The position numbers and the translations under genes are program-made. This document shows positions 1 through 64,000 of a stretch of DNA of 64,000 nt, one piece after another. The DNA is taken from positions 64,001 to 128,000 of the IMG/VR virus record IMGVR_UViG_3300049198_000021; one strand, given 5' to 3'. The notes beneath the pieces were generated by a model. That model did not search any database and was not told the origin of the DNA. It worked only from the letters and a program-made list of their open reading frames with translations. Within the stretch, counting starts at the first letter, position 1. Every line of letters starts with the position of its first letter. This stretch comes from a virus. Lineage: Duplodnaviria; Caudoviricetes.

Positions 1-229
1 CCCCATAATCTGTCCACCAAACCGTTCCTTCATCCGCCGGGATACCAGCAGCAGGGCCGTGACCGACCGCGCACGCGATCGTGCCGCAGGAGCCGGCGAG
101 AGGGGCTTGGTTAATGAAGAAGTGAGCGCGATCAACGGACTGCATATAGGCACTCATCCCGAAGTGCCGATAATCAGCCGGCAAGCCTTCAAGGTAGGTG
201 GCGAGCTTGTCGAGGTTGGTCCGGTTCAT
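1..229 (-). CDS. Hypothetical protein, 3' end outside the window; tandem paralogue of 226..645
   Basis: Manual translation MNRTNLDKLATYLEGLPADYRHFGM...SCGTIACAVGHGPAAGIPA...WWTDYG aligns with 226..645; ATGA overlap. Confidence 0.85.
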   Translation of the reverse strand, partial: MNRTNLDKLATYLEGLPADYRHFGMSAYMQSVDRAHFFINQAPLAGSCGTIACAVGHGPAAGIPADEGTVWWTDYG

Positions 230-645
230 GCTGCTTCTTCCTGTGCGAACAGATAGGGCGCGTCACCATACATTTGATATTCCGCGTCTTCCGGAAGTCC
301 GTGATCCAGCAGATAACGAATGCGCTTGGCAGCCCCGTGCGGGGTGTTGTCCACGTTCACCCACAAACCAGCGAAGCACCAATCGTTCTCGCAGCCTTTC
401 AGTTCGAACACGCGGCGGGCATAATCAGTCCACCACTCTTCTTCCAGCTTAGCTGGAATACCAGCCGCCGGTCCGTGTCCAACGGCGCAAGCAACCGTGC
501 CACAGGCCCCGGCGAACGGCGCACCGCTGGCGTAGTTGAACAGACGGTCATCCTTCATGACGTAGACGTTCATGTTGAAGTGCTGATAGTCAGCCGGGAG
601 CCCTTCGAGGTAGGCGGCGAGGGTTTCGAGGTTGTCACGATTCAT
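226..645 (-). CDS. Hypothetical protein with CGTxACxxGH motif
   Basis: 139-aa ORF with an AGGAG RBS; paralogue downstream. Confidence 0.8.
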   Translation of the reverse strand: MNRDNLETLAAYLEGLPADYQHFNMNVYVMKDDRLFNYASGAPFAGACGTVACAVGHGPAAGIPAKLEEEWWTDYARRVFELKGCENDWCFAGLWVNVDNTPHGAAKRIRYLLDHGLPEDAEYQMYGDAPYLFAQEEAA

Positions 646-702
646 GGCTGTCTCCTGTTGCTGTGTCAGAATGGCGTAGGATGATTCTTCCGGGTCGTCA
701 AT

Positions 703-1734
703 CTATAAATCGACCCGTTCACCACGCAGCGTGCGCTCGGTGATATTGAGGGCGTGTTCTTCCGCGCCCCAGATGGAAACGAAGGTGGCGATCGACAGGG
801 AGAGTTCTCGATTGTCGGACGTATCATCCATGGCGGCCAGCTTGCGGTTGAAGTCCAGCGCCGCTTTCTCCTCAGCCGTGCTGGGCATGAACTCGCCGCC
901 CGCCTGCAAGCGCCCGGCCTTGGCATAGGTCTTCTTGCGATACCCAGCCATGACGGGCTTGTTGTATTTGGGGACATAGAGGTAGAAGGGCCGCTTGATC
1001 GAGGTGTCCACGTTGTTCGGATCGAACATGATGTTGACGTTGGCGGTGCGCGCCACACAGGGCTCGTCCTCTTGCCAGAAGATGCGCTCTTCCTCGTCGG
1101 CTTCATAATAGAGGTTGAGGGCGAAATCCTCTGCTGCCTGCCACGTCGGAAACACCCGGACATCACCGTCGGGATCGCGAATCGGCTCCTTCCATACAAG
1201 GACAGCACATTCACCTTTAGTGTGATTAAAGCGTGCCTGTGTGGGAGCCGCCCCGTTAGCTTTACGCCGCCCTACGGGTGCAGTCTCGCCCGGTAGGGAG
1301 ACGCATTGCCAGACCTGAGCGATCGGATTGGCCCGGATACAGTCGAAATGGGTGATCGCGAAGGGCGGGAGAGCCTTTGGCTTGGGCTTCGGCAGGACGC
1401 GATACTCTTTCGGAAGCTGATCCGGCTGTATGCTGGATGTCGGCGACACAGTGGGCGGGTTGAAGAATGCCTTGTTCTCAGGGTAAGCCTTGAGGTGCTT
1501 GCGAGTCGCACGGATCGCGAGCAGGATGGCTCCTTCCATGGTAGGTGCATAACGCTTGAGCGAGGAACGCAGGCGCTTATGTGCGGCAACCACCCAGCGC
1601 ATAGGGTGATCATCGTCCGGATGGGCCGGACGGACCAAGTGGATACCATCACTCCACACTCGTGCAGGGGTCTTATTGGATAGAGAGCCACGGCCGGCCA
1701 TCACGCGTTCTCCTATATAGGTGCATGATGTCAT
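703..1734 (-). CDS. Hypothetical protein (343 aa; start uncertain)
   Basis: Longest ORF here; same strand as neighbours. Confidence 0.65.
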   Translation of the reverse strand: MTSCTYIGERVMAGRGSLSNKTPARVWSDGIHLVRPAHPDDDHPMRWVVAAHKRLRSSLKRYAPTMEGAILLAIRATRKHLKAYPENKAFFNPPTVSPTSSIQPDQLPKEYRVLPKPKPKALPPFAITHFDCIRANPIAQVWQCVSLPGETAPVGRRKANGAAPTQARFNHTKGECAVLVWKEPIRDPDGDVRVFPTWQAAEDFALNLYYEADEEERIFWQEDEPCVARTANVNIMFDPNNVDTSIKRPFYLYVPKYNKPVMAGYRKKTYAKAGRLQAGGEFMPSTAEEKAALDFNRKLAAMDDTSDNRELSLSIATFVSIWGAEEHALNITERTLRGERVDL

Positions 1735-1844
1735 TATGCCGAGACGACCGACGAGTCAAGATGGCGATGGGATGCTATCGCATTGCTCCGCAGAAAACAT
1801 CAAAAAGTGTCGATAAAAGAAAATGCCGATATATCAAGATGGTA

Positions 1845-2010
1845 GTGATGTCGTGATGCCTTTTTGCGTTTTAACAAGGAAATGTGATGTGAAATAGGCG
1901 TCATGGAAATGGACCGAGGCGTGAAATCGTTGGGTTGTCGTGATGGGCGTGATGCAGAGGACGTGATGGCGTGATGGAAGAGGGTGTGATGGTGAGTTGG
2001 GCGTGATGAG
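1845..2010. repeat. Cluster of about 10 (C)GTGATG repeats (CATCAC(G) on the minus strand)
   Basis: gtcgtgatgggcgtgatgcagaggacgtgatggcgtgatgg...gggcgtgatg in a non-coding divergent region. Confidence 0.75.
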
Positions 2011-2356
2011 GGTGTGTTTGGGGTCGTTTTTTACATCGATTTCTTTTTGTCGAAAATAACATTCCTTAATGTTCTCAACAGTTTGTCGCGATCCTGATTT
2101 TTAGCAATAGTTTCTCCAAAATCCCCCGGTGAATCGGCGGTGTCTGGCGGAGCCTCTGTCTGGGCTGTCAGTCCGGTGGTGTGTTCTCCTGTTTATCTAT
2201 TTTATTTATTAAAAGTATATAATATACATACACAGGGGGCTTGACCGGCTGAGACCCGCAGAGATCAGCCGTTTTTGAGCAATTCGACTTTCCGAGATAT
2301 TTCTCAAACTTTTTCGAACCTCAATGTTTTCAACACCTTATTCAATCTGTCCCGAT

Positions 2357-2400
2357 CACCGACATTCTGGCTTGACACCGCGCTCATTCTGACTGATCAT
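2357..2400 (+). promoter_or_regulatory. Promoter with CACCGMCATTHT motif starting 15 bp before TTGAC
   Basis: caccgacattct 2357-2368, TTGACA at 2372. Confidence 0.6.
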
Positions 2401-2431
2401 TGGGCTTCAAAACGAGCCAAGGAGTCGCTCA

Positions 2432-2779
2432 ATGACGCTTACTGGATACCGGCTGGCCGGCACCGCCAAGACTGCCCCGCCAGACTACATTCCCTCACTG
2501 ATCGGGATCGATCCTCAACAGGTAGGTCCGGCCGCTACCGATACCTACTTCGAGCAGATCAGCCTCCCCGCCACCGCCATTAACCTTAACACCGCCGCGT
2601 TAACGCGCTGGGTGTCCTACGACAGTTTGCCGCTGGATCACCGGGACCCAATCGTCGCAGTAAAGGGGGTGGGTGCTGACTTCTACATCCCACTGAGCGA
2701 ACTGGTGGAGATGACCGAGCAATACGGCACCCCGTCTGGTAAGCTGATCGTCGATGGGCTCTTGAAGCTGGTGCGCTGA
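2432..2779 (+). CDS. Hypothetical protein
   Basis: AAGGAG RBS; stop overlaps next start. Confidence 0.75.
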   Translation: MTLTGYRLAGTAKTAPPDYIPSLIGIDPQQVGPAATDTYFEQISLPATAINLNTAALTRWVSYDSLPLDHRDPIVAVKGVGADFYIPLSELVEMTEQYGTPSGKLIVDGLLKLVR

Positions 2780-3108
2780 TGGAGACGCTTTCCATCACTG
2801 ACCTGATCCGGATCGCGAACGAGGCCCAAGTCCTCCAGCGTATGTCGATCGATCGAACAACGCGGGTGGTGGTGGATCACATCCCAGCACGCTCCAGCAT
2901 GTCGATCGCTCGCGAACCGGGCGAGGATGATAAACTGGAAGCTTACGTCCCAGAAGTCATCACCATCACATACACCTTGGCGGATGCGATGTTCGGGGGT
3001 TCGATCTACGTCGCCCTGACATGCGGCAACCGCGTTATCGTCCACCCCTTCCTCTGGAGCGGTTATGAACACCTCGGCACCGTCAGCATCGCCATCTCGC
3101 AACATTAA
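2779..3108 (+). CDS. Hypothetical protein
   Basis: TGATG coupling; 109 aa. Confidence 0.7.
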   Translation: METLSITDLIRIANEAQVLQRMSIDRTTRVVVDHIPARSSMSIAREPGEDDKLEAYVPEVITITYTLADAMFGGSIYVALTCGNRVIVHPFLWSGYEHLGTVSIAISQH

Positions 3109-3442
3109 GATCGAAACCGAACGAACGGCCCTCCGCCAATTGTTCTGGAAGGAAGATGTCATGGCCCTAATGCGGGCCGGGAACTACGACACTTTCCAGA
3201 TCAACATCCCGCACAGCATGTCGGCACAGGAACTCATGGAGATGGTCTTCGGCTCTGGGCCGATCGAACGTCTCCCCGACGATCATGTCACCTTCATGCT
3301 CTCGACGTTCAACATCGGCGATGAGATGTGGGGCGGGATCGCGGCTGGTCTCAACTTCGACGCACCTCTGCGGATCATCGAACCGTTTCACATACCTGAT
3401 CGGACCGTCGCTGGTATCCCGCTCTTCAAGGAAGAACTCTGA
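3065..3442 (+). CDS. Hypothetical protein (start uncertain)
   Basis: Fills the operon between neighbours. Confidence 0.6.
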   Translation: MNTSAPSASPSRNIKIETERTALRQLFWKEDVMALMRAGNYDTFQINIPHSMSAQELMEMVFGSGPIERLPDDHVTFMLSTFNIGDEMWGGIAAGLNFDAPLRIIEPFHIPDRTVAGIPLFKEEL

Positions 3443-3829
3443 ATGTTCTCATTCCCGGTGACCGTCCCGGTCCGCAAAAACGAATCGATCTTCCCCATCA
3501 TCGTCAGTGTGAATTGCGATGATGTGCTGGTTGTCAAGCCCCTACTTGACAAAGAACCACCTTTTGGTGTAGAGTCTGCTTCTTCTGACATGATACCCCT
3601 CACGGAGATATTGTTTCAGGACGGGCGGAAGCTGCCTGTCTTGGAAAATCACGAAATCATCTGTGGCTATCTCGACGCTTACCTTGCGCTCGAAGAGTTC
3701 TACACCGACCCTATGTTCGTTTGCGAAGAGGAAGTGGTGGAGGATATGGCCGACAGAGGGGATAATGTCGTTCCTCTGTTCGGCTCCAGAAAACCATGCG
3801 ATACATCGGAGGGATCGACCCCGGATTAA
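3443..3829 (+). CDS. Hypothetical protein
   Basis: Abuts upstream stop; AAGGA RBS. Confidence 0.65.
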   Translation: MFSFPVTVPVRKNESIFPIIVSVNCDDVLVVKPLLDKEPPFGVESASSDMIPLTEILFQDGRKLPVLENHEIICGYLDAYLALEEFYTDPMFVCEEEVVEDMADRGDNVVPLFGSRKPCDTSEGSTPD

Positions 3830-4332
3830 CCGGGGCTTTAGCGGTCCTCGACTTCCAAGACTTCCTCCTGCATTTGTGGGACACACCCGTCAACATCACA
3901 AAGGTTGGCGGCAAGCTCCGCAAACGCTGCGACCCGTCCGCTTTCGCGGATGCAATGGCGCACTTCCCCCTCGACTACGCTACAATCGAAAACGTCCAGT
4001 CCCTACCCAGCGACGGTCACGTCGGTGCCTTCACCTTTGGTAAGGTTACCGGGATCGCGATTGGTGTAGCGGCTGGTCTTGACATCCCACTCGCCTCGGT
4101 CGCCCCCGCGAAGTGGAAGATGCAAATGCAGGTGCCGGCCGACAAGAAGGCTGCCAAGCACAGGGCGTCCCAACTCTTCCCTCATTGCACGTCCGGCTGG
4201 TCCCGAGAAATGGACCATGGCCGGGCCGAAGCTGCAATCATCGCGCTCTACACCGCGATCGTCGCCGGGCTCCAGCCCACCCAACCCTTCCAACTTGGTC
4301 TCATCAACGGGACCTTACCTAAACGGAAATAG
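3796..4332 (+). CDS. RuvC-like Holliday junction resolvase
   Basis: N-terminal GIDPGLTGA, IE, FxFG, PxxWK and DHGRAEA motifs of phage RuvC-like nucleases. Confidence 0.85.
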   Translation: MRYIGGIDPGLTGALAVLDFQDFLLHLWDTPVNITKVGGKLRKRCDPSAFADAMAHFPLDYATIENVQSLPSDGHVGAFTFGKVTGIAIGVAAGLDIPLASVAPAKWKMQMQVPADKKAAKHRASQLFPHCTSGWSREMDHGRAEAAIIALYTAIVAGLQPTQPFQLGLINGTLPKRK

Positions 4333-4335
4333 GCC

Positions 4336-4914
4336 ATGTCCCGAAATGAAAGAAACCCCGACAAACCCCAAGGCTATCTGAACAAGAAGCAGGAACTCTT
4401 CTGCAAGTTCATGGCCGAAGGTTGCAACCAACTGGATGCCTACACGAACGCTGGTTACGAACCATCATCGGCCAACGCCTCGACCATGGCGAACAAGCCG
4501 CTGATCAAAGCCCGGATCGAAGAACTGAAACAACAGGCGGAACGCCGCGAGCTTGAGTTTCAGGTCATGCGCCGCGAAGCTGCTGGTGCCCCGGAGAAAC
4601 TGGTGGAGGTCGCTGAGTGGACCATGCAACGCGTCATGGACATGATGGCTGAGAACGTCAAGCTAGCACAGATCGCTGGGGAATACCGAGCAGCCAACGA
4701 AACCTTCAAGATGATGGGCGAAGCCCTCAATATGTTCAACAAGGCAAAAGCAGATGCAGATCAAAGAAACACGTCGGGAGCGAAAAACACGCTTGCTCTC
4801 ATCGAGCAAGTCACTAACGTCTTTACAGAGGCGAGTGGAGGAAGCGATCCATCAGAACACAACGCTCTCCGACCAAGACTGGCACGCGCTGGTAACGCTG
4901 ACGCAATCGACTGA
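4336..4914 (+). CDS. terS: Terminase small subunit
   Basis: LNKKQELFC...N..DAY..AGY...A..P.IKARIEEL HTH motif; directly upstream of the large subunit. Confidence 0.8.
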   Translation: MSRNERNPDKPQGYLNKKQELFCKFMAEGCNQLDAYTNAGYEPSSANASTMANKPLIKARIEELKQQAERRELEFQVMRREAAGAPEKLVEVAEWTMQRVMDMMAENVKLAQIAGEYRAANETFKMMGEALNMFNKAKADADQRNTSGAKNTLALIEQVTNVFTEASGGSDPSEHNALRPRLARAGNADAID

Positions 4915-6487
4915 TCTCGATCTCCAGATCGAACTTCTTGAACAAGTCGTTGAACAGGTCAACGATCTTCTCGAAGAGGTCTGGATCGAACTTGCCCGCG
5001 AAAGCTACCATGACTTCTACGAGTTCATGGAGCGGGAAAATCAGTATGAAATGAGCCCGCACCAGAAGCTGATCGGCGACCTTCTCATGTCGTCGGCCAG
5101 TAAGGAAACCATGCGGTTCATGCTTTCGCTCCCACCGGGCCACTGTAAGTCCACCCATTCGTCCCACTACTTCCCGGCGTGGTGGTTCGGTAAGATCGGG
5201 ACCAAGCAGCGCTTCCTTCAAGCAGGGCACAGTCAGGACTTCGTTGCCAAGGAAATCGGCGCGAAGGTCCGGCAAATAATCCAGTCCGAAGACTACCAAC
5301 GTATCTTCCCCGATGTCGTTATCAAGCACGACATGCGGGCGATGGACTATTGGGCTCTCACAAACGGACGCGGGAAATACGTGGGGAAAGGGGCCGGGCA
5401 GGGTATTTCCGGTTTCCGTGGAAACTACGGCATGGTCGATGACCCCTACAAAAGCCGCAAGGATGCTGAAAGCCCAACAATTCGCGACAGCGTTTTCAAA
5501 TGGTATTCCGATGACTTTTCAACGCGTTTGCTCCCCGGCAGCCCTTTAGGCATTATTATGACGCGGTGGCACTCTGATGACCTTTGCGGACGGATCACCG
5601 AACGCGAGGAAAAAGAGGCTCGCGAAGAGTCAGAAAAGTTGGAAGCATCACTATCGAAACAACTCGTTGAAAAACTTGAGGAACAGCAAGGAAACAACAA
5701 AAAATACCGATTTGAGATCATTAACCTTCCCGCAATTTGTGAAAGTGAAGACGATCCTCTAGGTCGGGCGGTCGGAGAAGCACTTTGGCCTGAGTTATTT
5801 ACGCTCGACGCGCTGGAAAATCTCAAAGCTGACATGACTCCTTCGTCATGGAACTCGCTCTACCAAGGGACCCCTATGGACGTGAGCGGGGGTGCCGTCG
5901 AATCGGCATGGTTCCAGCGCTACGACCGGGCTCCCAGCCGAGGCGACGCCGAGAAGGGATTGAAGAACGAAGTCCGGCGCTGCGTGGTTTCAGTGGACGC
6001 GGCCAACACCGCGAAGGAGCGATCCGACTTCACGGTCATCACGGTCTGGTATGAAGACTTCAACAAACGCCACTATCTGATCGACGTGATCCGGAAACAG
6101 ATGGAATTTACCGAAATGTCGGCCGAGATCGCCCGCGTCTGCAAGCGATACAACGCCGATGCGCTGCTGGTCGAAGCGAAGGGCAACGGCTTGGCCTACT
6201 GCCAGTTGAAGAAGGACGGCGGCGCTCCGGCTCCGCTGATCGCGATCGAAGTCGGTATCTCGACCAAGGAGTTCCGCTTCGACGAAGTGACTCCCATGAT
6301 CGAAGCCGGGTCTGTCTTCCTCCCGAACCAAGCCACATGGCTCGCCGACTACGAGAAGGAACTGGTCGCGTTCCCGAACGGCAAGCGAGATGACCAAGTG
6401 GACAGCACCTCGCAGTATCTGAAATGGGCGCGGCAGAAGGGCCGGCGCGGAACGAAAAAGCTGGGCGGCACCGGAAACCGGCGTTAA
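4754..6487 (+). CDS. terL: Terminase large subunit
   Basis: Walker A variant LPPGHCKS, Walker B MVDDPYK, TRWHSDDLCG, nuclease domain SVDAA...SDFT...FPNGKRDDQVDS. Confidence 0.95.
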   Translation: MQIKETRRERKTRLLSSSKSLTSLQRRVEEAIHQNTTLSDQDWHALVTLTQSTDLDLQIELLEQVVEQVNDLLEEVWIELARESYHDFYEFMERENQYEMSPHQKLIGDLLMSSASKETMRFMLSLPPGHCKSTHSSHYFPAWWFGKIGTKQRFLQAGHSQDFVAKEIGAKVRQIIQSEDYQRIFPDVVIKHDMRAMDYWALTNGRGKYVGKGAGQGISGFRGNYGMVDDPYKSRKDAESPTIRDSVFKWYSDDFSTRLLPGSPLGIIMTRWHSDDLCGRITEREEKEAREESEKLEASLSKQLVEKLEEQQGNNKKYRFEIINLPAICESEDDPLGRAVGEALWPELFTLDALENLKADMTPSSWNSLYQGTPMDVSGGAVESAWFQRYDRAPSRGDAEKGLKNEVRRCVVSVDAANTAKERSDFTVITVWYEDFNKRHYLIDVIRKQMEFTEMSAEIARVCKRYNADALLVEAKGNGLAYCQLKKDGGAPAPLIAIEVGISTKEFRFDEVTPMIEAGSVFLPNQATWLADYEKELVAFPNGKRDDQVDSTSQYLKWARQKGRRGTKKLGGTGNRR

Positions 6488-6676
6488 CCTTAACAAAGGC
6501 CAAATTTGGCCCGTTAACCATATTCGTTAAGGTTAACGGGCCACCTCAGGACCATTAACCATTTCCGTTAAGGTTAACGAAACGAGGATTCCGGCCGTTA
6601 ACCATATTCGTTAAGGTTAACGGATTCCCTCCACGCGTTAACCTTAACAAACTCCACCACTTCGTTAACCTTAACA
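6483..6676. repeat. Dense GTTAAC / GTTAA(GG/CC)TTAAC cluster
   Basis: About six 12-mers plus TTAACCAT copies right after the terL stop. Confidence 0.85.
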
Positions 6677-6721
6677 GGGGACCCATTGCTCCACGGCTCT
6701 GGGTCCCTTCGTTTGCGTCCA

Positions 6722-6785
6722 GCCGGGACCCGAGCCCACAGATCACCGGCCGGGACCCGAGCCCACAGATCACCGGCCGGGACCC
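6722..6785 (+). repeat. 27-bp tandem repeat GCCGGGACCCGAGCCCACAGATCACCG (2 copies plus partial)
   Basis: Units start at 6722 and 6749; further GGGACCC copies to about 6870. Confidence 0.9.
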
Positions 6786-7001
6786 TGACGCTCAGAACAC
6801 AGGCCGGGGTCCCTTTTTCTACGACCTCCGGGACCCTACGCGTCAGGCCATAGGCCGGGGTCTCGATTTACGATTTCCTCCACCCCAGCACCAGCCGCTC
6901 AGACAGCCTTCAAGCCTGTTTGCTCCATATCTTGGGCACTAACCCCGATAAGGCTCAAGATAACGAGCAGTCGGCACCAGCCGAAGCTCACCGATCGCCG
7001 G

Positions 7002-7020
7002 CTCCCATCACGCCCAACTC
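7002..7020 (+). repeat. 19-bp direct repeat CTCCCATCACGCCCAACTC, left copy
   Basis: Identical to 31573-31591. Confidence 0.85.
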
Positions 7021-7504
7021 CCACCACCCCAACCAGACGCCCCGCCGTAGAGCCGGATCGACCACTGACTCTTTTCGCGTTTTTACGATGAACTTTCGCG
7101 TTTTTACCGTGGAGTAAGTCGTTGATATATCTCATGGTAGCATCTAAACTTCCAGTCTACCCGATAAGCAAGTTAACTCAAGCCCTGCCGGCCGAGGTGG
7201 AGCCCGGATCGAGACCCGACAGTATGGATGACGGTCATTTTGACTACCAGCCGCCTAAACTTGCGAAAGAATCGCGTTTTGGAAGATAATTTTCGCCGAA
7301 AATCGGCTATAAATGCCTGAAAATGCTCATTTTTCGTTAAAATGTCGGTGAAAATCGACCGATTCAGCCAAAATGGCGGTGAATCCAAGCCGTTTTAATC
7401 CCGCTCAGCGACATTCTGGCTGATCCAGTGATCACCGAGCCCGGCTAAGCCTGTTGGACGCTCCAGCGGCTCCCAGCTTCGGCTCAGCCATGATCGATCG
7501 ACTT

Positions 7505-7667
7505 TATGGATCGAGGCCATTTTGCTTTCGTATGGATCGAGGCCATTTTATGGATCGATCTCGTTTTATGGATCGAGGTCATTTTGCCTTGCTATGGATC
7601 GAGGTCATTTTGCCGGCCGTATGGATCGAGGCCATTTTGCCCTGCTATGGATCGAGGCCATTTTGCC
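7505..7667 (+). repeat. Seven iteron-like repeats TATGGATCGAGGYCATTTT(GC)
   Basis: Units at about 7505, 7531, 7549, 7568, 7593, 7620 and 7646. Confidence 0.9.
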
Positions 7668-7720
7668 TACGCGGCGCGTGACCCCTCCCGGAGGCCCCTT
7701 CCGCGCCGGTCCCGGTAAGG

Positions 7721-7888
7721 TTAACGGCCCATTAACCTTTCTCCACCAGTAAGGTTAACGAAATCGGTCAATTTGTTAAGGTTAACAGCGCGTTAAGGTT
7801 AACAAACCCCTAATTTACTGCTCGTTAACCTTAACGAATATGGTTAACGGGCCATTAACCATGTTTGTTAACGTTAACGACTCGTTAA
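7721..7888. promoter_or_regulatory. Four TTAA-N7-TTAA sites (CtrA consensus)
   Basis: 7721-7736, 7782-7796, 7844-7859 and 7874-7888. Confidence 0.7.
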
Positions 7889-8058
7889 GGTTAATATGCG
7901 GAGCGATTTCGTTAAGGTTAACAGATTCGGGGCATCCGTTAACGTTAACGAGGTCTCCCCTCCCCGTTAACCATTGATCTGGAAAAAGTGCTTGACCGAA
8001 TCGGTTGCTTCTGCGACTCAGGATGCACGGCGAATCACCGCCGCTTGGAGACGACCTA

Positions 8059-8304
8059 ATGCCTTTGAAACCCGCCGCCGCTCTCAGCAAGGATAAGCTG
8101 GGCGCAAGCCACCCCGCCGCCCTCCAGCACCGGCACTTCGCCGTCATCGCTGGAATCCTCGCCAACCTCGACCGGGACAGCCTCGGCTTGACGCAAGGGC
8201 AGCACCTCAACATCTGCCAAGACTTCGCGTCCGAACTCTCCGGAACAAACCCGAAATTCGACGAGCGTCGATTCATGGTCGCTTGCGGGTTCGCGGCCCC
8301 CTGA
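8059..8304 (+). CDS. Cassette hypothetical protein
   Basis: GGAGA RBS before ATG 8059 (start corrected from track). Confidence 0.8.
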   Translation: MPLKPAAALSKDKLGASHPAALQHRHFAVIAGILANLDRDSLGLTQGQHLNICQDFASELSGTNPKFDERRFMVACGFAAP

Positions 8305-8402
8305 TGGGGTGTCTCGACGCTATCGCCCGGTTCTTTCTGGGCGTCTTTCTGTTGATCCTTGCAACTGGGCTGGCCGCGTGCCAGCCCCTTTTCTTACGGT
8401 AA
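8304..8402 (+). CDS. Micro-lipoprotein, copy 1 (32 aa)
   Basis: MGCLDAIARFFLGVFLLILATGLAACQPLFLR; hydrophobic stretch plus LAAC lipobox; TGATG coupling. Confidence 0.7.
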   Translation: MGCLDAIARFFLGVFLLILATGLAACQPLFLR

Positions 8403-8500
8403 CCAGCCGTTAAGGTTAACGCGGCGGGTAATTCGTTAAGGTTAACGCGGCGGGGTAATTCGTTAAGGTTAACGCGCCGGTTGAAATCGTTAACCATCAA

Positions 8501-8568
8501 AGTGGAAAAGTGCTTGACCGAATCGGTTGGACCACCTAGACCCGAATCACCAACAACGGAGACAGACC
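8501..8568 (+). promoter_or_regulatory. Representative cassette promoter and RBS
   Basis: TTGACC (8514), 17-bp spacer, TAGACC, CGAATCA, ACGGAGACAGACC ATG. Confidence 0.85.
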
Positions 8569-8820
8569 ATGAAACTGCAAGAAATTAGCACCACCGAGGT
8601 GGATGAATCGTGCCTCGACGACGACGGGAAGGTTCCTTACATCGCCTTGCATTGTGCAGCGACGGAAGCTGACGCGGCGTTCGTTATCGCACAAACGACC
8701 GACGGCTACGACGGACGCAGCGATTGGCGCTGGATTCGCCTCCCGAACGGCGATCTGATCCTTGGCGTGTTCCCGCAAGGCGACACCTATCTGCAATTCG
8801 CCGACACCATTGGCATTTAA
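8569..8820 (+). CDS. Cassette hypothetical protein
   Basis: Consensus RBS. Confidence 0.8.
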   Translation: MKLQEISTTEVDESCLDDDGKVPYIALHCAATEADAAFVIAQTTDGYDGRSDWRWIRLPNGDLILGVFPQGDTYLQFADTIGI

Positions 8821-8834
8821 GGGGAGGCAAGTAA

Positions 8835-9203
8835 ATGAACCGCTATTTTTACGACCCGGCGACCGCCTCGTGGGGCTCGGCTGACGACCTCGAAATCTTC
8901 GAACTCGACGACCAGAACATGGACGCCGACGAAATCGAACAGGCGCTGTGCGACGCCTCGCACGTCGGGGCCGGGCTCGGCCTGAAATACCTGCTCGACC
9001 GCCGGGCCAAGAATGAGCCCTACCGCCGGGAGAACATCGGGATTCGCGCCGTGAAGGACAACGGCAAGACCGAATGGGAAGTGGTGGAGGACGACGCCGA
9101 CGCCGACGCCTTCGAACTTTACCGGCATGACACCGGGACGCTTGTCGAAGTTTGCGCCACCCGCGAAGACGCTACCGAATACTGGGAAGCGATCACCACC
9201 TAA
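8835..9203 (+). CDS. Acidic hypothetical protein
   Basis: GGAGG RBS; followed by a terminator. Confidence 0.8.
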   Translation: MNRYFYDPATASWGSADDLEIFELDDQNMDADEIEQALCDASHVGAGLGLKYLLDRRAKNEPYRRENIGIRAVKDNGKTEWEVVEDDADADAFELYRHDTGTLVEVCATREDATEYWEAITT

Positions 9204-9208
9204 GGATT

Positions 9209-9234
9209 GGCGGGCTTCGGCCCGCCTTTCTTTT
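9209..9234 (+). terminator. Representative intrinsic terminator; similar hairpins close most cassettes
   Basis: GGCGGGC TTCG GCCCGCC TTTCTTTT. Confidence 0.85.
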
Positions 9235-9349
9235 ACCGGTAACTATTCGTTAAGGTTAACAGATTGGCTTTAGACGTTAACCATTAAAGTGGAAAAATTA
9301 GTCGAAATAGTGCTTGACCGAATCAGCGAATCATCCTAGACCAAATATC

Positions 9350-9445
9350 GGAATGACCCCTCCGGCGGGCCGCTCGATGACGGGGCGGATGGGGAGGAGG
9401 CGATGGGATAATCCGAAAGGATGAAGCCCACGTTAGCCCGCCAAA
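9350..9445 (+). ncRNA. Candidate structured, possibly pseudoknotted 5' leader RNA
   Basis: Pairings 9357-63/9387-94 and 9364-70/9436-42; GAAA hairpin 9411-22. Confidence 0.4.
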
Positions 9446-9464
9446 TTGTAACAGGAGACAGACC

Positions 9465-9842
9465 ATGCAAACCATCTGGCAATTCGAAACCAAGAACTTC
9501 ACCGTCCGAATGTCTTGCGACTACGATCAGGACACCACAGACCTTTCGTGGGATGACACCGGCGAAGTCGCTGAAAAGCTGGCAAGCGGTGAATGGGCCT
9601 GCTATACCTTCCACGCCGAAGTTATCGAAAACTCCACCGTTAACACCATCGGGGAAGACTACCTCGGCGGTTCTATCTATGCCAACCCGGAAGACTTCCG
9701 GGACCATGTGGGGCTCGCAATCAAGAGCCGCGAAGATGGGCGCAACTATGGCAGCTACTTCACGGACATGATCCGCGAAGCGATCCGCGAGGCTCGCAAG
9801 ACCTACGCCGAACAGCGCCCGCGCCTTCGCGTTCCAGCCTAA
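9465..9842 (+). CDS. Cassette hypothetical protein
   Basis: Consensus RBS AGGAGACAGACC. Confidence 0.85.
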   Translation: MQTIWQFETKNFTVRMSCDYDQDTTDLSWDDTGEVAEKLASGEWACYTFHAEVIENSTVNTIGEDYLGGSIYANPEDFRDHVGLAIKSREDGRNYGSYFTDMIREAIREARKTYAEQRPRLRVPA

Positions 9843-10023
9843 GGGAGAGGGGCCTAGCGCCCCTCTTTCTTCGCCGGTAACTATTCGTTAAGGTTAACGC
9901 ATCGGGGTAATTCGTTAACCATCAAAGTGGAAAAAGTGCTTGACCGAATCACTTGAGACACCTAGAAACGAATCAGCAATGCAGGGAGCGACTCGCACCG
10001 GGCAGCTACAACGGAGATAGGCC

Positions 10024-10413
10024 ATGCCGCAAATTTTGATCGAATACACGAAGACGGAAGTCACCCGCGAACGGGTGTGGATCGAAGCCGACTCGCCCGC
10101 TGAGGCGTTGCGGGTTGTCGAGGAATATGAATTTGACAATTCGGACGCCTACGAAGTCGATTCGCTGCGCTGGGAAATCAGCGATGCTTCTGTGCATGAG
10201 GTGGAGCCCGTGGAAGTGGAAGTGCTTGTGCGCCTCCCCGTCGCCATCACATGCGAGCGCGACAACGTGGAGACCGTGGTCCACCGCGTGGCGACCGTCG
10301 CCGAAGCCGAAGAGTGGATTGCCGTGGGTCTTGCCGACGGGTTCCTTGACGAAGACGACGTGGAACAGGGCACCTACGGAATCGATGCCCCTGAGGAGAT
10401 GATAAACCCATGA
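10024..10413 (+). CDS. Very acidic hypothetical protein
   Basis: RBS; VWIEADSPAEA motif. Confidence 0.8.
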   Translation: MPQILIEYTKTEVTRERVWIEADSPAEALRVVEEYEFDNSDAYEVDSLRWEISDASVHEVEPVEVEVLVRLPVAITCERDNVETVVHRVATVAEAEEWIAVGLADGFLDEDDVEQGTYGIDAPEEMINP

Positions 10414-10670
10414 CCATCATGCGCCCATTCGTGAACATAAACGGCACCAGCCGGGCCGCTCTTGTCGATCAGCGCCGCGCCGCGATGGAAGCCGTCCGGC
10501 TTGCCATGACGGCCCTGCAAGAGACCTGCCCGCATGGCCGCGACTACATCGGCGATCCGGCCCGCTTCGACCATGACCGGGGCGTCTATAACCGGCGGTT
10601 CGCCAAGCTGGACGAATTGCACAACGACTTGCTGGACGAAGCGTTAGCGATTCAGAATGGAGGGGCTTAG
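10410..10670 (+). CDS. Cassette hypothetical protein
   Basis: ATGA overlap; terminator follows. Confidence 0.8.
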   Translation: MTIMRPFVNINGTSRAALVDQRRAAMEAVRLAMTALQETCPHGRDYIGDPARFDHDRGVYNRRFAKLDELHNDLLDEALAIQNGGA

Positions 10671-10804
10671 GCCCCTCTATTTTTACCAGTAACTCGGCGT
10701 TAAGGTTAACACCACAGAGATCGGCCTTAACCATTAAAGTGGAAAAAGTGTTTGACCGAATCGCTTGTTTGTCATAGAACGAATCATCACAACGGAGACA
10801 GACC

Positions 10805-11134
10805 ATGAAAGACTTGCTTGACCGCTGCCTCGCCCGTCCGGGTAAAAACTTCGGAGCGGGCTATGGCTTCGCCCTCGCCTATCTGGACGACAAGATGAAC
10901 CCCGCTCACTTGCGGGACGCCGCTTGTCACATGGTCGGCAAGGCATACGGTCCCCACGGCTGGGCCGCTGCCCGTAAGAGCCCTGATCTGGCGTCATTCG
11001 TGCTGGCATACAGCGAAGCGGAATGCTTCGAAGACTTCGCAATCGAAGCGGCACAACTGCTGCTGGAATGGGGAATGCGTGGCGATCCGGACGCCGCCGC
11101 CGCGCTTCGCCTTTGCGGCCATCCGGGTTATTGA
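10805..11134 (+). CDS. Cassette hypothetical protein
   Basis: Consensus RBS. Confidence 0.8.
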   Translation: MKDLLDRCLARPGKNFGAGYGFALAYLDDKMNPAHLRDAACHMVGKAYGPHGWAAARKSPDLASFVLAYSEAECFEDFAIEAAQLLLEWGMRGDPDAAAALRLCGHPGY

Positions 11135-11281
11135 GGGAGGGGCTTCGGCCCCTTTCTTTTTATTCCTAACACATCGTTAAGGTTAACGCGCCGCCATTCT
11201 CCGTTAACCACTGGGATGGAGAAAGTGCTTGCTCGAATCACTTGATTGGTCTAGGGTGAAACTATCAAGAGGAGATTGCCC

Positions 11282-11515
11282 ATGAAAAACTTGCTCAAGG
11301 AATACCACCAAGCTGCTGACAGGGAAATCCAACGCTGGCCCGGCGTTGCGATTATCGAACGCAGGATCGGCAAACACGCCCGGCTGAGTCTGGAGTTTCA
11401 GGGCCGCAGGCGCTTTGTGATTCACCCGGCCTCACCCAGCGACGTTCGGGGAGTCCATCGCCACGTTCAGGATATTAAGCGCGTCCTGACTGAATTAGGT
11501 GCGAACCGGGTCTAA
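11282..11515 (+). CDS. HicA-like fold protein
   Basis: RRIGKH...VIHPASPSDVRG...DIKRVL resembles phage HicA-like GxH / PSDxR proteins. Confidence 0.55.
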   Translation: MKNLLKEYHQAADREIQRWPGVAIIERRIGKHARLSLEFQGRRRFVIHPASPSDVRGVHRHVQDIKRVLTELGANRV

Positions 11516-11597
11516 AAATAAGTGGAAAAAGTGATTGACCGAATCACTCTAACCGCCTAGACACGAATCACCGCAATCAAGCGGACGGAGACAGACT

Positions 11598-11954
11598 ATG
11601 AAAAACCTCGAAACCCGTATGAATAAGGGCCGGGACGGCTGGCAGGCAAAGACGGAAATCCCTCTCGAAGGGATCAGCATCACGGACGGCGACAAGGTGA
11701 AGCCGGCGATCCTGACGATCAGCACCCGCAAGCATTCGCGTGGCGGCCTCTCCACCGGTTGCAGCGTCGCCTTCCGCGACGGTAACTTCATGACGCACCG
11801 CGTCTATACCGACTTCAACGTCGCCTATACCCGCGACCCGAACGCTCGCTGCACCGAAAAGGCAATCGAGCGGATGCACTCCGAGGCGCTGGCGGACATT
11901 GCCACGATCGAATCAGCGGTTCGCGACCACTACGCCGCGCTCGAAGCGGAATAA
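11598..11954 (+). CDS. Cassette hypothetical protein; paralogue of 12115..12510
   Basis: Consensus RBS; shared motifs. Confidence 0.85.
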   Translation: MKNLETRMNKGRDGWQAKTEIPLEGISITDGDKVKPAILTISTRKHSRGGLSTGCSVAFRDGNFMTHRVYTDFNVAYTRDPNARCTEKAIERMHSEALADIATIESAVRDHYAALEAE

Positions 11955-12114
11955 GGGAAGGCGGGGAAACCCGCCTTTTCTTTTGCCCTTAGCCCGGTGT
12001 TAACCTTAACAAATCGGCCGCATTCGTTAACCATCAAAGTGGAAAAAGTGCTTGACCGAATCGCTTGTTCAACCTAGACACGAATCACCGCAATCAAGCG
12101 GACGGAGACAGACT

Positions 12115-12510
12115 ATGAACGAGACCACCGTCAAAAAAGACCACTGGGGTAAGTGGATTGCTGAAACCCGCACCCCGCTTCCCGGCATTCGCAGCATGAG
12201 CGCCACGAACAACGAAGAGCGCAACGAACCCGCCGCCTTGCTTGTCAGCACCTACAAGGACTCGCGTGGCGATCTGGTCAGCAACGCAATCGTGATCTTC
12301 ATCACGGACAGCGGCCACCGCACCGCAATCGGCGGCCCGACCGGCGACTACAGCCGCACCATCCGCCGCGAACGCGGCGCACGCGTCACCGAGAAGAAGC
12401 TTCGCAGCTATCACGCCGAATCGCTCGGCTATATCCCGCAGGTCGTCGCTGATCTGGCGAACCACTACAATCAGGGCGACCCGCTCGCCGAACGGGCGAA
12501 GGCGGCCTAA
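12115..12510 (+). CDS. Cassette hypothetical protein; paralogue of 11598..11954
   Basis: Start corrected to MNETT; identical leader. Confidence 0.85.
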   Translation: MNETTVKKDHWGKWIAETRTPLPGIRSMSATNNEERNEPAALLVSTYKDSRGDLVSNAIVIFITDSGHRTAIGGPTGDYSRTIRRERGARVTEKKLRSYHAESLGYIPQVVADLANHYNQGDPLAERAKAA

Positions 12511-12674
12511 AAAGACTGGCGGGCTCCGGCCCGCCTTTCTTTTGCCGGTAACCAACCGTTAAGGTTAACGCGACGAGATAATTAGTTAACCATTAAAGTG
12601 GAAAAAGTGCTTGACCGAATCAGCGAGTCACCTTATCAACGAATCACCGCAATCAAGCGGACGGAGACAAGACC

Positions 12675-13025
12675 ATGTGCAACATCGGCGGGCAGATTGG
12701 CCCCTTCATGTATAACCCGGCCTGCAAGCCGGTTGAACGCAAGGTCGGCAAGGTGACGTTCCTTGTCGGCATCGCGACCGCCTACAACGCGTTCGGCCTG
12801 ATTGGCACCGAACACAACGGCATCTTCATTCTCGACGACACGAACATGACCGTCGTCATGGACCGTCACAGCGAAGGCTCGGCTGGTGGCTTCGGCCCCT
12901 ACGGCTCGCAAGTCGCTGAGCGTGACCGCCTGCTCGCCCTGAGCGACGCGGACTTCCTCGCCTTCATTCGCAGCAACCCCCGCTTCCGTGGTGTGGACCT
13001 ACCGAACGTGGGGAAGGCCGCATGA
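12675..13025 (+). CDS. Cassette hypothetical protein
   Basis: Consensus RBS. Confidence 0.8.
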   Translation: MCNIGGQIGPFMYNPACKPVERKVGKVTFLVGIATAYNAFGLIGTEHNGIFILDDTNMTVVMDRHSEGSAGGFGPYGSQVAERDRLLALSDADFLAFIRSNPRFRGVDLPNVGKAA

Positions 13026-13324
13026 TCGACCGGGACAAGTTTCTCGCCATGCTCGACACACTGGAGTGTCGCGGCCTCATCAACGCACCAACAGCCTATT
13101 CAGGACGGGGAATGTATGGAAAGCGTTGCATCGCCCTGACTGGGGATTCGGTCAGCGAATGGGGCCTCGCAATCCAAATGGCGGCCATTGCCGACGAATA
13201 CGACGTGACGCCCTACGACCTGCCTGAGCCCTCGACCGATTCGATGGGACGGGGCATCGTCCTCTATTGGCGGGGCCTCGAATGGCCGGAAGACCGCCGC
13301 GATCCGGACGAAGACGAATACTAA
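13022..13324 (+). CDS. Cassette hypothetical protein (YSGRGMYGKRC / DSMGRG motif)
   Basis: ATGA overlap; terminator follows. Confidence 0.8.
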   Translation: MIDRDKFLAMLDTLECRGLINAPTAYSGRGMYGKRCIALTGDSVSEWGLAIQMAAIADEYDVTPYDLPEPSTDSMGRGIVLYWRGLEWPEDRRDPDEDEY

Positions 13325-13474
13325 GGGAAGGCGGGGCAACCCGCCTTTTCTTTTGCCCTTAGCCCGGTGTTAACCTTAACAAATCGGATCAAGTAGTTAA
13401 CCATCAAAGTGGAAAAAGTGCTTGACCGAATCGCTTGTGCAACCTAGAACCGAATCACCAACAGGAGACAGACC

Positions 13475-13783
13475 ATGCGAATCAGTCACATTGAAATGAC
13501 CATCACCCTCGAAGACGGCCAGACCGTGCAGGGCCTTATCAGCCCGGAAGGCGAATCGCGCTGGGGCAATGACATTCCCCACCTCGCCGCCGCCGTGATA
13601 CCCATGGAAGCCATGGCCGCCGCCTTGCAGGAAAACGACGCGTGGGAACGCGAAGAAGAAGACGAAGACGAATACCACGGCGAATGCGGCCAGTGCGAAG
13701 GCACCGGCACAATCGAAGGCGGGCTTGGCGGTGATGGGGACGACGAAGAATGCCCTGTCTGTGACGGAAGCGGGGAACTCTGA
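13475..13783 (+). CDS. Acidic protein with DnaJ-type zinc-finger repeats
   Basis: CGQCEGTG ... CPVCDGSG. Confidence 0.8.
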   Translation: MRISHIEMTITLEDGQTVQGLISPEGESRWGNDIPHLAAAVIPMEAMAAALQENDAWEREEEDEDEYHGECGQCEGTGTIEGGLGGDGDDEECPVCDGSGEL

Positions 13784-14025
13784 TGCACAAGACCCCGCCC
13801 GCAATCGACACCAGCGTTACCGTCCAACTCTGGACGCCCGGCGGCTTGATTGTCAGCATCCCCGCCGGGTTCATTACGTCCGATCCCGTCCGGGCTTCGC
13901 TCGACAAGCGGACGCAAGAAGGCGACACACACGCGGCAATCACCATGGCCCGGCACACCGGCCTAGACGTAACCATCCGCCGGGAAACCCAGACCACCGT
14001 TCGCGCCTCCGATCTGGAGGCGTGA
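13783..14025 (+). CDS. Cassette hypothetical protein
   Basis: TGATG coupling. Confidence 0.7.
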   Translation: MHKTPPAIDTSVTVQLWTPGGLIVSIPAGFITSDPVRASLDKRTQEGDTHAAITMARHTGLDVTIRRETQTTVRASDLEA

Positions 14026-14151
14026 GCGCCCGTTTACCAGCCGTTAACCTTAACAAATTGAACTAACTTGTTAACCGCTGATCTGGAAAAAGTGCTTGAC
14101 CAAATGCAACGGCTCGCCTAGAAACGAATCAGTTGAAACGGAGACAAGACC

Positions 14152-14709
14152 ATGTTTGATGCACTCGACCAGAAGACTTTCATCCTTTGCGGGCTCGCAA
14201 TCGAAGCGGCGGCGGATGACGACGAATCAATCGACAAGCGCGACCCGTCAAAGCTGGAATATCAGCGCGGCTCCGAAGTCACCGGGGTGGCATGGCTGAG
14301 CGGCTATGACTCACGGGGTGACGCCCCGCCTTGCCTGCAAAAGGTGATCGACTCGCACTATGACGCGCAAAACGCCGAATGGAAGCGGCAATATCCGGAC
14401 CGCCCCGATCTGCACCTTTGCGTGGATTATGCCGACGCCCTCCCCTACGCTGGGGAAGCTGAGGAATGGCTGGACGCCGTGCTGAGCGGCCCGGACGGGC
14501 GCGGGGAAGCCGCCTATCTGCAAATCGAAGTCACTTTCGACGACGATACGGTTCAATGGTGGGCGCGCTTTACCGATGAAATCAACGCCCCGCTATCCGA
14601 AGGCGGGCGCGGCGAAATGGACGCCGAAGCGTTCCTTGCGCTGGACGACGACGCGCTGGAAACGCTCGCAAAGGAGATTGCCGAGTCGGCTTATGACTAC
14701 GGCGCTTGA
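14152..14709 (+). CDS. Acidic hypothetical protein
   Basis: Consensus RBS; 185 aa. Confidence 0.85.
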   Translation: MFDALDQKTFILCGLAIEAAADDDESIDKRDPSKLEYQRGSEVTGVAWLSGYDSRGDAPPCLQKVIDSHYDAQNAEWKRQYPDRPDLHLCVDYADALPYAGEAEEWLDAVLSGPDGRGEAAYLQIEVTFDDDTVQWWARFTDEINAPLSEGGRGEMDAEAFLALDDDALETLAKEIAESAYDYGA

Positions 14710-14850
14710 AGACTGGCGGGCTCCGGCCCGCCTTTCTTTTGCCGGTAACCAGCCGTTAACCTTAACAAGTCGTTACCACTAGGTGGAAAAAGTGATTGAC
14801 CGAATCGGTTGTGTCTCCTAGAAACGAATCAGTTGAAACGGAGACCGACC

Positions 14851-15147
14851 ATGAGCATCACATACCACACCACCCTGCCCGCTTGGGAACACGGTGAACT
14901 CGATGAAAGAGGCTGCCTACGCCCGACGAAAGGTAAGCTGATCTGGAGCAATACCAACCCGCCTCCGGCGATTGGCGACCGCGTTCGCATCCGCGTCAAC
15001 GGCATCGGCATGGCGACCGTGGAGTCCTACTTCGAACAGGAAGGCTATCTCGGCATCCTGACGACCGTTGACGCTTGGCCGACGTTCTTCGCCAAGCAGA
15101 ACGGCGAGGACCGCTCCTGCCACGCGTTCGGCGCTGAAATCGCTTAA
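14851..15147 (+). CDS. Cassette hypothetical protein
   Basis: Start corrected to MSITY. Confidence 0.8.
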   Translation: MSITYHTTLPAWEHGELDERGCLRPTKGKLIWSNTNPPPAIGDRVRIRVNGIGMATVESYFEQEGYLGILTTVDAWPTFFAKQNGEDRSCHAFGAEIA

Positions 15148-15309
15148 AGACTGGCGGGCTCCGGCCCGCCTTTCTTTTGCCGGTAACCAGCCGTTAACCT
15201 TAACAAATCGGCCTAAGTTGTTAACCATCAAAGTGGAAAAACTACTTGACCGAATCGGCTGGAACGCATAGAAACGAATCACCGCAATCAAGCGGTTGGA
15301 GACCTGACC

Positions 15310-15732
15310 ATGCCTAAGTGGCAATACACCGGCGATATGTCGCTTGAATATGGCGGCTTCTACTGGAAAGACGAGGGTGATCCCGAGTCGGTGGAAGCCC
15401 TCAAGGTCACCCCTTGCAGCGACGCGGGCGGCCCCGACAACCTGTTCCACGTCGAATCGGGAACGGTCTACATGAACCCCGAACGCCTCGAATCGGCACT
15501 GGATGTCATCGGGCTCACGCCTGAAACGGCAAGCCGGGATGATGTGATCTACGCGTTCCAAGCCTATTCAGGACTGGACCGGGACGCCTACGGCGGCGAG
15601 CGGGTGATTCGCATCGGTCCGGATGAATCCGACTACATGCGCCGGTCCGGCGGGTGGAACCCGGAACCCGACGTAATCCTGCGCGCTGGGACCGATCTTC
15701 GCAAGTGGATTGAACGCAACTGGCTGGATTAG
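15310..15732 (+). CDS. Cassette hypothetical protein
   Basis: RBS and terminator. Confidence 0.8.
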   Translation: MPKWQYTGDMSLEYGGFYWKDEGDPESVEALKVTPCSDAGGPDNLFHVESGTVYMNPERLESALDVIGLTPETASRDDVIYAFQAYSGLDRDAYGGERVIRIGPDESDYMRRSGGWNPEPDVILRAGTDLRKWIERNWLD

Positions 15733-15864
15733 GTTAGGGGCTTAGGCCCCTTTCCTTTCCCGGTAACCTGCCGTTAACCTTAACAATCGGTTACCATTAA
15801 GTGGAAAAAGTGCTTGACCGAATCGGTTGTCTAACCTAGAACGAATCATCTAAGGAGACAGACC

Positions 15865-16200
15865 ATGAAACCTAAAGACATTGCCGTCGATTATTACAGA
15901 CAAACCCGCACCTATCATTGGCTTCCCCTTGACCCCACAAAAGCCGACTACGGCGCATCGTGGGGATTGCGGGGACCGCAAGGCACCACCTATCTGCTGA
16001 TCGCCGATCAATCCTATCCGGATTGGACACATCGCTTGGTTGCTATCGGGCAATACTCTGGACTCTATAACATGGAGACCGGGCGCGGCTCGGATGAGAT
16101 CGCCCGCGACATCGCATCCATCCTGAAAGCACACCCCGGCAATCTCGATATTGACCGCAAGATCAAGAAGGCTGACTTCGATTCGTGGGTGCTGGTATGA
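15865..16200 (+). CDS. Cassette hypothetical protein
   Basis: Consensus RBS. Confidence 0.8.
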   Translation: MKPKDIAVDYYRQTRTYHWLPLDPTKADYGASWGLRGPQGTTYLLIADQSYPDWTHRLVAIGQYSGLYNMETGRGSDEIARDIASILKAHPGNLDIDRKIKKADFDSWVLV

Positions 16201-16388
16201 CCACCGCCCTATTCCCCGCCCATTGGGGACCGCAAGGCCGGTTCTATCATCGCTCAAACGGGACGGCCTACGGACCTTCCCAACCGGGCGAAACGTTGGA
16301 GCAATACAAGGCCCGGATCAAAAACGCCTATGGCAACTTGCGGGGCGTTACGTTCCACGACGCAAACGAGGAGAGCCCCGGCGAATAG
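16197..16388 (+). CDS. Cassette hypothetical protein
   Basis: ATGA overlap. Confidence 0.7.
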   Translation: MTTALFPAHWGPQGRFYHRSNGTAYGPSQPGETLEQYKARIKNAYGNLRGVTFHDANEESPGE

Positions 16389-16508
16389 CCGGGACGATCC
16401 CGGTAACCAGCCGTTAACCTTAACAAGTCGTTACCACTAGGTGGAAAAAGTGCTTGACCGAATCGCTTGTGTTGCTTAGAAACGAATCAGTTGAAACGGA
16501 GACAGACC

Positions 16509-17009
16509 ATGCCAGACGCACGCGACTACACCGCCTTCCACGAAGTGGACGATGCAACATATGGGCGGGAAGCCCTACGCAAAGCCGACTTTGCCGCTTG
16601 CCCTATCCTCGCTGATTTCATCGCCACCATGCTGCAAGACTTGCAGTATCGGGAAGCGGATGAAGCTTGCGAGGAAGAGCGGGAAGAGGGCGACACCGGC
16701 ACCATCTACACCCTTGAAGAGGGTGTCTATCAGCGTTGCAAGACCCTCTGCGAAGAGTTCATGGAACGCAACGCAACGCACATCGCCGAAGCGCTTGATC
16801 TGGAACCGGGCTCCGATGGACTCCGCTATACCAGCAATCACATCACGCACGAACGAATCGGCTCAACGTTCTACATGCTACTTGTCGGGCACGGGGTTAG
16901 CTTCACCGATGATGGCAACGCCCCTTGCCTCGAAGCCTTGAACGCAGACACCCGATGCGAGCGCGGCGCTGAGTTCTACTTTGACGGGGAGCGCGTCTAT
17001 TACTGCTAA
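16509..17009 (+). CDS. Acidic hypothetical protein
   Basis: Start corrected to MPDAR. Confidence 0.85.
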   Translation: MPDARDYTAFHEVDDATYGREALRKADFAACPILADFIATMLQDLQYREADEACEEEREEGDTGTIYTLEEGVYQRCKTLCEEFMERNATHIAEALDLEPGSDGLRYTSNHITHERIGSTFYMLLVGHGVSFTDDGNAPCLEALNADTRCERGAEFYFDGERVYYC

Positions 17010-17160
17010 GGGAAGGCGGGGCAACCCGCCTTTTCCTTACCGGTAACCGATCGTTAAGGTTAACACACCAACCGATCTTGTTAACCATCAAAGTGAAAAA
17101 AGTGCTTGACCGAATCACTTGGCTGTCCTAGAAACGAATCACCAACAACGGAGACAGACC

Positions 17161-17400
17161 ATGCAGACCGCAGTTCAACGCCTTAACGAAGCCGCTAAGA
17201 CCTCATTCATGAAGCCGCAGTGCTTCAAGGGTGGTGAGATTCAGGAAGCTATCATGGAAGCTGGCCTCGATCTCGAAGACGACAAGGTTTATGCCCGCCT
17301 GTCGGCAAACGGCTATCTGGATTGCACCGATTGGAGCGGCCCTTACGATAGCGTGGAAGAGGCGGCGGAAGGCTTGCTTTCCCTATACTTCGAAGATTAA
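17161..17400 (+). CDS. Cassette hypothetical protein (ARLSANGYLDCTDW motif)
   Basis: Start corrected to MQTAV. Confidence 0.8.
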   Translation: MQTAVQRLNEAAKTSFMKPQCFKGGEIQEAIMEAGLDLEDDKVYARLSANGYLDCTDWSGPYDSVEEAAEGLLSLYFED

Positions 17401-17421
17401 GGAGAGCTTGACGTGGTGCAA

Positions 17422-17568
17422 ATGAACGAAACAGCAATCCAAGCGCCGCGCTATGACGGGCGAATCATCCGGGCGATTAACGGCGGAACCGTCAAGGTAG
17501 GTGGCGGATGGGACCCGGAACGACCGCGACGACTCGACTTCGACACCATGCCTTGTGTGTGGGTGTGA
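17422..17568 (+). CDS. Small hypothetical protein (48 aa)
   Basis: Manual translation MNETAIQAPRYDGR...; ends at a terminator. Confidence 0.45.
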   Translation: MNETAIQAPRYDGRIIRAINGGTVKVGGGWDPERPRRLDFDTMPCVWV

Positions 17569-17722
17569 GGGGCTTCGGCCCCTCTCTTTTTGTCTGGTAA
17601 CCAGCCGTTAACCTTAACAGCGCGGTAACTAAATGGAAAAACTTCTGGACGAATTGGCTTGCGAATCGCTGGCGACTCACCTAGGAAGAGTTCAGCGCAA
17701 TTCCGCGCTTGGAGACGACCAA

Positions 17723-18157
17723 ATGTCATCACCTTTCCTCCCGTCGGTGCAAGAGCAACTGCAATCGCGCCGCGACGAATCCGAAACCGAGTTCGCTGTG
17801 ACCCACATCGATACTTGCCTTTCCTCATTCCTGAATGACCACCACAATCGCGATGGCGAATTGCTGCTGGGCGTTTTCGTGGATGGTAACGCCACTGTCG
17901 GGCAAGTGCTGGACGGCTTGCGCGACGAATATCGCCAGATCGCCTACGAGATGGGCGAGAATCGGCTGGGCTTCGATTACGACGCCGGCTTGGCTGCCAT
18001 CGATTCGGTGATCGCCGAGAACGACGATAATCGTGACAAGCCGTTTGACGCTTCGCTGGACGTTCTGGGCGAAGACGACGATTGCAGCGAATCGTGCCAA
18101 GCGTGGTTCCTCATCCACTGGGACGTTCCGGAAGAGGAGGACGGCTCATCGGATTGA
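17723..18157 (+). CDS. Very acidic hypothetical protein
   Basis: GGAGA RBS before ATG 17723. Confidence 0.8.
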   Translation: MSSPFLPSVQEQLQSRRDESETEFAVTHIDTCLSSFLNDHHNRDGELLLGVFVDGNATVGQVLDGLRDEYRQIAYEMGENRLGFDYDAGLAAIDSVIAENDDNRDKPFDASLDVLGEDDDCSESCQAWFLIHWDVPEEEDGSSD

Positions 18158-18246
18158 TGGATGCGGTTGTCCGCTTAATCGTTGGAGTTCTTTTCCTGAT
18201 CCTTGCAACTGGGCTGGCCGCGTGCCAGCCCCTTTTCTTTGGGTAA
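18157..18246 (+). CDS. Micro-lipoprotein, copy 2 (29 aa)
   Basis: MDAVVRLIVGVLFLILATGLAACQPLFFG; TGATG coupling. Confidence 0.65.
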   Translation: MDAVVRLIVGVLFLILATGLAACQPLFFG

Positions 18247-18347
18247 CCATTCGTTAAGGTTAACAATACGTGGAGCCCGGTGGAAAAAGTGCTTGACCGA
18301 ATCGCTTGCGTCACCTAGGAACGAATCAGTTGAAACGGAGACAGACC

Positions 18348-18605
18348 ATGAAGCCGCATCCATCTCTTGAAGTAACCCGCCCGGATGAAGTCGCCGAGTG
18401 TTGGGAAGGTATCTACGAAGTTCCCGGTCTTTATCAGGCGCTGTGGGGTTGCGTGGGTGATTACAAGGCCCCTTCGCCGGAAGTATCGGAAGAGCCCTGC
18501 CACGGCATGGATTCGGTGGCTGACTTCTGGGATCGGTTCTCGGACGATCACAAGGCGGCGCTCAATGCAGCCGCCGAGGCGCAAGACGCGCTCTGGGGAG
18601 AATGA
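18348..18605 (+). CDS. Cassette hypothetical protein
   Basis: Start corrected to MKPHP. Confidence 0.8.
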   Translation: MKPHPSLEVTRPDEVAECWEGIYEVPGLYQALWGCVGDYKAPSPEVSEEPCHGMDSVADFWDRFSDDHKAALNAAAEAQDALWGE

Positions 18606-18856
18606 CCATGAAGATTTTCGTTATCACCGACACCGACTGCAACGGGGAAGACCGGAGCCTTATCGTGGCGGCTCGCGACACCGAAGGAGCCCGCCAAGAG
18701 TGGCAGGCATACTACGAGATCGAAGACGATGACGAAGACGGCACCATGCCCGACCGCATCTTCAAGACCGAATTGATGCTACCACCCGGTTACAATCAGC
18801 CCTTCCCGCTGGGATGGCACAACGACCATATGCATCAGGTCGCCGGGTTGCTTTGA
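18602..18856 (+). CDS. Cassette hypothetical protein
   Basis: ATGA overlap; terminator follows. Confidence 0.75.
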   Translation: MTMKIFVITDTDCNGEDRSLIVAARDTEGARQEWQAYYEIEDDDEDGTMPDRIFKTELMLPPGYNQPFPLGWHNDHMHQVAGLL

Positions 18857-19012
18857 GGGGAGGGGCTTAGGCCCCTCTCTTTTTACCTGTAACCCTTCGT
18901 TAAGGTTAACAGCCCGACAAGCTCTGGAAAAATAAATGGAGAAAGTGCTTGCGCGAATCGAATCACTGGCCTATTACCGAATCACCGGCACGGAGCCGGA
19001 AGGAGAAAGACC

Positions 19013-19459
19013 ATGCAAGACGCCTCAATTTTCAAGCGCCGTGAAACGACCTTCAACGGTGGCGAATCGACCACTGGGACATTCATCCCCAAGCAGACCG
19101 TCACGATCGGGCGGTGTGTTGACGAAAACGAAGACATCTGGACCGTTACGGACGTGAACGGCAAAACCCACCGGGTTGATGGATGCGAGTTGCACCCGCA
19201 CCCGGAAGCCGCGCTGACCAACATCGAGTTCATGAATCTGGTCATGACGTGGTGCAAGACCCCGTTGATGCACGCCTTCATCTTTCAGGCGCTGGATCAA
19301 TACGCCAAGGCTGTCGTCAAGGCAGACGTGGCGACGCTCGAAACCCCGTTCATCGCCGGGGCGGCGTGGCAGGAAACGGCCCGTGAATATATGGGCTTCG
19401 CTGTCGCCCGTGAATACGTGGAGAAAGAGCGCCACAAGGAATTGACTCCGGCCGATTGA
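19013..19459 (+). CDS. Cassette hypothetical protein
   Basis: AAGGAG RBS. Confidence 0.8.
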   Translation: MQDASIFKRRETTFNGGESTTGTFIPKQTVTIGRCVDENEDIWTVTDVNGKTHRVDGCELHPHPEAALTNIEFMNLVMTWCKTPLMHAFIFQALDQYAKAVVKADVATLETPFIAGAAWQETAREYMGFAVAREYVEKERHKELTPAD

Positions 19460-19638
19460 GCCTTCGGGCTCTCGGCAGAGGGGCAGGGTTTGGTCGCCCT
19501 GCCCCTCACCTTTTTCTGGTAGGGACCCGTTAACCTTAACAAATAGGGCCGGGTTGTTAACTCTGAAAGTGGAGAAAGTGCTTGACCGAATCACTTGCTT
19601 CGGGCAGAAACGAATCACCACAACCGGAGATAGACCAA

Positions 19639-20055
19639 ATGGACGTTTATGTTTTCCAAGCCGCGCTGATCTGCGACACTTGCGGCACGCTCTACAAGCA
19701 AGGCACGGACCGCCCGGCTCACGTCGATGAAAGCGACGAGTCCAGCTACGACTCGGACGATTGGCCCAAAGGCCCTTACGGGGATGGCGGCGGTGAGGCT
19801 GATAGCCCCTGCCACTGCGATCACTGCGGGGTGTTCCTCGACAATCCCTTGACCGGCGACGGGGAGACCTATGTCCGCGACGCTTTCCGGGAGTTCGTGG
19901 AGACCGGGCGGGGAAGCCTCGAAGTTCTCGCCGAGTGGAAAGCGGCCTATGACTGGGTGTGGTCGGACTTCGAGTCCATCACCCTCGAAGGGATGCGAGA
20001 GGAAGGTATCACCGATATTTGCGAGCGCCGCGCCGCGTCCCTCGAAGCGGCCTAA
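19639..20055 (+). CDS. Acidic hypothetical protein with two CxxC motifs
   Basis: CDTC ... CHCDHC; start corrected to MDVYV. Confidence 0.8.
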   Translation: MDVYVFQAALICDTCGTLYKQGTDRPAHVDESDESSYDSDDWPKGPYGDGGGEADSPCHCDHCGVFLDNPLTGDGETYVRDAFREFVETGRGSLEVLAEWKAAYDWVWSDFESITLEGMREEGITDICERRAASLEAA

Positions 20056-20168
20056 TGGGTTGCCTTGACGCAATCGCCCGCGCCCTTCTGGGTGTGCTAC
20101 TGCTGATCATGGCTGCCGGGGTTGCGTCATGCACCCCGGCATTTTTATTTCTGGTAACGGTTCGTTAA
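20055..20168 (+). CDS. Micro-lipoprotein, copy 3 (37 aa)
   Basis: MGCLDAIARALLGVLLLIMAAGVASCTPAFLFLVTVR; VASC lipobox; TAATG coupling. Confidence 0.7.
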   Translation: MGCLDAIARALLGVLLLIMAAGVASCTPAFLFLVTVR

Positions 20169-20276
20169 CCTTAACGAATACATTCACCTTGTTAACCATC
20201 TTTGAAGTGGAAAAAGTGCTTGACCAAATCACTTGCACCGCCTAGAAACGAATCACCAACAACGGAGACAAACCAA

Positions 20277-20696
20277 ATGAGCGAACATGCAATCAGCAAT
20301 GCAAGGGGCTGGCTCTCGACAATCGCGGGCGCTATCGCCGCAAGTCATGCACTTGAGCAAGGCGACGAGTCGGCTGAGTTCGACGGCGAAACCTTCACGG
20401 ATGCCGAGGACGTTCTGCAACGGATTCACGAAATGCCGCTTTCCGTGGAAGTGCGCGGGGCTTGGCATTCTCCGGGCGACGACGAAGCCACCAAACCTGA
20501 CGAGTTCCGGATTCTGCTCTCGACCGGCGGCCCTGCTCTCCAACTGGTGGGCGATCTGGACGAACACGGCCAACCATCGGAGCCGCGCTTGCAGTGGCAG
20601 GACTGGGGCACGCCGTGGACCACCTACCACGACACAAGCGAGGAAGAAGACGAAGCCTTGCAGATTTTTGCAGGCTGCTTCTACTTCGGCGAATGA
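20277..20696 (+). CDS. Acidic hypothetical protein (LLSTGGP / WGTPW motifs)
   Basis: Start corrected to MSEHA. Confidence 0.85.
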   Translation: MSEHAISNARGWLSTIAGAIAASHALEQGDESAEFDGETFTDAEDVLQRIHEMPLSVEVRGAWHSPGDDEATKPDEFRILLSTGGPALQLVGDLDEHGQPSEPRLQWQDWGTPWTTYHDTSEEEDEALQIFAGCFYFGE

Positions 20697-20864
20697 ACAG
20701 GGAGGGGCTTAGGCCCCTCTCTTTTTGTCTGGTAACCAGTCGTTAAGGTTAACAGAATCGGCCGATCGCATTAACCATGTGTGCAGGTGGAAAAACTTGT
20801 TGACCTAATCCGTGGAATGTGCGAATCACAAGTCACGGCGAATCAACGCCGACGGAGACAGACA

Positions 20865-20996
20865 GTGCGAATCATCTACAAGGAAAAAGCAGACGGAAGC
20901 CTCAAGCGCGTTGATCGCGCCGACAAGCTGGAACGCCGCAAGGCCCGCCGCAACAAGGCTGAGCGCCAGCGCTTCGCCTTCGCTCACAACGCCTAA
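20865..20996 (+). CDS. Small Arg/Lys-rich protein
   Basis: Consensus RBS before GTG; ERRKARRNKAERQR. Confidence 0.7.
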   Translation: MRIIYKEKADGSLKRVDRADKLERRKARRNKAERQRFAFAHNA

Positions 20997-21007
20997 GGGG
21001 CTCGACC

Positions 21008-21646
21008 ATGCCGACCGAAAAAACCATCACGCTCTACACCTATGATGAATTGAGCGAGACCGCCAAAGACACCGCCCGTCAATGGTGGCTGGAAGGGCGC
21101 GACTCGACCGATTATCACGGGGTAACCGAAGACTTCGCCACAATCGTCAAGCTGATGGGCTTCGACTTGACGACTCACAGCGTGCGGCTGATGAATGGCA
21201 GCACGCGGGAAGAGCCTAACATCTGGTGGAGCCTCGGCTATTGTCAAAGCGACTTCGCAGGCTTCGAAGCCCGTTACAGCTACGCCAAGGGCGGCGCGGC
21301 TGCTGTCAAGGACTACGCCCCCAAGGACGAGACCTTGCACGCAATCGCCGCTTCGCTGCAAGAAATGCAGAAGCGCAACTTCTGGCAAATCAGCGCCAAG
21401 ATTCGGTTTGACGACCGGCGCGGCTATGACATCGCCGAAGTTCTCAAGGACGGCTGCTATATGTATGGCAGCGACGCCGAAGACGACGCCGAGTCGGTGA
21501 TCCGGGAAGCGTGCAAGGACCTTTCAAGCTGGCTCTATGCCCGACTCCGGGAAGAGGACGAATATCTCTCCAGCGATGAACACGTTGCCGACGCTATGGA
21601 AGCGAACGGCTACACCTTCCGGGAAGACGGAACGCGGGAAGACTGA
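21008..21646 (+). CDS. Hypothetical protein (YxYDELSxxAK...ANGYTFREDG motifs)
   Basis: 212 aa; motif pattern recalled from phage/plasmid accessory genes; function unknown. Confidence 0.8.
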   Translation: MPTEKTITLYTYDELSETAKDTARQWWLEGRDSTDYHGVTEDFATIVKLMGFDLTTHSVRLMNGSTREEPNIWWSLGYCQSDFAGFEARYSYAKGGAAAVKDYAPKDETLHAIAASLQEMQKRNFWQISAKIRFDDRRGYDIAEVLKDGCYMYGSDAEDDAESVIREACKDLSSWLYARLREEDEYLSSDEHVADAMEANGYTFREDGTRED

Positions 21647-21809
21647 AAGGGACCCGGCGGCTCTGAGAAGTGCCGCCGGGTTTCTCTTTTTGGGTAACTG
21701 GTTGTTAAGGTTAACGCCGGGTTACCAGAGGTGGAAATAGTGCTTGACCGAATCACTGGAAAATGCGAATCAGGGGTTACCGGAAGAGACCGGAAACAGG
21801 AGACAGACC

Positions 21810-22118
21810 ATGAAGACAATCTTTGAAATCCCCACCAGCGGTGACGACATGACCATGCCGGGCGGGATCGCCCTTCGCTTCAACGAAAGCCGGAACGAGT
21901 TTGTGGTTCACAACTACAGCACTGACCGGGCAACCGGAACCGAGCGCAACTATTTTCAGGGAAGCTATTTCTGCTCTGAGAGCCAAAGCCTCGCTACGAA
22001 ATTCTCGGAAGCCTTGAGCGAGTTCCATTACCGCGTTGAAAAGGCTTCGCGCTATCAGACCGGCGGTTCGCTCGACATGGAAACGCTGCTGGGCTTGTCG
22101 GCAGGTATACCCGCATAA
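21810..22118 (+). CDS. Cassette hypothetical protein
   Basis: Start corrected to MKTIF. Confidence 0.8.
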   Translation: MKTIFEIPTSGDDMTMPGGIALRFNESRNEFVVHNYSTDRATGTERNYFQGSYFCSESQSLATKFSEALSEFHYRVEKASRYQTGGSLDMETLLGLSAGIPA

Positions 22119-22122
22119 CACC

Positions 22123-22205
22123 GGGACCCGGCACCCTGAGAACAGGGGCCGGGTTTCCAAACACCGGCGGGACCCGGCCCACTGAGAACAGGGGCCGGGT
22201 TTCCA
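22123..22205 (+). repeat. Two tandem hairpins GGGACCCGGC..CTGAGAACAGGGGCCGGGTTTCC
   Basis: 22123-22157 and 22169-22203; related hairpins at 21649, 29957 and 6781. Confidence 0.8.
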
Positions 22206-22336
22206 ATTCTGGTAACCAATCGTTAAGGTTAACAGAGCGGCCGAATGGGTTAACCATCAAAGTGGAAAAAGTGCTTGACCGAATCACTGGGAACGGGCAA
22301 ACGAATCAGGCGCACTCAAGCGCCGGAGACAAACCA

Positions 22337-22621
22337 ATGCCCAAACTATACAACGCGGACATCAGCATCACCGCGACCGCATACGTGATCGCTGAGAACG
22401 AAGACGAAGCACGGGAAAAGATCAGCGCCCTTCAAGGCAGCTACATCGAATTTTCCGACCGCAGCCAGCAAGTGGCAGACGACCTGTTCGTGACCGGCGA
22501 AACCTATGGCCCTGACATGCCGGAACTGTCGCTGAGCCCTGCCATGACCATCAATCACAGCGCGACGCGCCCCTACGTTTGTCTGGTCGAAGAACTGGGC
22601 GAAGAAGAGGAAGAAGCCTGA
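22337..22621 (+). CDS. Acidic hypothetical protein
   Basis: Start corrected to MPKLY. Confidence 0.8.
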   Translation: MPKLYNADISITATAYVIAENEDEAREKISALQGSYIEFSDRSQQVADDLFVTGETYGPDMPELSLSPAMTINHSATRPYVCLVEELGEEEEEA

Positions 22622-22893
22622 TGCACGAATCCAATCAAGCCCGGATCGACTGGGCAAAGAACGCCCTCGATACCTTCACCATCGAAACCTACGGCGGACG
22701 GCCTTATTCGACACTTGAAGCGCAATGCGCTGATTGCGAAGAAGGCGACGGGGACGACTACACAGCCGTGCAAGACCTTATCGGCGATTTGCTCCATGTG
22801 GCCCACGAACGGGGCTGGAACACCGCTGAGATCATTCGGCGGGCGGAAGCAAACTTCGTCTATGAAGCTGCGCCAGATTATCAAGGCGACTAA
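22621..22893 (+). CDS. Cassette hypothetical protein (DLIGDLLH motif)
   Basis: TGATG coupling; start MHESN. Confidence 0.8.
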   Translation: MHESNQARIDWAKNALDTFTIETYGGRPYSTLEAQCADCEEGDGDDYTAVQDLIGDLLHVAHERGWNTAEIIRRAEANFVYEAAPDYQGD

Positions 22894-22916
22894 ACCGGGA
22901 GGGGCTTCGGCCCCTC

Positions 22917-23025
22917 TTTGGATCGCATTCATTTTGGATCGCCACCGCTTTGGACCGGGCCGATTTTGGATCGGGCCGGTTTTGGTTTTGGACCGTTTCG
23001 ATTTTCATGATCGCCGCCATTTTGA
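22917..23025 (+). repeat. Degenerate TTTTGGATCG repeats related to the 7505-7667 iterons
   Basis: tttggatcgc, ttttggatcgc, tttggaccgg, ttttggatcgg, ttttggaccg; dense GTTAAC cluster follows. Confidence 0.7.
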
Positions 23026-23249
23026 AGGCAGCGCGACCGGGCCGAATCAGTTGATCAAGCGTTAACCAAACCGACCGGAACCGATGGTTAACAAAACTGA
23101 TCATTCTGTTAAGGTTAACGAAATCGTGGAAATCGTTAACAAATATGGTTAACAAAATACCCCTATTTGTTAACCATCAAAATGGAAAAAGTGCTTGACC
23201 GAATCAGCGAATCGCCCTAGAAACGAATCACCAACAACGGAGACAGACC

Positions 23250-23576
23250 ATGCTTTCACTGGATCAATACACTGGCCGCCACGAAGCCGCCGCCGTTCGC
23301 CGCCTGATCGGGCACGCCCTCGCACAAGACTGGACGGTGAGCGTCAATGACGGGGAAGAATGGACCGTCAAGAAATCCCGCGACAGCGACGAAATTCTGG
23401 CGGCGCTCGCCACAACCGGCGAAGACACCCTGAAATTCCGCGACCCGGAAGGCAAGGCCGTCGGGACTATGTATCTGGTTTATCAGGGCGGCGACAACCC
23501 CGGCGACGAAGTTGTTTGCGACTACAGCGACAACGAATCGATGGATTATCTCTACCGCCGGACATTCCCGGCTTGA
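23250..23576 (+). CDS. Cassette hypothetical protein
   Basis: Consensus RBS. Confidence 0.85.
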   Translation: MLSLDQYTGRHEAAAVRRLIGHALAQDWTVSVNDGEEWTVKKSRDSDEILAALATTGEDTLKFRDPEGKAVGTMYLVYQGGDNPGDEVVCDYSDNESMDYLYRRTFPA

Positions 23577-23751
23577 CAACGGGCGGGGAGGGAAAACCCT
23601 CCCCGTTGCCGATTCGTTCCATGGTTAACGGAATCGGAGGATTTGTTAAGGTTAACGAATGGGTTAAAGTTGTTAACCATCAAAGTGGAAATAGTGCTTG
23701 ACCGAATCGCCTATGCCGACTAGAAACGAATCAGTTGAAACGGAGACAGCA

Positions 23752-23904
23752 ATGGCGAAAAACTGGGAAGCGTTCTTTGCAGCGATGAGCGATTCCGATC
23801 TACTATCGGCACAGCTTACTTGGGGCCGTGAGGGGGAGGACAGCGAAAACTTGGAAGCTTGGGCTGCCGTGAATCAGGAAGTTTTCGAACGGGGTTTGGA
23901 GTAG
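23752..23904 (+). CDS. Small acidic protein
   Basis: Start corrected to MAKNW. Confidence 0.75.
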   Translation: MAKNWEAFFAAMSDSDLLSAQLTWGREGEDSENLEAWAAVNQEVFERGLE

Positions 23905-24059
23905 GGGCTGCGGCCCCTCTCTTTCTGCTCTTAACCCGGCGTTAAGGTTAACGTAATGAGGTAAATCGTTAACCATAGAAGTGGAAATTAAATGGAAAAA
24001 GTGCTTGACCGAATCAGCGAATCACCTTAGACCGGGATCACCAACAACGGAGACGACCG

Positions 24060-24293
24060 ATGGAACTCGCTGAATACTTCACTTGCCCGGACCGCCCGAC
24101 CTTCCTGCAATTCGGCAAGCTGGTGAATGCCCGCCTCGAATCGCGCTGCGGCCTCGGCATCCTCGACTTGCCGGATCAGGATTATTCCAGCCTTCACGAA
24201 GACTGGGACGGGACCGTCCAGCACGCCTGTGACATCGCAGACGAAATCCTCGAAGAAGAAGGCTTCGGGATGGATGAAGATTACGACTTTTGA
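24060..24293 (+). CDS. Small acidic protein
   Basis: RBS and terminator. Confidence 0.8.
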   Translation: MELAEYFTCPDRPTFLQFGKLVNARLESRCGLGILDLPDQDYSSLHEDWDGTVQHACDIADEILEEEGFGMDEDYDF

Positions 24294-24460
24294 GAGAAGG
24301 GGCTTCGGCCCCTTTTCTTTTGCCCTTAACTCCGCGTTAAGGTTAACAGATCGGACCACTTTGTTAACCATTAAAATGCAAGCAAGTGGAAAAAGTGCTT
24401 GCACGAATCAGTGGCCTAGGGCAAACGAATCAGGCGACACAGAGCCGCCGGAGACGACCT

Positions 24461-24760
24461 ATGACAACCCTGAGCATCAAGACCGCCCGCCCCGCCGCCA
24501 CCATCCGCGCCGAGCGCATCGCCTACGATCGCATCCCCGCGACGCCCGCCGAGCGCGCCACCGCCCTCGCCCTCCTGATCGACGGGGACGCATGGACCCT
24601 CGCCGAATACGTCGCGTGGATCAACCGCGACGCCGCCACCTTCGCCCTCATGGGTGCGGCTGAGTGGGCCGAGCGCGGCATCACCACCGCTTCCGCCCTT
24701 GGCGACCTTCTGGACGCCGAGAATGAGCGCAACCTGAGAAAAGAGGCCATGTATGGCTAA
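24461..24760 (+). CDS. Cassette hypothetical protein
   Basis: Start corrected to MTTLS. Confidence 0.8.
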   Translation: MTTLSIKTARPAATIRAERIAYDRIPATPAERATALALLIDGDAWTLAEYVAWINRDAATFALMGAAEWAERGITTASALGDLLDAENERNLRKEAMYG

Positions 24761-25157
24761 GAAACTAGCCGCCGCTTATGCGGCTGTCACCGAGGCACAC
24801 AAAGCCCACGAAGACGCCCTAAACGCCGCTGAGGCCGCTTTGACGGATCATGTGGAGCAAATGCTAACCGAACTCGCCAAGCGGTTCCCGCGCCGACGCT
24901 TCTACGCCTCATCAGGGATGGGAAGCCTTTCTATCGAAGTCTATCCCGGACCTAAGCCGCGTTACGCACACCACCCGCGCCAGCCTTACAAATGGTTCTG
25001 GGGCGGAATGTGGGGACCGGATAACACTTGGCGATTCCTGTGGCAGGATTGGGAAGACCTGCTCGATTCGTTCATCAAAGAGACCGGGCAGACCGCTAAC
25101 GATTACGTCAACTTCACCCGTGAACTTGACGTGAGGGGCACACGCTACAAGGATTAA
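24753..25157 (+). CDS. Cassette hypothetical protein
   Basis: Overlapping start; GAGG RBS. Confidence 0.75.
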   Translation: MAKKLAAAYAAVTEAHKAHEDALNAAEAALTDHVEQMLTELAKRFPRRRFYASSGMGSLSIEVYPGPKPRYAHHPRQPYKWFWGGMWGPDNTWRFLWQDWEDLLDSFIKETGQTANDYVNFTRELDVRGTRYKD

Positions 25158-25292
25158 GGGAAGGGCGGACCGCCGCCCTTTTCCTTGTTAGTGGTTCGTT
25201 AAGGTTAACCAATCCTGCCACTTGAGTGGAAAAAGTGCTTGACCGAATCAGTGGAGCCGCCTAGACCGGGCTGACCAACACGGAGATTTTCT

Positions 25293-25544
25293 ATGACCTC
25301 GATTCGCGACCTCGCCCACGCCCGCCACCTCGTCGCCACCGGCGAAGCCGCCGCTCGCATGGCCCGCACCTCGCAGCAGGCCGAAAACCTGCGGATCGCG
25401 TTCGTGGAGCGCTGGGAGGCGCTTGGCGACCTCACCACCTGCGCCGCCATTGATGAAGGCAAATGGCTTGACAGCCAAATCAAGGAACTGGATTGCGACT
25501 GGGGCGACCCTGTATCGCCTGAATGCGAATGGCACCTGCACTAA
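25293..25544 (+). CDS. Cassette hypothetical protein
   Basis: RBS and terminator. Confidence 0.8.
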   Translation: MTSIRDLAHARHLVATGEAAARMARTSQQAENLRIAFVERWEALGDLTTCAAIDEGKWLDSQIKELDCDWGDPVSPECEWHLH

Positions 25545-25711
25545 GGGCGCGGGCTTCGGCCCGCCTCTTGGCTGGTAACGGTTTGTTAAGGTTAACGCCC
25601 GACCGGAATTTGTTAACCATCAAAATGGAAAGTAAGTGGAAAATTGCTTGACCGAATCGGCTTAGACTGGCACTAACGAATCACCGCAATCAAGCGGACG
25701 GAGACAAGACT

Positions 25712-25798
25712 ATGAGCCGACACCAGAAACGCCGCCTTGCCGCCAAGCGTGCGCGCATCGCCATTCTTTCCTCGTGGATCGCAAAGGGCCGCCGCTAA
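25712..25798 (+). CDS. Arg-rich 28-aa peptide
   Basis: MSRHQKRRLAAKRARIAILSSWIAKGRR after the consensus RBS; TAATG coupling to next gene. Confidence 0.7.
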   Translation: MSRHQKRRLAAKRARIAILSSWIAKGRR

Positions 25799-26064
25799 TG
25801 GCTGGCTTCTGGGATCGCGTGGACACCCTCGAAATGGTGGAACTCTACGCCGAGGACAACGGGCAGATTGCCAGCGAAGAGGAGCTTTCCAAGCGCTTTG
25901 ACGCCGAAATCCTTCCGCTCGTGCTGGAGCAATACAGCGAGTCCGATACGGTCGCAATCAATGAGGCTTTCAACGATTGGACCGATTCGCTCTGCAAGGA
26001 CGGCGAAATCCACCCGGATCAATACGATTCTTACTGCTACGTTGGGAGGCTGGCAGACGACTAA
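25798..26064 (+). CDS. Very acidic small protein
   Basis: Start MAGFW; terminator follows. Confidence 0.8.
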   Translation: MAGFWDRVDTLEMVELYAEDNGQIASEEELSKRFDAEILPLVLEQYSESDTVAINEAFNDWTDSLCKDGEIHPDQYDSYCYVGRLADD

Positions 26065-26173
26065 GGCGAGGGGCTTCGGCCCCTCACCAAACTTTTTTCG
26101 TAATTAGTGGAAAAAGTGCTTGACCGAATCAGTTGGCTCGCCTAGAAACGAATCAACAGCAACGGAGGCAGTC

Positions 26174-26326
26174 ATGCAGATCAACACTTACCACGTTTAC
26201 ATCAACAACACCTTTTCCGGGATCATCTCGGCGGTGTCTTACCGGCAGGCTCTCAAGCGCGCCAAGGCAAAGCATCGCGGCCCGGTTGACGTGATCGGGT
26301 TCGTCTCCGCAAAGGCGAAGGTTTAA
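26174..26326 (+). CDS. Small basic protein; paralogue of 31030..31302
   Basis: Start corrected to MQINT. Confidence 0.75.
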   Translation: MQINTYHVYINNTFSGIISAVSYRQALKRAKAKHRGPVDVIGFVSAKAKV

Positions 26327-26488
26327 GGGGAGGGGCTTCGGCCCCTCTTTCTTTTTGCCTGTTACGATCTGTTAACCTTAACAAATATGGTTAACAAATT
26401 AACGTTTGGCGTTAACCATTAAAGTGGAAAAAGTGCTTGACCGAAGCAGTGACTCGTGTGAAAACGAATCATCAATCGGAGACAGATC

Positions 26489-26668
26489 ATGAAGAATCGC
26501 AACACCCTTGACGCCCGTTACAGCATCCGCCTCGAATGGTGCGGACACGCCACGCAACAATGGGTCGCCCGCTTCTGTGGTGATTGGCTGGGCTGCGATG
26601 CAACCCGCTCGGGCGCTGAGGAAATCGCCCGGCTTTATGAGCGCGACCGCTGGGCGGTGGCGGCATGA
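26489..26668 (+). CDS. Small hypothetical protein (59 aa)
   Basis: MKNRNTLDARYSIRLEWCG...ARFCGDWLG; consensus RBS; absent from track. Confidence 0.75.
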   Translation: MKNRNTLDARYSIRLEWCGHATQQWVARFCGDWLGCDATRSGAEEIARLYERDRWAVAA

Positions 26669-26841
26669 AACCGAAACACCCTTGCAGCGTAAAGCGCGAC
26701 GCAATTTTTCTGGCCGCTGTAAAGCATCCCTTCACCCGGTGGAACGAACACACAGGCGAACAACAAGCCAGATTTATCAAGCAGGCCACGCATATCCGGG
26801 AGCATCTGCGGGATTACGAACCGGGAGCATTCATCGACTAG
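26665..26841 (+). CDS. Small hypothetical protein (58 aa)
   Basis: ATGA overlap; ends at a terminator. Confidence 0.6.
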   Translation: MKPKHPCSVKRDAIFLAAVKHPFTRWNEHTGEQQARFIKQATHIREHLRDYEPGAFID

Positions 26842-26990
26842 CAAGAGGCGGGAGCGATCCCGCCTTTCGCATTGTTAACCCAGTGTTAAGGTTAACATAT
26901 TGGTCTAAGTTGTTAACCATCAAAGTGGAAAAAGTGATTGACCGAATCAGCAAATCGGCCTAGACCCGAATCATCAACCGGAGACAGATC

Positions 26991-27119
26991 ATGCAAAACA
27001 TCCGCAAGAACCCCATCGCCGCCTCGCTCGCCAGCGCCCACCTCGTCCCTCGCAAGGTTCGCGCTCGCAAGGGCAAGGGCTCTTTCCGCCGCAACCCGAA
27101 ACACCGGGGCGCGGCGTGA
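26991..27119 (+). CDS. arfA: ArfA-like alternative ribosome-rescue factor (42 aa)
   Basis: MQNIRKNPIAASLASAHLVPRKVRARKGKGSFRRNPKHRGAA matches the ArfA pattern N.I...L....L..R.....KGKGS..R..KH. Confidence 0.75.
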   Translation: MQNIRKNPIAASLASAHLVPRKVRARKGKGSFRRNPKHRGAA

Positions 27120-27460
27120 GCGACCGCATCCGCCCCGTGGTTTTCGACTCGGCCCAGATCGAGCCCTTTGCCGCTCGCATCATCGGCATAGCCGCTTCGC
27201 AATTCTGTCGCCTCAAGGAGCGCGAGAAAGAGACCGGAGAGAAGTCGGACCCCTTCGACATGGAAGACGCTCTGATGCACCTCTGGTGGGCTCTCAAGGG
27301 GCTTGACCACATCGCAATAGCGTTGCGCGGCGGCAGGGATTGCGACGACCCGTCTGGCGTTCATTTTTCCATGGTGATGAACGCAGAACACGCCCGGATT
27401 CGCCGCCTTATCATGGAAGAACTCGGAGTCGATCCCGGATCACACCCGCGCTGGAAATGA
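27116..27460 (+). CDS. Cassette hypothetical protein
   Basis: GTGA overlap; terminator follows. Confidence 0.7.
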   Translation: MSDRIRPVVFDSAQIEPFAARIIGIAASQFCRLKEREKETGEKSDPFDMEDALMHLWWALKGLDHIAIALRGGRDCDDPSGVHFSMVMNAEHARIRRLIMEELGVDPGSHPRWK

Positions 27461-27613
27461 GGGGCTTCGGCCCCTCTTTCTTTTCTGGTAACCGTTCGTT
27501 AACCTTAATAAACGGCCCGAAATCGTTAACCATCAAAGTGGAAAAAGTGCTTGACCGAATCAGCGAATCGGCCCATACCCGAATCACCGCAACCAAGCGG
27601 ACGGAGACAGTCA

Positions 27614-27904
27614 ATGCAGACCAACGATCCCAGCGCCGTCACCCACCACAACGGAGGCACCACCTTCACCGGCGACGCCATCCACCTCTACCGCGCCGTG
27701 ACCCTCAAGGGCGCTCTCAAGCTGCACCGCGATTGCGGCATGATCCCGACTCGCGGCATGACCATCACAAAGATGTTCGCCATCGCCCAGCAGATCACCG
27801 GCAAGAAGTATAAGCGCGGCGGCCATGATGCGGCCATCACCGACCTGACCGCGTGGATCGAAGCCGCCAAGGCATCCATGCCGATCATCGACGAGCGGAC
27901 CTGA
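27614..27904 (+). CDS. Cassette hypothetical protein
   Basis: Start corrected to MQTND. Confidence 0.8.
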   Translation: MQTNDPSAVTHHNGGTTFTGDAIHLYRAVTLKGALKLHRDCGMIPTRGMTITKMFAIAQQITGKKYKRGGHDAAITDLTAWIEAAKASMPIIDERT

Positions 27905-28132
27905 AAGGAGATTGGTTAACGGGGAAGCCCTCCCCGTTAACCATATTTCCGGCTGGTAACCAGTCGTTAAGGTTAACAGCGCCGCAGCATTCCTTAACCA
28001 TCAAAGTGGAAAGTAAGTGGAAAAAGTGGTTGCACGAATCAGCGAATCGGTCTAGACCCGAATCACCGGGCGGCACCTACTGACTGGCAGAGCAGCGGCA
28101 AGGCTCGCCCGGTAAACAACAGGAGACAGACC

Positions 28133-28294
28133 ATGTTCGAAGTGATCACTACGCTCCGCACCTTCTATGTGCAGGCTGACACTTTCAACCTCGCCGTCCT
28201 CTCGGCTTATCAATTCATTCTGGACGACGAATCGATCCTCGGCATCAAGACCGACGGACCTGCAACGTTCATCATCGTGGAGATCGCAGCATGA
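28133..28294 (+). CDS. Small hypothetical protein (53 aa)
   Basis: MFEVITTLRTFYVQAD...; consensus RBS; absent from track. Confidence 0.7.
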   Translation: MFEVITTLRTFYVQADTFNLAVLSAYQFILDDESILGIKTDGPATFIIVEIAA

Positions 28295-28509
28295 TCAGCA
28301 AGAAAGACGCAATCGCCAAGGCAATCGCGGCTGGAGCCTCGCAAGAGGAAATCGACCGCCAAGCCGCAAACTACGTCCGCCAAGTGGGCAGCGTGCCTTT
28401 CAACAACATGATTCGCGCCCTTAACCTAGGCCCGTGGCTCAACACGGTTGACGACTGGACCCCGCTGGCAGCAGCCCTGACCGCGAGGGGATTGGCGCGA
28501 AAGCGCTAA
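28291..28509 (+). CDS. Cassette hypothetical protein
   Basis: ATGA overlap. Confidence 0.75.
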   Translation: MISKKDAIAKAIAAGASQEEIDRQAANYVRQVGSVPFNNMIRALNLGPWLNTVDDWTPLAAALTARGLARKR

Positions 28510-28629
28510 TTCCTTAACGGAATAGGGGAATTTGTTAAGGTTAACCCGAATTAAGAATAAAGTGGAAAAAGTGCTTGACCGAATCGGTTAACCATCCTAG
28601 AAACGAATCAACAGCAACGGAGACACACC

Positions 28630-28842
28630 ATGAAGATCAAGATCAAGACCACCGCCCGCTACACCGCCAAGCGCAAGGCTGCTATCATCGCCGACGTGGA
28701 CAACGGCACTACCACCCTCGAAGAGGTTTGCAGCCTGCACAACATCACAAGCGAAGAGTTCGACGGCTGGCGCAAGTCGCTGGACCGCTCGGGACAGCAG
28801 GGGCTTCGGATCACCCGGCTGCAACACTACCGGGCAGCATAA
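28630..28842 (+). CDS. sciP: SciP / DUF1153 family CtrA-inhibitory protein homologue
   Basis: T.R...RKA..I..V..G...LEE.C......EEF..W...LDR.G..GLR.TRLQ.YR matches alphaproteobacterial SciP along its length. Confidence 0.88.
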   Translation: MKIKIKTTARYTAKRKAAIIADVDNGTTTLEEVCSLHNITSEEFDGWRKSLDRSGQQGLRITRLQHYRAA

Positions 28843-28972
28843 GGGAAGGGGCTTCGGCTCTTTTTCTTTTGCCTTTAACCCAGTGTTAAGGTTAACAAGT
28901 CAACTGAATTAGTTAACTAATTAGCTGGAAAAAGTGCTTGACCGAATCAGCGAATCGGCCTAGACCCAAGCC

Positions 28973-29140
28973 ATGGAAATGACCCTTTCAGAAATCCGCC
29001 ACAAGCGTGACCGGGCAATCGTTCAGCGCCGACTCGGCGAGGAACGCCGCCGCCACGTTAACCAATGCGTCGCCGACATCATCGCACAAGGAAAGATGGA
29101 AGAGCGCCGCCAGACCACCCGACGGGAGGAAGACCAATGA
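28973..29140 (+). CDS. Small basic protein, probably leaderless
   Basis: ATG 6 nt after the -10 hexamer, no RBS; ATGA overlap with next gene. Confidence 0.6.
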   Translation: MEMTLSEIRHKRDRAIVQRRLGEERRRHVNQCVADIIAQGKMEERRQTTRREEDQ

Positions 29141-29337
29141 CAGACCGCCGATTCGTAATTGTCGAAAACGCCGGATATGAAGGCGAGCAAGACATCACCC
29201 ACTTTCTCACCTTGCGGGAGGCATTCGCCTATCAGCGCGGCCATTATGAGCCGGACGAGATCGAAGAATTGCACGTCGATATTCGCCAAGACTGGACGGA
29301 CGAAAACGGCGATTTTCATCAGGAATATGTCTATTAG
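29137..29337 (+). CDS. Small acidic protein
   Basis: GGAGG RBS; start MTDRR. Confidence 0.75.
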   Translation: MTDRRFVIVENAGYEGEQDITHFLTLREAFAYQRGHYEPDEIEELHVDIRQDWTDENGDFHQEYVY

Positions 29338-29404
29338 GTGGAAAAAGTGCTTGACCGAATCGGTGGCCTATGCGAAAACGAATCATCGAAACGGAGACAA
29401 GCAA

Positions 29405-29599
29405 ATGACCACCATCCTGATCCTCGCCGCCGCCGCCCTGATCTTCGCCACCGTGGCATTTTTCAAGGCCCGCGCCGAACTCGCCGCTCACGCCGCCGAA
29501 CAGGCAAGCAAGCATATCCCCAACCCCACCATCTACAGCGGCCCGCGCTTCACCGCACATGGCCGGGAAATCCAACAGACCGGACGGCGGATCATCTGA
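29405..29599 (+). CDS. Small membrane-anchored protein
   Basis: MTTILILAAAALIFATVAFF N-terminal hydrophobic helix. Confidence 0.75.
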   Translation: MTTILILAAAALIFATVAFFKARAELAAHAAEQASKHIPNPTIYSGPRFTAHGREIQQTGRRII

Positions 29600-29755
29600 G
29601 AAAGGGGCGGGAGAAATCCCGCCCTTTTCTTTGGCCGGTAACCGGGTGTTAAGGTTAATAAAACGGTGAAATTCGTTAATCATCAAAGTGGAAAAAGTGC
29701 TTGACCGAATCGGTTGGCGAGTTTAGACCCGAATCATTGGAAACGGAGACAGACC

Positions 29756-29953
29756 ATGAGCAAGCCCACCGAACAAGCAATCGCCGCCGACCTCGACCTT
29801 TGCGACATGATCCTTGCATTCGGAACGCCCGCCGCCAAGCGAAAGGCCCGCGCCCACCGCAAGGCTTGTTTCGCAGAAATCGCCCGGATGAACGCCGAGG
29901 CCGGGACTGACAAACTGAGCGATGATGAATTGCTCGCTGAATTGATGGCCTGA
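29756..29953 (+). CDS. Cassette hypothetical protein
   Basis: Start corrected to MSKPT. Confidence 0.8.
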   Translation: MSKPTEQAIAADLDLCDMILAFGTPAAKRKARAHRKACFAEIARMNAEAGTDKLSDDELLAELMA

Positions 29954-30141
29954 TAGGAACCGGCCCCTGACAACAGGGGCCGGGACCCTAATTCACTGAG
30001 AACAAGGGCCGGGCTCTAAAATCGTAAATTCAGGTTAACCTTAACAGATCGGTCGAAATCGTTAACTATTAAAGTGGAAAAAGTGCTTGACCGAATCGTT
30101 TGGCGCGTTTAGACCCGAATCATTGAAAACGGAGACAGACC

Positions 30142-30417
30142 ATGGAAAGATTCGAACTGACGGGCTCGGGCATCAGCGACGGGCAGAATCCGGAAAAACT
30201 GCTTGCTGCCGCGAAAAAGTGCGGCCTTCGGAATCCCCGACTCGCCTATCACTACGGCTGGTCCAATCAGCCGAAAACGATTCGTTTCAGCGCCGAAAAC
30301 TGGGAAGCTGCCGATAAGGTCGCCGATCTGGTGCGAACCGAGTTTTACCCGGAAAACGCCGAGGGCCGTTTGTGCCCGATGATTCGGGCCTATCCGGTAA
30401 AAGCCCCAGAAGCCTGA
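30142..30417 (+). CDS. Cassette hypothetical protein
   Basis: Consensus RBS. Confidence 0.8.
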   Translation: MERFELTGSGISDGQNPEKLLAAAKKCGLRNPRLAYHYGWSNQPKTIRFSAENWEAADKVADLVRTEFYPENAEGRLCPMIRAYPVKAPEA

Positions 30418-30590
30418 TCCCGGAAAAGCCCGATTCGCCGAATCGGGCTTTTTCCTTTTTCGGTAACCCTGCGTTAACCTTAATAAAACGGCGAAAATCG
30501 TTAACCCTAAAAATCGGCCTTTCTGGAAAAAGTGCTTGACCGAATCGGCCTTTTCTGGAAAAACCGGACCACCGCAAAGGGAGAAAAGAC

Positions 30591-30746
30591 ATGATCAGCA
30601 TGGAAGCGATTATTGGGGGCCTTATTTCGGGGTTCGCTGTGCGCCTCTATGGTGCAGGGCTTGCTCTCTATGTGGGCCTGTCTGCAAGCGACCTTATCAG
30701 CAGCACCTATGGGAGCGTGGCTGCTACCCTAGCCACCCTGCCCTAG
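30591..30746 (+). CDS. Small hydrophobic protein (51 aa)
   Basis: MISMEAIIGGLISGFAVRLYGAGLALYVGLSASDLISSTYGSVAATLATLP; GGGAGA RBS. Confidence 0.65.
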   Translation: MISMEAIIGGLISGFAVRLYGAGLALYVGLSASDLISSTYGSVAATLATLP

Positions 30747-31029
30747 CCCACTCTGCCCTACCTAGGGCTGTGTGTGCGCTGCGCTCGGCTGCTATGGATT
30801 GGGGTCATTTTGCGTATGTGCGTGCGCGTGTGTGTGTGTGCGACTGACTGCCAGCGTGGCTGCCCTCGCCTGCCAGCGTGGCTGTCACCCTCCCAGCCCA
30901 TAGGGCATGGGCTGCCCTTCCCCTGCCCTAGCAGGTGGAAAAACAAACTCACAAACAAATGGATTTTGTTATTGATTTGGTAACGAATCGATGCGATAAG
31001 GGGACATCGAAAGCGAACGGAGAAACAAC

Positions 31030-31302
31030 ATGACCAACCTGATCCCCACCTTCCGCGTCTATAAGAACAAGGTCCTTGTCGGCACCGTGTCGGCCACGAC
31101 TGAACAGCAGGCACATGCCCGCGCATATGGCAAGTATGGCCGTTGCGAAGTCATGAAGGCTGACATGGAGCGCCGCCTTAGCACTGCGGGCCGTGTGGAG
31201 CGCGCTGACAGCAGCTTCACCCATGGCCGTAGCCCCTACCCCACCCCCGGCTTTGAGGCACGCCGCGCCGCTGAAATCGCCCGCTGGAAAGCGGGCGAAT
31301 AA
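31030..31302 (+). CDS. Hypothetical protein, last cassette
   Basis: ACGGAGA RBS; N-terminus similar to 26174..26326. Confidence 0.8.
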   Translation: MTNLIPTFRVYKNKVLVGTVSATTEQQAHARAYGKYGRCEVMKADMERRLSTAGRVERADSSFTHGRSPYPTPGFEARRAAEIARWKAGE

Positions 31303-31418
31303 GCCCACCTTAACAAACGTTAACCTAAACAAAGGGCGAGTCGAGCGATCGACTCGCCCTATTGATTCGCGAATCGATTCGGTTCGAATCACTACCTTGC
31401 GAAAAAATAAGACCCCCT

Positions 31419-31860
31419 AGGGGACCCAAAGGGGTTTACCCCCACCTGAAAAATCCGGCCCTCTTAGCTCCTACATGAATCAAAAAAGGTAGACATTCTC
31501 ATATAGCTGTGCTAGTATCCCTGTCCATGATCAACTAAGATCATGCAGCAAGTGGAGGGGGACCCAACGACCCTCCCATCACGCCCAACTCTCAATAAAA
31601 CCACCCGTATATTATATATTTTTTCATCACGCCCACTAAAGCTTTGATCCTCTCATCACTCCCATCTCGGCAAACCGGCGAACCGGCAAACCGATAAACG
31701 GACGAACCGACGATCTGGCATCGCCTCTAGCAGGCAAAGCCTCTAGCTGACAAACGGCTGCTTGATGATATGTATTTTTGCGACCCACCGGGGGACCCAA
31801 AGGAGGGGGACCCATCGCCGGGGGACCAACGAAGTTCTCGCCGCATAGCGGGGACCCAAT
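31419..31860 (+). repeat. GGGGACCCA cluster, right copy of the 19-bp direct repeat (31573-31591) and an AT-rich tract
   Basis: GGGGACC(C)A at about 31420, 31558, 31791, 31806, 31821 and 31850; CATCAC copies 31577-31660. Confidence 0.8.
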
Positions 31861-31955
31861 GGCGTTACACCGCCATTATTACGTGACAGTGATGCGCCTT
31901 AGCTGTGATGCAGTGGTGTCTTCCTGACGGATGCCTATCTTCCCCACCAAAATGA

Positions 31956-32774
31956 TTGGACCCAAGACTCGTGGCCCACAAGAAGAAGCAGATTTTCTTT
32001 CCCACCGATCCCATCCACGCTGCCGAAAAAGTTGCAGCCAGCCGGCAGCCTCCCAAGCCGGCACCTGTCCTGAAAGCTCAGACCCCCGGTCAGAAAGGTT
32101 ACATCCGCAAGCTTACCCAGAACCACCACGACATCCTTTTCGCAGTCGGCCCGGCCGGCACCGGCAAGACCTACGCTGCTGTTCTCGATGCCATCATCAA
32201 GTTCCGGCGCGGCGATTGCACCAAGATCATCATCACGCGCCCCATGGTTGGTGCAGGCGGCGAAGAACTGGGCACTCTGCCCGGCGGCGTGATGGAGAAG
32301 GTGGCACCGTGGTGCATTCCGCTCCTCGACATCTTCAAGGAGTTCTACACCAAGTATGAGGTCGAGCAGATGCTGGACCGCGAGGAGATCGAGATCGCTC
32401 CCCTTGCCATCATGCGTGGTCGCACCTTGAAGAACGCGATCGTGATCGCCGACGAAGCCCAGAACTGCACGATCGAGCAGATGAAGATGCTGATGACGCG
32501 TATCGGTTCCGGATCGCGGATGGTCATCACGGGCGACATCGAACAGCACGACCGCCCGCACGGCGCTTCGGGTCTGGCCGACATCATTCGCCGCATCGAC
32601 GAAAAGGAAGCGCGGGATCGTTTCGAAGCGTCGCTGCCCGTGTCGATGGCTGAGAGTGATGAGGACGAAGAGCCCCGTCTGCGTCACAGCCGCATCGGCG
32701 TCGTCAAGCTCGGCCGTAAGGACGTTGTTCGTCACGATGTGATCGACGACGTTCTGAGCCTCTACGAGGAGTAA
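31956..32774 (+). CDS. phoH: PhoH family ATPase
   Basis: GPAGTGKT, ITRP, LG.LPG, MRGRTL, IADEAQN, LMTRIG, ITGD..Q.DR, DVVRH. Confidence 0.95.
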   Translation: MDPRLVAHKKKQIFFPTDPIHAAEKVAASRQPPKPAPVLKAQTPGQKGYIRKLTQNHHDILFAVGPAGTGKTYAAVLDAIIKFRRGDCTKIIITRPMVGAGGEELGTLPGGVMEKVAPWCIPLLDIFKEFYTKYEVEQMLDREEIEIAPLAIMRGRTLKNAIVIADEAQNCTIEQMKMLMTRIGSGSRMVITGDIEQHDRPHGASGLADIIRRIDEKEARDRFEASLPVSMAESDEDEEPRLRHSRIGVVKLGRKDVVRHDVIDDVLSLYEE

Positions 32775-32966
32775 GAAAAAAAGCGGGCGCGGCGTAATTG
32801 GGGCAACGCCGCGCCCGCAATAAAAAGCCGGCCGGGGGCGTGGCGGGCTTTTGGTGGATCGGCTCGGGTAAACCGATCGTCGTCTGGGTATCGACCGCTT
32901 TCTGATTCGTCAAGAACCTTTCCCACACATTAACGATGCCGCCGGCATCCGCTTCAAGGAAATCCC

Positions 32967-33134
32967 ATGCGTCCTCGCTGGCAAGTCACTTTTCTGCTGC
33001 TAACCCTCCCGATCTGGTTCATCCCGGCGATGATCTACGTCGGCTGGGTGGAAGCCGGGCGCGACATCATCACCAAGGATTTCCCTGTTGGTATTCGGTG
33101 GATGCTCTTTGGTAAGAAGCCTCGCGGCTACTGA
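32967..33134 (+). CDS. Small membrane protein (55 aa)
   Basis: MRPRWQVTFLLLTLPIWFIPAMIYVGW...; AAGGA RBS. Confidence 0.6.
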   Translation: MRPRWQVTFLLLTLPIWFIPAMIYVGWVEAGRDIITKDFPVGIRWMLFGKKPRGY

Positions 33135-33136
33135 TC

Positions 33137-33649
33137 ATGGGGACCTTCTTCACTCTCATCGGACAAGCAGTCATCGGTTGGATCATCGCTGATCTGATCG
33201 GTGGCTTTGTGCATTGGTATCTCGATCGCGTCGCCCGGCCGCGCTGGGGTTGGCTGGAGAAGACGGTCTGGGCCCCGAACCGGGTTCACCATGAAGAGCC
33301 GATGGCGTTTACCACGCACAAGTTCTTCTCCCGGAACTCGACCACCTTTGTGGCAGCATCCGTAGCGGCTGGGCTGTGGTTGCTCGTTTTCGGACCATCG
33401 ATGGTCCTGCTCTTCGCCTACATCGGCGGTATGTTGCAGAACGAAGTTCACTATTGGACTCACAAGAAGTCAACCGGGTGGATCAGGGTGTTCCAACAAA
33501 CTGGTATCATCCAGTCAATACCATCTCATGCCCGTCATCACAAACCACCGCAGAACCGAAATTACTGCGTGCTGACCGATTGGTGTAATCCAATTCTGGA
33601 ACGGCTGGATATATGGGGAAGGCTTGAGAGGTATTTCAAGTTGACATAA
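33137..33649 (+). CDS. CarF / TMEM189 (Kua) family His-box lipid desaturase-like membrane protein
   Basis: ADLIGGFVHWYLD, HHEEP, EVHYWTH, QQTGII, HARHH, YCVLTDWCNPILE. Confidence 0.85.
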   Translation: MGTFFTLIGQAVIGWIIADLIGGFVHWYLDRVARPRWGWLEKTVWAPNRVHHEEPMAFTTHKFFSRNSTTFVAASVAAGLWLLVFGPSMVLLFAYIGGMLQNEVHYWTHKKSTGWIRVFQQTGIIQSIPSHARHHKPPQNRNYCVLTDWCNPILERLDIWGRLERYFKLT

Positions 33650-33716
33650 GTTGGAAAATAGACTATGCTTCGCGGAATTATAGCTGCGCCTACCGCAGAC
33701 CTCCCGGAGCATTGAT

Positions 33717-34013
33717 ATGATCGATCCCTATCGTCGGGACACACCGGGCTTGGCTGATCCGGCTAACAACCTGATTCCTATTATTCCTGACGACAACGTT
33801 GACCTACCGGTTGGTATCAAAGCGTTGCGTATCTGGAACCCGAACGAATTTACAGCCACCCTTCACGTCATCACAGTAGTGGGTGATCTGGTTTCTTTTT
33901 CCGTGCCGGCTCTGTCCCTCTGGACGGAGCCTCTTCGCGTTACTCGCATCCTCACCGCCACAACGAACGGTATCGTCCTTCACGGATATACCGATCGCGC
34001 CCTTCCGGAGTAA
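33717..34013 (+). CDS. Head spike base protein (RcGTA Rcc01079-like)
   Basis: DP....GL..PA....I.PDD..DLP....AL...PLRVTRIL.T pattern. Confidence 0.7.
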   Translation: MIDPYRRDTPGLADPANNLIPIIPDDNVDLPVGIKALRIWNPNEFTATLHVITVVGDLVSFSVPALSLWTEPLRVTRILTATTNGIVLHGYTDRALPE

Positions 34014-34017
34014 GTCC

Positions 34018-34551
34018 ATGTATGGATCAGGCGTCAGTGCGGGTGGAGGAGGCGGCGGCGCAGGCGGCGTGTCTCCCCGTGCCACCGGCTGGGGCAACTA
34101 TCGGGACACCCAATTTACGAGCGCCGCTCCGTTATCGATCGCAGCAAATACCCGGACCTTGATCCCAAATAACGCTGGGATCAAGGATGAGAGCCAGCTT
34201 CCAGAAGATATGGTCACCTTCTACAATCAGGTGACCAGCCGGATCATCGCCACCAACGGATCAGACTTCATCATCACCGCTCGCATTCGCATGAGACCAA
34301 CGAATGAAAATGCGACTATGGTGAAAATGGAGTTGGAAATTGGCACGACCGGGAACGAGATCATCATCGAGACCGCTCAGCGGACACTCCCGTGGGGTAT
34401 CGGTGCAGAGTCGGCGATGAATTTCACCTTCTCCGGCTACGCTCTGGATACCTTCGCAGCTACCGGGGCCCGTTTGTTCATCACATCCGACGGCCCAATC
34501 GAACTCTACGGCGTGTCCTACGTCATCAAGCGCACTCATAAGGGAGTCTGA
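34018..34551 (+). CDS. Putative virion (head decoration) protein
   Basis: Gly-rich N-terminus, beta-rich; GGAG RBS; start corrected to MYGSG. Confidence 0.6.
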   Translation: MYGSGVSAGGGGGGAGGVSPRATGWGNYRDTQFTSAAPLSIAANTRTLIPNNAGIKDESQLPEDMVTFYNQVTSRIIATNGSDFIITARIRMRPTNENATMVKMELEIGTTGNEIIIETAQRTLPWGIGAESAMNFTFSGYALDTFAATGARLFITSDGPIELYGVSYVIKRTHKGV

Positions 34552-34552
34552 T

Positions 34553-34738
34553 ATGCCAACTCCTCTTCCATTTTCTTTTACCGAACGACTTCCCGCGATC
34601 CTCCAGCGGATCAACCCGATGATCGATGTCATCAATGTCCAGAATGCGGCCATTGAAAACCTCGAAGCGGAAGTAACCGACCTCGCTGGCCCGGCCGGTC
34701 CTGATCTAACCTTGCTGTTTGAAAACGGCCTCGTCTAA
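34553..34738 (+). CDS. Small hypothetical protein
   Basis: GGGAG RBS; C-terminal FENGLV resembles FNTGLI of the next gene. Confidence 0.65.
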   Translation: MPTPLPFSFTERLPAILQRINPMIDVINVQNAAIENLEAEVTDLAGPAGPDLTLLFENGLV

Positions 34739-34751
34739 ACTGGAGTAACCT

Positions 34752-35270
34752 ATGTCTCTCGCTGTCCAAGTCCAGTCGCTGGCGACCCGTATCGCTACCG
34801 AATGCAAGTCCATCCGCACGCTCGTCAACGGCAACGCGGCAAACCTCAACGCGCTGACCACGACCGACAAGACCAACCTTGTCGCCGCGCTCAACGAACT
34901 CAAGACCCTCATCGATGGTGTCAGTGCGGCCTCCGGCGCTCAGATCAACGACGCAGCGATCGCGACGACGACCACCTATTCGTCCACCAAGATCGAAGAC
35001 CTCGTTAGTGACGCGCTCGCCAGTGTCCTCAACGGAGCCCCGACGGCTCTCGACACCCTCGACGAACTGGCGAATGCGCTAGGCGACGACGCCAACTTTG
35101 CGGCGACCGTCACCAACAGCCTCGCCAACCGCGTTCGCGTCGATGCCGCACAGGGCTTGACTTCGCCCCAGCAGGCACAGGCGCGTTCCAACATCAGCGT
35201 CTACTCGCAGGCTGAAATCGGCAACCCGGAAACTGACTTCGTTGCGACCTTCAACACTGGTCTGATCTAA
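34752..35270 (+). CDS. Putative fibre/filament protein
   Basis: LTTTDKTNLVAALNEL and APTALDTLDELANALGDDANFAATV fibre motifs. Confidence 0.75.
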   Translation: MSLAVQVQSLATRIATECKSIRTLVNGNAANLNALTTTDKTNLVAALNELKTLIDGVSAASGAQINDAAIATTTTYSSTKIEDLVSDALASVLNGAPTALDTLDELANALGDDANFAATVTNSLANRVRVDAAQGLTSPQQAQARSNISVYSQAEIGNPETDFVATFNTGLI

Positions 35271-35713
35271 TGTCTCTCGCGTCGCAAGTCTCGGCGCTTG
35301 CCGGCGCTATCCGGGACAAGATCAACACCATGACCCCGCGCCTGCTTCCGGCAGGGGGGACAACCGGTCAGGTCCTCTCGAAGACCAACGCAACCGACTA
35401 CAACGCCCAATGGGTTACACCAGCAGCCGGTCAAGGCGGCAGCGGTATCCCAACTCGGGAGGTGGTTGTTTCGTTCACCCAAGCTGCTTCAAGCAAGACA
35501 GTCGAGGTGGTGGATGCCGCCGCTTTAACAACTCATCGAGTAATTGCGGTTGTATCTGGTGAAGCTCCTCCGGGAGGATATGCAGATCAAGCAGAAATTA
35601 ACCCCGTCATCATTCAAGGCTTGGTTGAAGTCGATGGCACCGTAAAACTGATTGTCTCCAGCGTAAATCATCTCGTCTTTGGTGACTATCTGGTAAACTA
35701 TCACTTGAGCTAA
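35270..35713 (+). CDS. Putative fibre-associated protein
   Basis: PAGGTTGQVLSKTNATDYNAQW motif; N-terminus similar to the previous gene. Confidence 0.7.
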   Translation: MSLASQVSALAGAIRDKINTMTPRLLPAGGTTGQVLSKTNATDYNAQWVTPAAGQGGSGIPTREVVVSFTQAASSKTVEVVDAAALTTHRVIAVVSGEAPPGGYADQAEINPVIIQGLVEVDGTVKLIVSSVNHLVFGDYLVNYHLS

Positions 35714-35723
35714 GGAATTTGTA

Positions 35724-37148
35724 ATGGCCCTCATTCACGGTGCAGGCGGAACGCCGGTCGATGTTGATGCAAACGGCACTCTCGCAACTGGCCTCTTCGA
35801 TGCGGCTGGTAACCCGATCAGCAAGACTGAGGGTGGCGCTTATTCGTCAAGCCAAGGCTTCTTGCCGATCGGCGGCGTCAACGACGGCGTGTATCGTCCG
35901 ATCCGGGTCGGACGCAGTGGTGGTATTGCTTCCACCAAATACACCCCGCTGATCGAATATCTGCTCTACACGGCGGCTCTCCCGCCCGCGTGGTTGGCTC
36001 CGGCCACCACTATGACTGTGACCCACTCGATCACGGCCGGCACGCTGCTCAACGCCTCGGCGATCGGGACTTTGAACACCAACGCTGCTATCGCCTCAAT
36101 GCAGGCGGTCCCGAAGATGCAGCGGGCTCCGGTTATGTCCCGGACACGCGCTCGCCTCATCAAGGGCGGGACAAACGGCGTCGCTGAAATCGGTGTATGC
36201 TCGACGCAGGCACCGGGTTCCGCGATCGTGCCCAACGGATTCTTCTTCCAGTATGCGGCTGATGGTTCGCTCAAGCCGGTCATCGTGTTCAACTCCGCCG
36301 TGGTGGACGCCGGTGTGGACTTTGTGGCCTCGATCGACTCGACGCGTTACTACACATGGGACATCATTGCCGACGACAACAGCATCAACTTCGTGGTGCA
36401 GGATTCCACCACCGGCGCGATCATCACCGATCAGACACTGAGCATCGGATCGGACGCAAACCGTCTGGGCTCGCTGCCTTACTTCTTCGCTTCTGCTCGG
36501 GCGTATGTGGGCGGTGTCGCCAACGTTGGTGCCGCAACCCAAATCTACGTTGCCGACATGACAGTCGGTATCCTTGATTTGGATGCTGGTAAGCCATGGG
36601 CTCATGCCATGGCGGGTATGGGTAAGGGCAGCGTCGTCAACCCGACCGTCGCTCTGGCTCAGCTTGAGAACTATGCGAACACGGCTGCACCGGCTTCGGC
36701 AACCCTATCGAACACGGCCGCTGGTTACACCACCCTCGGTGGTCAGTTCCAGTTCGCGGCTGTGGCCGGCGCTGAAACCGACTACGCCCTGTTCGCCTTC
36801 ACGGTCCCGGTGGGCGTCAAGCTCAACGTCACTGAAATCAACATCGATACGTTCAACCTCGGCGCGGCAGTTGCGACCAGTGCGACGCTGCTACAGTGGT
36901 TTGCCGGTGTGGACGGGGCGGCCGTAACCTTGGCTTCCAACAACTTCCGTAAGGTTCTCGGCGCTCAGTCGTTCCCGATCGGCGCTGCTATCGGCGCACA
37001 GGCTCCGGTTGTTTCACGTCAGTTCCAGACACCATTGGTCACCAACTCCGGACGTGTCTTCCATGTTGGTCTCAAGATGCCTCTCGGAACTGCCACGGCT
37101 TCCCAGATCATCCGTGGTTTGGTGAGCATCAACGGTTACTTCGAGTAA
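35724..37148 (+). CDS. Putative virion structural protein (474 aa)
   Basis: Ala/Gly/Thr-rich, beta-rich; AAGGA RBS. Confidence 0.7.
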   Translation: MALIHGAGGTPVDVDANGTLATGLFDAAGNPISKTEGGAYSSSQGFLPIGGVNDGVYRPIRVGRSGGIASTKYTPLIEYLLYTAALPPAWLAPATTMTVTHSITAGTLLNASAIGTLNTNAAIASMQAVPKMQRAPVMSRTRARLIKGGTNGVAEIGVCSTQAPGSAIVPNGFFFQYAADGSLKPVIVFNSAVVDAGVDFVASIDSTRYYTWDIIADDNSINFVVQDSTTGAIITDQTLSIGSDANRLGSLPYFFASARAYVGGVANVGAATQIYVADMTVGILDLDAGKPWAHAMAGMGKGSVVNPTVALAQLENYANTAAPASATLSNTAAGYTTLGGQFQFAAVAGAETDYALFAFTVPVGVKLNVTEINIDTFNLGAAVATSATLLQWFAGVDGAAVTLASNNFRKVLGAQSFPIGAAIGAQAPVVSRQFQTPLVTNSGRVFHVGLKMPLGTATASQIIRGLVSINGYFE

Positions 37149-37150
37149 GT

Positions 37151-37195
37151 CACCGCAATTCTGACTTGACAGTGGTGGAACATTCTGATAGGTTC
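37151..37195 (+). promoter_or_regulatory. Promoter with CACCGCAATTCT motif and TTGACA
   Basis: Motif 37151-62; TTGACA at 37166. Confidence 0.6.
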
Positions 37196-37204
37196 CTCAC
37201 TAAT

Positions 37205-37575
37205 CAAATGTAGCATCACGCGCCTAGGCGGCATCTCGTTGTAAGATTGAGACCACAGGGAGGCGAGGCGGAGGTAGTAAGTCCTTGGTCGGACCAAACC
37301 CCGAGACGGACCAAACTGCGATCGAAAAGGCGGATTGTCATTTACCGAAGTGCTTGGTGTGGTAGGTAAGCCCGGTTCCAGTGGGGCCAGATGGGCAAGC
37401 CCCTTCTCACGCGTGGTAGGTCTTACAAGACCGCTCGAAGCGCGGGGATTGTTTCAAGCATCCAAACCAACACGGTAGCCCATAGTGGGTAGCGTTGGTT
37501 TGGCGGGTGGGCTCCCGAAAGCAGCCCTGTCTCCTCCCAGACTGGCCCGGCGGTGAAAGCCGCCGGGTCCTTTTT
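37205..37575 (+). ncRNA. Candidate large structured non-coding RNA
   Basis: No credible ORF; promoter upstream, terminator downstream; several long-range complementary segments. Confidence 0.55.
37544..37575 (+). terminator. Intrinsic terminator
   Basis: GGCCCGGCGGT GAAA GCCGCCGGGTC CTTTTT. Confidence 0.8.
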
Positions 37576-37591
37576 CCGGAAGTTCTTCTCC

Positions 37592-39364
37592 TTGGCTGAT
37601 AAAATCACAAAGCGGCAAGCCCGCACCTTCGCTCAGCGACAGGCGCTCTATGCTACGCGTCAGTCCAAGCAGCAGATGATGGAGAATGTCCCGCTCTTCG
37701 CGAACTGGGACTATGCCAACTGGCGCTTGATCTGGCTGGCGATCCGCCATGCCATGATCGGCGAAGTCGAGATCAAGAAGCACGGCACCGAATATCTACC
37801 CCAGCCGGAAGGTATGGACGAAAGCCAGTATTCGGCCTACCTTGATCGCGCTGTTTTCTACAACATGGTCTACCGCACCGTCACCGGCCTCACCGGTGCG
37901 ATCTATCGGCGTGACCCGCGCTTGATGAAAGCCGGCCCCAAGGTCCGCGAGCTTTCGAAGCGCATCTCCAAGGACGGCCTGTCCCTCAAGCTGTTCGCCA
38001 AGGTCATCACGCAGGAAATGCTCTCGACCGGACGCTATGGCGTTCTGGTTGACAAGACCGACGATGCAAACAGCCTGACCGCCAACCCTTACCTCGCGGG
38101 CTACACCTGCGAGAATATCTTGGACTGGACGACGACTGAGATCGATGGCCGGGACGAGTTCGACTACATCCTGCTGCGCGAGTTCAGCGTCGATCGCCGT
38201 TTCTTCGAAATGATCGCTGATCAGGTGGTTCCGAACGCCACCTACGGCCAGTTGTTCACCGTCTACCGGGTCCTCAGGCTCATCTACAACGAGATGGACA
38301 ACCGCTGGGAATACCGGCAGGAACTCTACGCTCGTGGTTCGGCCGACGCCGATCTTTCGGAAGAGCCGATCATCACGACCCCGATGGTATTTGGCGTCCC
38401 GATGAAGCGCATCCCGTTCCGCTTCTTCAATGCCACGACCAATCTAGGCGACATCGAAAAGCCGCCGATCCTCGACATCCTGACGCTCAACCTCTCGCAC
38501 TACAAGAGCTACGCTCAGCTTGAGCATGGCCGCTTCTACACCGCCAACCCGGTCTATTACGTCTCGGGCGGACAGGAAGATGACGAATACCACATCGGCC
38601 CGTCGGTCGTCTGGGAAATCGGCAACGGTGAGAAGGCCGGTATCATCGAGTTCAACGGCTCTGGTATGAAGAGCCTTGAGAACGCCTTGCAGCAAAAGGA
38701 GACGCAGGTCGCTTCGCTGGGTGGTCGGTTGCTGGGCGACTCTTCAACTGCCGGCCAGTCGGACAATCAGGTCAAGCTCAAGGACCGCAACGAAGCGTCC
38801 TTGCTTCTCAACGTCACCACGGTCCTCAACGAGAACTTCACCGAACTGCTGACCATCCTTGGAAACTGGATGAACGAACGCTCGGAAGGTCTGGAGTTCC
38901 GGGTCAACCAAGACTTCCTGCTCGATCAGGCAGCCGCCCGCGAGTTCCGCGCCATCACGATGATGTATCAGGCCGGGCTCATTGGTATCGAGATCATCTA
39001 CGAATACTTCCTCAAGGCGGATGTCATTCCTGAGTATGTGACTCTGGAAATGTTCACCAAGATGCTGGAAGATCAGGCTCAGTTCCCGAACAACCCAGAC
39101 TTCGAAAGCCGCCAGCAAGGGTTCCCGGATGCCCGGACCCAGCGCGCCGACGAACTGGCTCGCGATCTGGACGACAACGAGACCGATCGCCTCGACACCG
39201 AATTGGAATCGGACGAAGCGATCGCCGAAGAGTCCCGCAAGTCAGCCGAGAAGGTTGCCAAGTCACAGCCCAAGATCGCGCCTGTCCCGGCGACTGCCAA
39301 GCAGGCAATGCAAAAAGACGCCCCAGCGGTGGCTCCGGCCCCAAAGCCACAGCCAAAGGCGTAA
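37592..39364 (+). CDS. Portal protein (DUF4055-like)
   Basis: YLP......Y.AYL.RAVFYN, GRYGVLVD, KPPILDI..LNLSHY; start placed at TTG 37592 because the track start lies inside the terminator. Confidence 0.88.
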   Translation: MADKITKRQARTFAQRQALYATRQSKQQMMENVPLFANWDYANWRLIWLAIRHAMIGEVEIKKHGTEYLPQPEGMDESQYSAYLDRAVFYNMVYRTVTGLTGAIYRRDPRLMKAGPKVRELSKRISKDGLSLKLFAKVITQEMLSTGRYGVLVDKTDDANSLTANPYLAGYTCENILDWTTTEIDGRDEFDYILLREFSVDRRFFEMIADQVVPNATYGQLFTVYRVLRLIYNEMDNRWEYRQELYARGSADADLSEEPIITTPMVFGVPMKRIPFRFFNATTNLGDIEKPPILDILTLNLSHYKSYAQLEHGRFYTANPVYYVSGGQEDDEYHIGPSVVWEIGNGEKAGIIEFNGSGMKSLENALQQKETQVASLGGRLLGDSSTAGQSDNQVKLKDRNEASLLLNVTTVLNENFTELLTILGNWMNERSEGLEFRVNQDFLLDQAAAREFRAITMMYQAGLIGIEIIYEYFLKADVIPEYVTLEMFTKMLEDQAQFPNNPDFESRQQGFPDARTQRADELARDLDDNETDRLDTELESDEAIAEESRKSAEKVAKSQPKIAPVPATAKQAMQKDAPAVAPAPKPQPKA

Positions 39365-39367
39365 TCG

Positions 39368-39544
39368 ATGAGTAACCCGGACTACGACATCCACTTGGAT
39401 CGAGATCAGTTCAATTCTTTGTTCGACGATGATGGAGAGTCCGGGTTCCCTTACGGGGAAGATTTGGATGACATTGAACGTGCTATAGCCGAGGAACTAG
39501 GTCCTTCAAAGCCTAGGAAGAAGAGAAAGAACCCTAAAAAGTAA
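39368..39544 (+). CDS. Small protein with acidic N-terminus and basic C-terminus (58 aa)
   Basis: Manual translation MSNPDYDIHLD...KPRKKRKNPKK. Confidence 0.55.
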   Translation: MSNPDYDIHLDRDQFNSLFDDDGESGFPYGEDLDDIERAIAEELGPSKPRKKRKNPKK

Positions 39545-39558
39545 CTTTTTTATTCCAT

Positions 39559-39603
39559 CACCGCCATTTTAGCTTGACAGTGCATGGAAAATCTCGTATC
39601 CTT
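39559..39603 (+). promoter_or_regulatory. Promoter of the head operon with CACCGCCATTTT motif
   Basis: Motif 39559-70; TTGACA at 39574; TATCCT at 39597. Confidence 0.7.
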
Positions 39604-39835
39604 GTCGGCACATTGGAATTGAACGCGATTACCGGGGTCCGGAACAACCGCTTCTTCCACTTCCCAAACAACTGGCTCCGGGGGAGCCTTCACCCAATCC
39701 CCCAAGGTTCGGAACAAGAAGTAACGCGCCGGTGCGCCGGCAGTCAGCCTTCTTGTTCTGGGAAATCCTCTGGAGGGTCCGGAGGTCGCGACGTGAGACG
39801 CGTTTATCTCCAGAACCCTCGGTGAGGATTTCTCA

Positions 39836-40624
39836 ATGCCCATTATCAATTTCAATACCCTCGAAGAAGTTCCGGCGGAACTCCGCGAGTATGCCAAGGC
39901 CGACGAAGAGTCCGGTAAGTTCGGCGTCAACGTCGTCCCCAACCAGAAGCTCGTCGAGTTTCGTGAAAAGAATATCGACCTGAGCAAGCGGCTCGAAGCG
40001 GTCACTCCGACCCTCGCCCGAGTTCAGGAAATCGCCGGCGAAGACCTCGATGCCTTCGTCAACGACCTCAACGGTCTCCGTGACATCGCCCAGCGCGTGA
40101 AGGACGGGGAACTCAAGACTGACGACCAGATCGAATCTGCGGTTCAGGATCGCATCAAGGTTCTCCGGGACGGCTACGACGAAAACTCGAAGGCGCTCCG
40201 CAAGGAACTGACCGAATACCAACAGAAGGCCCAGACGCTCACCGAGCGACTGAACCGCACTGTTATCGACAAGGAAGTCACTGCGGCCGTCATCGTGCCG
40301 GAAAGCGGCGTCCAGCCTCAGGCTCTGCCGGACATTCTCCAGCGTGCCTACGGTCTTTTCAAGATCGAGGATGGGCAACTGGTTCCGAAGCGCGGCGAAA
40401 GCGTGATTTACGGCAGCGACGGCGCGAGCCCGATGAGCGTTTCCGAATGGCTCATCAAGCTCCGCGACGAAGCGCCCCACTACTTCAAGGGCAACAATGG
40501 CGGCGGTGCTGCTGGTGGTAAGGAAGAGAAGATTGGCGGCATGACCGCTGCTCAGATCGCCCAGCTTTCGCCCATGCAACGCCTTGAACTGGCGAACAAG
40601 ACCGGCGGCAAAAACGGCCGTTAA
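39836..40624 (+). CDS. Capsid scaffolding protein
   Basis: Coiled-coil; C-terminal APHYF...GGGA.G; lies between portal and capsid. Confidence 0.75.
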   Translation: MPIINFNTLEEVPAELREYAKADEESGKFGVNVVPNQKLVEFREKNIDLSKRLEAVTPTLARVQEIAGEDLDAFVNDLNGLRDIAQRVKDGELKTDDQIESAVQDRIKVLRDGYDENSKALRKELTEYQQKAQTLTERLNRTVIDKEVTAAVIVPESGVQPQALPDILQRAYGLFKIEDGQLVPKRGESVIYGSDGASPMSVSEWLIKLRDEAPHYFKGNNGGGAAGGKEEKIGGMTAAQIAQLSPMQRLELANKTGGKNGR

Positions 40625-40750
40625 GGTTAACGACTTCGGTCGGTCGTCAGTTCCCAAGAGATCACCCCGGCTTTGGTAGCCTGTCGGGGTTAGTCAATCA
40701 ACCCCTCAGGCTACCGACGACCAACCACCACTCTCTAGGAGTTTTTCAAT

Positions 40751-41677
40751 ATGCTCACTCTGCACGAGGCATCCAAGCTCGTCGATGGTGATCTCAAGCG
40801 TCAGGCGATCATCGAGATGTTCGCTGGCTCGACCGATCTCATGGCCGCTCTGCCCCTCATGGACATTCCGGGTAACTCGTATAGCTACGCTCAGGAAGCG
40901 AAGCTGCCGAGCGTCGGGTTCCGTGGTTACAACCAAGGCTATGACGCGTCGATCGGCGTGATCAACCCGCAGTCCGAAACCCTCCGCATCGCCGGTGGTG
41001 AACTGGATGTCGATACCGCGCTCGTCAAGACGCACGGCATCGGTGTTCGCACCCGTCAGGAAGCGATGCAGGTCAAGGCAATGGGTGCCAAGATCACCGC
41101 AGCCTTCATCAACGGCGACTCCAGCGATGGCGTTTCGTTCGATGGTCTGCGTGCCCGCGTCAATGGCTACCAGCTTCTGGCTGCCGACGAAGACAGCCCG
41201 GCTGCAAACGGCCCGCTGAGCCTCGCAACGCTCGACGAAGCGATCGACCGTGTGGACAATCCGACCCACATCATCATGTCCAAGCGTATGCGCAACCTGC
41301 TCTCGCAGGCCGCAAAGGACAAGGATGTCGGCGGTGACCTCCAGTGGTCGAAGGACGACTTCGGCCGTCGCGTTGGCTTCTACAACGACTTGCCGATCCT
41401 CATCACTGAGGACGACGACAAGGGCGAGAAGATCATCGACTTCAACGAAGCCGGCCCGGCCGGCGGCGCGGTCAGCCAGTCCGTCTATGTCGTGAGCATG
41501 GGCGACGGCAAGATCGTCGGCCTCCAGAACGGCATCATGGATGTCCGCGATCTGGGCGAAATCGACGCAATGCCGGTTTACCGCACCCGCGTCGAGTGGC
41601 TGATTGCCATGGCCGTCATGCACGGCAAGGCAGTGGCCCGCATCTGGGGCATCACCAACGCGGCGATCGTTCGCTAA
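40751..41677 (+). CDS. Major capsid protein
   Basis: LTL.EA.K, LP.VGFR..N.GY, GGELDVD, FINGD, FDGL motifs; position. Confidence 0.88.
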   Translation: MLTLHEASKLVDGDLKRQAIIEMFAGSTDLMAALPLMDIPGNSYSYAQEAKLPSVGFRGYNQGYDASIGVINPQSETLRIAGGELDVDTALVKTHGIGVRTRQEAMQVKAMGAKITAAFINGDSSDGVSFDGLRARVNGYQLLAADEDSPAANGPLSLATLDEAIDRVDNPTHIIMSKRMRNLLSQAAKDKDVGGDLQWSKDDFGRRVGFYNDLPILITEDDDKGEKIIDFNEAGPAGGAVSQSVYVVSMGDGKIVGLQNGIMDVRDLGEIDAMPVYRTRVEWLIAMAVMHGKAVARIWGITNAAIVR

Positions 41678-41751
41678 GTTGGTGAGGTGGGGGAGGTTTC
41701 GACCTCCCCACTGACCCTCCTCCACCAAACCTTCCTCAGGAGTCCATTACC

Positions 41752-42195
41752 ATGGCAAAGCTCAAGTCCAACTTCAAGTATATGCTCGACGCTGCACCGT
41801 CGATCACTTTCCGCGACGGCTCGGCCGCTGCCCTCACGGCAGACGCCAACACCGCTGCGATCGTTCTCGATACCCTCGACGGCTACTGGAACACCAACAA
41901 CGAACTGGCTGACAGCACGTTCGCTGTCGTGATCAACGTCAACCAACTCGACGAGACCACTGGCGACGAAACCTACGTCCTCAACCTCGTCGCCGGCCCG
42001 GTTGGCTTCGCCACCTCGACCGTCGTTGGCACCGTGACCGTCCGCGAAACCGGCCAGCACGTCATCCTCGTTGATGTCGATACCGTCCGCAAGTCGGTGG
42101 CGAATGCCGAAGCCCTCCGCATCGCGGTGGATGTGACTGGCACCACGCCGATCATCGATTTCACTGCCTTCATCGGCGGCGCGATCATCCGCTAA
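41752..42195 (+). CDS. Minor capsid/decoration protein
   Basis: Beta-rich 147 aa directly after the major capsid gene; AGGAG RBS; terminator follows. Confidence 0.7.
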   Translation: MAKLKSNFKYMLDAAPSITFRDGSAAALTADANTAAIVLDTLDGYWNTNNELADSTFAVVINVNQLDETTGDETYVLNLVAGPVGFATSTVVGTVTVRETGQHVILVDVDTVRKSVANAEALRIAVDVTGTTPIIDFTAFIGGAIIR

Positions 42196-42255
42196 GTCTT
42201 AGAGGGCCGGGTAACACCGGCCCTTTTCGGCCCGACCCAGACTTAGGAGTCAATC

Positions 42256-42738
42256 ATGAGCAACCCCAACGTCGTTACGGTTTACAGCCCCGAAGGTGAG
42301 CCGTTCGAAATGAGCCGCGTGAATGCGCGTGACCTTTGCAGCCATCGTGGCTGGTCAATGTCCCCGCTGACCGTTCCCCCGCTCAAGGCTGAGAAGCCGA
42401 CCGAAATCAAGACCGAAACGCCGGTCGCAACCAAGGAAGAAACCCATGCCGAAGATGACCGCGAAGGAAGCGGGAAAACTGACGCCACCGGGGAAACCGA
42501 AGATGGCGAAGGCGAAGGGTCAGAAGGCAGCCCCGGCGGCGAAGCCTCGGAGCCGGAACAAGAAGATGTATTGACCGATACGGCCATCTTCACGACCGAA
42601 GAGCAGTTCGCTGAACTGACCGACCGTGAAGACGTGGTGGCCTATCTGGCAAAGCACTTCCCCGATTTCCGCCCGCACCACAAAGCAGGCCGTGACGGTC
42701 TCGTCGCCAAGGCAATCGAACTCGCAACCAGCGAGTAA
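42256..42738 (+). CDS. Hypothetical protein with acidic low-complexity middle
   Basis: AGGAG RBS. Confidence 0.75.
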   Translation: MSNPNVVTVYSPEGEPFEMSRVNARDLCSHRGWSMSPLTVPPLKAEKPTEIKTETPVATKEETHAEDDREGSGKTDATGETEDGEGEGSEGSPGGEASEPEQEDVLTDTAIFTTEEQFAELTDREDVVAYLAKHFPDFRPHHKAGRDGLVAKAIELATSE

Positions 42739-42823
42739 TCAACCCAACAAATACCGCTTCGGCGGCTCCGCGCTCGGCACAGGCAAGTCGCCTTGCCGGG
42801 CGCTTTTCATTTGAGGAATCCAC

Positions 42824-43333
42824 ATGGCACTCGTAGTTGAAGATGGCACCGGTGTGGTCACCGCAAATGCTTATGCCTCTGTCGAAGAGGTGGATGAAAT
42901 TCTGGCTGTCAACATCCACTCGCAGTGGAGCCTAATCGTTGACGTGGAGACCAAGGAAAAGCTGATCCAGTGGTCCAGCCGCATCCTTGACGAACGCGTC
43001 AAATGGTTTGGGAAAAAGACACACGCAACCAGCGGCCGGGCTTGGCCCCGCCGGATGGTCAAAGACCGTGAAGGCATCCTGATCGAGGACAACGTTGTGC
43101 CGCTGGCTGTCAAGGTTGCCACGGCTGAGCTTGCCGATCACCTTCTGTCCGGCGACCCTGAGACCGCCAACACAGGATCGAACATCACAGCCCTGCAAGT
43201 CGATGTCGTCATGATCAAGTTCGACGCTCGTCTCGATGCTGAGCGGTTCCCGCCCAACCTTTCGAAAATCCTCTACGGCCTCGGCTTCATGTCGTTCGGC
43301 CGGGGCGGTCCCAAGAAGATCATCAAGCACTAA
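42824..43333 (+). CDS. Head-tail adaptor
   Basis: MALVVEDGTG...ANAY, AWPR, VP..VK.A..ELA motifs. Confidence 0.8.
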   Translation: MALVVEDGTGVVTANAYASVEEVDEILAVNIHSQWSLIVDVETKEKLIQWSSRILDERVKWFGKKTHATSGRAWPRRMVKDREGILIEDNVVPLAVKVATAELADHLLSGDPETANTGSNITALQVDVVMIKFDARLDAERFPPNLSKILYGLGFMSFGRGGPKKIIKH

Positions 43334-43336
43334 GCC

Positions 43337-43720
43337 ATGGCACTGAACGACATCATCAAGCAACAGGTGACCAATGCGTTCACCAATATCCTAGCACCGG
43401 GTGGACTCACTGAGTCCATCACGATGAAGTATTTCGTGGCTGATGGTGTGTTCGACGTTGAAGAAGATACGGCAGAGCCGCAGTTCAACGACGTTCCCGG
43501 CGTCATCGCCCTTGTCGCCAAGCCGACATTCGACGACGTGAAAAACCACAAGGTCATCATGGCTGATATTAAGCTGGTGATCGCCGGTCCACTACTACCA
43601 GCGGAGCCGCAAGCAGACACCGACAAGGTGATCCGTGCGAACGGTGAGGAATGGGATGTCCGTAAGGTCGTCGGCGTTCCGGGCGGATCGGTGTGGCTGG
43701 TCTTCATCTATCGGACCTAA
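43337..43720 (+). CDS. Head closure / neck protein
   Basis: Position and size. Confidence 0.65.
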   Translation: MALNDIIKQQVTNAFTNILAPGGLTESITMKYFVADGVFDVEEDTAEPQFNDVPGVIALVAKPTFDDVKNHKVIMADIKLVIAGPLLPAEPQADTDKVIRANGEEWDVRKVVGVPGGSVWLVFIYRT

Positions 43721-43721
43721 G

Positions 43722-44216
43722 ATGGCCGGCGCACGTCTCGAAGGACGCCAGCAGGCCCACGCAGCCGCGCTGTCATCGATCGAAGCACTGGAACGGAAGT
43801 TCGCTCAGAACATCCAAAATCTGGTGGAAGAGATCGATCACCACATCAAGGCACTGACTCCGGTCAACACCGGTCAGGCAGTTCGCAACTATATCTGGTC
43901 GGTCAACGCACCAAACCCGGTGGTCCACCAAGCGATCAACAACGGGGAAACCGGACGGACCAACCAGATGGCGTTGGGCACTGAACCTCGGCGTGGTGTT
44001 AACGAAGCGGCTGCCGCTGACAGCATGACCACTTTAGGGCTGATGAACAACCCATTCGGGGTGATCTACCTGACCAACAATTCCCCCGACATTGTGGGAC
44101 TTGAAATGGGCATCTTGCCGGGCCCGCCTTTCAAATCACGTTCTCCTCGCGGCATGTTTGGCGTCACGGAAGCCTACTTCAACGCGCTGGTCAAAGCACA
44201 AGGAATACTCAGGTGA
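43722..44216 (+). CDS. Tail completion / neck protein (HK97 gp10-like)
   Basis: TPVNTGQAVRNY, IYLTNN..., S..PRGM; start corrected to MAGAR. Confidence 0.7.
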   Translation: MAGARLEGRQQAHAAALSSIEALERKFAQNIQNLVEEIDHHIKALTPVNTGQAVRNYIWSVNAPNPVVHQAINNGETGRTNQMALGTEPRRGVNEAAAADSMTTLGLMNNPFGVIYLTNNSPDIVGLEMGILPGPPFKSRSPRGMFGVTEAYFNALVKAQGILR

Positions 44217-44653
44217 GTAAAGAAGCAGAGCGGGTCTATCTGACCAACAAGATGAAGGCTCGGGCCGACGAACTGGGATTCCCTATTTCCTATCCCAACC
44301 ACCAGTTCAACATCCCGGTCAATGAGACATATGGTGAGTTTCACATCATGTCCGGCCCCAAGCCCATCATCGTAGGCGGCGAGGGAAGCGGCCGGGTTCG
44401 GGTGCGCTACGTTGGTATGGTTCAACTGACCGTCTACGTCCCCAAGGATAAGGGAACCAAGAAAGCCGCACTTGCTCAGGATGTGTTCAAGGAAATCTTC
44501 CAGTTTAAGCTCGGGCGAGATGCTGAACAATCGAGCTACAAATTCGGTGTCCTCCAAGATTACAACCCTGAGACTACATCCGGATGGGAGTGTTATGTGG
44601 TTCGAGTGAGTTTCCACAGAGATTCAATCGAGACGGTCCAGATTAGCGAATAA
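44213..44653 (+). CDS. Tail terminator protein
   Basis: I.YPN..F, G.VQL.VYVP...GT; precedes the tail tube gene. Confidence 0.7.
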   Translation: MSKEAERVYLTNKMKARADELGFPISYPNHQFNIPVNETYGEFHIMSGPKPIIVGGEGSGRVRVRYVGMVQLTVYVPKDKGTKKAALAQDVFKEIFQFKLGRDAEQSSYKFGVLQDYNPETTSGWECYVVRVSFHRDSIETVQISE

Positions 44654-44806
44654 TTTAGGCAACACCGACATTATGACTGTGTGAGCGACATTCTCGCTTG
44701 ACACGTTAACCATTTTCGTTTACCATTGGCGTCTTAATTCCGCCCCTTTGGATGGGGCTGCGTTTAGACGCATCACTCCACCATAACTGAGAAGGGCAAT
44801 TCCAAA

Positions 44807-46600
44807 ATGGCAAACAAGCTGCTCGCCGATAGCAACCGCGCATCGCTCCGCGAGATCATCGAATCCAACGTTGCTTGGGGCGAGACCCCGACTGCCGGCG
44901 TCACCCGCGCCCGTCGTTTCCGCACGTCCTCGATCACAGCCACCAAGGAGACCGTTGAGTCGGAAGAAATCCGCGACGACCGCATGATCTCCTCGGTCAT
45001 CGAAACCGCCGCTATGTCCGGCGGCGAGATCGCTTGGGAGTTCGCAGCCGGCACGGTTGACCTCGACTTGCAGCGCGCCCTCATGGGTGCGTGGTCGCGC
45101 CCGATGGATTGGGACGTCTTCCGTGGTAAGACCGTTTCGGTTACCGCCAACAACAACGTCCGCATCAGCGGCACCGATGTTTCGTCCTACTTCACCGTCG
45201 GTCGCCGCATCCGCCTGAATGGCTTTGTCAACCCGGCAAACAACAACTACCTCCAGATCAGCGCTGTCGCTTTCGCTGGTGGTAACACCGACATCACGGT
45301 TGCTGGCACCACGCTGGTGGCCGAAGCCGGCACGGCTGTTACCAGTGTGGCTGACGCAAACGACGTTATCGTTCTGCGCTCGACTGGCATCCGCTTTGGT
45401 AACAGCGCCAACACCATCGACGGCAACGGCTCGAACCCGTTCGCTGCGGCTATCGCAGCGGGTCAGTTGAAGTCGGGTCAGCGCATCTTCGTCGAAGGTA
45501 TCGGTTACGAGACCGGCACGATCACGGCTGATACTGTGCTTGCTGGCGATAGCGTCACCCTGACCGATGGTGTGGACACCGTGACCCTCGAAGCCGACCT
45601 CGACTTCGATGTCGGTGTCGATGACACCGCGACTGCGGCTAACCTCGCAGCAGCAATCAATGCTCTCCGCCCGACCGGTGCCCTCGCTGTTTCGGCGACC
45701 TCGGCTCTGGGTGTTGTGACCGTGACCAACCTCCGCAAGGATGGTGGTGTCCTGACCGAAGTCGATGCGACCCTCGCGGTTGTGGACTTTGCTGGTGGCT
45801 CGACCACAGCAGGTGGTTTCTACACCGTCGTGTCTCTGACCGATGACGCGATCGTCGTGGACCGTGCTGTGCCTGTTGTGGCTGCCGGCCGCCCGATCAC
45901 CATCAAGGGCTCGATGCTCCGCAATCCGGGCAGCAGCGCTGAAATCACCCCACAGTCGGCAACCATCGAAACCGGCTTCCAAGACGTGAGTCAGTATTTC
46001 ACCGTTGACGGCCTCCGTTGCGGCGGCGTCGAAATGGAAGTCGCGGCCGGCTCAATCGTCACCGGTCAGTCCACCTACATGGGCCGTGAAACCAAGCGTG
46101 CCTCGGTCGAGAAGCTTGCAGGCGCGAGCTACACGGTTCTGGAATCGCCCGCAACCGAAGTCGTCTCGGCGACTGCCAACGTTGGCTCGCTCAGCGTCAA
46201 TGGCATCGAACAGGCAACCGCGATCTCGTCGATCCAGTTCTCGATCGAAGGCAACCTGCGTAACCAGCAGGCGGTCGGGTCGAAGTTCCCGGTCGGTATC
46301 GCTGCTGGTCGTCTCAACCTGACCGGCACGATCGAAGCCTACTTCGCCGACGGCGAAATGTATGACCGCTTCATCAACCACGAAACGGTCAGCCTCGCCT
46401 TCCCGATCATCGATCAGGACAAGAACACCTACTACTTCACCATCCCGGCATTCAAGGTCACCAGCGATCCGATCGCACCGGGCGGCCTCGATCAGGATGT
46501 CATGGAGTCGTTGGAGTTCAGCGCCTTCCGCGACGCGGCAACCGCCTGCATGGTGCAGATCGACCGCTTCTCGTCCACTGCTCCGATTACTGCACTGTAA
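44807..46600 (+). CDS. Major tail tube protein with inserted domains
   Basis: E..WGETP, SEEIRDDR, G.L..TG.IEAYF; 597 aa. Confidence 0.85.
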   Translation: MANKLLADSNRASLREIIESNVAWGETPTAGVTRARRFRTSSITATKETVESEEIRDDRMISSVIETAAMSGGEIAWEFAAGTVDLDLQRALMGAWSRPMDWDVFRGKTVSVTANNNVRISGTDVSSYFTVGRRIRLNGFVNPANNNYLQISAVAFAGGNTDITVAGTTLVAEAGTAVTSVADANDVIVLRSTGIRFGNSANTIDGNGSNPFAAAIAAGQLKSGQRIFVEGIGYETGTITADTVLAGDSVTLTDGVDTVTLEADLDFDVGVDDTATAANLAAAINALRPTGALAVSATSALGVVTVTNLRKDGGVLTEVDATLAVVDFAGGSTTAGGFYTVVSLTDDAIVVDRAVPVVAAGRPITIKGSMLRNPGSSAEITPQSATIETGFQDVSQYFTVDGLRCGGVEMEVAAGSIVTGQSTYMGRETKRASVEKLAGASYTVLESPATEVVSATANVGSLSVNGIEQATAISSIQFSIEGNLRNQQAVGSKFPVGIAAGRLNLTGTIEAYFADGEMYDRFINHETVSLAFPIIDQDKNTYYFTIPAFKVTSDPIAPGGLDQDVMESLEFSAFRDAATACMVQIDRFSSTAPITAL

Positions 46601-46834
46601 TCGTGAGCCCCGGCGGGTTCCCCCGACCCGCCGGCGCGATTTGAGGCAAGGACTTCGGTCCTTGTCCTCCGCCACCCCGGTTAGCCGGTAATAGTCCCCG
46701 GACACAGCCTAGGCTCTGTTCGGACGACGGGTGGAGTATCCAGTTCCCCGACACCGATTTCGCTGGCGAAACGGGGTGCAGCCTTGTCGGGAGGCTGCAT
46801 CCCACCCTCCCGACAACCGACAAGGATTACCCCG

Positions 46835-47236
46835 ATGAACCTCTACGAAGCATTTGAAACCAACCTCGACGACACCGCCAAGGAGTTCCCGCTCTCGGAT
46901 ACGGCGTCGATCACGCTGATGCCGATCGCTGGCGACAAGTCGCGCCGGGCTTTCGAGCGTATGATGGAACCCTACAGCGTCCGTCTCAACGCAGGTGGCA
47001 AGCTCACCGACGAAGAGAACAAGGCACTGAACGTCCGCTTCTACGCCGAGAACATCGTCAAGGGCTGGAAGGGCATCAAGGATCGTGAAGGCAACGAGAT
47101 CGAGTTCAGCGCCGAAGCCGCTACCGCACTCTTCACGGATGACAAGCTGGCTTCCTTCTTCGCTCTGATCATCCGGATGGCCTCGAACGACGCTTCGTTC
47201 GAAGCCAAGAAAGCCGAAGCAGACGAGGGAAACTGA
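46835..47236 (+). CDS. Tail assembly chaperone (G)
   Basis: IVKGWKGI...FS.EAA motif; between tube and tape measure; ends in GGGAAAC-TGA. Confidence 0.85.
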   Translation: MNLYEAFETNLDDTAKEFPLSDTASITLMPIAGDKSRRAFERMMEPYSVRLNAGGKLTDEENKALNVRFYAENIVKGWKGIKDREGNEIEFSAEAATALFTDDKLASFFALIIRMASNDASFEAKKAEADEGN

Positions 47237-47664
47237 TAGCCTACCTCAACTGGACGCAGCGTCCGACTTCTAAGAAGGCGGACTGGCTGCGCCAGATTGA
47301 GGCTGAGAAAGGCATCAAGATCAAAACCCTTGAGGACGAACCCGCCCTCTCTCCGCATCTCTACTGGATTTGGAAAGCCTTCACTGACCTCAATAGCCGG
47401 CGACCGGTTGCAGGTATGGGAGGCTTTCTACCCTTCTCCTACACAGAGATCGAAGCATACTGCCGGCTCAAAGGCATTTATTCCCTCGGCGAACGCGAGC
47501 GCTTGCTGCGTCTGCTTGAAGTCCTCGACCACGAGTGGATCAAGGCTTACGTCGAGCGTGAAGAAAAGAAGAACCCTTCTTCGAAAGGCACACCGCCACC
47601 CCCATCCCACTCGCCCCCTCGCGGCGGTGGACGAAAAGCACCCCCTCGAAAACAGGTAGCGTAG
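47227..47664 (+). CDS. Tail assembly chaperone -1 frameshift extension (GT)
   Basis: The -1 frame from slippery GGGAAAC 47227-33 is open (KLIAYLNW...WKAFTDL..RR..GMG...EIEAY) and continuous with ORF 47416..47664. Confidence 0.8.
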   Translation, partial: GKLIAYLNWTQRPTSKKADWLRQIEAEKGIKIKTLEDEPALSPHLYWIWKAFTDLNSRRPVAGMGGFLPFSYTEIEAYCRLKGIYSLGERERLLRLLEVLDHEWIKAYVEREEKKNPSSKGTPPPPSHSPPRGGGRKAPPRKQVA

Positions 47665-47667
47665 CCA

Positions 47668-50600
47668 ATGGATACCCATGGCATGAAGTTTGTCGTTGAC
47701 ACGACTGGAGTCGCGAAAGGTTTTCGCGACTACAAGTCGGCTGTCGATGGCATCTTCGCTTCCCTGACTAAGTTCGAAGCCCACGTCGATAAGACGATGA
47801 AGGGGGTTGCCAAGGCTTCGTCTAACCCACAAGCACTAAACGCATTCAAGAAGGCCGTCAGCGCCTTCGCGAAGGTAGACATCGACACGTCGGCAGCCCG
47901 CAAGCTGTCGGCGCTGTCGGCTGCCATGCAGGGCTTCAAAGCCCCCTCTGCTTCCCAGACGGCAAACACCACAAAATTCTTCAAGGCTCTCTCGAATGGG
48001 ATGCCTGACCTGACGAACGCATATCGTTCGATCAAGGCGATGAACGACATCAAGGCTGCTATGGCAGGGTTCAAAGCCCCGCCGGCTTCTGCGTCCAAGA
48101 ACCTGCTTGCATTCGGACAGGCTATGGCTGCCGCCGCGCCCGGATTCTCGAAGCTCAAGAGCATTGCCGGTATCTCCGGGATCGCCAATGAATTGGCCTC
48201 GATCTCGATCGCCATGTCGCGTCTCAAAGCACCCACTGCCAGCCAAGTTTCCAACATCGGAAACTTGGCCGTTGCGTTGCGTTCTTTCCGGATGGGCAAC
48301 CTCGGAAACGGGCAAGTGCTGTTCAACGCACTGGATGCCATCTCGAAGTTCAAGGCACCTTCGGCTGCTCAAAGCAAGAACCTCCAAGCGTTTGTCACGG
48401 CTCTAGGGAACTTGAAGGTTCCGGCGAACGCTGACGCCCTCGCCGCTGCTCTCACCAAGATCGCAAACGCAGCAACCGGAGCGAGCGGCGCATTGTCGCG
48501 CCTGCGTGGTCAGGTCGGTCCTCTCGGAGGTCAGCTAGGTAATCTAGGCGGTCAAGCGCGTGGCGCTTCGCTCCAGATGATGGGCCTCCAGAACGCCTTT
48601 TCCGGCACGTTCCAAGTTGGTTCTGTGCTGCGCTCGCTGCTGGGTTCGCTCACCATCGCAGAGCTTGGTCGTAGCTACTTCGAAGCAACCAACGGGGCTC
48701 TTGCGTTCCAAGCACAGATGAGTGTCATCAGCAAGGAAGCTGGTTTCGCTAACGCTCAGCTTACCTATGTCAACGAGACTGCCAACAAGTTCGGGATCGA
48801 CTCGCTGGCGGCCGCACAAGGCTTTGCCAAGGTCTCTATCGCAGCCCACAAGTCGGGCCTGTCGGTTATGGACACGCGTCACGTCTTCGAAGGCTTCTCG
48901 ACTTCCATGGCCGTTCTGGGAACGACCACAGCAGGCCAGCAGGATGTCTGGCTCGCCCTGCAACAGGTCATGAACAAGGGCTACCTGTCGGCCGAAGAAC
49001 TCAACCAGCAGCTTAACGAAAAGCTGCCGGGTGCGATGGCTTACGCCACCGAATATGCAAACAGCCTCGGCCTGTCGCTCGAAAAGGGTTTGAAGACTAA
49101 GGCTCTGGATGCTGCCGGTGTTCTGGCTCACATCTCCAAGCGAATGAAGGAAGACTTCGGCCCGGCTGTCGAAGAAGCATTGAAGCGCCCTCAGAATCAG
49201 ATGACGATTCTGCGGAACAACTTCCGCACCTTGTTCCAAGCCATTGGTGAAGCAGGCGGCAACGAGGCATTCGCAAGCCTGCTTAGCAACATCAACGACA
49301 AGATGACTCCAGAAGCCATCCAGCGTTATGCGCAAGCCCTTGCTGTTGGGCTCAAGCGGGCTGTGGATAGCGTCTCGGCGGCGTTCAACTGGCTTTATGA
49401 AAACTGGGATTCGATCAAAGGACCGCTGGCAACTACGCTGAGCCTGATCGGCAAGTTCATGATCGTGTCCTCGGCTCTTCAAATCGGTAACTTCATCGTA
49501 GCTCCGATGATCGCAGCAGGGCGAGCAGCACTTTTCGCTGCCCCGTTGATCATGCAGTTGGTCTACGCGAGCCGGGCTCTGGCAGCTACGAACCTTGCCG
49601 CTTATTATGCTCAACTCGCCCTGATCACCAACCCTCGCGTCGTTGCTGGCGTGCAAGCACTGTCTGTTGCGATGGGGCGTCTCGGTGCAACTCGGATCGG
49701 GGCAGCCGCACTGAGCGGACTGGCCCGTGTTCCCGGATTGGCTCGTGCTGCCACCGTGGCTACCACAGGACTGGCAGCCGCTATCGGCGTCGGTCTGTCC
49801 GCCGCGTGGGGAATTGCTACCCAAGCCGCCGAGGATTCCACCGGTAAGACCATTCAGATCAACTACACTGCCGGTGAGATCATCTCGGGCATCTGGCAGA
49901 CCATGACTGAGTGGATCAGCGAGAAGTGGGACATCGCGATGACCTACGTCGATGCGGCTGCTAAGTGGCTGGGCGACCAGTTGGCGTTCAAGGTCGAAGG
50001 CATCGGCTCGATGTTCGCAAAGCTTGGCTTCGGCATTTACTATGCACTGACCAAGGCACTTGAAGGTGTCATGCGGGCCGCTATCGGCTTTGCGGCCGGT
50101 ATGTATCGCACTATCTCCAGCATTGGTGGGGCGCTTTCCGACCTCTTAGATGGTAACTTCTCAGGAGCAGCGGCGAAAGCTAAGGGCGCTGTTCTGGGTG
50201 AAGACATGATGGCCGGCTTCAAGGGTGCATTCGGTGGAATGCAGTTGGGCGGCGCTGACTTTGAGGCTCAGTATGCTAAGGTCGGGCGCGGCGCTGGTGT
50301 CGTCGCTGATTGGATGAACAGCATGGGAGCTAAGGGCCGTGGCCCAGCAGCCCCGGCTAAGCCGACTCGTGCTGAAATGGATGCTGCCCAGATCGCGGCA
50401 ATGCTGGGTCAACCACAGGCAACCGTCCCGGAAGAAGGTAAGGGCGGCGGCAGCGGCGGTAAGAAGGGTGGCGCGGCAGGCGACTTCGAACGAGACGCTA
50501 AGCGCGTTGAAGGCGCTGTTGACAGCCTCATGCAGAAGCTCCTCGAAAACGACCCGATCAAGGAGCTTAATCAGGAATATATTGAAACCCTGACGAAGCA

Positions 50601-52440
50601 GGCTCACACCCTGTTGAATGCTGATGGTTACAAGCAGTTCATTACGACACTCAAGTCTGAAAGCCAGCAAGGAAAGCTGTCTGTTGAGTCGTTAATCAGC
50701 GCCATGAGCGATCCAAAGAACTTGGATTCCAAGGCGATCGAAGACCTTGCGGCTCGCTATGACGTTAGTGTTTCGCAGATCATCAGCCTTGCCCGCGAAC
50801 AACAGACCGCGTTTGAGGAAATGAAAAAAGAAGCTGTCATCAAGCAGCTTGATAAAGATTTCCGGGGCCTTGCCAAGGGCATGGAACTGGTAGGGGATTC
50901 TGTGCCTGAAATCGCCGAGATGAAGGCGAACATTGATGACCTCACTGGCCTCGCCCGTCTTATCATGCCGGCCGATGAAGGTTTTGCCAAGTTCCTTACA
51001 GACGTGCGGACCGGGGCGATCTCGGCTGCCGACGCATTGGCGAAGCTGCGTGCGATCATGGCTGATCCGGCTCAGATGTCGGCTGAGGCTCGTCAGTTCT
51101 TGGCAAACTCGCCGACCAGTGGGGACGAGATCGCAGACGCCACAGCACGGAAGCTTGAAGCTTCTAAGGACGCAACCCGCGAAGCCAAGCTCGATCTTGA
51201 GTTTGGTGGCCGTCTGCTATCGCAGCGGAGCAATGAAATCAAGCTTCTGCAAATGTCTTCGCAGGAAGCAGAAGTTTACACCACCGTTATGGAGGAAGTG
51301 AACCGGGTCCGTGCCAAGGGTGTGATCGTCTCGCAGGAGCAGATCAACGGCTTGATGGGAGAAGTGCGGGCCCAGCAGCAGCTTGCGAATCAGATGCAGC
51401 GGAACAAGGAGTTCTTCGAGAACAACGGCGTTCGCGGCTACATCAACGACATCAAGAGTGTCGGTGAGTCGATCAACGAACTGGATAAGAACGTCCTCCA
51501 GTCTCTGGAAGACCAATTGTTCAGTCTCGGGACCACCGGTAAGTTCAGCTTCCAAGCGATCTTCGACACCCTGCAACAGGGCTTGATCCGTTTCGCTTCG
51601 CAGAACATCCTCAAGGAAGGTCTGGGTAAGCTCTTCGGTGGTGAACTGGAAGGTGGAACGCCGAGTCTTCTGGGCGGGCTGTTCAAGGCTTTCGGGATCG
51701 AACATGCGGCAGGAACGACGAACCCTCTGGGATCATCGTTTACGAATCCGATGCACGTTGTCATCGATCCAACAACCGGAAACTTACTCTCCGGACTGGG
51801 AACAGTCAAGGTAGGGGAAGGGACTCCTGAGGAGCTAGTCGGGGCCGCTACGGATACCTTGACGAATGGTCTCCGGGAAGCTGGTAACCTCCTCAAGCTC
51901 GACCTTTCACAGGCTGGTAAGGGCCTTGCAGGGGCTCTCTCGCAGTTCATGAGCGGTATGGCTGGCGGCGGCGGCGGCGGCGGCGGCCTGTTAGGCGGCT
52001 TGCTTAACCTCGGCATGGGTCTTCTAGGCGGCGGCGCTGGTGGCATCACCGGTAGTGTGGTCTCCAGCCTGTCGGGCAGCGCGGCGGCTACGATCGCGGC
52101 AAATCCGGGCATCTTCAAGGAAGGTGGTTTCCCCGGCTCCCCGGTGGCACGCACTTCGGTTCATCCGTCGGCGTTCACGAATGCTCCGCACTATGCGGAA
52201 GGCACTCCGAATACCAGCGGTGGTCACCCAGCCATCCTGCATGACAACGAAGCGGTGATCCCGCTCAGCCGTGGCCGCAAGGTTGCTGTTGAGATGAACG
52301 GGGGAAGCCGTGGGCAGACGATCAACAACAACTTCATGATCTCTAGCCCCGATGCGAACTCGTTCCGCAAGAGCGAAACACAGATCGCGACCAAGATGCA
52401 CATGCAGGCAGGTCGAGCCTTCCGCCGCAACCACGGCTAA
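47668..52440 (+). CDS. Tape measure protein
   Basis: 1590 aa, Ala/Gly-rich; LQQVMNKGYLSAEELNQQLNEKLPG tape-measure motif. Confidence 0.92.
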   Translation: MDTHGMKFVVDTTGVAKGFRDYKSAVDGIFASLTKFEAHVDKTMKGVAKASSNPQALNAFKKAVSAFAKVDIDTSAARKLSALSAAMQGFKAPSASQTANTTKFFKALSNGMPDLTNAYRSIKAMNDIKAAMAGFKAPPASASKNLLAFGQAMAAAAPGFSKLKSIAGISGIANELASISIAMSRLKAPTASQVSNIGNLAVALRSFRMGNLGNGQVLFNALDAISKFKAPSAAQSKNLQAFVTALGNLKVPANADALAAALTKIANAATGASGALSRLRGQVGPLGGQLGNLGGQARGASLQMMGLQNAFSGTFQVGSVLRSLLGSLTIAELGRSYFEATNGALAFQAQMSVISKEAGFANAQLTYVNETANKFGIDSLAAAQGFAKVSIAAHKSGLSVMDTRHVFEGFSTSMAVLGTTTAGQQDVWLALQQVMNKGYLSAEELNQQLNEKLPGAMAYATEYANSLGLSLEKGLKTKALDAAGVLAHISKRMKEDFGPAVEEALKRPQNQMTILRNNFRTLFQAIGEAGGNEAFASLLSNINDKMTPEAIQRYAQALAVGLKRAVDSVSAAFNWLYENWDSIKGPLATTLSLIGKFMIVSSALQIGNFIVAPMIAAGRAALFAAPLIMQLVYASRALAATNLAAYYAQLALITNPRVVAGVQALSVAMGRLGATRIGAAALSGLARVPGLARAATVATTGLAAAIGVGLSAAWGIATQAAEDSTGKTIQINYTAGEIISGIWQTMTEWISEKWDIAMTYVDAAAKWLGDQLAFKVEGIGSMFAKLGFGIYYALTKALEGVMRAAIGFAAGMYRTISSIGGALSDLLDGNFSGAAAKAKGAVLGEDMMAGFKGAFGGMQLGGADFEAQYAKVGRGAGVVADWMNSMGAKGRGPAAPAKPTRAEMDAAQIAAMLGQPQATVPEEGKGGGSGGKKGGAAGDFERDAKRVEGAVDSLMQKLLENDPIKELNQEYIETLTKQAHTLLNADGYKQFITTLKSESQQGKLSVESLISAMSDPKNLDSKAIEDLAARYDVSVSQIISLAREQQTAFEEMKKEAVIKQLDKDFRGLAKGMELVGDSVPEIAEMKANIDDLTGLARLIMPADEGFAKFLTDVRTGAISAADALAKLRAIMADPAQMSAEARQFLANSPTSGDEIADATARKLEASKDATREAKLDLEFGGRLLSQRSNEIKLLQMSSQEAEVYTTVMEEVNRVRAKGVIVSQEQINGLMGEVRAQQQLANQMQRNKEFFENNGVRGYINDIKSVGESINELDKNVLQSLEDQLFSLGTTGKFSFQAIFDTLQQGLIRFASQNILKEGLGKLFGGELEGGTPSLLGGLFKAFGIEHAAGTTNPLGSSFTNPMHVVIDPTTGNLLSGLGTVKVGEGTPEELVGAATDTLTNGLREAGNLLKLDLSQAGKGLAGALSQFMSGMAGGGGGGGGLLGGLLNLGMGLLGGGAGGITGSVVSSLSGSAAATIAANPGIFKEGGFPGSPVARTSVHPSAFTNAPHYAEGTPNTSGGHPAILHDNEAVIPLSRGRKVAVEMNGGSRGQTINNNFMISSPDANSFRKSETQIATKMHMQAGRAFRRNHG

Positions 52441-52498
52441 TTTTCCCTTGACAGTCACCGCTATTTTGAATAGACGGTGACTGTCAGAAGGACCCCCT

Positions 52499-53101
52499 AT
52501 GGAAATTGCAAACTTTCACGATGTCCGCTTCCCGGAGGACATTAGCTATGGCTCGTCTGGTGGGCCGGGCTTCAACACCAGCGTCATCGATCTGGCATCC
52601 GGCCACGAACAGCGGAACATCAACTGGTCGTTGGCGCGGGCCAAATACGACGCTTCCTACGGTGTCAAGACCCGAGAGCAAATGGAGGAAGTCCTTGACT
52701 TCTTCTACGCTCGGCGCGGTAAGGCATTCGGTTTCCGCTTCAAGGATTGGATGGACTTCGTTCTTGAGCGTCAATCGATCGGCGCCGCTGGCGGGACCAA
52801 CACCTTGCAAGTGTTCAAGCGCTATGAACCCCTGACCAGCTACTTCTACGACCGTCCGATCTTGAAGATCGTGCCGGGAACCGTTCAGGTCTGGACGAAT
52901 GGAGTCGAACGCTCACCCCTGTTGGTCAACACGGGCACCGGTCTTGTAAACACGACCGGATATGCGGGCCAGACTATCGAAGTGGCTTGCGAGTTCGATG
53001 TCCCGGTCCGCTTTGACACCGACGAAATCAACATCACCCACGACGACTGGGAACTGATGTCGTGGCCCTCCATCCCCCTCATCGAACTGCGTCCGCGATA
53101 A
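52499..53101 (+). CDS. Distal tail protein (DUF2460, GTA g12-like)
   Basis: FHDVRFP..ISYGS.GGP.F.T, ARRG.A.GFRFKDW.D, FDVPVRFDTD. Confidence 0.9.
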   Translation: MEIANFHDVRFPEDISYGSSGGPGFNTSVIDLASGHEQRNINWSLARAKYDASYGVKTREQMEEVLDFFYARRGKAFGFRFKDWMDFVLERQSIGAAGGTNTLQVFKRYEPLTSYFYDRPILKIVPGTVQVWTNGVERSPLLVNTGTGLVNTTGYAGQTIEVACEFDVPVRFDTDEINITHDDWELMSWPSIPLIELRPR

Positions 53102-53104
53102 GCC

Positions 53105-53959
53105 ATGAAGTCTATCAGCATTGAACTTTCAAACCATCTGGATGGCGAGGTCACCACCTTGGCGTCATGCTGGCGCGTTGTTCGGCGCGACGGCCGGGAG
53201 TTCTTCTTCACCGATCACGACCAAGACATCGTTTTCGAAGGAGACACCTACGAAGCGGAATCGAGCTACGACCGGACGGCCGTAGCAAACGGCTCAGACA
53301 TGAGCGTCGATAACATGGATGTTTCCGGTATTCTCGATTCCGAGAAGATCAGTGAAGAGGACATGCGAAACGGTTTGTTCAATCGGGCCGATGTCTATAT
53401 CTTCATCGTCAACTGGCAACACCCAGAATATGGGCCGCTCAAGGTCCGGCGTGGTTGGTTTGGTGAGGTCACAATCACTGACACCGGGATGTTCACGACT
53501 GAAATTCGCGGCCTTGCTCAAGCGCTTTCGCACAACTTCATTGAGGTCTATGCGGCGGAGTGTCGGGCTGACTTTGGTGATTTCCGCTGCAAGCTGAATA
53601 TCGCTGATTACGAAATCCCGACCACTGTTTTGGTAGCATTTCAACGCGACTCTTTCGTCCTCCCCGTCGATTTTGTCCCACCGTCGCAGGGCCTCGCGCC
53701 GGGCACTGTCCGCTTCGTTGACGGCCCGAACGCCGGCCGAACGGTCGAGATTACCGGATACAACCCCACAACGCGAACGGTCGAACTGTTTGAAAGCGTG
53801 GGCTACGAAATCACCACCGGGACTCAGATCGTTGTTGCCCCCGGATGCGACGGTTCGCTTGAGCGGTGCAAGCTCTACAACAATGTCATCAACCGCCGTG
53901 CCGAGGATTACGTTCCCGGAAACGACGAACTCATGAAGTATCCCGATGCCCAACAGTGA
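53105..53959 (+). CDS. Baseplate hub protein (DUF2163, GTA g13-like)
   Basis: TTLA.CW...RRDG....FTDHD, CRA.FGD.RC, GCD.....C...N..N. Confidence 0.9.
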   Translation: MKSISIELSNHLDGEVTTLASCWRVVRRDGREFFFTDHDQDIVFEGDTYEAESSYDRTAVANGSDMSVDNMDVSGILDSEKISEEDMRNGLFNRADVYIFIVNWQHPEYGPLKVRRGWFGEVTITDTGMFTTEIRGLAQALSHNFIEVYAAECRADFGDFRCKLNIADYEIPTTVLVAFQRDSFVLPVDFVPPSQGLAPGTVRFVDGPNAGRTVEITGYNPTTRTVELFESVGYEITTGTQIVVAPGCDGSLERCKLYNNVINRRAEDYVPGNDELMKYPDAQQ

Positions 53960-54362
53960 TGACTTCATCGCAGCAGCCCGTTCTTATATGGGGGTGCGTT
54001 GGCGGCATCAGGGACGCAACCGGCTAGGGGTTGATTGTGTCGGCCTCGTGCTTTGCAGCCTGTCTGATATTGGTATCCCCGCACCGGACATGCAAGGCTA
54101 CCGACGGACGCCTGACCCGATCTTCGTCGAACACATTCGAAACAATTCGCTACCAGCCGAAGGCACACAGCCGGGAACCCTCGGAATTTTCCGAGACGGA
54201 ACCCAGCCATGTCACGTAGGTATCTTTGCAACTATGCATGGACAAACTTCCTTGATCCACGCCTACGCAGGCACAGGGATCGTCATGGAAGAAGTCTTCA
54301 TCCACGATTGGCCGAAAAAGCTAGTCGAGGTCCGCGCATTCAAGGGACTTGAATACATCTAA
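53946..54362 (+). CDS. NlpC/P60 family tail peptidase
   Basis: AR.Y.G..W.HQGR...GVDCVGL, HVGI, IHA. Confidence 0.9.
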   Translation: MPNSDDFIAAARSYMGVRWRHQGRNRLGVDCVGLVLCSLSDIGIPAPDMQGYRRTPDPIFVEHIRNNSLPAEGTQPGTLGIFRDGTQPCHVGIFATMHGQTSLIHAYAGTGIVMEEVFIHDWPKKLVEVRAFKGLEYI

Positions 54363-57300
54363 TGGGACAACTCGCGACCACCATCGTCGGCGGCGTCGTC
54401 GGCTTCGCGATCGGCGGGCCCTTCGGGGCTCAGGTCGGGATGATGCTTGGCGGCATGATCGGTGCCACGCTGTTTGGTCCGACCGTTCACGGCCCGCGTC
54501 TGAATGATCTCAAGGTCACAGCCTCGACCTACGGTGTTGCGATCCCTGAAATTTACGGGACCGTCCGGGTGGGTGGAAACATGATCTGGACCAGCGGCAT
54601 TAAGGAGACCAAGAAGTCTTCACGCCCCGGTAAAGGCGGCCCGAAGCAAACGACCTATTCCTACGACGCCACTTTTGCTATGGCGTTGTGTAAGGGAGAG
54701 GTCGAAGAAATTCTTCGCATCTGGGCCGATAGCAAAATCATCTACGATAAGACTGGTGGAACGACTCGGGCACCGGCCCCCGCCGGCAGCGACGGCGTTT
54801 TCCAAACCTTGTTCTTGGAAATTCTTACCACCAAGAAGAAGAAGAAGACAATCAATGTCAGGCTTTATCGAGGCGACGAAAACCAACTCCCGGACTCTCT
54901 GATCGAAGCAGATAAGGGAGTGGGGAACGTTTCGGCTCACCGTGGGCTTTCTTATGTTGTGTTCGAGCGGTTGCAGTTGGAGAACTTCGGTAACCGCATC
55001 CCTCAAATGACCTTCGAAGTCACCAAGGCCCGGACCCGTGGTCTGGCGGCCTTACCCGTGCGTGACCGTAGTGGGGTCATCGAGAACACAGCGAACCGAG
55101 ACTGGCTACCTGACTTCGCGTCGGGCCGGTTGCTCAGCTTTGATCGCAGTGGCGACGGCACCAAACTCTACAATATGGCGGACAACACGCTGATTGCAGA
55201 GGACGAGACCATGAATTTTGATCTGACCGATAAGTCCTACAGTCTTATCGAAGGTCAGAACGCCTTACTGGTTGCCAATTTCCCAGCCGGCGTCGGTTTT
55301 TCCTACTACAACACCGGTATTCTGACCAAGATCAACGAATACAACACGGCCAGCGGGACAACCAACATCTGGGACCCGGTGGCTAAGGAAATCACACTAG
55401 CTACAAACGGAAAGATCGGACACGGACGGTTTGTCTCGGGTGTTTCAGGCAGCGTGCATGTCGTCCATACCGATGTGACCGGCACAACCTTCTTGATGGA
55501 CAGTGAAGGGCGTCTCCTTAATGAGTTCGATGCCCCTTTCCAACCTGATGTTTTCCTAGAAGGACGACGCGACGCGTCAAACTCCCAGATCATCGGGTGG
55601 CGGTTTGCCAATGATCAACTCGAAATGTTCGAGGTCAAGACCGATTCGTCGGCGATCTATACGACGATCTTGGAAGCTGGCACTGAGACGTGGGTTCCCC
55701 AAACTGACTTCGCAGTGAGAAGCATCAACCTTAAACCATACCCGGCTGAGAAATTCCAACCACTGGCTCTGGTTTATGACCCAACAGACGACCATTTCTT
55801 CTGTCTTGGTGTTGATCCAGATAAATACAATGACATCGACTCCTTCGGTAACGGGGGCGGAGTCATCGTATTCAAATACTCCTTGGAGACCAATTCCTAC
55901 AAGTTCTTGGTGAAGCACGGCGGGACTCCCGTCCCTCGTGGTCTGACGCAAAACATGCGCGCCTCGCGTCTCGCTGGGGGCACGTTCGGGTGGATAGGTA
56001 AGCCAGCCGTCGGCGATCCAACGGTCAACCAAGTAAGCCTGCAAAATGGTAGTCTGGAAAACCTATTCGAAGCACAGGACGATTTCGGGTCTGGGCTCAC
56101 AGGAGTCGGGGATCAGTATTGGGACGACGAGACGGACAGCATCTTCGCTGATCGTATCGTGGCCGGTGTAACTAACAGCTATCGCCTGCGAGTCAGCGAT
56201 AGCATAGCACAGGTAACGGTTCCGGCGATCGTTGAGGACATCTGCGTCCGGAGCGGCATCTTGGCGCTGGAAGACATCGACATCACAGAGTTGGATGCGT
56301 CACCACTGGTGGGTTACTCCCTCGACCGAATGACAACTGCTCGGGATGCCTTGAAGCAGATGGCTACGGCGTTCCTCTTCGATGGCTATGAGAGCGATTA
56401 CAAGCTCAAGTTCCGCTCGCGTGGTGGTGACACGATCGTCAACATCCCGGAAGACTGGATGGCCCGTGAAGGGGAAGATGGTGTCATCAAAGAGACCATC
56501 ACGCAAGAGCTTGAGATGCCGGTCCGGATCAGCGTCAACTATTACGACATTGCCCGAGACCACCAGCAGAATAGCCAGACGGCGAAGCGCAAGGTTGCCC
56601 CCTATCCGACCATGTGGACGGCCAAGGAAGACCTCATCGACCTGCCCATCACATGGGACGCGGACTCGGCCAAGCAGTGTGCGGACAAGCTGCTCAAGAT
56701 GGCATGGGCAAACCGTGTCGGACACCAGTTCAACTTACCGTGGCGTTATCTGAAATACGATCCGACGGATGTCATCACCATCACGATGGAAAATGAGACG
56801 ACCTACAACCTGCGCCTCACCGAAGCGAACATTGGGTCCAACTTCTCGATCGAAGCACAGGCGGTTAGCGAAGTCGCGACCGCTTATGTCTCGACCGCGA
56901 CTGGTGCCCAAGCGCCGGCTCCCATCCAGACAGTTGAGGGTGATGGGACTGCCTTCCCGATCATCATGAATACGCCGTTGCTGCGTGATGTGGATTACGA
57001 CACCACCGGCTCTTCGATCTGCTATTTCTCGGCAGGGACCAACGAGATCAGCTTCAACGGAGCGGCGGTCTACATTGATGATGGTAGCGACTATCAGGCC
57101 GTGGGTGTCATCGATAACCAAACGACTACGGGATACGCTATTGATGCGCTCCCGAATACGAACAGCTACGAAGCCACTGACGAGACTACAGTCATTCGGG
57201 TGCGTTTGTCTGATCCAAGCATGGAGCTTGAATCGGTCACACAAGACGACATCCTGAACTTCGAAGCCAACTCGGCTTTGATCGGAAACGAGATCATCCA

Positions 57301-57964
57301 GTTCCGTGACGCAACCCTACTACCGACCGGTGAGTGGGCTCTGTCTGGTATTCTCCGCGCCCGGCGGGGCACGAACTATGCTGTGAAGGGACACCAACGA
57401 GGCGAGAACTTCCTGCTGGTCAACAGCCTCTCGACTGGTAAATTCTCCCGCCCGCCTGAGAGCTACGTCACTACCCGGTTGTTCAAGGCAGCCCCCCTGT
57501 CGGTCCCTCTGTCCGATGTGGTTCCGATTTCCGTGGACCTTATCCCGCGTGACCTTATGCCATACACCCCTGAGGCTGTTAAGGTGACCGACGACGCGAC
57601 TGATGTAGTCATAAGCGCCGAACGTCGTTCGCGTGTCACAGCGTCTCTCAGAGACGGTGTAAGCACCATTCACTACAAGGAAGGGGATATGCTCAGCGCC
57701 CGGATCGAGACCAAGGTCTGGTTCGGAAAAGGATTGGCCGATGTCAACTCCGTCGGCGCGGCTGACCTGACACTGACGAGCTACCTCTTTGACGCGGCTG
57801 GGGTGGACATTCCGGTGGAAGCTACATTCCCTGTCGCTTCCATGGGAGCAGAAGATACGGTCCTGATCCAACTCGCTGAGATTGGCGAAGTGACGGGAAC
57901 GCCCAAGTGGGTTCAAGCCACTCGCTACGGAACCGGACTGTGGGACCTTCTCGAATTGTATTGA
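54362..57964 (+). CDS. Tail tip / central fibre protein (GTA g15-like), copy 1
   Basis: GPRLNDL, YG..IP.IYG, AHRGL.YVVF..L.L..FGNRIP, LRARRGT. Confidence 0.88.
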   Translation: MGQLATTIVGGVVGFAIGGPFGAQVGMMLGGMIGATLFGPTVHGPRLNDLKVTASTYGVAIPEIYGTVRVGGNMIWTSGIKETKKSSRPGKGGPKQTTYSYDATFAMALCKGEVEEILRIWADSKIIYDKTGGTTRAPAPAGSDGVFQTLFLEILTTKKKKKTINVRLYRGDENQLPDSLIEADKGVGNVSAHRGLSYVVFERLQLENFGNRIPQMTFEVTKARTRGLAALPVRDRSGVIENTANRDWLPDFASGRLLSFDRSGDGTKLYNMADNTLIAEDETMNFDLTDKSYSLIEGQNALLVANFPAGVGFSYYNTGILTKINEYNTASGTTNIWDPVAKEITLATNGKIGHGRFVSGVSGSVHVVHTDVTGTTFLMDSEGRLLNEFDAPFQPDVFLEGRRDASNSQIIGWRFANDQLEMFEVKTDSSAIYTTILEAGTETWVPQTDFAVRSINLKPYPAEKFQPLALVYDPTDDHFFCLGVDPDKYNDIDSFGNGGGVIVFKYSLETNSYKFLVKHGGTPVPRGLTQNMRASRLAGGTFGWIGKPAVGDPTVNQVSLQNGSLENLFEAQDDFGSGLTGVGDQYWDDETDSIFADRIVAGVTNSYRLRVSDSIAQVTVPAIVEDICVRSGILALEDIDITELDASPLVGYSLDRMTTARDALKQMATAFLFDGYESDYKLKFRSRGGDTIVNIPEDWMAREGEDGVIKETITQELEMPVRISVNYYDIARDHQQNSQTAKRKVAPYPTMWTAKEDLIDLPITWDADSAKQCADKLLKMAWANRVGHQFNLPWRYLKYDPTDVITITMENETTYNLRLTEANIGSNFSIEAQAVSEVATAYVSTATGAQAPAPIQTVEGDGTAFPIIMNTPLLRDVDYDTTGSSICYFSAGTNEISFNGAAVYIDDGSDYQAVGVIDNQTTTGYAIDALPNTNSYEATDETTVIRVRLSDPSMELESVTQDDILNFEANSALIGNEIIQFRDATLLPTGEWALSGILRARRGTNYAVKGHQRGENFLLVNSLSTGKFSRPPESYVTTRLFKAAPLSVPLSDVVPISVDLIPRDLMPYTPEAVKVTDDATDVVISAERRSRVTASLRDGVSTIHYKEGDMLSARIETKVWFGKGLADVNSVGAADLTLTSYLFDAAGVDIPVEATFPVASMGAEDTVLIQLAEIGEVTGTPKWVQATRYGTGLWDLLELY

Positions 57965-57991
57965 CAACCACCGCCATTTTCCCTATACACT
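57961..57991 (+). promoter_or_regulatory. Promoter with CACCGCCATTTT in the spacer
   Basis: TTGACAACCACCGCCATTTTCCCTATACACT; near-identical to 61990-62020. Confidence 0.7.
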
Positions 57992-58011
57992 CTCCTCATT
58001 TAGGATAGCCG

Positions 58012-58413
58012 ATGCCCAACACACCGCTCCTCAATATCCCGCAGGTTTCAGGCTCCCAGAACAACAAAGAAATCACGATTAACGATGCCGTTCTCGCGTT
58101 GGAAAACGCGATGAGCGCGAACCTCGTGGTTTCCTTGGCGAGCAGCAGCGACGTTACGCTGACCCAAACCCAAGCTACCCGTAACTTCATCTACACCGCC
58201 ACTGGCGCAACAGTGGCAAGCATTCTGCGCTTCCCGAACACAATCGGTGCGGTCAACTTCAATCGGGTCATCTGTGTCCGCAACACCAGTGGAGCCCTGC
58301 TGACTGTGCAATTCGCAACCGGTGCCGGAGCCTCTGTCGAAATCCCAGACGGACAGGCTCGATTGATTCTGGCTATCAACGGGCTGGACATGATTGCGGT
58401 TTCCGCTCCTTAA
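58012..58413 (+). CDS. Stand-alone tail-fibre N-terminal (anchor) domain protein
   Basis: TP.L.I.QVS.SQN.KE.TINDA...LENA; paralogous to the N-terminus of the 62043 gene. Confidence 0.8.
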   Translation: MPNTPLLNIPQVSGSQNNKEITINDAVLALENAMSANLVVSLASSSDVTLTQTQATRNFIYTATGATVASILRFPNTIGAVNFNRVICVRNTSGALLTVQFATGAGASVEIPDGQARLILAINGLDMIAVSAP

Positions 58414-58432
58414 TATCAGATAGTCAAAACTC

Positions 58433-61400
58433 ATGGGTCAACTTGTTACCACCATCGTCGGCGGCGTCATCGGCTTCCTTATCGGGGGACCGATGGGTGC
58501 GTCTATTGGTATGGCGCTGGGTGGAATGGTTGGTGCTACGCTGTTTGGTCCTACGATCAAGGGCCCGCGTCTCAATGACCTCAAGGTTTCTTCCTCGACC
58601 TACGGGATTGCGATCCCTGAAATCTACGGCACTGTCCGTCTCAGCACGAACCTGATCTGGACAACCGGGATCAAGGAAACCAAGAAGACGCGCCGCGCCG
58701 GCAAGGGCGGTCCCAAGGTCGAGACTTATTCCTACGATGCATCGTTTGCTTTGGGCCTTTGCAAGGGCCCGATCCGTGAGATTCTTCGCATCTGGGCGGA
58801 CAGTAAACTAATTTACGATGTCAGCAACAACGGAACCCGTAACCCGCTGAACGCGGGTCAATCCGGTATTCTGGCCCCGGTCCTGCTGTCGTTCAGAACG
58901 GGAGGAACCAAGAAAAAGCGGGTAAACCTGCGTATCTATCTGGGGAACGAGGAGCAGCTACCGGATTCGCTTATTGAAGCAGATAAGGGCGTCGGGAATG
59001 TCTCGGCTCACCGGGGCTTGGCCTATGTGGTATTCGAACGCCTCCAGCTTGAAGACTTCGGGAATCGCATCCCTCAGTTCACCATGGAAGTTACCAAAGC
59101 ACCGGCCGAAGCCTTCCCCTCGGTGGAGCAAAAAGAAGGACCGGCAGGCACTGTTGCACAACCGGATGCTAGAAACTGGTTCCCTGATTGGGAAAACGGC
59201 AAGGTTTACTCCAGCATTATTTCTAACGACGCGGAGGATGCTTACACGGAAGTGTTCGACCTCAATACTATGCAGAACATGCAGCGTTGGGATCGATCGA
59301 ATATGTGGTTCACTGGTCGATATGGTTTCGCGCCATGGGCTGGTATATTTATGCAAGACGATGGCGGGGGTAACTCCAGACCACTAGGGGTCTACAGTCT
59401 CAGCACTGGGGCTCGTATCGGCTTGTATGGTCAAAGTTCGCGCTCCCTGTCAGGTTACTATGTAGAATCGGGCCCTGCCCGAGGTGCTTTGGCTGTGGCG
59501 GCCAATTTTGGTAACCAAGCCACAGTGACACTGGATGGCAAGTATATCATGCTGGCCGGCTGGACCCGAGATAATTGGATTCTGACCAGAGGCGGAACAC
59601 CGGTCGGATGGTATGAAGGCGCTTGGTCGCCTTTCCACCTGATGCCCGCTCTTGGGTCGGTGTGGGGATGGCGTAGCGGCAACAGCGGGTTGCAGATTGC
59701 GGACTTCATCAGCGGCGGAATAGGACAATACTCGCTTGCTCCGCCCGACTCAAACGGAAACGTCTTTTGGAGACAGGGCGGTAGCCTTGCCTTCGACACC
59801 ACTCTGCGCCCACTACCCGGTGAGACTTATGTTCCATCGATATGCCTGTTCGATCCCTCGGACGGTCATTTCTTTAGTATTGGGCGATCGAACAACGGCT
59901 CCAGATCAATCCCGGTGGCTTTCAAATACAGCCCAATAACTGGGCTGTATAAATTCATCAATGCCGATCCAGAAATTCTGGTTCCAAATGGACCCATGCA
60001 ATGGTCGCGCCTAAACGGAGGGACTTTCGGTTATATTGCCGACTCCTTAAATCGAAACGTCAAAGTAAACTTACAGCAAATCAACTTACAGAACGGGGAA
60101 ATCGTAAGAGATTCGCGCTACGGAAGCACTTGGGGTGGCCCTATCTATGTAAGAGCGGACCAGCACTGGGATGATGTGAGTTCCAGTATTATTACAACCA
60201 CCAAAGATACCTTCCGTCGCATCTGGTTCAACAGCAACGCTAAGGCAGTTCGTCTGTCTGATGTTGTGCGCGATATTGCTACAAAATCCAATGTCCTGAC
60301 TGTCGATGAACTCGATACCACGAATTTATTCGATCAAGAGATTATTGGTTTCTCTATCGATAGGCAGTCGTCTGCGATGGATGCACTAAAGCTCCTAGCA
60401 ACCGGATATATGTTTGACGCCTACGAGAGCGATTACAAGCTCAAGTTCCGGACGCGTGGGCGAGATTCGGAGGTGGTAATCCCGCAAGACTGGATCGCCC
60501 GGTCTTCCGATGAGTTTATCAAAGAGAACATTGTCCAAGAGCTTGAGATGCCTCTCAAGGTCACGGTGAACTACTATGACACAGCGCGTGATCACCAGCA
60601 AGGCTCGCAGTCGTCGCGCCGCAACGCCGGGCCTTTCCCGACCATGTGGACGGCCAAGGAAGATATTATCGATCTCCCGTTGGTCTGGACACCGGACATG
60701 GCTAAGCAATCAGCAGACAAGCTGCTCAAGATGGCGTGGGCAAATCGTGTCGGCCTGCAATTCACTCTACCTTGGCGCTACCTGAAATACGAACCGTCGG
60801 ACATTATCACGCTCACCACTGATACAGCGACCTATTTCACGCGCCTAACTGAGACCACGATCGGGCAAGATTTCTCGATCGAGGCTTCCGGGGTGACTGA
60901 TAAAGCCAGTGCCTATGTATCGACCAAGGTCGGTAGTCGAGTGGATTCGCCGGAGCAGATTATCGAAGAAGGCTACCCAGCTTTCCCGATCGTGATCAAC
61001 ACCCCGTTGTTACGCGATGAAGACTATGACACCAGCGGAGCCTCTATTTGTTTCGTATCCGCCGGCACGAATGCCTTCACGTTCAGTGGAGCAGCTATCT
61101 ATGTTTACGACGGAATTGAAGACCAACGGATCGGCTTTATTGGTGCTGACACCGTGCGTGGAAGAGTTATCAACGAACTTCCATATACGACCGCATACGA
61201 ATCTACCGACGAAACCACTGTGCTAAAAGTTGTCCTGAACAACCCCAACGACGAGCTTGAGTCAGTGACCCAACTCGATATGCTTAACTTCGACATGAAC
61301 GCAGCTTTGGTGGGTGAGGAAGTTATCCAATTCCGGGATGCTGTGCAGCAACCCGACGGTGAGTGGTGGCTGACTGGTCTCCGCCGGGCCCGGCGCGGAA

Positions 61401-61993
61401 CCAACTATGCGTTACGGAACCACCAGCCGAACGAACTCTTCCTGCTGCTGGAACCTGAGGCGGTTACATCGTTCCCACGCCCGCCTGAGGCTTATGTGAC
61501 AACAACCGAGTTCTTGGCGGTCACACCGGGGCAGTTAATCACAGATGCAATCCCGGTTCTGGCGTCGCTCCAGCCCCGCGATCTCATGCCTTACACCCCT
61601 GAGGACATCAAGATCGACGACGACGGATCGGATGTGACCATTACGGTCCAGCGCCGATCGCGTATCATCGCCCCACTCCGTGACGGAATCAGTAACATCC
61701 ACTTCAAGGAAGGCGCGAAACAGACATCCAAGATCGCATGTCAGATTTGGCCGGGACGTGGCTTTGAGGTGGTAGATACAGCGCTACCGCCAACCTTGGT
61801 TGAGAATGTTTCGATCTTCGATGCTAATGGACAGGACCTACCATTAGAGATCATCTTCCCGCTTTCTACCTTAGGCGCATCAACCGTCTTCCTAGCCCGG
61901 ATCACAGAGCAGGGCGTGGTCGATGGTATTGCCAAGTGGATCAAGTTTGAACGGGTGGGCGCGGGACGTTGGAACCAGACCGAATTTTATTGA
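58433..61993 (+). CDS. Tail tip / central fibre protein (GTA g15-like), copy 2
   Basis: N- and C-terminal parts similar to 54362..57964; middle divergent. Confidence 0.88.
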   Translation: MGQLVTTIVGGVIGFLIGGPMGASIGMALGGMVGATLFGPTIKGPRLNDLKVSSSTYGIAIPEIYGTVRLSTNLIWTTGIKETKKTRRAGKGGPKVETYSYDASFALGLCKGPIREILRIWADSKLIYDVSNNGTRNPLNAGQSGILAPVLLSFRTGGTKKKRVNLRIYLGNEEQLPDSLIEADKGVGNVSAHRGLAYVVFERLQLEDFGNRIPQFTMEVTKAPAEAFPSVEQKEGPAGTVAQPDARNWFPDWENGKVYSSIISNDAEDAYTEVFDLNTMQNMQRWDRSNMWFTGRYGFAPWAGIFMQDDGGGNSRPLGVYSLSTGARIGLYGQSSRSLSGYYVESGPARGALAVAANFGNQATVTLDGKYIMLAGWTRDNWILTRGGTPVGWYEGAWSPFHLMPALGSVWGWRSGNSGLQIADFISGGIGQYSLAPPDSNGNVFWRQGGSLAFDTTLRPLPGETYVPSICLFDPSDGHFFSIGRSNNGSRSIPVAFKYSPITGLYKFINADPEILVPNGPMQWSRLNGGTFGYIADSLNRNVKVNLQQINLQNGEIVRDSRYGSTWGGPIYVRADQHWDDVSSSIITTTKDTFRRIWFNSNAKAVRLSDVVRDIATKSNVLTVDELDTTNLFDQEIIGFSIDRQSSAMDALKLLATGYMFDAYESDYKLKFRTRGRDSEVVIPQDWIARSSDEFIKENIVQELEMPLKVTVNYYDTARDHQQGSQSSRRNAGPFPTMWTAKEDIIDLPLVWTPDMAKQSADKLLKMAWANRVGLQFTLPWRYLKYEPSDIITLTTDTATYFTRLTETTIGQDFSIEASGVTDKASAYVSTKVGSRVDSPEQIIEEGYPAFPIVINTPLLRDEDYDTSGASICFVSAGTNAFTFSGAAIYVYDGIEDQRIGFIGADTVRGRVINELPYTTAYESTDETTVLKVVLNNPNDELESVTQLDMLNFDMNAALVGEEVIQFRDAVQQPDGEWWLTGLRRARRGTNYALRNHQPNELFLLLEPEAVTSFPRPPEAYVTTTEFLAVTPGQLITDAIPVLASLQPRDLMPYTPEDIKIDDDGSDVTITVQRRSRIIAPLRDGISNIHFKEGAKQTSKIACQIWPGRGFEVVDTALPPTLVENVSIFDANGQDLPLEIIFPLSTLGASTVFLARITEQGVVDGIAKWIKFERVGAGRWNQTEFY

Positions 61994-62020
61994 CAACCAC
62001 TGCCATTTTAGCTATACACT
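61990..62020 (+). promoter_or_regulatory. Promoter with CACTGCCATTTT in the spacer
   Basis: TTGACAACCACTGCCATTTTAGCTATACACT. Confidence 0.7.
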
Positions 62021-62042
62021 GGCACCCGCATAGAGAGACTTA

Positions 62043-64000
62043 ATGCCAACCACCCCCATCCTCGGTATCACGCAGGTCTCGACTTCCCAAAACGGAAAAG
62101 AGACCACGATCAACGACGCCATCGTGGCGTTGGAAAACGCGACCAACGCAAAGTTGGCCGTGTCGATGGCGGCTGGTAACGTCACGCTCAGCGTCCCGGA
62201 AGCAACACGTAACTTCATTTTCACTGCTGCGGGCGCGACGGCGGCTCGCGAACTGATCTTCCCGACCGAAGTAAACGGGAACCCCTACGACCGAGTCATC
62301 GTGGTTCGCAACCTGAGTGGACACGGGCTGACGGTTCGGTTTGCTTCCGGCGGCGGTGATACAGTCACGATCCCCAATGGTGAATCGCGCTTGATCAGCG
62401 CCGCCGACGGCCTTGACATGAGCGTCGCGGCTGAGCCTCCGAGCGTCATCACGTTCCTGTCGTTGACAGATGCACCAGAGACCTACACCGGCCAGACCGG
62501 AAAGTTCCTGTCGGTCAACGACACCGAGACTGCACTGGAGTTCACAGATGCGGCGGTGTTCCCGACTCTTGTCGGTAACGCAAACCGATTCTTGCGGGTT
62601 AACGCAGGGGCAACCGGTGTTGAGTGGGCCGTCGTCGATTTCGCAGGCACCTTCACCGAACTGACTGATACCCCAGCGAGCTATGCTGGTCAGGGTGGAA
62701 AACTGGTTAGGGTTAATGACCTCGCAACCGGTCTGGAGTTTGTTGATGCAACCGATGCGGAAGCGGTAAACTTCCAACTCGCCAGCCGCTGGCGTCTGCT
62801 CTTGCTTGAGCCGGGTATCTGGCCTGAAAACCCTCCGGGTGTTGGGCCGGGCGATCCTGAGTTCATCGAGCAGACCGATCAGGTAGGTTTCGGAGAGATT
62901 GAGTTTCTGGACCAAGACGACGTTGATCTGACCGGCGGCGGGACTGCATCAGCTTCCAACTTCTTGACCGGCAACGAACCGAGTCGGGCATTCAACAACC
63001 TCACCACACCTGCGGACGGGTGGCTGACGGAAGAAACCTTTGTCGGCGCGGTCTGGATCGAATATGACTTCGGGGCTCCGGTATCCCCGCGTCGCGTGCG
63101 GCTGTCTTCGATCAACACGTTCCCACAATATGGGCCTTCTCGTTTCCTGATTCAGTATTGGGACGGAAGCGCTTGGATCAGCTTGGGCGACCGCTCACCA
63201 GCGCCTTGGGCAACGACCACAACGCAGACTTTCAAGATCAACGGCATCCCGCTCGATGTTCTTGAAGAAGCACCTGCGAATGGTTCGCTGTATGGGCGTA
63301 AAGATGGGGAGTGGTTCAAGATCAACTCGGAAGTCGTGTCGGACAACACGACTACCAGTAATCTGGATGCGACCCAGACTTTCCAATACCGTCGTTACAT
63401 CAACGCAGGCACCAAAATCCTCAACATCCGGGCCAACGTCGATCACCCGATGCCGGCCGATGGTGAGTGGTATATCTACAATGCCAACGGAGCCGCACTG
63501 ACTATCACACCCGCTGTGGGTGTGACTGTCAATGCACCGGCCGAAGGATCGCTGATTGTCCCGCTAAACGGAACGGTGCGGATCAAGCGGATCGCCGTGG
63601 ATGTTTACGATGTGTTCGGCGACACCGTATCGTCGGGAGCAATTGGTGGTGAGGAAATCCCCAGCATCATTGGGAATGCCTCCAAAATCCTTGCCGTAAA
63701 GTCGGACGCGAGCGGACTGGAGTGGATCGCACAAGCAGTCCCATACTCCGATGAGAACGCCCGCGACGCGATCGCCGCCGCGCTGGTGGCCGGCACCAAC
63801 GTTACGATCACCAACAACGACGCTGCCAACACGATCACGATCTCGGCTGCCTCGATCGGCCTAAACGCTGAGGAAGTCCGAGACACTATCGGAGCAGCCC
63901 TTCGCGCCGGGACGAATATGTCTTGGTCGATCAACGACACCGGCGACACGATCACGGTCTCTACCAGTGCCTTGGATGCCGAAGGTGTCCGGGACACAAT
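62043..64000 (+). CDS. Tail fibre protein, 3' end outside the window
   Basis: Manual translation of segments: MPTTPILGITQVSTSQNGKETTINDA...; LTD.P..Y.GQ.GK...VN...LEF repeats; discoidin-like WIEYDFG segment; RD.I.AAL.AGTN repeats. Confidence 0.85.
   Translation, partial: MPTTPILGITQVSTSQNGKETTINDAIVALENATNAKLAVSMAAGNVTLSVPEATRNFIFTAAGATAARELIFPTEVNGNPYDRVIVVRNLSGHGLTVRFASGGGDTVTIPNGESRLISAADGLDMSVAAEPPSVITFLSLTDAPETYTGQTGKFLSVNDTETALEFTDAAVFPTLVGNANRFLRVNAGATGVEWAVVDFAGTFTELTDTPASYAGQGGKLVRVNDLATGLEFVDATDAEAVNFQLASRWRLLLLEPGIWPENPPGVGPGDPEFIEQTDQVGFGEIEFLDQDDVDLTGGGTASASNFLTGNEPSRAFNNLTTPADGWLTEETFVGAVWIEYDFGAPVSPRRVRLSSINTFPQYGPSRFLIQYWDGSAWISLGDRSPAPWATTTTQTFKINGIPLDVLEEAPANGSLYGRKDGEWFKINSEVVSDNTTTSNLDATQTFQYRRYINAGTKILNIRANVDHPMPADGEWYIYNANGAALTITPAVGVTVNAPAEGSLIVPLNGTVRIKRIAVDVYDVFGDTVSSGAIGGEEIPSIIGNASKILAVKSDASGLEWIAQAVPYSDENARDAIAAALVAGTNVTITNNDAANTITISAASIGLNAEEVRDTIGAALRAGTNMSWSINDTGDTITVSTSALDAEGVRDT

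Follow-up and report, generated by a model that had tools for sequence, protein, structure and literature searches.

Three short open reading frames of a large marine phage run into terminator-like hairpins, which raises the question of whether these frames are genes and, if so, which part of the encoded peptide matters. The first-pass annotation of the window (the whole stretch of 64,000 nucleotides that was analysed) had described them as micro-genes with a hydrophobic helix and a lipobox, and the sequence bore out their coordinates, lengths, helices and lipoboxes:

8304..8402, + strand: micro-gene copy 1 (c1), 32 codons, with an MGCLD..R N-terminus, a hydrophobic helix, lipobox LAAC and a 6-residue tail
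18154..18246, + strand: micro-gene copy 2 (c2), 29 codons from ATG 18157, or starting at TTG 18154, with lipobox LAAC and a 6-residue tail
20055..20168, + strand: micro-gene copy 3 (c3), 37 codons, with lipobox VASC and an 11-residue tail

In c2, the in-frame TTG at 18154 lies one codon 5' of the ATG at 18157 and overlaps the TGA of the upstream gene, and the ancestral ATG-GGN start is now ATC, within the 3' end of that gene. Copies c1 and c3 have the N-terminus MGCLDAIAR in common; the alignment showed exactly the five third-position differences that had been reported, with zero residue changes. Because the whole 176.5-kb record holds exactly three copies and all three have orthologues in other genomes, the micro-genes are not chance frames. 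They had been called unannotated, which holds for XM05 and vB_EliS-L02, the GenBank relatives, but not for several family members already called by metagenome gene callers.

Every copy closes a short early transcription unit as its last cistron, behind one of these genes:

8059..8304, + strand: gene 5' of c1, 81 aa, no family, with a stop overlapping the c1 start
17633..18157, + strand: gene 5' of c2, 174 aa, acidic C-terminus, no family
19639..20055, + strand: gene 5' of c3, 138 aa, Cys-rich (CxxC...CxCxxC), no family

Stop and start overlap as TGATG (c1), TGATG (c2) and TAATG (c3), and BLASTP detected no similarity among the three upstream genes, in agreement with the earlier view that each copy is coupled to a different gene. 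A canonical start overlapped or touched the upstream stop in 22 of the 24 members with DNA (TGATG, TAATG, TAGTG, TAG-GTG, TTGA or ATGA). The copy 2 orthologues of XM05 and of the genome G002 have no canonical start where one is expected and no stop ahead of the next promoter. No Shine-Dalgarno sequence was found at a useful distance from c1, c2 or c3. The gene upstream of c3 is replaced by a different gene in three uncultured relatives (G001, G003 and G004).

About 27 distinct homologues, from Erythrobacter phages XM05 and vB_EliS-L02 and uncultured relatives, retain the frame and the Cys and begin at the stop of the upstream gene. The three-copy set occurs in the same order in five genomes (the window genome, XM05, G003, G004 and G005), and vB_EliS-L02 has one copy. 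Orthologues of c1 were found in XM05 (L004), G003/G004 (L008), G005 (L043) and L055/L056, and those of c3 at L006, L013, L022, L050 and L058. A profile search of 1.84 billion proteins added nine small proteins that share the motif, and a metagenome scan four more members. Sphingobium phage Lacusarx has two homologues of 24–25 codons (family-profile E-values of 1e-8 and 5e-6), both ending just before the Cys position, with the stop codon ahead of a separate terminator. Compared with each other, the Lacusarx pair gave a pS of 0.84 and a pN of 0.28, indicating purifying selection. Because these Cys-less forms are under selection, the helix alone must be a selectable product.

Purifying selection was also evident in the Erythrobacter-phage branch. 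Among 11 close sequences over 28 codons, variable sites by codon position numbered 20, 8 and 27, and the in-frame omega was 0.08–0.38. Six roughly independent ortholog contrasts gave a pN/pS of 0.37 (binomial p=1.6e-6), compared with 4.3 in frame +2; the comparison with related phages that had been proposed as a check thus yielded both homologues and constraint confined to the coding frame. One alternative is that the open frames are not translated and merely come with a structured element, RNA or DNA, conserved at the 3' ends of the units, as the structured RNA (z-scores of -3.0 for c1 and -2.5 for c3), the missing Shine-Dalgarno sequences and the two copy 2 orthologues without a clean start and stop might suggest. 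We regard this as highly implausible, given that the synonymous excess lies in frame 0 only, as in protein-coding sequence, and that the frame is intact in all ~29 homologues, even where these are distant and their stems unrelated. By these substitution patterns and the stop-start overlaps, the three ORFs are real, translationally coupled protein-coding genes, and the window copies, as judged from their homologues, are three paralogues of a conserved micro-gene family of CbK-like sphingomonad phages (Erythrobacter phages and Sphingobium phage Lacusarx).

The conserved core of the peptide occupies the first ~25 residues (M-G-x-L-[DE]-x3-R-x3-G-x4-I-x-A-x-G). Nearly all second codon positions of the core are T; a short polar head leads into a single hydrophobic helix. 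Members of the Erythrobacter-phage branch continue the frame through an invariant [LV]-x-[AS]-C into the intrinsic-terminator hairpin of the unit. When scored with the lipobox and PS51257 pattern rules, 19 of 21 members matched the strict pattern [LVI][ASTVI][GAS]C, 20 matched the G+LPP pattern and all 21 matched the PS51257 core; the Cys was at residue 23–27 in every one, inside the permitted range of 15–35. K or R occurred within the first seven residues in only 6/21 (the copy 2 type), so that the PROSITE n-region rule is not obeyed; c1 and c3 have a conserved Asp at residue 5, within the n-region, and their Arg at residue 9. The Cys was retained in ~27/27 members of the Erythrobacter-phage clade, through both codons and varied hairpin registers, and in 0/2 Lacusarx homologues. 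A hairpin kept with a broken frame or a lost Cys, the pattern that would have spoken against the earlier interpretation, was seen in 0 of ~27 in that clade.

The part after the Cys had quite different properties. Cleavage at the lipobox would leave Cys-containing products of 7 (c1), 7 (c2) and 12 (c3) residues, and the earlier proposal was that a lipopeptide of 7–12 residues is the active product. The evidence does not support this proposal: the post-Cys tail is the least conserved part, ranges from 3 to ~30 residues (3–11 in most) and is a mere translation of the T-run and the cassette boxes, and the Lacusarx homologues stop before the Cys. No mature protein follows the Cys as it does in lipoprotein precursors. 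The Pfam lipid-attachment models were not matched, the sole hit being one member to LPAM_MltD (E 0.11), and the micro-peptides had no Pfam or PHROG family match. The lipoprotein interpretation therefore holds as far as the lipobox patterns go but not for the tail, which is unconserved and whose stop lies past the expected termination point or is missing, nor for the Cys-less Lacusarx forms. Prospects for lipid modification of the Cys are evenly balanced.

The 3' ends of the three frames coincide with the following elements:

8367..8395, + strand: terminator-like element of c1, with an 8-bp stem and 5-nt loop (8367-8387), arms GGGCTGGC / GCCAGCCC, then CTTTTCTT
18211..18240, + strand: terminator-like hairpin and T-run of c2, hairpin at 18211-18231, arms identical to those of c1
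20115..20150, + strand: hairpin and T-run of c3, GCCGGGG / CCCCGGC with an inner bulged GC pair (20115-20140), T-run TTTTTATTT
8398..8519, + strand: cassette after c1, with a GGTAAC box, three tandem CGTTAAGGTTAACG boxes, GTTAACCATCAAA and promoter variant GTGGAAAAGTGCTTGACC (8502-8519)
18242..18298, + strand: cassette after c2, with a GGTAAC box, one GTTAAGGTTAAC box and a promoter at 18280-18298
20153..20225, + strand: cassette after c3, with a GGTAAC box, a palindromic CGTTAACCTTAACG box holding the c3 stop and a promoter at 20207-20225

All three hairpins have the layout of an intrinsic terminator, that is, a GC-rich stem-loop with a T-rich run directly behind it, placed where a unit ends and ahead of the next promoter, and they occupy the position of the generic terminators in the other cassettes of the phage; a consensus scan flagged those of c1 and c2 as terminator-like. 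Copies c1 and c2 are identical over 41 nt (8355-8395 and 18199-18239). The cassette after c1 is the standard intergenic cassette of the phage. Copies c1 and c2 take their stop codon, TAA, from the cassette box GGTAAC; c3 crosses this box in another frame and stops within CGTTAAC.

As had been noted from the sequence, the lipobox codons are also hairpin bases: in c1, the Cys codon TGC contributes its T to the closure of the loop and its GC to the top of the 3' arm. Against 500 synonymous recodings, the natural hairpin was more stable than 97–100% in 20/20 members (97.8% for c1 and 99.4% for c3), a count that overstates independence because the members are related by descent. The stems vary among members in sequence and register. 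TGC lies at the loop edge in the window copies and in mid-arm in L033, L035 and L036, and the c3 of XM05 has a compensatory GGA/TCC pair in the stem. By these measures, the hairpin is under RNA-level selection of its own, separate from that on the peptide. A20, G22, the A/S at -1 and the Cys are each kept via several codons (GCA/GCT/GCC/GCG, GGG/GGA and TGC/TGT), indicating that the motif is selected at the protein level. Since A-x-G-[LV]-x-[AS]-C persists across hairpins of differing sequence and register, the region is dual-coded.

The hairpin lies wholly within the frame in every Erythrobacter-phage member, and the distance from stem end to stop codon is 13 nt in c1 and c2 and 25 nt in c3. 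In intrinsic termination, RNA is released 7–9 nt past the stem. Because the stop is beyond the expected RNA 3' end, terminated RNAs would be non-stop messages, and full-length peptide would come only from read-through transcripts. In vB_EliS-L02 and L033, the hairpin is kept with zero T-run, and a terminator role leaves such hairpins unexplained.

The placement of hairpin and stop would suit a regulatory ORF, in which a ribosome close behind RNA polymerase blocks the terminator and ties read-through into the next early unit to translation of the upstream gene. The in-frame hairpin, the stop past the release point or missing, and the start coupled to the upstream stop are all in its favor, and it is compatible with a functional peptide. 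We nevertheless consider it unlikely, since residue conservation (pN/pS of 0.37 and invariant positions) is unexpected of a purely regulatory frame, vB_EliS-L02 and L033 keep ORF and hairpin without a T-run, the Lacusarx stop precedes a separate terminator, and no conserved antiterminator pairing was seen. Another alternative is that the genes encode true micro-lipoproteins, of which a lipidated remnant of 4–12 residues would act in the outer membrane, either in superinfection exclusion or as a decoy saturating Lgt, LspA and Lol. The lipobox is invariant in the ~27 members of the Erythrobacter-phage clade and conforms to the pattern rules, and the pre-Cys helix (13 residues plus lipobox) has the length of a signal peptide. 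In Lol sorting, the +2 residue after the Cys governs inner-membrane retention, and the Q, T, A or S found here is not a retention signal. This alternative is quite improbable all the same. Conservation runs opposite to that of ordinary lipoproteins, strongest in the "signal peptide" and weakest in the segment that would be the mature product, whose sequence is set by the T-run and cassette, and selection also acts on the Cys-less Lacusarx homologues; the unmatched Pfam lipid-attachment models and the lack of a folded receptor-binding domain of the Llp/Cor kind point the same way.

Leaving lipid processing aside, the micro-genes are conserved and under selection, and their membrane helix is probably the functional product. 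Ribosomes ending the upstream gene would re-initiate on the micro-gene, and the peptide would enter the host inner membrane N-in, so that the Cys ends up on the periplasmic side. The active part would be the helix and not the tail, with the membrane or one of its proteins as the target early in infection. It is possible that this is a plain single-pass membrane micro-protein that is never lipidated, with the Cys and the small residue before it serving, for example, in a periplasmic intermolecular disulfide or helix packing. The Lacusarx forms are consistent with this, the conservation of the small residues G13, A20 and G22 hints at packing between helices, the part that the GC of the Cys codon TGC plays in the stem could help to preserve the Cys and the residue before it, and small hydrophobic peptides are frequent in phages; in 5/12 members there was also a sub-threshold D..R...G likeness to the first helix of the YgaP-like TM domain (best E 0.004). 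On the other hand, -3, -1 and +1 are invariant and everything after them is variable, as at a cleavage site; the Cys is retained across hairpin registers and both codons; and Lgt would by default be expected to accept a peptide with a perfect lipobox on the periplasmic side.

For the functional helix proposed above, N-in insertion might equally well make the lipobox a substrate of Lgt and LspA or not. If it did, the useful outcome of the cut could be removal of the variable, terminator-encoded tail, leaving a peptide of ~25 residues, the same length as the one that Lacusarx encodes directly. Because the frame must run into the terminator, the tail would be variable, stop-less or tagged by ribosome rescue, and a closely trailing ribosome should itself weaken termination. 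The lipobox would then be a self-trimming device, by which Lgt and LspA remove such a tail at the invariant Cys and the uniform 25-residue membrane peptide is the true effector. We offer this tentatively, as a somewhat doubtful proposal; if true, it would give phages their first example of a product that is a lipoprotein signal peptide, and its by-products would be the shortest lipoproteins known.

Compared with known systems, the micro-peptides resemble lipoprotein precursors (SPII, Lgt/LspA; PS51257) in the polar head with an Arg, the 13-residue hydrophobic stretch and the [LV]-x-[AS]-C at 23–27. They differ in having a short unconserved tail in place of a folded mature protein, in their reversed conservation, in the Arg at 9 behind a conserved Asp and in the Lacusarx relatives without Cys. 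KdpF, AcrZ, MgrB and CydX are likewise peptides of ~30 residues with a single helix and conserved small residues, missed by annotation; they are chromosomal, single-copy and beside partner genes, whereas the micro-genes are phage-borne, present in three copies, appended to unrelated genes and overlapped by a terminator. The G-x-L-D-x3-R-x3-G plus helix of the YgaP-like TM domain (PF11127, formerly DUF2892) matched weakly, the best score of 16.5 bits (profile positions 5–36 of 66) being below the curated cut-off of 25.3, and the micro-peptides were not assigned to that family, which has two helices over 66 positions where they have one. Like leader-peptide attenuators and terminator-overlapping ORFs, the micro-genes lay a short translated frame over a terminator hairpin, and translation and termination should interfere. 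A leader-peptide attenuator was rejected: the micro-genes are at the 3' end of the unit and not in a leader, have no regulatory codon runs and encode a conserved peptide, and the folds of the three loci contained no conserved alternative pairing.

T5 Llp and T1/phi80 Cor are also small, phage-encoded, early and equipped with a lipobox. The folded mature domain of Llp binds FhuA (10.1101/2022.06.28.497910; PMC9586334), whereas the micro-peptide tails are too short to fold; with neither sequence similarity in Pfam and PHROGs nor a common architecture, the superinfection-exclusion role suggested earlier finds no support. Enterococcal sex pheromones are cut from lipoprotein signal peptides, the signal peptide being the active product after LspA cleavage (PMC4173765). 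They are Gram-positive, secreted fragments of 7–8 residues from full-length lipoproteins, handled by Eep and an ABC exporter, whereas the micro-peptide helix is proposed to act in the membrane and its processing is putative. The pheromone precedent nevertheless fits both the conservation pattern of the micro-genes and the Cys-less Lacusarx forms.

Three short open reading frames (ORFs) in the window were confirmed to belong to a conserved, largely unannotated family of real micro-genes in which, as judged from sequence comparison, peptide and terminator hairpin are dual-coded. The window spans bases 64001-128000 of an IMG/VR virus record of 176.5 kb, and by megablast it matched only Erythrobacter phage XM05 (~79% identity, patchy) and Erythrobacter phage vB_EliS-L02, a CbK-like siphovirus (PMC9127768). 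At least 36 short transcription units were found on the + strand from ~7.9 to 30.6 kb of the window, and ahead of every unit lay a cassette comprising, in order, a GC hairpin with a T-run, GGTAAC, one or more GTTAAGGTTAAC boxes, GTTAACCATCAAA, a promoter-like GTGGAAAAAGTGCTTGACC, a conserved leader and GGAGACAGACC-ATG. The promoter-like GTGGAAAAAGTGCTTGACC was present in at least 36 copies (window 7979-30541) against 0 expected by chance; upstream of each copy stood the terminator, the GGTAAC box and GTTAAGGTTAAC boxes, and downstream of it the conserved leader. A 37th copy (8502-8519) was one A shorter and had escaped the 3-mismatch search. In most units the hairpin directly followed the stop codon, and in three units 70-90 additional bases lay between them. 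These three units hold the micro-genes:

8304-8402, + strand: copy 1, 32 codons; TGATG overlap with the upstream stop, lipobox LAAC, hairpin at 8367-8387
18157-18246, + strand: copy 2, 29 codons; TGATG overlap, lipobox LAAC, hairpin at 18211-18231
20055-20168, + strand: copy 3, 37 codons; TAATG overlap, lipobox VASC, hairpin at 20115-20140

The coordinates, peptides, stop/start overlaps, lipoboxes and hairpins reported in the first-pass annotation were all reproduced on the sequence, as were the T-run after each hairpin and the MGCLDAIAR segment common to copies 1 and 3 with five synonymous differences. The three upstream genes, described there as different, proved to be mutually unrelated. 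In the consensus scan, the hairpins of copies 1 and 2 were listed with the region's best terminator-like sites. The stop codon of each of these two copies is the TAA within the cassette box GGTAAC; copy 3 crosses this box in a different frame and stops in the following box.

Copies 1 and 2 were identical over 41 nt (8355-8395 and 18199-18239), covering the last helix codons, the lipobox, the hairpin and the T-run, but their 5' halves differed at 17 positions, which suggests that the 3' half has been homogenised with the cassette by recombination. Copy 1 also contained an additional terminator-like hairpin (8324-8343, CGCCCGG / CTGGGCG with a T-rich run) over codons R9-G13; a similar one was seen in copy 3, and none in copy 2 or in copy 1 of XM05. 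Small hairpins with the stop/start junction in the loop (8296-8318 in copy 1 and 20047-20064 in copy 3) would enforce coupling, but this is not claimed, and their stability was no higher than that of shuffled sequences (z -1.5 to +1.5). After copy 1, the GTTAAGGTTAACG box was repeated three times in tandem (8403-8480, period ~27 nt); most cassettes had one such box, and the orthologous cassette of XM05 (L004:1600-1660) had two. The gene that precedes copy 3 (19639-20055) encodes a 138-residue acidic protein with zinc-ribbon-like CxxC and CxCxxC motifs, for which no family match was found. Three uncultured relatives (G001, G003 and G004) carried another gene in its place, followed by the same micro-gene.

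The whole record contained exactly three copies. Three copies each were also present in XM05 and in the uncultured relatives G003, G004 and G005, in constant order and with mostly orthologous upstream genes; two copies each were found on the fragments G001 and G002, and one distant copy in vB_EliS-L02. Searching 1.84 billion proteins with a profile added nine small proteins (29-74 residues) with the same motif, and a metagenome scan added four further members. The family was not found in Caulobacter phage CcrRogue or in Erythrobacter phages ZS04 and R22L, the latter two being unrelated. Paralogues had diverged as much as orthologues (pS 0.5-0.8) and orthologues clustered by position, indicating that the triplication is older than these phages.

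Among 11 close sequences (28 codons), variable sites at codon positions 1, 2 and 3 numbered 20, 8 and 27, respectively, and almost every second position was T, as is characteristic of a hydrophobic peptide. Selection on the peptide, for which a dN/dS analysis had been proposed, was borne out in six roughly independent ortholog contrasts (Sd 51.5, Nd 45.5, pN/pS 0.37, binomial p=1.6e-6); frame +2 of the same contrasts gave a pN/pS of 4.3. These codon statistics ruled out a chance ORF or a pure RNA element, and on this evidence we regard the three ORFs as genes. A canonical start overlapped or abutted the upstream stop in 22 of the 24 members with DNA, in six arrangements, which fits re-initiation after termination. 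Fusion of the helix to the upstream protein by frameshift or read-through was rejected, since the frame of the micro-gene with respect to the upstream gene varied: copy 1 is at -1 relative to the neighbouring frame, copy 1 of XM05 is in frame 0 after a TAG, and other overlaps occur elsewhere. Moreover, the gene upstream of copy 3 varies between phages.

Because the stem slides, no single fixed structure could be counted across the family, and each member was therefore compared with its own recodings (13 codons around the Cys, 500 synonymous recodings per member, phage's own codon usage). The real hairpin was more stable than 97-100% of the recodings in 20 of 20 members. The stems of distant members were entirely different in sequence; in the window copies the Cys codon lay on the edge of the loop, at three other loci (L033, L035 and L036) it lay midway along the 3' arm, and in L037 it was TGT. 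A compensatory GGA/TCC pair was seen in copy 3 of XM05 and a G-U pair in copy 2 of G002. Residues A20, G22, the A/S at -1 and the Cys were each retained via several codons. Together, hairpins that outperform their recodings and residues that are kept across codons indicate that the stretch is truly dual-coded.

The first-pass annotation had read the product as a lipidated peptide of 7-12 residues. The strict lipobox was present in 19 of 21 members, the PS51257 core in all 21 and the G+LPP pattern in 20, and the helix before it had the length of a signal peptide. Positions -3, -1 and +1 were invariant and all residues beyond were variable, which is a cleavage-site pattern. The lipoprotein reading has support in part: the lipobox is real, and it is selected in the Erythrobacter-phage clade. 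K or R occurred among the first seven residues in only 6 of 21 members, and none of the Pfam lipid-attachment models matched. The tail after the Cys, 3 to about 30 residues, was the least conserved part, its sequence being simply what the T-run and cassette boxes encode. Two homologues in Sphingobium phage Lacusarx (family profile E 1e-8 and 5e-6), which we regard as the decisive observation on this question, stop immediately ahead of the expected Cys. One, with 24 codons, is TAATG-coupled to LAV_00219 and has a separate terminator 6 nt past its stop; the other, with 25 codons, starts at a TTG behind AGGAGG. Between them pS was 0.84 against a pN of 0.28, indicating that both are maintained as peptides and that the selectable unit is a helix peptide of ~25 residues. 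A wider scan for other members without Cys returned Lacusarx itself only. The unconserved tail and these Cys-less forms speak against the lipopeptide as product, and the sequence evidence favours the helix as the probable functional part; the superinfection-exclusion and decoy roles proposed for the lipopeptide are without support. In the Erythrobacter-phage forms, cleavage by LspA would likewise leave a peptide of ~25 residues. This suggests a trimming model, rather unlikely in our estimate, in which lipobox cleavage would remove the terminator-encoded tail and leave the helix peptide.

At intrinsic terminators, RNA is released some 7-9 nt downstream of the stem. The micro-gene stop lay 13 nt (copies 1 and 2) or 25 nt (copy 3) past the stem, and was missing before the next promoter in copy 2 of XM05, copy 2 of G002 and copy 3 of G005; transcripts ending at the terminator would thus lack a stop codon (non-stop messages). 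A ribosome closely trailing the polymerase should block hairpin formation, so that peptide output and read-through into the following unit would be expected to be linked. The ORF and its internal hairpin were retained without a T-run in vB_EliS-L02 (L019:1489-1581) and in L033 (L033:1201-1293), where the stop of the micro-gene and the next gene's Shine-Dalgarno sequence overlap (TGAGGAGA and TAGGGAGA, respectively). A terminator role does not account for these two hairpins.

No Pfam or PHROG family was matched at threshold; the sole recurrent weak match, a YgaP-like TM domain (PF11127; 5 of 12 members), was rejected, scoring at most 16.5 bits where the cut-off is 25.3. A PDB profile search gave nothing beyond chance matches of 15 residues to TrmD (E ~1), the ESM Atlas only low-score matches (best 0.81; one DUF7186 cluster) and no informative family, and a word-index protein search with a 40-residue region query no candidate. 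The papers on vB_EliS-L02, Lacusarx and XM05 mention neither the micro-gene ORFs nor the cassette terminators, and standard annotation of these phages missed the family. CtrA-type boxes are known from early or terminal-repeat regions of CbK-like phages (PMC9437464). The same cassette box (GTTACCATTCGTTAAGGTTAACG) also follows a Lacusarx micro-gene (L063:1570-1620, about 121.50-121.55 kb), indicating that the intergenic cassette is common to phage genera with different host genera. The micro-genes add a conserved multi-copy family to a group of large phages from marine and fresh waters with almost entirely unknown early genes, and offer a clean example, supported statistically, of a single 40-nt stretch selected for both a peptide motif and an RNA hairpin. 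That the host lipoprotein pathway might tidy a peptide whose gene enters its own terminator is a testable idea if the lipobox is used, and bench work would be ordinary, as XM05, vB_EliS-L02 and Lacusarx are in culture with their hosts. If the lipobox is used, these peptides would be the smallest lipoprotein precursors known.

What the first reader, a model, noticed from the sequence alone, without database searches (positions are those of the whole stretch)
26991..27119. Phage ArfA-like ribosome-rescue peptide, already in truncated form
Seen: a 42-aa ORF absent from the track, with its own cassette promoter and RBS, containing N.I...L....L..R.....KGKGSF.R..KH. Known: ArfA recruits RF2 to ribosomes stalled on non-stop mRNA through a KGKGS motif; in E. 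coli the active form is truncated and controlled by tmRNA. Inference: a stop codon just after the core makes it constitutive. It could recycle ribosomes when host mRNA is cleaved (a HicA-like cassette is nearby) or counter RNase-toxin defences.
Basis: partly seen in the sequence, partly recalled or inferred. Interest (0 to 1): 0.75.

Follow-up and report, generated by a model that had tools for sequence, protein, structure and literature searches.

The report
Phage mini-ArfA ribosome-rescue gene
A large marine phage carries a real, conserved 42-codon gene for a stripped-down ArfA, the small protein that frees ribosomes stuck on broken messages. Unlike the bacterial gene it ends in an ordinary stop codon, so it probably escapes the usual tmRNA control; similar phage genes have already been annotated, so this is a modest variant, not a new system.

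Summary
It sits behind one of 38 repeated promoter/RBS cassettes. It matches Pfam ArfA above the curated cut-off (30.2 vs 25.5 bits). It aligns without gaps to canonical gammaproteobacterial ArfA (hhalign 98.2%) and is under purifying selection.

The window is part of a 176.5-kb Erythrobacter-type, CbK-like phage. Relatives occur in 48 IMG/VR contigs. 44 of the 47 I examined end 5-17 residues after KGKGS with a true stop and no internal terminator. The few long-tailed copies do carry the canonical hairpin plus T-run inside the ORF. So the "pre-truncated, tmRNA-independent" reading is plausible.

One caveat: a short GC hairpin covers the last ten codons in this clade only.

The "HicA nearby" claim fails: no Pfam HicA match anywhere in the phage.

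New context:
- The same phage encodes an alpha-type tmRNA and RtcB.
- ArfA was not found in 400 sampled Alphaproteobacteria outside SAR11.
- 96 of 151 SAR11 genomes have a chromosomal mini-ArfA.

Phage ArfA is already annotated in phage RXM and pelagiphage HTVC027P, and function is untested. The scan also noted this same stretch in an overlapping window.

The parts
26847..26873 (+). Hairpin GGCGGGAGCGATCCCGCC plus a weak T-run. It is the terminator-like end of the preceding transcription unit.
   Evidence: Read from the sequence. It belongs to the repeated terminator-plus-promoter cassette families D4/D12. The strict terminator scan did not call it.
26874..26925 (.). TTAAC-rich operator-like words, including one full CtrA-type box TTAA-N7-TTAAC at 26874-26889.
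   Evidence: Pattern search: 7 full boxes in the window against 0.07 expected, one of them here. Repeat families D8, D11 and D14. CtrA binding was not tested.
26934..26966 (+). Cassette promoter: GTGATTGACCGAATC with -35-like TTGACC (26938-26943) and a -10-like CTAGACC (26960-26966).
   Evidence: 38 copies on the + strand between 7988 and 30546, against 0.15 expected. No E. coli-type -10. The resemblance to the alphaproteobacterial housekeeping promoter consensus is from my own knowledge and was not tested.
26980..26985 (+). Ribosome-binding site GGAGAC, 5 nt before the ATG.
   Evidence: Sequence. The same GGAGAC-N-ATG arrangement recurs in repeat family D17, 15 copies, and upstream of the homologues in kin phages.
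26991..27119 (+). ArfA-like gene, 42 codons plus TGA.
   Evidence: Pfam PF03889, 30.2 bits against cut-off 25.5. Six-frame search of the whole phage finds only this copy. hhalign 98.2% against canonical ArfA. Aligns to residues 11-46 of solved E. coli ArfA. Purifying selection.
27081..27123 (+). GC-rich hairpin (CGCCGC..CCCG / CGGG..GCGGCG) over codons 31-42. It ends at the TGA and is not followed by a T-run.
   Evidence: dG -23.8 kcal/mol against -12.8 +/- 3.7 for synonymous recodings (fraction at least as stable 0.005). It falls in the 3rd percentile of local 60-nt windows. Present in L012, L001 and L007, and in another register in L015. Absent in L013, L014, L002 and L044.
27116..27460 (+). 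114-aa ORF of unknown function. Its GTG start overlaps the arfA stop (GTGA), so it is the second gene of the same transcription unit.
   Evidence: ORF list. No Pfam, NCBIfam or PHROG hit and no useful Atlas hit. 96% identical in L007 but not adjacent to arfA there.
27459..27486 (+). Intrinsic terminator GAGGGGCTTCGGCCCCTC plus T-run, ending the arfA-orf114 unit.
   Evidence: Terminator scan.

Best explanation
This is a phage-encoded minimal ArfA. It is transcribed with one downstream gene from one of 38 early-region promoter cassettes. Its 42-residue product corresponds to residues 8-49 of E. coli ArfA, essentially the part seen on the ribosome.

Inferred mechanism, by homology: the basic C-terminal half (KGKGSFRRNPKH) occupies the empty mRNA channel of a ribosome stalled at the 3' end of a truncated message. 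The N-terminal half (NPIAASLAS, with the Ala that aligns to E. coli A18) recruits and activates the host's RF2 to release the peptide. The phage has no release factor of its own.

The ORF ends in a normal stop codon and has no internal terminator or hydrophobic tail. Synthesis should therefore not depend on failure of trans-translation, unlike bacterial arfA.

Together with the phage's own tmRNA, tRNAs and RtcB ligase, it would keep ribosomes available while mRNAs and tRNAs are being cut during infection. The hosts, as a class, mostly lack ArfA.

Shown here: family membership, conservation, gene architecture and genomic context. Inferred: ribosome binding, RF2 dependence, independence from tmRNA and biological role.
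For: - Pfam ArfA match above the gathering score, and a single copy in the phage.
- Ungapped alignment to solved E. coli ArfA chains, residues 11-46.
- hhalign 98.2%, E = 3e-14, against canonical gammaproteobacterial ArfA. The window protein has the same residue at 9 of that set's 11 invariant columns: N7, A11, S15, K27, G28, R34, K37, H38, G40. It has Leu for the invariant Val, and the invariant Gly of the upstream GRG motif falls before the aligned stretch and has no counterpart.
- Purifying selection.
- The gene moves as an independent unit among different neighbours in kin phages.
- All 9 close IMG/VR copies, and XM05 and L02, end 11-13 residues after KGKGS with a stop. 35 of 38 further viral loci end 5-17 residues after it.
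- Copies with long tails (RXM, L066, L078, L018, L023) carry a hairpin plus T-run inside the ORF. The short ones outside this clade show no such structure. This serves as an internal control for the test.
- Canonical Vibrionaceae and Oceanospirillaceae genes show strong hairpins across the ORF end.
- Cryo-EM models of E. coli ArfA cover only 46-48 residues, and the truncated form is fully active (review PMC8012679).
- The phage genome has no RF-1 or SmpB domain. It does have an alpha-type tmRNA and RtcB.
- Pelagiphage ArfA is transcribed early and late (PMC12753301).
Against: - No functional data exist for any phage ArfA.
- The N-terminus is 7 residues shorter than in E. coli and lacks the GRG/KGQ stretch of canonical ArfA.
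- In the wider viral family the position aligned to E. coli A18 is variable, and the preceding Ala is the invariant one. The RF2-activating contacts may therefore differ.
- ArfA-RF2 pairing is species-specific (own knowledge), and compatibility with alphaproteobacterial RF2 is untested.
- A hairpin more stable than synonymous recodings overlies the last ten codons in the window, L012 and L001. It could mark RNA processing and so some form of non-stop control.
- No recurrent functional neighbour and no tRNA gene lie next to the viral copies.
Confidence: 0.6

Rival explanations
1. It is the same protein, but it is still under non-stop control. The GC hairpin over codons 31-42 would be cut (for example by RNase III) or would stall or terminate transcription. 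Many transcripts would then lack the TGA, and the peptide would be tagged by host or phage tmRNA unless trans-translation is saturated.
For: The hairpin is more stable than synonymous recodings in the window (0.005), L012 (0.000) and L001 (0.010), and borderline in L007 and L015. The tail residues differ (GAA, GVAA, GAAL, GRGE) while pairing is kept, and in L012 the N35T change plus a synonymous Gly change close the interior loop. A hairpin at the ORF end is the hallmark of bacterial arfA. The phage has its own tmRNA.
Against: The stem is only 10-12 bp and has no T-run after it. A translationally coupled gene starts within the stop (GTGA), and the unit's terminator lies 340 nt downstream. The hairpin is absent in L013, L014, L002 and L044 and in about 30 other short viral copies. 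A cut inside it would remove the conserved PKH residues.
Confidence: 0.15
2. It is an ArfA-derived ribosome blocker, not a rescuer. The peptide would sit in the empty mRNA channel of stalled ribosomes without productively activating the host RF2. It would compete with host tmRNA-SmpB or ArfB, for example to keep phage nascent chains from being tagged for degradation or to steer rescue towards the phage's own tmRNA.
For: The hosts' class lacks ArfA, so host RF2 has not co-evolved with it: 0 of 400 sampled genomes and 0 of 2,376 in PMC11633108. The N-terminus is shortened. The A18-aligned position is variable in the wider viral family. E. coli ArfA A18T binds and recruits RF2 but does not release (PMC8012679). 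The Lacusarx authors proposed that phage tmRNA counteracts host tagging (PMC5648845).
Against: The whole N-terminal RF2-contacting half is as conserved as the channel-binding half, with residues 5-15 invariant in the clade. It matches the canonical profile, and the window protein keeps Ala at the A18 position. A pure channel blocker would not need this half. SAR11 bacteria keep a similar mini-ArfA as a chromosomal gene, which argues for a beneficial rescue function of short forms.
Confidence: 0.15
3. It is a chance ORF or a decaying remnant with no function.
For: The ORF is very short, the composition is basic and low-complexity (K/R/G), and it is unannotated in phage vB_EliS-L02.
Against: dN/dS is 0.02-0.2 with third-position bias. 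It has its own RBS in every kin phage. The match spans 36 of 44 Pfam positions, including the non-basic N-terminal half. It is conserved in 48 viral contigs.
Confidence: 0.03

Closest known systems
E. coli ArfA (YhdL; Pfam PF03889; PDB 5H5U, 5MGP, 5U4I and others)
   Same: It has the same family signature over residues 11-46 of the E. coli protein: N14, A18, KGKGS, R41, K44 and H45 equivalents. Its size equals the ribosome-bound, cryo-EM-visible part.
   Different: It has 42 codons and a real stop, not 72 codons read from an RNase III-cut or prematurely terminated non-stop mRNA. It has no hydrophobic C-terminal tail and is 7 residues shorter at the N-terminus. It is carried by a phage whose host class lacks ArfA.
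Annotated phage ArfA genes: Citromicrobium phage vB_CbaS-RXM gp10 (PMC8953757) and pelagiphage HTVC027P gp30 (PMC12753301)
   Same: These are phage-borne PF03889 proteins in phages of marine Alphaproteobacteria. RXM gp10 is a direct tblastn hit.
   Different: RXM gp10 is 60 aa and keeps a hairpin plus T-run inside the ORF, the canonical non-stop design. The window gene is of the short, stop-terminated type. Neither paper discusses regulation or tests function. I did not examine the HTVC027P sequence.
tmRNA-SmpB trans-translation, including phage-borne tmRNA of CbK-like phages (Lacusarx, PMC5648845)
   Same: It has the same substrate, ribosomes on non-stop mRNA. The same phage genome carries an alpha-type tmRNA gene, as do XM05, vB_EliS-L02 and a 132-kb IMG/VR kin.
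   Different: It uses an RNA-based tagging mechanism. In bacteria tmRNA represses ArfA, whereas here the two appear uncoupled. RXM and Cr30 have ArfA-like genes but no alpha tmRNA.
Other release-factor-dependent rescue factors: ArfT (Francisella) and BrfA (Bacillus)
   Same: They work in a similar way: a small basic peptide senses the empty mRNA channel and recruits a class I release factor (PMC6514570; PMC8012679).
   Different: They are unrelated in sequence. The window protein matches ArfA specifically. These families were not searched separately.
Chromosomal mini-ArfA of SAR11 (Pelagibacteraceae), seen here
   Same: These are ORFs of roughly 33-40 aa with the same core and a stop 5-6 residues after KGKGS. 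They are the only Alphaproteobacteria in which I found the family.
   Different: They are cellular, single-copy genes that lie between housekeeping genes. They are AT-rich and even shorter at both ends.

Membership tests
ArfA (Pfam PF03889) | Sequence match to the family model above the curated gathering score | tested here: met
   30.2 bits against cut-off 25.5, E = 3e-7, profile positions 8-43 of 44. 28.4 bits in the six-frame search of the whole phage.
ArfA (Pfam PF03889) | Homology to experimentally characterised or canonical ArfA over both halves of the protein | tested here: met
   hhalign of the phage clade against 10 gammaproteobacterial-type ArfA sequences: 98.2%, E = 3e-14, 40 ungapped columns. 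The phmmer alignment to solved E. coli ArfA chains is weak on its own (E about 0.5) but collinear.
ArfA (Pfam PF03889) | KGKGS motif followed by a basic tail (E. coli R41, K44, H45) that fills the mRNA channel | tested here: met
   K27-G-K-G-S31, R34, K37 and H38. They are invariant or nearly so in the clade.
ArfA (Pfam PF03889) | N-terminal RF2-activating segment with the Ala equivalent to E. coli A18 | tested here: met
   A11 aligns with A18, and with the invariant Ala of the canonical set. Caveat: in the wider viral family this column varies and the preceding Ala is invariant.
ArfA (canonical gene design) | The ORF runs through an internal hairpin or terminator into a poorly conserved hydrophobic tail, so the active peptide is made from non-stop mRNA under tmRNA control | tested here: not met
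   TGA comes four codons after H38. There is no tail and no T-run, and the next gene overlaps the stop. The same test detects internal terminators in the long-tailed copies L003, L066, L078, L018 and L023. A short GC hairpin is present; whether it is cleaved cannot be told from sequence.
ArfA (function) | RF2-dependent peptidyl-tRNA hydrolysis on non-stop ribosomes; rescue of ssrA/arfA synthetic lethality | not testable with these tools
   Needs biochemistry or genetics.
ArfB / class I release factors (Pfam PF00472 RF-1) | GGQ peptidyl-hydrolase domain | tested here: not met
   No PF00472 match in the whole phage genome at E <= 1. Any hydrolysis must therefore use a host factor.
   No match in the 176.5-kb phage at E <= 1. 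15 neighbouring ORFs have no Pfam family.

The most novel reading that the evidence does not exclude
Phages of Alphaproteobacteria import a ribosome-rescue route that their hosts lack. It is a deregulated, minimal ArfA that works with host RF2. In Erythrobacter-type phages it operates alongside a phage tmRNA and RtcB as a dedicated kit against RNA-cutting host defences or the phage's own host shut-off. Most viral ArfA genes would then form a distinct, stop-terminated class that has lost the non-stop feedback universal in bacterial arfA.
Probability: 0.35. Interest if true: 0.65.

Novelty: new variant of a known kind. Interest (0 to 1): 0.45.

Why it matters
ArfA is described as a back-up that is made only when trans-translation fails, and as confined to Gamma- and some Betaproteobacteria. 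Three findings here bear on that picture.

- Viruses carry many ArfA genes that have dropped the non-stop switch.
- One such phage also carries its own tmRNA.
- The hosts' class otherwise lacks ArfA, except for SAR11.

Together these suggest that ribosome rescue is a resource phages invest in during infection. They also give the field a natural 42-residue minimal ArfA for asking what is needed to recruit RF2. The gene offers a concrete candidate for testing whether ribosome rescue counters RNase-based abortive-infection systems. The step beyond published annotations is moderate, and it is regulatory, not mechanistic.

Tried and rejected
- NCBIfam gave no hit for the peptide, and PHROGs only an unnamed family at E = 2e-4.
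- phmmer against PDB sequences found only ArfA chains, but at E about 0.5, so membership rests on profile methods.
- A global fold of 226 nt around the gene was unremarkable (z = -1.1). The local hairpin appeared only in targeted tests.
- The HicA claim was rejected.
- The phage has no RF-1, SmpB or Pth1 domain.
- No Rfam family reached its gathering score in the window.
- Neighbouring genes gave nothing: 15 window ORFs and 7 ORFs from other viral loci have no Pfam family, and the Atlas gave nothing for the coupled 114-aa ORF.
- No tRNA gene lies within 1.5-3 kb of 38 viral arfA loci.
- No neighbour family recurs across phage lineages.
- The metagenome scan added only 2 loci.
- The broad alignment A2 was too diverse for the pattern search.
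- 'Relatives' is not defined for a virus record.
- I did not run a structure prediction: a 42-residue peptide that folds only on the ribosome would give an uninformative monomer model, and no complex prediction is offered.

Full report
**What is there.**
Window 26991-27119 (+) is an ATG-to-TGA ORF of 42 codons, MQNIRKNPIAASLASAHLVPRKVRARKGKGSFRRNPKHRGAA.

A GGAGAC ribosome-binding site lies five bases upstream of the ATG. Further upstream is the word GTGATTGACCGAATC. This is one of 38 near-identical copies, all on the + strand between 7988 and 30546, against 0.15 expected by chance.

These words belong to a repeated cassette made of a terminator hairpin, TTAAC-rich words, a promoter and an RBS. 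The cassette precedes almost every small gene of this region. The E. coli-type promoter scan finds no canonical -10, so 'own promoter' rests on the repeat and its TTGACC.

The arfA stop overlaps the GTG of a 114-codon ORF (27116-27460). A clear intrinsic terminator follows at 27459-27486. The unit is therefore bicistronic.

**Is it real and is it ArfA?**
- Pfam ArfA (PF03889) scores 30.2 bits against a gathering score of 25.5, over profile positions 8-43 of 44.
- A six-frame search of the whole genome finds this single copy.
- phmmer against PDB sequences retrieves only ArfA chains. The hits are weak (E about 0.5) but collinear, pairing residues 4-39 with E. coli residues 11-46.
- A profile of the phage clade aligns without gaps to ten canonical gammaproteobacterial-type ArfA sequences with hhalign probability 98.2%, E = 3e-14.
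- The window protein has the same residue at 9 of the 11 invariant columns of that canonical set: N7, A11 (E. coli A18), S15, K27, G28, R34, K37, H38 and G40. It has Leu for the invariant Val. The invariant Gly of the upstream GRG motif falls before the aligned stretch.
- Among six phage copies, dN/dS is mostly 0.02-0.2, and 26 of 40 variable sites are third codon positions.

It is a translated, selected gene of the ArfA family.

**Where it comes from.**
The window is bases 64001-128000 of a 176.5-kb IMG/VR virus record rated complete. Its nearest cultured kin are Erythrobacter phages XM05 and vB_EliS-L02, which are CbK-like siphoviruses (PMC9127768).

Homologues are present in several phages:
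- XM05, where it is a 42-aa 'hypothetical protein'.
- vB_EliS-L02, where it is unannotated.
- Caulobacter phage Cr30.
- Roseobacter phage CRP-212.
- Citromicrobium phage RXM, where it is annotated as ArfA and mentioned in one sentence of PMC8953757.

Pelagiphage HTVC027P gp30 is likewise reported as ArfA, transcribed early and late (PMC12753301). Phage ArfA is therefore already in the literature at annotation level, with no functional work.

Forty-eight IMG/VR contigs carry relatives. An exhaustive HMMER search finds 80 clusters at E <= 1e-3.

In kin phages the gene sits among different neighbours. In L007 it precedes a gene that it follows in the window, and in L012-L014 the flanks are unrelated. 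It behaves as an independent cassette.

**The 'pre-truncated' claim.**
The bacterial picture comes from review PMC8012679. E. coli arfA encodes 72 residues, but the active peptide lacks the last 17-18. It is made from mRNA truncated at an internal stem-loop, so tmRNA represses it. Cryo-EM models show only 46-48 residues.

The phage protein corresponds to E. coli residues 8-49. Tail lengths in the viral copies are short:
- All nine close IMG/VR copies, XM05 and L02 stop 11-13 residues after KGKGS.
- 35 of 38 further viral loci stop 5-17 residues after it.

I then looked for structure in the 60 nt after the motif, relative to local background.
- The long-tailed ORFs (RXM/L003, L066, L078, and the Pirellulales and Saprospiraceae copies L018 and L023) have a strong hairpin followed by a T-run inside the ORF. 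This is the canonical non-stop design.
- About 30 short viral copies outside this clade show nothing.
- Canonical Vibrionaceae and Oceanospirillaceae genes show strong hairpins across the ORF end (z = -3.7 to -6.5).

**A caveat specific to this clade.**
A 10-12-bp GC hairpin covers codons 31-42 and ends at the TGA. It is more stable than synonymous recodings in the window (fraction 0.005), L012 (0.000) and L001 (0.010), and borderline in L007 and L015. The tail peptides differ while pairing is kept.

It has no T-run. It is absent in L013, L014, L002 and L044, and a cut inside it would remove the conserved PKH. I read it as more likely related to translational coupling or mRNA stability than to non-stop control, but processing cannot be excluded.

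**Context.**
No HicA match exists anywhere in the phage, and 15 neighbouring ORFs have no Pfam family. The phage encodes no RF-1-domain protein and no SmpB, so a rescue reaction must use host RF2.

Outside the window the same genome carries three related features:
- A permuted alpha-type tmRNA gene: RF01849 at 88.4 bits and RF04321 at 82.6 bits, both above gathering.
- tRNA genes.
- RtcB RNA ligase at 415 bits.

XM05, L02 and a 132-kb kin have the tmRNA too. RXM and Cr30 do not.

A published survey found arfA in 0 of 2,376 Alphaproteobacteria (PMC11633108). My six-frame PF03889 search found none in 400 evenly drawn alphaproteobacterial genomes.

**An unexpected exception.**
96 of 151 Pelagibacteraceae genomes have one match each, 71 of them above the cut-off. 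These are ORFs of roughly 33-40 aa with an immediate stop. They lie between housekeeping genes such as PfkB kinase, endonuclease III, YkuD and a photolyase-related protein.

**Mechanism and confidence.**
Most likely (0.6) the peptide binds the vacant mRNA channel of ribosomes stalled on truncated messages and activates host RF2. It would be made irrespective of tmRNA status, as part of a translation-maintenance set that also includes tmRNA, tRNAs and RtcB.

Rivals:
- Residual non-stop control through the hairpin (0.15).
- A channel blocker that competes with host rescue without release (0.15).
- No function (0.03).

Only family membership, architecture and context are shown. Activity is inferred.

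**Verdict.**

Because phage ArfA genes are already annotated, this is a new variant of a known kind. Its interest is moderate and comes mainly from three points: the loss of the non-stop switch across viral copies, the pairing with a phage tmRNA, and the host class lacking ArfA.

Noticed in passing
Same phage genome, outside the window: G000:C1:2849-3280 (+) = L041:1501-1932: Permuted alpha-type tmRNA gene (Rfam RF01849 at 88.4 bits and RF04321 at 82.6 bits, both above gathering). By my reading, the tag frame ends ...REEIRLAA-stop. ARAGORN did not call it. It is also present in XM05, vB_EliS-L02 and a 132-kb IMG/VR kin, but not in RXM or Cr30. tRNA-Thr, -Cys and -Trp lie just upstream, and RtcB is at G000:C1:7782-8924.
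   Followed up: partly
L020:2995-3102, L022, L025, L027 (Pelagibacteraceae genomes); the genome search: SAR11 bacteria carry a single chromosomal mini-ArfA of roughly 33-40 aa with an immediate stop. It lies between housekeeping genes. 96 of 151 sampled genomes have a PF03889 match, 71 above the cut-off. Yet arfA is reported as absent from Alphaproteobacteria (PMC11633108), and I found none in 400 other alphaproteobacterial genomes. I found no paper describing it in the searched library.
   Followed up: partly
window 7988-30546 (+): There are 38 copies of a promoter word GTGCTTGACCGAATC. Each lies within a cassette of terminator hairpin, GTTAAGGTTAAC / GTTAACC words, promoter and GGAGAC RBS, so that nearly every small early gene is its own transcription unit.
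   Followed up: partly
window 7720-7888 and 26874-26889: Full CtrA-type boxes TTAA-N7-TTAAC: 7 matches against 0.07 expected. Six are clustered at the start of the cassette region. The seventh is in the arfA cassette, the only one of the 38 cassettes with a perfect box.
   Followed up: no
L005:1480-1617 (Roseobacter phage CRP-212, MZ892988.1): The ArfA-like ORF (41 aa) lies inside the annotated 3.6-kb CDS gp38 but in a different reading frame. Either it is an overlapping gene or the 3' part of gp38 is mis-annotated.
   Followed up: no
L004:1438-1602 (Caulobacter phage Cr30): An ArfA-like ORF sits in a T4-like Caulobacter phage, two genes upstream of an annotated RNA ligase and just downstream of GMP reductase. 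Its N-terminal part is annotated as belonging to a neighbouring hypothetical protein.
   Followed up: no
P0010 (110 aa, from the representative search): The first 32 residues of this protein are a near-identical ArfA-like N-terminus. The sequence then diverges into an acidic 79-residue tail. It could be a frameshifted or fused copy.
   Followed up: no
C-termini of short ArfA-like proteins: Many short forms end in an aromatic residue plus Ala or in Ala-Ala (RAWA, RAFA, RAYA, TYA, GAA, VAA). Vibrionaceae ORFs end in LMAA or LIAA. This resembles E. coli R48-G-N-W-E-A53 near the truncation point, and also ssrA-like C-terminal degrons. No test was made.
   Followed up: no

Follow-up and report, generated by a model that had tools for sequence, protein, structure and literature searches.

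Within the window analysed here, a 64-kb stretch that corresponds to bases 64001-128000 of a 176.5-kb IMG/VR record rated complete by CheckV, a gene for a 70-residue SciP-like protein is found inside an array of 40 small-gene cassettes, all 40 on the plus strand, which spans about 23 kb or 13% of the genome. The features of the array and of the gene's own cassette are as follows:

~7988-30600, plus strand: array of 40 promoter-small gene-terminator cassettes, delimited by repeat families and promoter counts
7708-7975, plus strand: about 20 TTAAC-type half-sites clustered within 260 bp of intergenic DNA, before the first cassette, from site counts
28514-28554, plus strand: upstream TTAAC-type boxes (TTAAC at 28514-28518, GTTAAGGTTAAC at 28534-45, TTAA at 28551-54), read from the sequence
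28575-28603, plus strand: core promoter, with TTGACC at 28575-28580, a 17-nt spacer and TAGAAA at 28598-28603, recognised by its 40-fold recurrence
28587-28595, plus strand: candidate operator GTTAACCAT within the -35/-10 spacer, singled out by its unique placement and its retention in relatives
28619-28623, plus strand: Shine-Dalgarno sequence GGAGA in the leader common to the cassettes (repeat family D14)
28630-28842, plus strand: SciP-like (DUF1153) gene, 70 aa, stop included, from Pfam, NF051866, dN/dS, AF2 and Foldseek
28841-28873, plus strand: intrinsic terminator, a stem-loop and T run that ends this one-gene cassette (repeat family D12)

The open reading frame at 28630-28842 is a real gene of the phage. 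It starts with ATG, 6 nt downstream of the Shine-Dalgarno sequence GGAGA, and no longer in-frame version is possible upstream, 70 residues being its maximum length. Compared with close relatives, the gene shows a dN/dS of 0.03-0.06 (Nei-Gojobori; 9-13 synonymous versus 1-2 non-synonymous changes), and with deeper relatives 0.33-0.49 by the same method; given these low ratios, it is under purifying selection. A 104-aa overlapping open reading frame (28575-28889) is an artefact that begins at the TTG of the -35 element, as occurs in every cassette.

The phage itself is likely a siphovirus-type, lytic-type phage of a Sphingomonadales (Erythrobacter-like) host. The window also encodes a large terminase, a DUF4055 portal, a GP7-type capsid protein, a tail tube protein, a tape-measure protein, two GTA-gp15-like tail proteins and PhoH. 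These two tail proteins, each of about 1200 aa and encoded side by side (54362-57964 and 58433-61993), are paralogs with Phage-tail_3 and Rcc01698_C domains, both of the RcGTA gp15-like host-specificity type; the duplication may correspond to specificity for two receptors. Among isolates, Erythrobacter phage XM05 (PV416404) is the nearest, with about 80% DNA identity around PhoH; its protein XM05_97, annotated as 'hypothetical protein', is 58% identical to the 70-aa protein over 48 aa. Eight close homologues of 68-70 aa are encoded in matching small-gene arrays of metagenomic contigs, IMG/VR holding seven close copies of the gene, and the position of the gene is kept in XM05, in the 7 close IMG/VR contigs and in a more distant contig of 151 kb (G008).

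The sequence-only reading had recognised the SciP/DUF1153 pattern along the whole 70-aa open reading frame and had proposed a DUF1153 search. This search returns a match to Pfam DUF1153 (PF06627) of 72.4 bits (E 3.5e-20; residues 6-68 on profile positions 25-87 of 87) against a gathering threshold of 23.5 bits; the gene scores 70.5 bits when the phage genome is searched in six frames, and the NCBIfam model 'CtrA inhibitor SciP' (NF051866) matches the protein at 68.2 bits (E 5e-19, profile positions 28-90 of 90). No PHROGs family corresponds to it. A profile of the phage proteins recovers by hmmsearch the solved DUF1153 structures 2jrt (E 2e-11) and 2oa4 (E 3e-10). The AF2 model (mean pLDDT 77) comprises helices at residues 13-24, 30-36 and 41-58 and a small beta bridge pairing residues 10-11 with 62-63, and its top PDB match in Foldseek is again 2jrt (probability 0.96, TM 0.62, E 0.24). 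By hmmsearch, AF2 and Foldseek, the protein thus has the three-helix HTH core of 2jrt and 2oa4.

NF051866 has a curated equivalog cut-off of 100 bits, and the 70-aa protein, at 68.2 bits, fails this test of SciP orthology, as its phage homologues would with scores of 52-70 bits; full-length SciPs of Croceibacterium salegens (Erythrobacteraceae), of a Caulobacter sp. and of Oleisolibacter reach 128-145 bits. The failure goes beyond truncation, since the Croceibacterium and Caulobacter SciPs still pass, at 104 and 114 bits, when cut to the core covered by the phage protein. The absence of the host N-terminal extension, already noticed from the sequence, is borne out by the alignments, which begin at profile positions 25 (Pfam) and 28 (NF051866). 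What is missing is an arm of about 30 residues conserved in cellular SciP (NF051866 positions 1-27, ..YVIGP.G.PLT...LPP..), which is worth about 38 bits of the model and is predicted to be ordered, with a small hairpin and a pLDDT of about 80, in the AF2 model of Croceibacterium SciP. Five Sphingomonadales genomes carry one or two DUF1153 genes each at 134-141 bits, and one of the five has two extra weak matches at 22-24 bits, one of them just above 23.5; the 72 bits of the phage protein fall between these two groups.

The nearest cellular proteins found by tblastn are Sphingomonadales SciPs (48-52% identity over 62 aa), while the SciPs of Parvibaculum, Kiloniella and Rhodospirillales are 41-44% identical to the phage protein. 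A quick maximum-likelihood tree groups the 11 phage proteins in a single clade (SH-aLRT 100), whose long stem of about 3 substitutions/site to the cellular proteins joins the Sphingomonadales side; this placement is only suggestive, because it was obtained from 75 columns and long branches. A recent capture of an intact host sciP is rejected in view of the long stem branch and the 48-52% identity.

A profile scan with the cellular SciP alignment provided 80 cellular SciP loci, in which 36 columns are at least 90% conserved. The phage clade keeps 17 of these 36 (R10, K16, A17, A21, G26, C34, E43, W47 and the tail G55-R68), shows conservative switches in 5 (W->Y, V->T, V->I, Y->H, L->I) and varies within itself in the remaining 14. 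In the alignment, R10 and R15 of the phage protein correspond to R35 and R40 of Caulobacter-type SciP, two residues outside the HTH that are critical for the interaction with CtrA according to the account of Gora et al. 2010 given in bioRxiv 10.1101/335265. The first of these positions is invariant (11/11 phage and 80/80 cellular proteins), and R15 is present in 8/11 phage proteins, the XM05 subgroup having I or V instead. The label 'SciP (CtrA inhibitor)' proposed from the sequence alone is therefore right in that the phage carries a true DUF1153 homologue, but goes too far as an orthologue assignment, with 68 bits where 100 are needed and 17/36 columns kept. Judged from its sequence, the protein is best described as a divergent SciP/DUF1153 protein reduced to its core, without the arm. 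It is a phage-borne variant of a known regulator family, not described in the literature searched, in which we found neither a phage-encoded SciP nor DUF1153 and phage mentioned together.

The cassettes of the array, which serve about 60 unrelated small genes, share a common architecture. Read 5'->3', a GC-rich terminator hairpin and T run are followed by GTAAC-N5-GTTAAGGTTAAC and about 15 nt, then by GTTAACCAT-CAAAGTGGAAAAAGTGC-TTGACC, a 17-nt spacer that starts with GAATC, and TAGAAA or TAGACC, and finally by CGAATCA, a short leader, GGAGA and ATG; the inner dyad GTTAAGGTTAAC is found in either orientation. The genome has 40 copies of this promoter element, at a constant distance from the Shine-Dalgarno sequence and the ATG. 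Its TTGACC/TAGAAA hexamers resemble alphaproteobacterial housekeeping promoters and not the E. coli consensus, and we infer its promoter function from this resemblance and from its repetition. An E. coli-type promoter scan of 27400-30700 accordingly finds 0 promoters, because the scan demands T as the last base of the -10 element, where TAGAAA and TAGACC have none. XM05, the close relatives and the 151-kb contig G008 all carry the same cassette family, with its boxes. GAATC, an instance of the CcrM methylation word GANTC, directly follows the -35 element in 36/40 cassettes and lies just after the -10 element in about 25/40; the density of GANTC is 7.6/kb in the array and 3.0/kb elsewhere, and early transcription may depend on the DNA methylation state.

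That these promoters carry CtrA-type sites, as stated in the sequence-only reading, is well supported by the counts. On the plus strand of the 176-kb genome, TTAACCAT occurs 30 times where about 1.5 copies are expected from an estimate based on base composition, an approximately 20-fold over-representation, and 25 of the 30 are inside the 23-kb array. This word is a CtrA half-site, and (G/A)TTAACCAT(A/G) is the motif recovered in Caulobacter from the strongest ChIP-seq peaks of SciP (PMC4083442); the cassette GTTAACCAT fits it at 9 of 10 positions. An exact TTAACCAT lies upstream of the -35 element in 22/40 cassettes, mostly at exactly -25 relative to the TTGACC T, which puts its centre near -57, and is absent in the other 18. 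The spacings between half-sites, 11 bp and 21 bp, represent one and two helical turns. Among the full sites upstream of the cassettes GTAA-N7-TTAA predominates, a sequence with one mismatch to the CtrA consensus and 23 copies in the array; the exact TTAA-N7-TTAA occurs 8 times in the window versus 0.22 expected, and four of these sites (7721, 7782, 7844 and 7874) are found in the half-site cluster at 7708-7975. In the intergenic region at 7560-7980, the cluster is preceded by a ~30-bp direct repeat in four copies (ATGGATCGAGGYCATTTTGCC...), and the region could serve as an origin or as a regulatory hub.

From the cassette of the SciP-like gene, the standard upstream GTTAACCATCAAA box is missing, and a box at +13 from the -35 T, within the spacer, is found in this cassette only among the 40. 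An identical spacer-box placement is seen in four relatives (L003, L004, L005 and L007; proteins 74-87% identical) whose upstream sequence has diverged. A factor bound to this box would overlap RNA polymerase, a geometry expected of a repressor site, which makes the box a candidate operator. The XM05 promoter of the two-gene unit that includes XM05_97 has neither the standard box nor the spacer box, and in G008 the box is inverted and shifted. With no exact upstream box in 18 of the 40 cassettes, the deviations of these promoters have no significance by themselves; what stands out is the conserved spacer box. Because GTTAACCAT sits between the -35 and -10 elements of its own promoter, the SciP-like gene is probably negatively (auto)regulated. 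In two of the relatives (L003 6779-6916 and L004 1549-1686), a cassette gene about 1.1 kb upstream of the SciP-like gene encodes a 45-aa protein with a Pfam match to ArfA, the alternative ribosome-rescue factor A.

The 176-kb phage genome encodes no CtrA and no OmpR-type winged-helix (Trans_reg_C) protein, nor does it encode GcrA, CcrM or any N6/N4 DNA methylase; any CtrA acting on the phage boxes must therefore be that of the host. Both CtrA (424 bits) and SciP (142 bits) are present in a Croceibacterium (Erythrobacteraceae) genome. Upstream of host sciP, 36 Sphingomonadales loci contain no exact TTAA-N7-TTAA or TTAACCAT, but the Caulobacterales positive control is equally negative, so that this result carries no information.

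Short DUF1153 proteins are also encoded by IMG/VR contigs beyond the XM05-like group (L110, L111, L112, L113, L114 and L115). They score 47-83 bits on the SciP model and start at profile position 22 or later, all of them without the arm, so that, from sequence, arm-less SciP-like proteins look like a recurrent viral form. The cassette promoter is absent from the three other-lineage contigs checked (G009, G010 and G012). The unrelated, complete 88-kb viral contig G010, which carries a 61-aa arm-less SciP-like gene (L112), has six GTTAACCAT versus 0 in the reversed control. Five of them are located at 5.0-6.4 kb; three lie in a tandem repeat of about 95 bp, and one is beside a run of TTAAGGTTAA-type boxes (L118, G010:C1:4000-8000). 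G010 may thus represent an independent case of a viral SciP-like gene paired with CtrA-type boxes; in G009 and G012, TTAACCAT is not enriched. One further contig of 45 kb (L109, IMGVR_UViG_3300024051_000088) encodes a full-length Caulobacter-type SciP (141 bits) 3 kb from its end, which may belong to the host flank of a prophage or to a phage with an intact sciP.

In the cell, SciP binds CtrA and prevents the recruitment of RNA polymerase at CtrA-activated promoters. The explanation that we favour, tentatively and at somewhat less than an even chance, is that the early phage protein docks on host CtrA, alters the activity of box-bearing promoters and exerts negative feedback at its own promoter. 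The SciP-like open reading frame would be an early gene, and its core-only product, a three-helix core flanked by basic N- and C-terminal strands, most likely retains the ability to dock on host CtrA, given that it keeps the arginines reported to be critical for the contact of SciP with CtrA. By way of CtrA, which is presumed to occupy the boxes, the output of promoters with CtrA/SciP-type boxes would change; the host targets would be the CtrA-activated motility and surface-appendage genes, and the phage targets its own ~22 early cassettes with GTTAACCAT centred near -57. At its own promoter, binding to the spacer word would block RNA polymerase, repression being the presumed sign of the effect. 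The feedback on the phage's own promoters envisaged in the sequence-only reading is plausible in view of the 9/10 fit to the SciP consensus. The 'cell-cycle arrest' also envisaged there is doubtful for the likely host order, and unlikely because Sphingomonas melonis loses CtrA without effect on growth or viability (PMC8116508); an effect on motility or surface appendages would be the likelier outcome for the host.

Arguing for CtrA docking are the family membership, the Sphingomonadales SciPs as nearest cellular relatives, the retained CtrA-contact residues, the purifying selection and the conserved position of the gene, the concentration of boxes and the unique, conserved spacer box, the presence of both CtrA and SciP in an Erythrobacteraceae genome, and a precedent from other phages of Alphaproteobacteria, whose promoters host CtrA is known to bind and regulate (Mascolo et al. 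2022, PMC9437464). Against it stand the I or V at the R40 equivalent and the lack of a spacer box in the XM05 subgroup, the score below the SciP equivalog cut-off, the missing arm and the predominance of GTAA-N7-TTAA among the full sites. Since 14/36 invariant columns vary and the stem branch is long, the partner or the function of the phage protein may have changed. A complex prediction of Croceibacterium CtrA with the phage protein scored 0.00 and was counted neither for nor against.

The protein could act independently of CtrA, as an HTH factor that itself recognises the GTTAAC/TTAACCAT boxes and sets the time at which the early cassettes, its own included, are shut off, but we consider this unlikely. 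Its membership of the HTH clan (HTH_Tnp_1 at 28.8 bits and a match to HTH_28) and its net charge of about +5 are consistent with DNA binding, as is a box layout that is fixed, phage-specific and conserved together with the gene in XM05-, window- and G008-type phages. The published views summarised in PMC4083442 are divided, one holding that SciP binds DNA alone and the opposing one that it makes no sequence-specific DNA contacts. The would-be recognition helix of the phage protein is acidic (SEEFDGW), however, and the boxes are not enriched in the G009 and G012 lineages, which also have short SciP-like genes; both observations speak against direct binding.

The retained contact positions R10 and R15 would also suit an anti-SciP decoy. 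Here the arm-less protein would fill the SciP site on CtrA without blocking RNA polymerase, and so shield CtrA-activated phage early promoters from host SciP in SciP-rich cells. The whole arm is indeed missing, as it is in the other viral DUF1153 proteins examined (start at or beyond profile position 22), and the phage promoters bear the motif of SciP-repressed Caulobacter promoters (PMC4083442). Nevertheless, a repressor is the simpler explanation of the spacer box in the gene's own promoter, and we regard a decoy as improbable. There is likewise a low probability that this diverged DUF1153 protein has a target unrelated to CtrA or to the boxes, for example RNA polymerase, a phage protein or some other regulator of the host, in which case its location in the array would be incidental. 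The long branch and the SciP score under the threshold would agree with such a change, and with ~60 unrelated small genes in the same cassettes the context alone says little, but conservation extends to the arginines of the CtrA contact and to the C-terminal tail, and the spacer box of the gene's own promoter is both unique and conserved. Finally, a remnant of an IS transposase HTH (IS3/IS66 OrfA-like) or a non-functional open reading frame is hardly credible: the matches to the HTH_Tnp_1, IS3 (18 bits versus a cut-off of 160) and IS66 TnpA (16 versus 74) models are weak and the DUF1153 score is far higher, the neighbours are unrelated small cassette genes with no transposase open reading frame or inverted repeats nearby, and the gene has its own promoter, Shine-Dalgarno sequence and terminator in addition to its very low dN/dS.

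Docking on host CtrA may form part of a larger scheme, possible in our view though rather doubtful as a whole, in which the phage runs its own CtrA/SciP-type switch: some 22-25 early promoters would read host CtrA by means of their fixed TTAACCAT and GTAA-N7-TTAA boxes, and the arm-less SciP, itself the product of one such cassette, would re-set CtrA both there and at the host motility and appendage promoters, through silencing or through shielding from host SciP, while limiting itself via the spacer operator. Were this the case, arm-less SciP-like proteins would constitute a tool that viruses use generally against the CtrA circuit of Alphaproteobacteria, as short forms of this kind are found in at least three further viral lineages, and would offer phages a possible route to turn off (or keep on) motility, pili and their own early genes. 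A natural core-only SciP can also reveal the role of the arm, and bears on the dispute as to whether SciP acts through CtrA or through DNA. The culturable relative XM05, with its gene XM05_97, makes such experiments feasible. XM05_97 is the positional orthologue: it lies in the same array of cassettes, ahead of PhoH and portal, and has a promoter of the same family; it differs in its length of 64 aa, in being second in a two-gene unit, in having I at the R40 equivalent and in the lack of TTAACCAT in the promoter spacer.

With alphaproteobacterial SciP, as known from Caulobacter, the phage protein shares the fold family, the core motifs TxR(W/Y), (R/K)RKA, EEF..W and RxGxxGLRxTRxQxYR, the equivalents of R35 and R40, and the association of its gene with the TTAACCAT word. 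In contrast, it is phage-encoded, has only 70 aa, lacks the arm (YVIGP..PLT..LPP) and keeps about half of the invariant positions. SciP is transcribed from a CtrA-activated G1 promoter and is turned over in a Lon-dependent manner, whereas the phage gene has a putative promoter of the common, housekeeping-type early-cassette kind, with a CtrA half-site in its spacer, where binding would repress. The site cluster at 7708-7975 is reminiscent of the CtrA-site-rich intergenic regions of other alphaproteobacterial phages, and the phage genome displays the skewed intergenic clustering of CtrA-type sites described for them (Mascolo et al. 2022, PMC9437464). As in the pili- and flagellotropic phages with 'lytic deferment' of that study, these sites are clustered in intergenic promoter regions; here, however, the boxes are a fixed module of ~40 repeated early-gene cassettes. 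The phage genomes were scanned in that work for SciP binding sites only, and no phage SciP gene was reported (PMC9437464), whereas the phage considered here also encodes a homologue of the CtrA antagonist. Phages of Alphaproteobacteria are known to read CtrA through their sites, and one with a SciP relative would also write to the circuit.

Follow-up and report, generated by a model that had tools for sequence, protein, structure and literature searches.

A conserved structured RNA ahead of the portal gene of phiCbK-related phages with a stretch complementary to early-gene ribosome-binding sites

The interval 37149-37591 of the window (the whole stretch of 64,000 nt of virus DNA that was analysed) lies between an ORF of 474 aa, for which no family is assigned, and the portal gene, and the question raised by the locus is what a long conserved stretch with its own transcription signals does at this place. 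The virus record carrying it, that of a large Erythrobacter-type phage, is 176.5 kb long and holds the RNA in a single copy. An earlier note, made from the letters of the window, had read the interval as a structured non-coding RNA with its own promoter and terminator, held together by crossing long-range helices and perhaps serving in packaging or assembly. The analysis upholds a conserved structured RNA that has both transcription signals and belongs to no curated family; most of the proposed fold and the packaging role found no support.

Organization of the locus

The elements of the transcription unit and the gene that follows it are:

37166 to 37194, + strand: promoter read from the sequence, with the -35 element TTGACA at 37166-71, a 14-nt spacer and an extended -10 element TGATAGGTT at 37186-94
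37201 to 37575, + strand: non-coding RNA of ~370 nt, with its 5' end predicted near 37201
37544 to 37575, + strand: intrinsic terminator called by the scan, with an 11-bp stem, the loop UGAA and U5
37592 to 39364, + strand: portal gene (DUF4055, phrog_145), assigned from Pfam and PHROG matches

The unit 37166-37575 is a conserved non-coding unit in which the TTGACA promoter is followed by the RNA of ~370 nt, a hairpin and then U5. The TTGACA element that had been noticed at 37166 is present together with the extended -10, and TTGAC stands in register in all but one of the 12 distinct versions of the RNA described below, the exception (L015) having a TTGAC-like sequence. A simple promoter scan does not call this promoter, because TAGGTT is a poor version of TATAAT. 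It is distinct from the ~30 promoters of the early cassettes and resembles a host-type promoter, which gives no timing of expression. The terminator noticed at 37544-75 is likewise found by the terminator scan, as a hairpin at 37544-69 with T5 at 37571-75, and a strong hairpin followed by U4-U5 is present in every version with differing hairpin sequences and energies of -16 to -41 kcal/mol; the GAAA cap that had been proposed for such hairpins is not conserved in the terminator loop. From these signals we infer both the transcription of the RNA and its termination.

The portal gene starts at TTG 37592, 17 nt past the U run and with no Shine-Dalgarno sequence ahead of it, and in the other versions starts with ATG, GTG or TTG at the equivalent place. 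The RNA region, described in the earlier note as free of ORFs, has on its + strand only ORFs of 33-47 aa, and its non-coding nature is borne out by the pattern of change. Substitutions relative to the version L009 are spread evenly over the codon phases (39/37/38) and many 1-2-nt indels separate the region from its relatives, whereas from 37592 on the changes concentrate at third codon positions and indels are absent. The stretch upstream of 37592 is therefore non-coding. Further downstream, the scaffold gene is preceded at 39575-39835 by another promoter of this class (TTGACAGTG..N..TATCCT) and a leader of ~230 nt.

Homologues in related phages

The relatives of the source virus are the Erythrobacter phages XM05 and vB_EliS-L02 (L02), the Sphingobium phage Lacusarx and the Citromicrobium phage RXM, with vB_EliS-L02 and Lacusarx being phiCbK-like siphophages according to the literature. 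Homologues of the RNA were gathered by BLAST of phage records, from portal-anchored IMG/VR loci and by DNA pattern scans of viral, metagenome and genome collections. Twelve distinct versions are known from these sources, each directly upstream of a portal gene, and their carriers are Sphingomonadales phages related to phiCbK, namely XM05, vB_EliS-L02, Lacusarx and metagenomic contigs; nhmmer matches to the RNA in relatives have E values of 1e-47 to 1e-148. Common to all versions are the TTGAC-type promoter, several sequence blocks and U4-U5 after a terminator hairpin whose sequence varies.

The BLAST search returned XM05, with 79% identity over 550 nt, and a core of L02. The viral pattern scan gave 73 stretches. 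Of the loci gathered, 32 fit the family profile and are all copies of eight sequence types; the sole new type is that of L041, L053, L058, L066 and L087, and the remainder are chance matches. The metagenome scan gave five stretches with only L102 new, and the seven stretches from bacterial and archaeal genomes are all chance matches, so that there is no host or prophage copy in that collection. Searches based on the Lacusarx and L016 portals yielded no additional version. The portal leaders of phiCbK, Mesorhizobium phage Cp1R7A-A1 and Rhodobacter phage RcXuper are short and unrelated; that of phiCbK (L113:1600-1800) contains a hairpin GGGGAGGA/UCCUCCCC followed by UCCUUCUCC and has no match to phiCbK's own enriched upstream words. 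The published accounts of Lacusarx and of CtrA sites in these phages, where they deal with promoters, terminators and non-coding elements, show no mention of the RNA.

Fold of the RNA

The minimum-free-energy fold of the single RNA is no better than that of shuffled sequence (z = -0.59), and the fold was taken from comparison of the versions. The earlier note had proposed a collection of homologues with a covariation test, and the 12 versions show compensatory changes in several helices, making the RNA a conserved structured element. Its parts are:

37213 to 37360, + strand: 5' domain closed by helix P1, in which GCAUCA 37213-18 pairs with UGGUGU 37355-60
37251 to 37294, + strand: 5' pseudoknot, in which GACCA 37251-55 pairs with the loop UGGUC 37286-90
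37365 to 37448, + strand: core P2-P3, the most conserved part, defined by covariation across the 12 versions
37365-73 with 37393-401, + strand: P2, GGU-AA-GCCC / GGGC-AA-GCC, with tandem purine mismatches and enclosing hairpin P2a at 37374-88
37405-14 with 37440-48, + strand: P3, UCUC-A-CGCGU / GCGCG-GGGA, with the invariant internal loops GGUAGG / GCUCGAA and hairpin P3a at 37419-32
37462 to 37503, + strand: hairpin P4, variable, CCAAACCAAC/GTTGGTTTGG
37504 to 37527, + strand: 3' pseudoknot, a small H-type pseudoknot directly ahead of the conserved CU stretch
37527 to 37538, + strand: conserved stretch CUGUCUCCUCCC, its core UGUCUCC 37528-34 invariant in all versions

P1 is the best helix at the same relative place in most versions, being longer or different in sequence in XM05 and L02 (10 bp each), L009 (12 bp), L053 (9 bp) and Lacusarx (14-15 bp) and reading GUGUGC/GCACAU in L102; it is not individually significant in the window itself. 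Within the 5' domain the arms of the pseudoknot are 35 nt apart and its loop caps the hairpin GUCC 37281-84 / GGAC 37291-94, all four pairs of which change on both sides. In this pseudoknot 99% of alignment cells are paired, five of the nine pairs have changed on both sides and the covariation score is reached by none of 500 shuffles. The loop UGGUC is invariant apart from L016, which has GACGA/UCGUC, a compensatory change within the pseudoknot. The crossing helices 37215-22/37410-17 and 37239-46/37421-28 and the pairing of GGGAGG 37258-63 with CCTCCC 37533-38, all proposed in the earlier note, are not conserved in XM05, L009, L012 and L02 when the alignments are read by eye. The pseudoknot that is present is another one, joining 37251-55 with 37286-90.

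The core comprises 27 pairs with 92.8% of cells paired, compared with 87.3 +/- 0.9 for shuffles and at most 54% for controls with slid partners; eight of the pairs show changes in both partners, and the pairing of P3 holds in 12/12 versions. The covariance model of the core scores 105 bits in the window, 90 bits in L02 and 64 bits in Lacusarx, and finds no second copy. The invariant internal loop of P3 (37415-37439) places GGUA opposite GAA, which we take to recall a bulged-G (sarcin-ricin or loop E) module that might bind a protein or dock RNA. The same words as in this internal loop, in the form UGUG-UGGUAGGU..CUCGAAGC-ACA-UGGAUU, are seen in human-gut phage contigs (L048:3460-3570; also L021, L024, L035, L044, L050, L060 and L064), where they sit between a template repeat like that of diversity-generating retroelements and the start of the reverse transcriptase. 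As candidate homologues these contigs score only 11.8 bits with the covariance model, and the match is therefore treated as chance.

The P4 hairpin, which the earlier note had placed at 37462-71/37494-503, is backed by compensatory changes in L009, but it is dispensable, being short or absent in XM05, L005, L02, L053 and L102; L005, XM05 and L015 have the form CCGGC-UUCG-GCCGG, and L02, L053 and L102 have none. The 3' pseudoknot consists in the window of S1, CGG 37504-06/CCG 37515-17, and S2, GGGCU 37509-13/AGCCC 37523-27. Of its cells 97.4% are paired, three of the seven pairs have changed on both sides (CG to AU; CG to UA) and its covariation score is equalled by none of 500 shuffles.

Relation to known RNA families

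The screen of the curated Rfam 15 families covered riboswitches, ribozymes, RNase P, 6S and other large non-coding RNAs, and in the whole window no family reaches its gathering score. The Rfam scan that the earlier note had suggested thus matches no known family, in agreement with its remark that no complete RNase P or intron signature is present, and ARAGORN finds 0 tRNA or tmRNA genes in the window, as that note had also stated. When matches with E values up to 10 are considered, the 5' domain and the core are without any match and four weak matches occur, all within the 3' 90 nt. Three of these are small RNAs matched over the CU-rich motif and terminator: RF00519 (suhB/mmgR) with 18.6 bits and E = 0.26 over 37520-37583 only (gathering score 41), RF02552 (RcsR1, cuckoo-type) with 19.3 bits (gathering score 60) and RF02278 (Betaproteobacteria toxic sRNA) with 24.3 bits (gathering score 50). 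The fourth is a frameshift element on the opposite strand. On the sequence evidence the RNA represents a new family of structured phage RNAs, having two pseudoknots and a core of high conservation, in line with the suggestion of a possibly new phage RNA class.

The conserved CU stretch and the word GGAGACA

The best conserved, putatively single-stranded block of the RNA is CUGUCUCCUCC(C) at 37527-38, in which the near-invariant CUGUCUCC (37527-34) is the exact complement of GGAGACA(G). This word, found at 42 ORF starts, is commoner in this genome than any other 7-mer at -18 to -3 from an ORF start, and it is the RNA's top antisense match in an unbiased scan, in which sense and reversed controls give at most 6. 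The CU stretch is the top antisense match to the commonest pre-start 7-mer in G000 and L02, and equivalent antisense matches hold in Lacusarx and RXM. Of the 66 genomic GGAGACA sites 43 are placed 3-8 nt (mostly 4-6) before the ATG of an ORF of at least 30 aa, and a single one of these is in the late region past the portal gene, the others belonging to the early cassette and to middle genes. Those in the window include:

8500 to 30200, + strand: early gene array, the putative targets, with 25 GGAGACA(G) ribosome-binding sites in this part of the window

A search of the window for the complement of the CU block brought out these units. Each early unit has a near-identical promoter, a 5'UTR of ~30 nt, the word GGAGACA(G) / GGAGACAG and an ATG 4-6 nt on, and the early leader ends in ...GGAGACAGACCAUG. 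The + strand of this part of the window holds ~30 such near-identical promoters (TGGAAAAAGTGCTTGACCGAATC ... CCTAGAAACGAATCA) with one small gene each, and every one of them has two GANTC words, GANTC being the site methylated by CcrM. Cassettes of the same type are present in Lacusarx, in its terminal-repeat region (PMC5648845).

The 64 kb preceding the window add further candidate targets, middle genes on the minus strand that include those of RtcB and an RNA ligase. The flanks of the middle genes differ and GGAGACA alone is kept, and the 16S rRNA tail can match only the GGAG of the word; the word itself is therefore under selection beyond the 16S match. Among the late genes examined, some have AGGAGU and others lack any motif, as the portal gene does.

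In short duplexes the CU stretch gives -12 to -19 kcal/mol with the early sites and -7 to -9 kcal/mol with three late genes carrying AGGAG, whereas the 16S tail gives about -8 kcal/mol with either class. These values are for short oligonucleotides, as duplex folding of the full RNA gave messy long-range pairings. In partition-function folds the mean unpaired probability of the CU stretch is 0.03-0.59 and the stretch is often paired within the RNA, and in the alignments across versions no conserved partner for it was found inside the RNA. The complementarity of GGAG and CUCC is generic for CU-rich RNAs, so that the specific part of the match is just 3-4 extra bases.

Co-variation of the stretch and the word

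The pairing of UGUCUCC with GGAGACA holds in G000, XM05, L02, G001, G002, G004 and Lacusarx. XM05, L02 and three IMG/VR genomes with CUGUCUCC contain 28-44 copies of the word each (counted as GGAGACAG in one tally and as GGAGACAG or GGAGACAC, i.e. GGAGACAG/C, in the other), as against 0-5 copies per strand of the reversed word that served as control.

In RXM the word and the leader have both changed. The RXM genome contains no GGAGACAG, and its cassettes have instead GGAGUGAC (8 copies) or GGAGCGA (7 copies), i.e. GGAG(U/C)GAC. By the covariance model RXM has no P2-P3 core, and its portal leader, which is shorter and unrelated, presents GUCGCUCC in a 16-nt hairpin loop. UCGCUCC of this loop pairs with GGAG(C/U)GA, two adjacent positions being changed on both sides, and a single G of the leader faces both the U and the C variants. 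The RXM leader (L004:2672-2907) is built of two modules. In the first, CUGGUGACC/GGUCACCAG closes a structured unit that U5 follows; the second is a 9-bp hairpin with the loop UCGUCGCUCCUCCCUG, complementary to RXM's own cassette ribosome-binding sites. In an IMG/VR relative (L011:2275-2413) only the 3' module is found before the portal gene, with the small pseudoknot, CUGUCUCCUCCC and the terminator, and a divergent minus-strand gene takes the place of the 5' domain and core. With RXM lacking the core and L011 having only the 3' module, the CU stretch before the portal gene is therefore the persistent feature, and from these two sequences it appears to act on its own without the 5' domain and core.

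In Lacusarx the cassettes read GGAGACAC / GGGAGACAC and the RNA reads GUGUCUCC after the equivalent hairpin; the extra pair may stem from the hairpin's own stem and is given little weight. The homologous stretch is GUGUCUCC, which lies upstream of a second CU motif; this second motif, considered as the pairing stretch, predicts GGAGAGGCA ribosome-binding sites, and no such sites exist in Lacusarx. Only three lineages differ in their ribosome-binding-site word. The locus combines a conserved promoter and Rho-independent terminator of its own with a complementarity to putative targets that is kept or co-varies across relatives, which are features of a trans-acting base-pairing small RNA.

Discussion

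The reading favoured here, at a probability of about one half, is that the RNA acts in trans by covering the ribosome-binding sites of early and middle phage mRNAs and so probably silences them. A structured RNA of ~370 nt would be transcribed from its own sigma-70-type promoter and end at the intrinsic terminator 17 nt before the portal start, its 3' module presenting in order the small pseudoknot, the near-invariant CUGUCUCC and the terminator hairpin. CUGUCUCC would pair with GGAGACA(G), the putative 'private' Shine-Dalgarno-plus-spacer sequence of ~43 early-cassette and middle genes, and this pairing of 8 bp and about -15 kcal/mol would mask the ribosome-binding site. As the RNA accumulates, the whole temporal class would no longer be translated, and its mRNAs may become open to decay; likely uses are the switch from early to late genes or immunity to superinfection by kin. 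The short tract of 4-5 U probably permits partial read-through of the polymerase and thereby portal mRNA. We infer the pairing in cells, its repressive effect and its timing.

A wider form of this proposal is tentative and somewhat less probable. One structured RNA would serve as a master switch by which the private Shine-Dalgarno word GGAGACAG of early and middle genes is masked, the RNA and the word co-evolving, and the RNA's large 5' domain and core may be catalytic or bring in a nuclease or the ribosome.

Comparable strategies are known in other phages. The c4 antisense RNA of P1/P7 and the CI RNA of P4 are immunity RNAs of ~70-80 nt that are processed from a leader, have few target sites and belong to temperate elements. 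They resemble the present RNA in being phage RNAs in which a short conserved stretch is directed against repeated targets of their own at or near ribosome-binding sites, silencing a block of genes. The RNA described here differs in its length of ~370 nt, its large covarying fold, its ~40 targets sharing a Shine-Dalgarno word and the description of its phages as lytic, and there is no sequence similarity. In T4 the endoribonuclease RegB, which cuts within GGAG, and the repressor RegA turn early mRNAs off as a class through a signal in the ribosome-binding site. The logic proposed here is the same; the T4 effectors are proteins, and the proposed effector here is a pairing RNA.

Among the alternatives, a cis-acting leader or attenuator, in which a ligand or phage protein bound by the RNA sets passage through the terminator and hence the output of portal protein, is unlikely but deserves the most weight. 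It accounts for the classical order of promoter, long conserved leader, terminator and a start codon within 10-25 nt in every version, for the short U tracts and for a portal gene that has no other obvious promoter; the scaffold gene, the next late gene, also has a leader of ~230 nt, and no part of the RNA is better conserved than the P2-P3 core. On this view the CU-rich stretch would take part in folding or bind a protein, which leaves its match to the phage's ribosome-binding-site word unexplained. No antiterminator pairing with the variable terminator arm was noticed when the alignments were read by eye, no known riboswitch class in Rfam matches, and in RXM and L011, which are without the core, the CU stretch is still found before the portal gene. 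A leader function is compatible with the trans-acting reading as a second role. A simple base-pairing RNA does not need the conserved structured domain of ~250 nt, and the large 5' domain and core leave room for such a cis-acting role as portal leader. The arrangement resembles pR'-6S RNA-tR' of lambda in being a short terminated transcript that heads the late genes, with read-through needed for late expression. In lambda the read-through needs the Q protein, and the 6S RNA is without a known pairing role.

It is improbable that the RNA is aimed at the host, as an anti-Shine-Dalgarno small RNA whose CUCCUCCC binds host sites of the GGAGG type in the manner of mmgR, NfeR1 and the cuckoo RNAs, and so takes part in host takeover. 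The weak Rfam matches to mmgR/suhB, RcsR1 and the toxic small RNA, each covering the CU motif and the terminator, are consistent with it; all of these scores are far under the gathering thresholds. Small RNAs with CCUCCUCCC motifs are known from alphaproteobacteria and provide a precedent (PMC4615179, PMC10746234). The mmgR/suhB (RF00519), RcsR1/cuckoo (RF02552) and NfeR1 RNAs likewise have a Rho-independent terminator after a CU-rich single strand (CUCCUCCC), and their hosts are in the same bacterial class, but they are of 70-150 nt, chromosomal and act on host mRNAs (PMC4615179, PMC10746234). Compared with these alphaproteobacterial anti-Shine-Dalgarno RNAs, the invariant part here is UGUCUCC, which is matched to the phage-specific word, whereas the UCC(C) part is lost in L102 and Lacusarx.

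Still less probable is a signal at the level of DNA, in which GGAGACAG/CTGTCTCC is bound by a phage DNA-binding protein at the early genes and once before the portal gene, the complementarity of the RNA being a by-product. A double-stranded GGAGACAG site for a protein would show the same co-variation across phages. However, the word contains GGAG and is fixed 3-8 nt before the ATG, genes within operons included, which is the behaviour of a ribosome-binding site; the G of the RXM leader opposite U and C variants fits wobble pairing of RNA; and within the RNA a pseudoknot and the terminator flank the word, which is thus at the usual place of the pairing stretch of small RNAs.

A packaging or prohead RNA bound to the portal, like the pRNA of phi29, is highly improbable: only the adjacency of the portal gene and the rich structure favour it, against which stand the absence of an Rfam match (and so of one to the pRNA family, if Rfam 15 holds it), the conventional large terminase of relatives such as Lacusarx, the lack of the RNA in RXM and in more distant relatives with the same kind of portal, and the absence of any visible loop-loop complementarity able to build a ring. 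Both are structured phage RNAs, and the RNA gene here adjoins that of the portal, but there is no similarity in sequence or structure model to the phi29 RNA, the packaging machinery differs and nothing ties the RNA to proheads. No evidence was found for the packaging or assembly role that the earlier note had drawn from the adjacency; the conserved stretch points to early-gene ribosome-binding sites and not to the portal, and the position of the RNA at the head of the late module better explains why it adjoins the portal gene.

The shut-off of early genes in large lytic phages outside the classical models is mostly unknown. Three carriers of the RNA are cultured with their hosts, XM05 with Erythrobacter sp. 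JL475, vB_EliS-L02 with E. litoralis DSM 8509 and Lacusarx with Sphingobium sp. IP1, which makes the trans-acting reading directly testable. If true, it would explain the odd word GGAGACA, which extends past the pairing with 16S rRNA, and infection would be timed in a new manner, by an RNA counterpart of T4 RegA/RegB that silences ~40 genes by way of one phage-specific ribosome-binding word.
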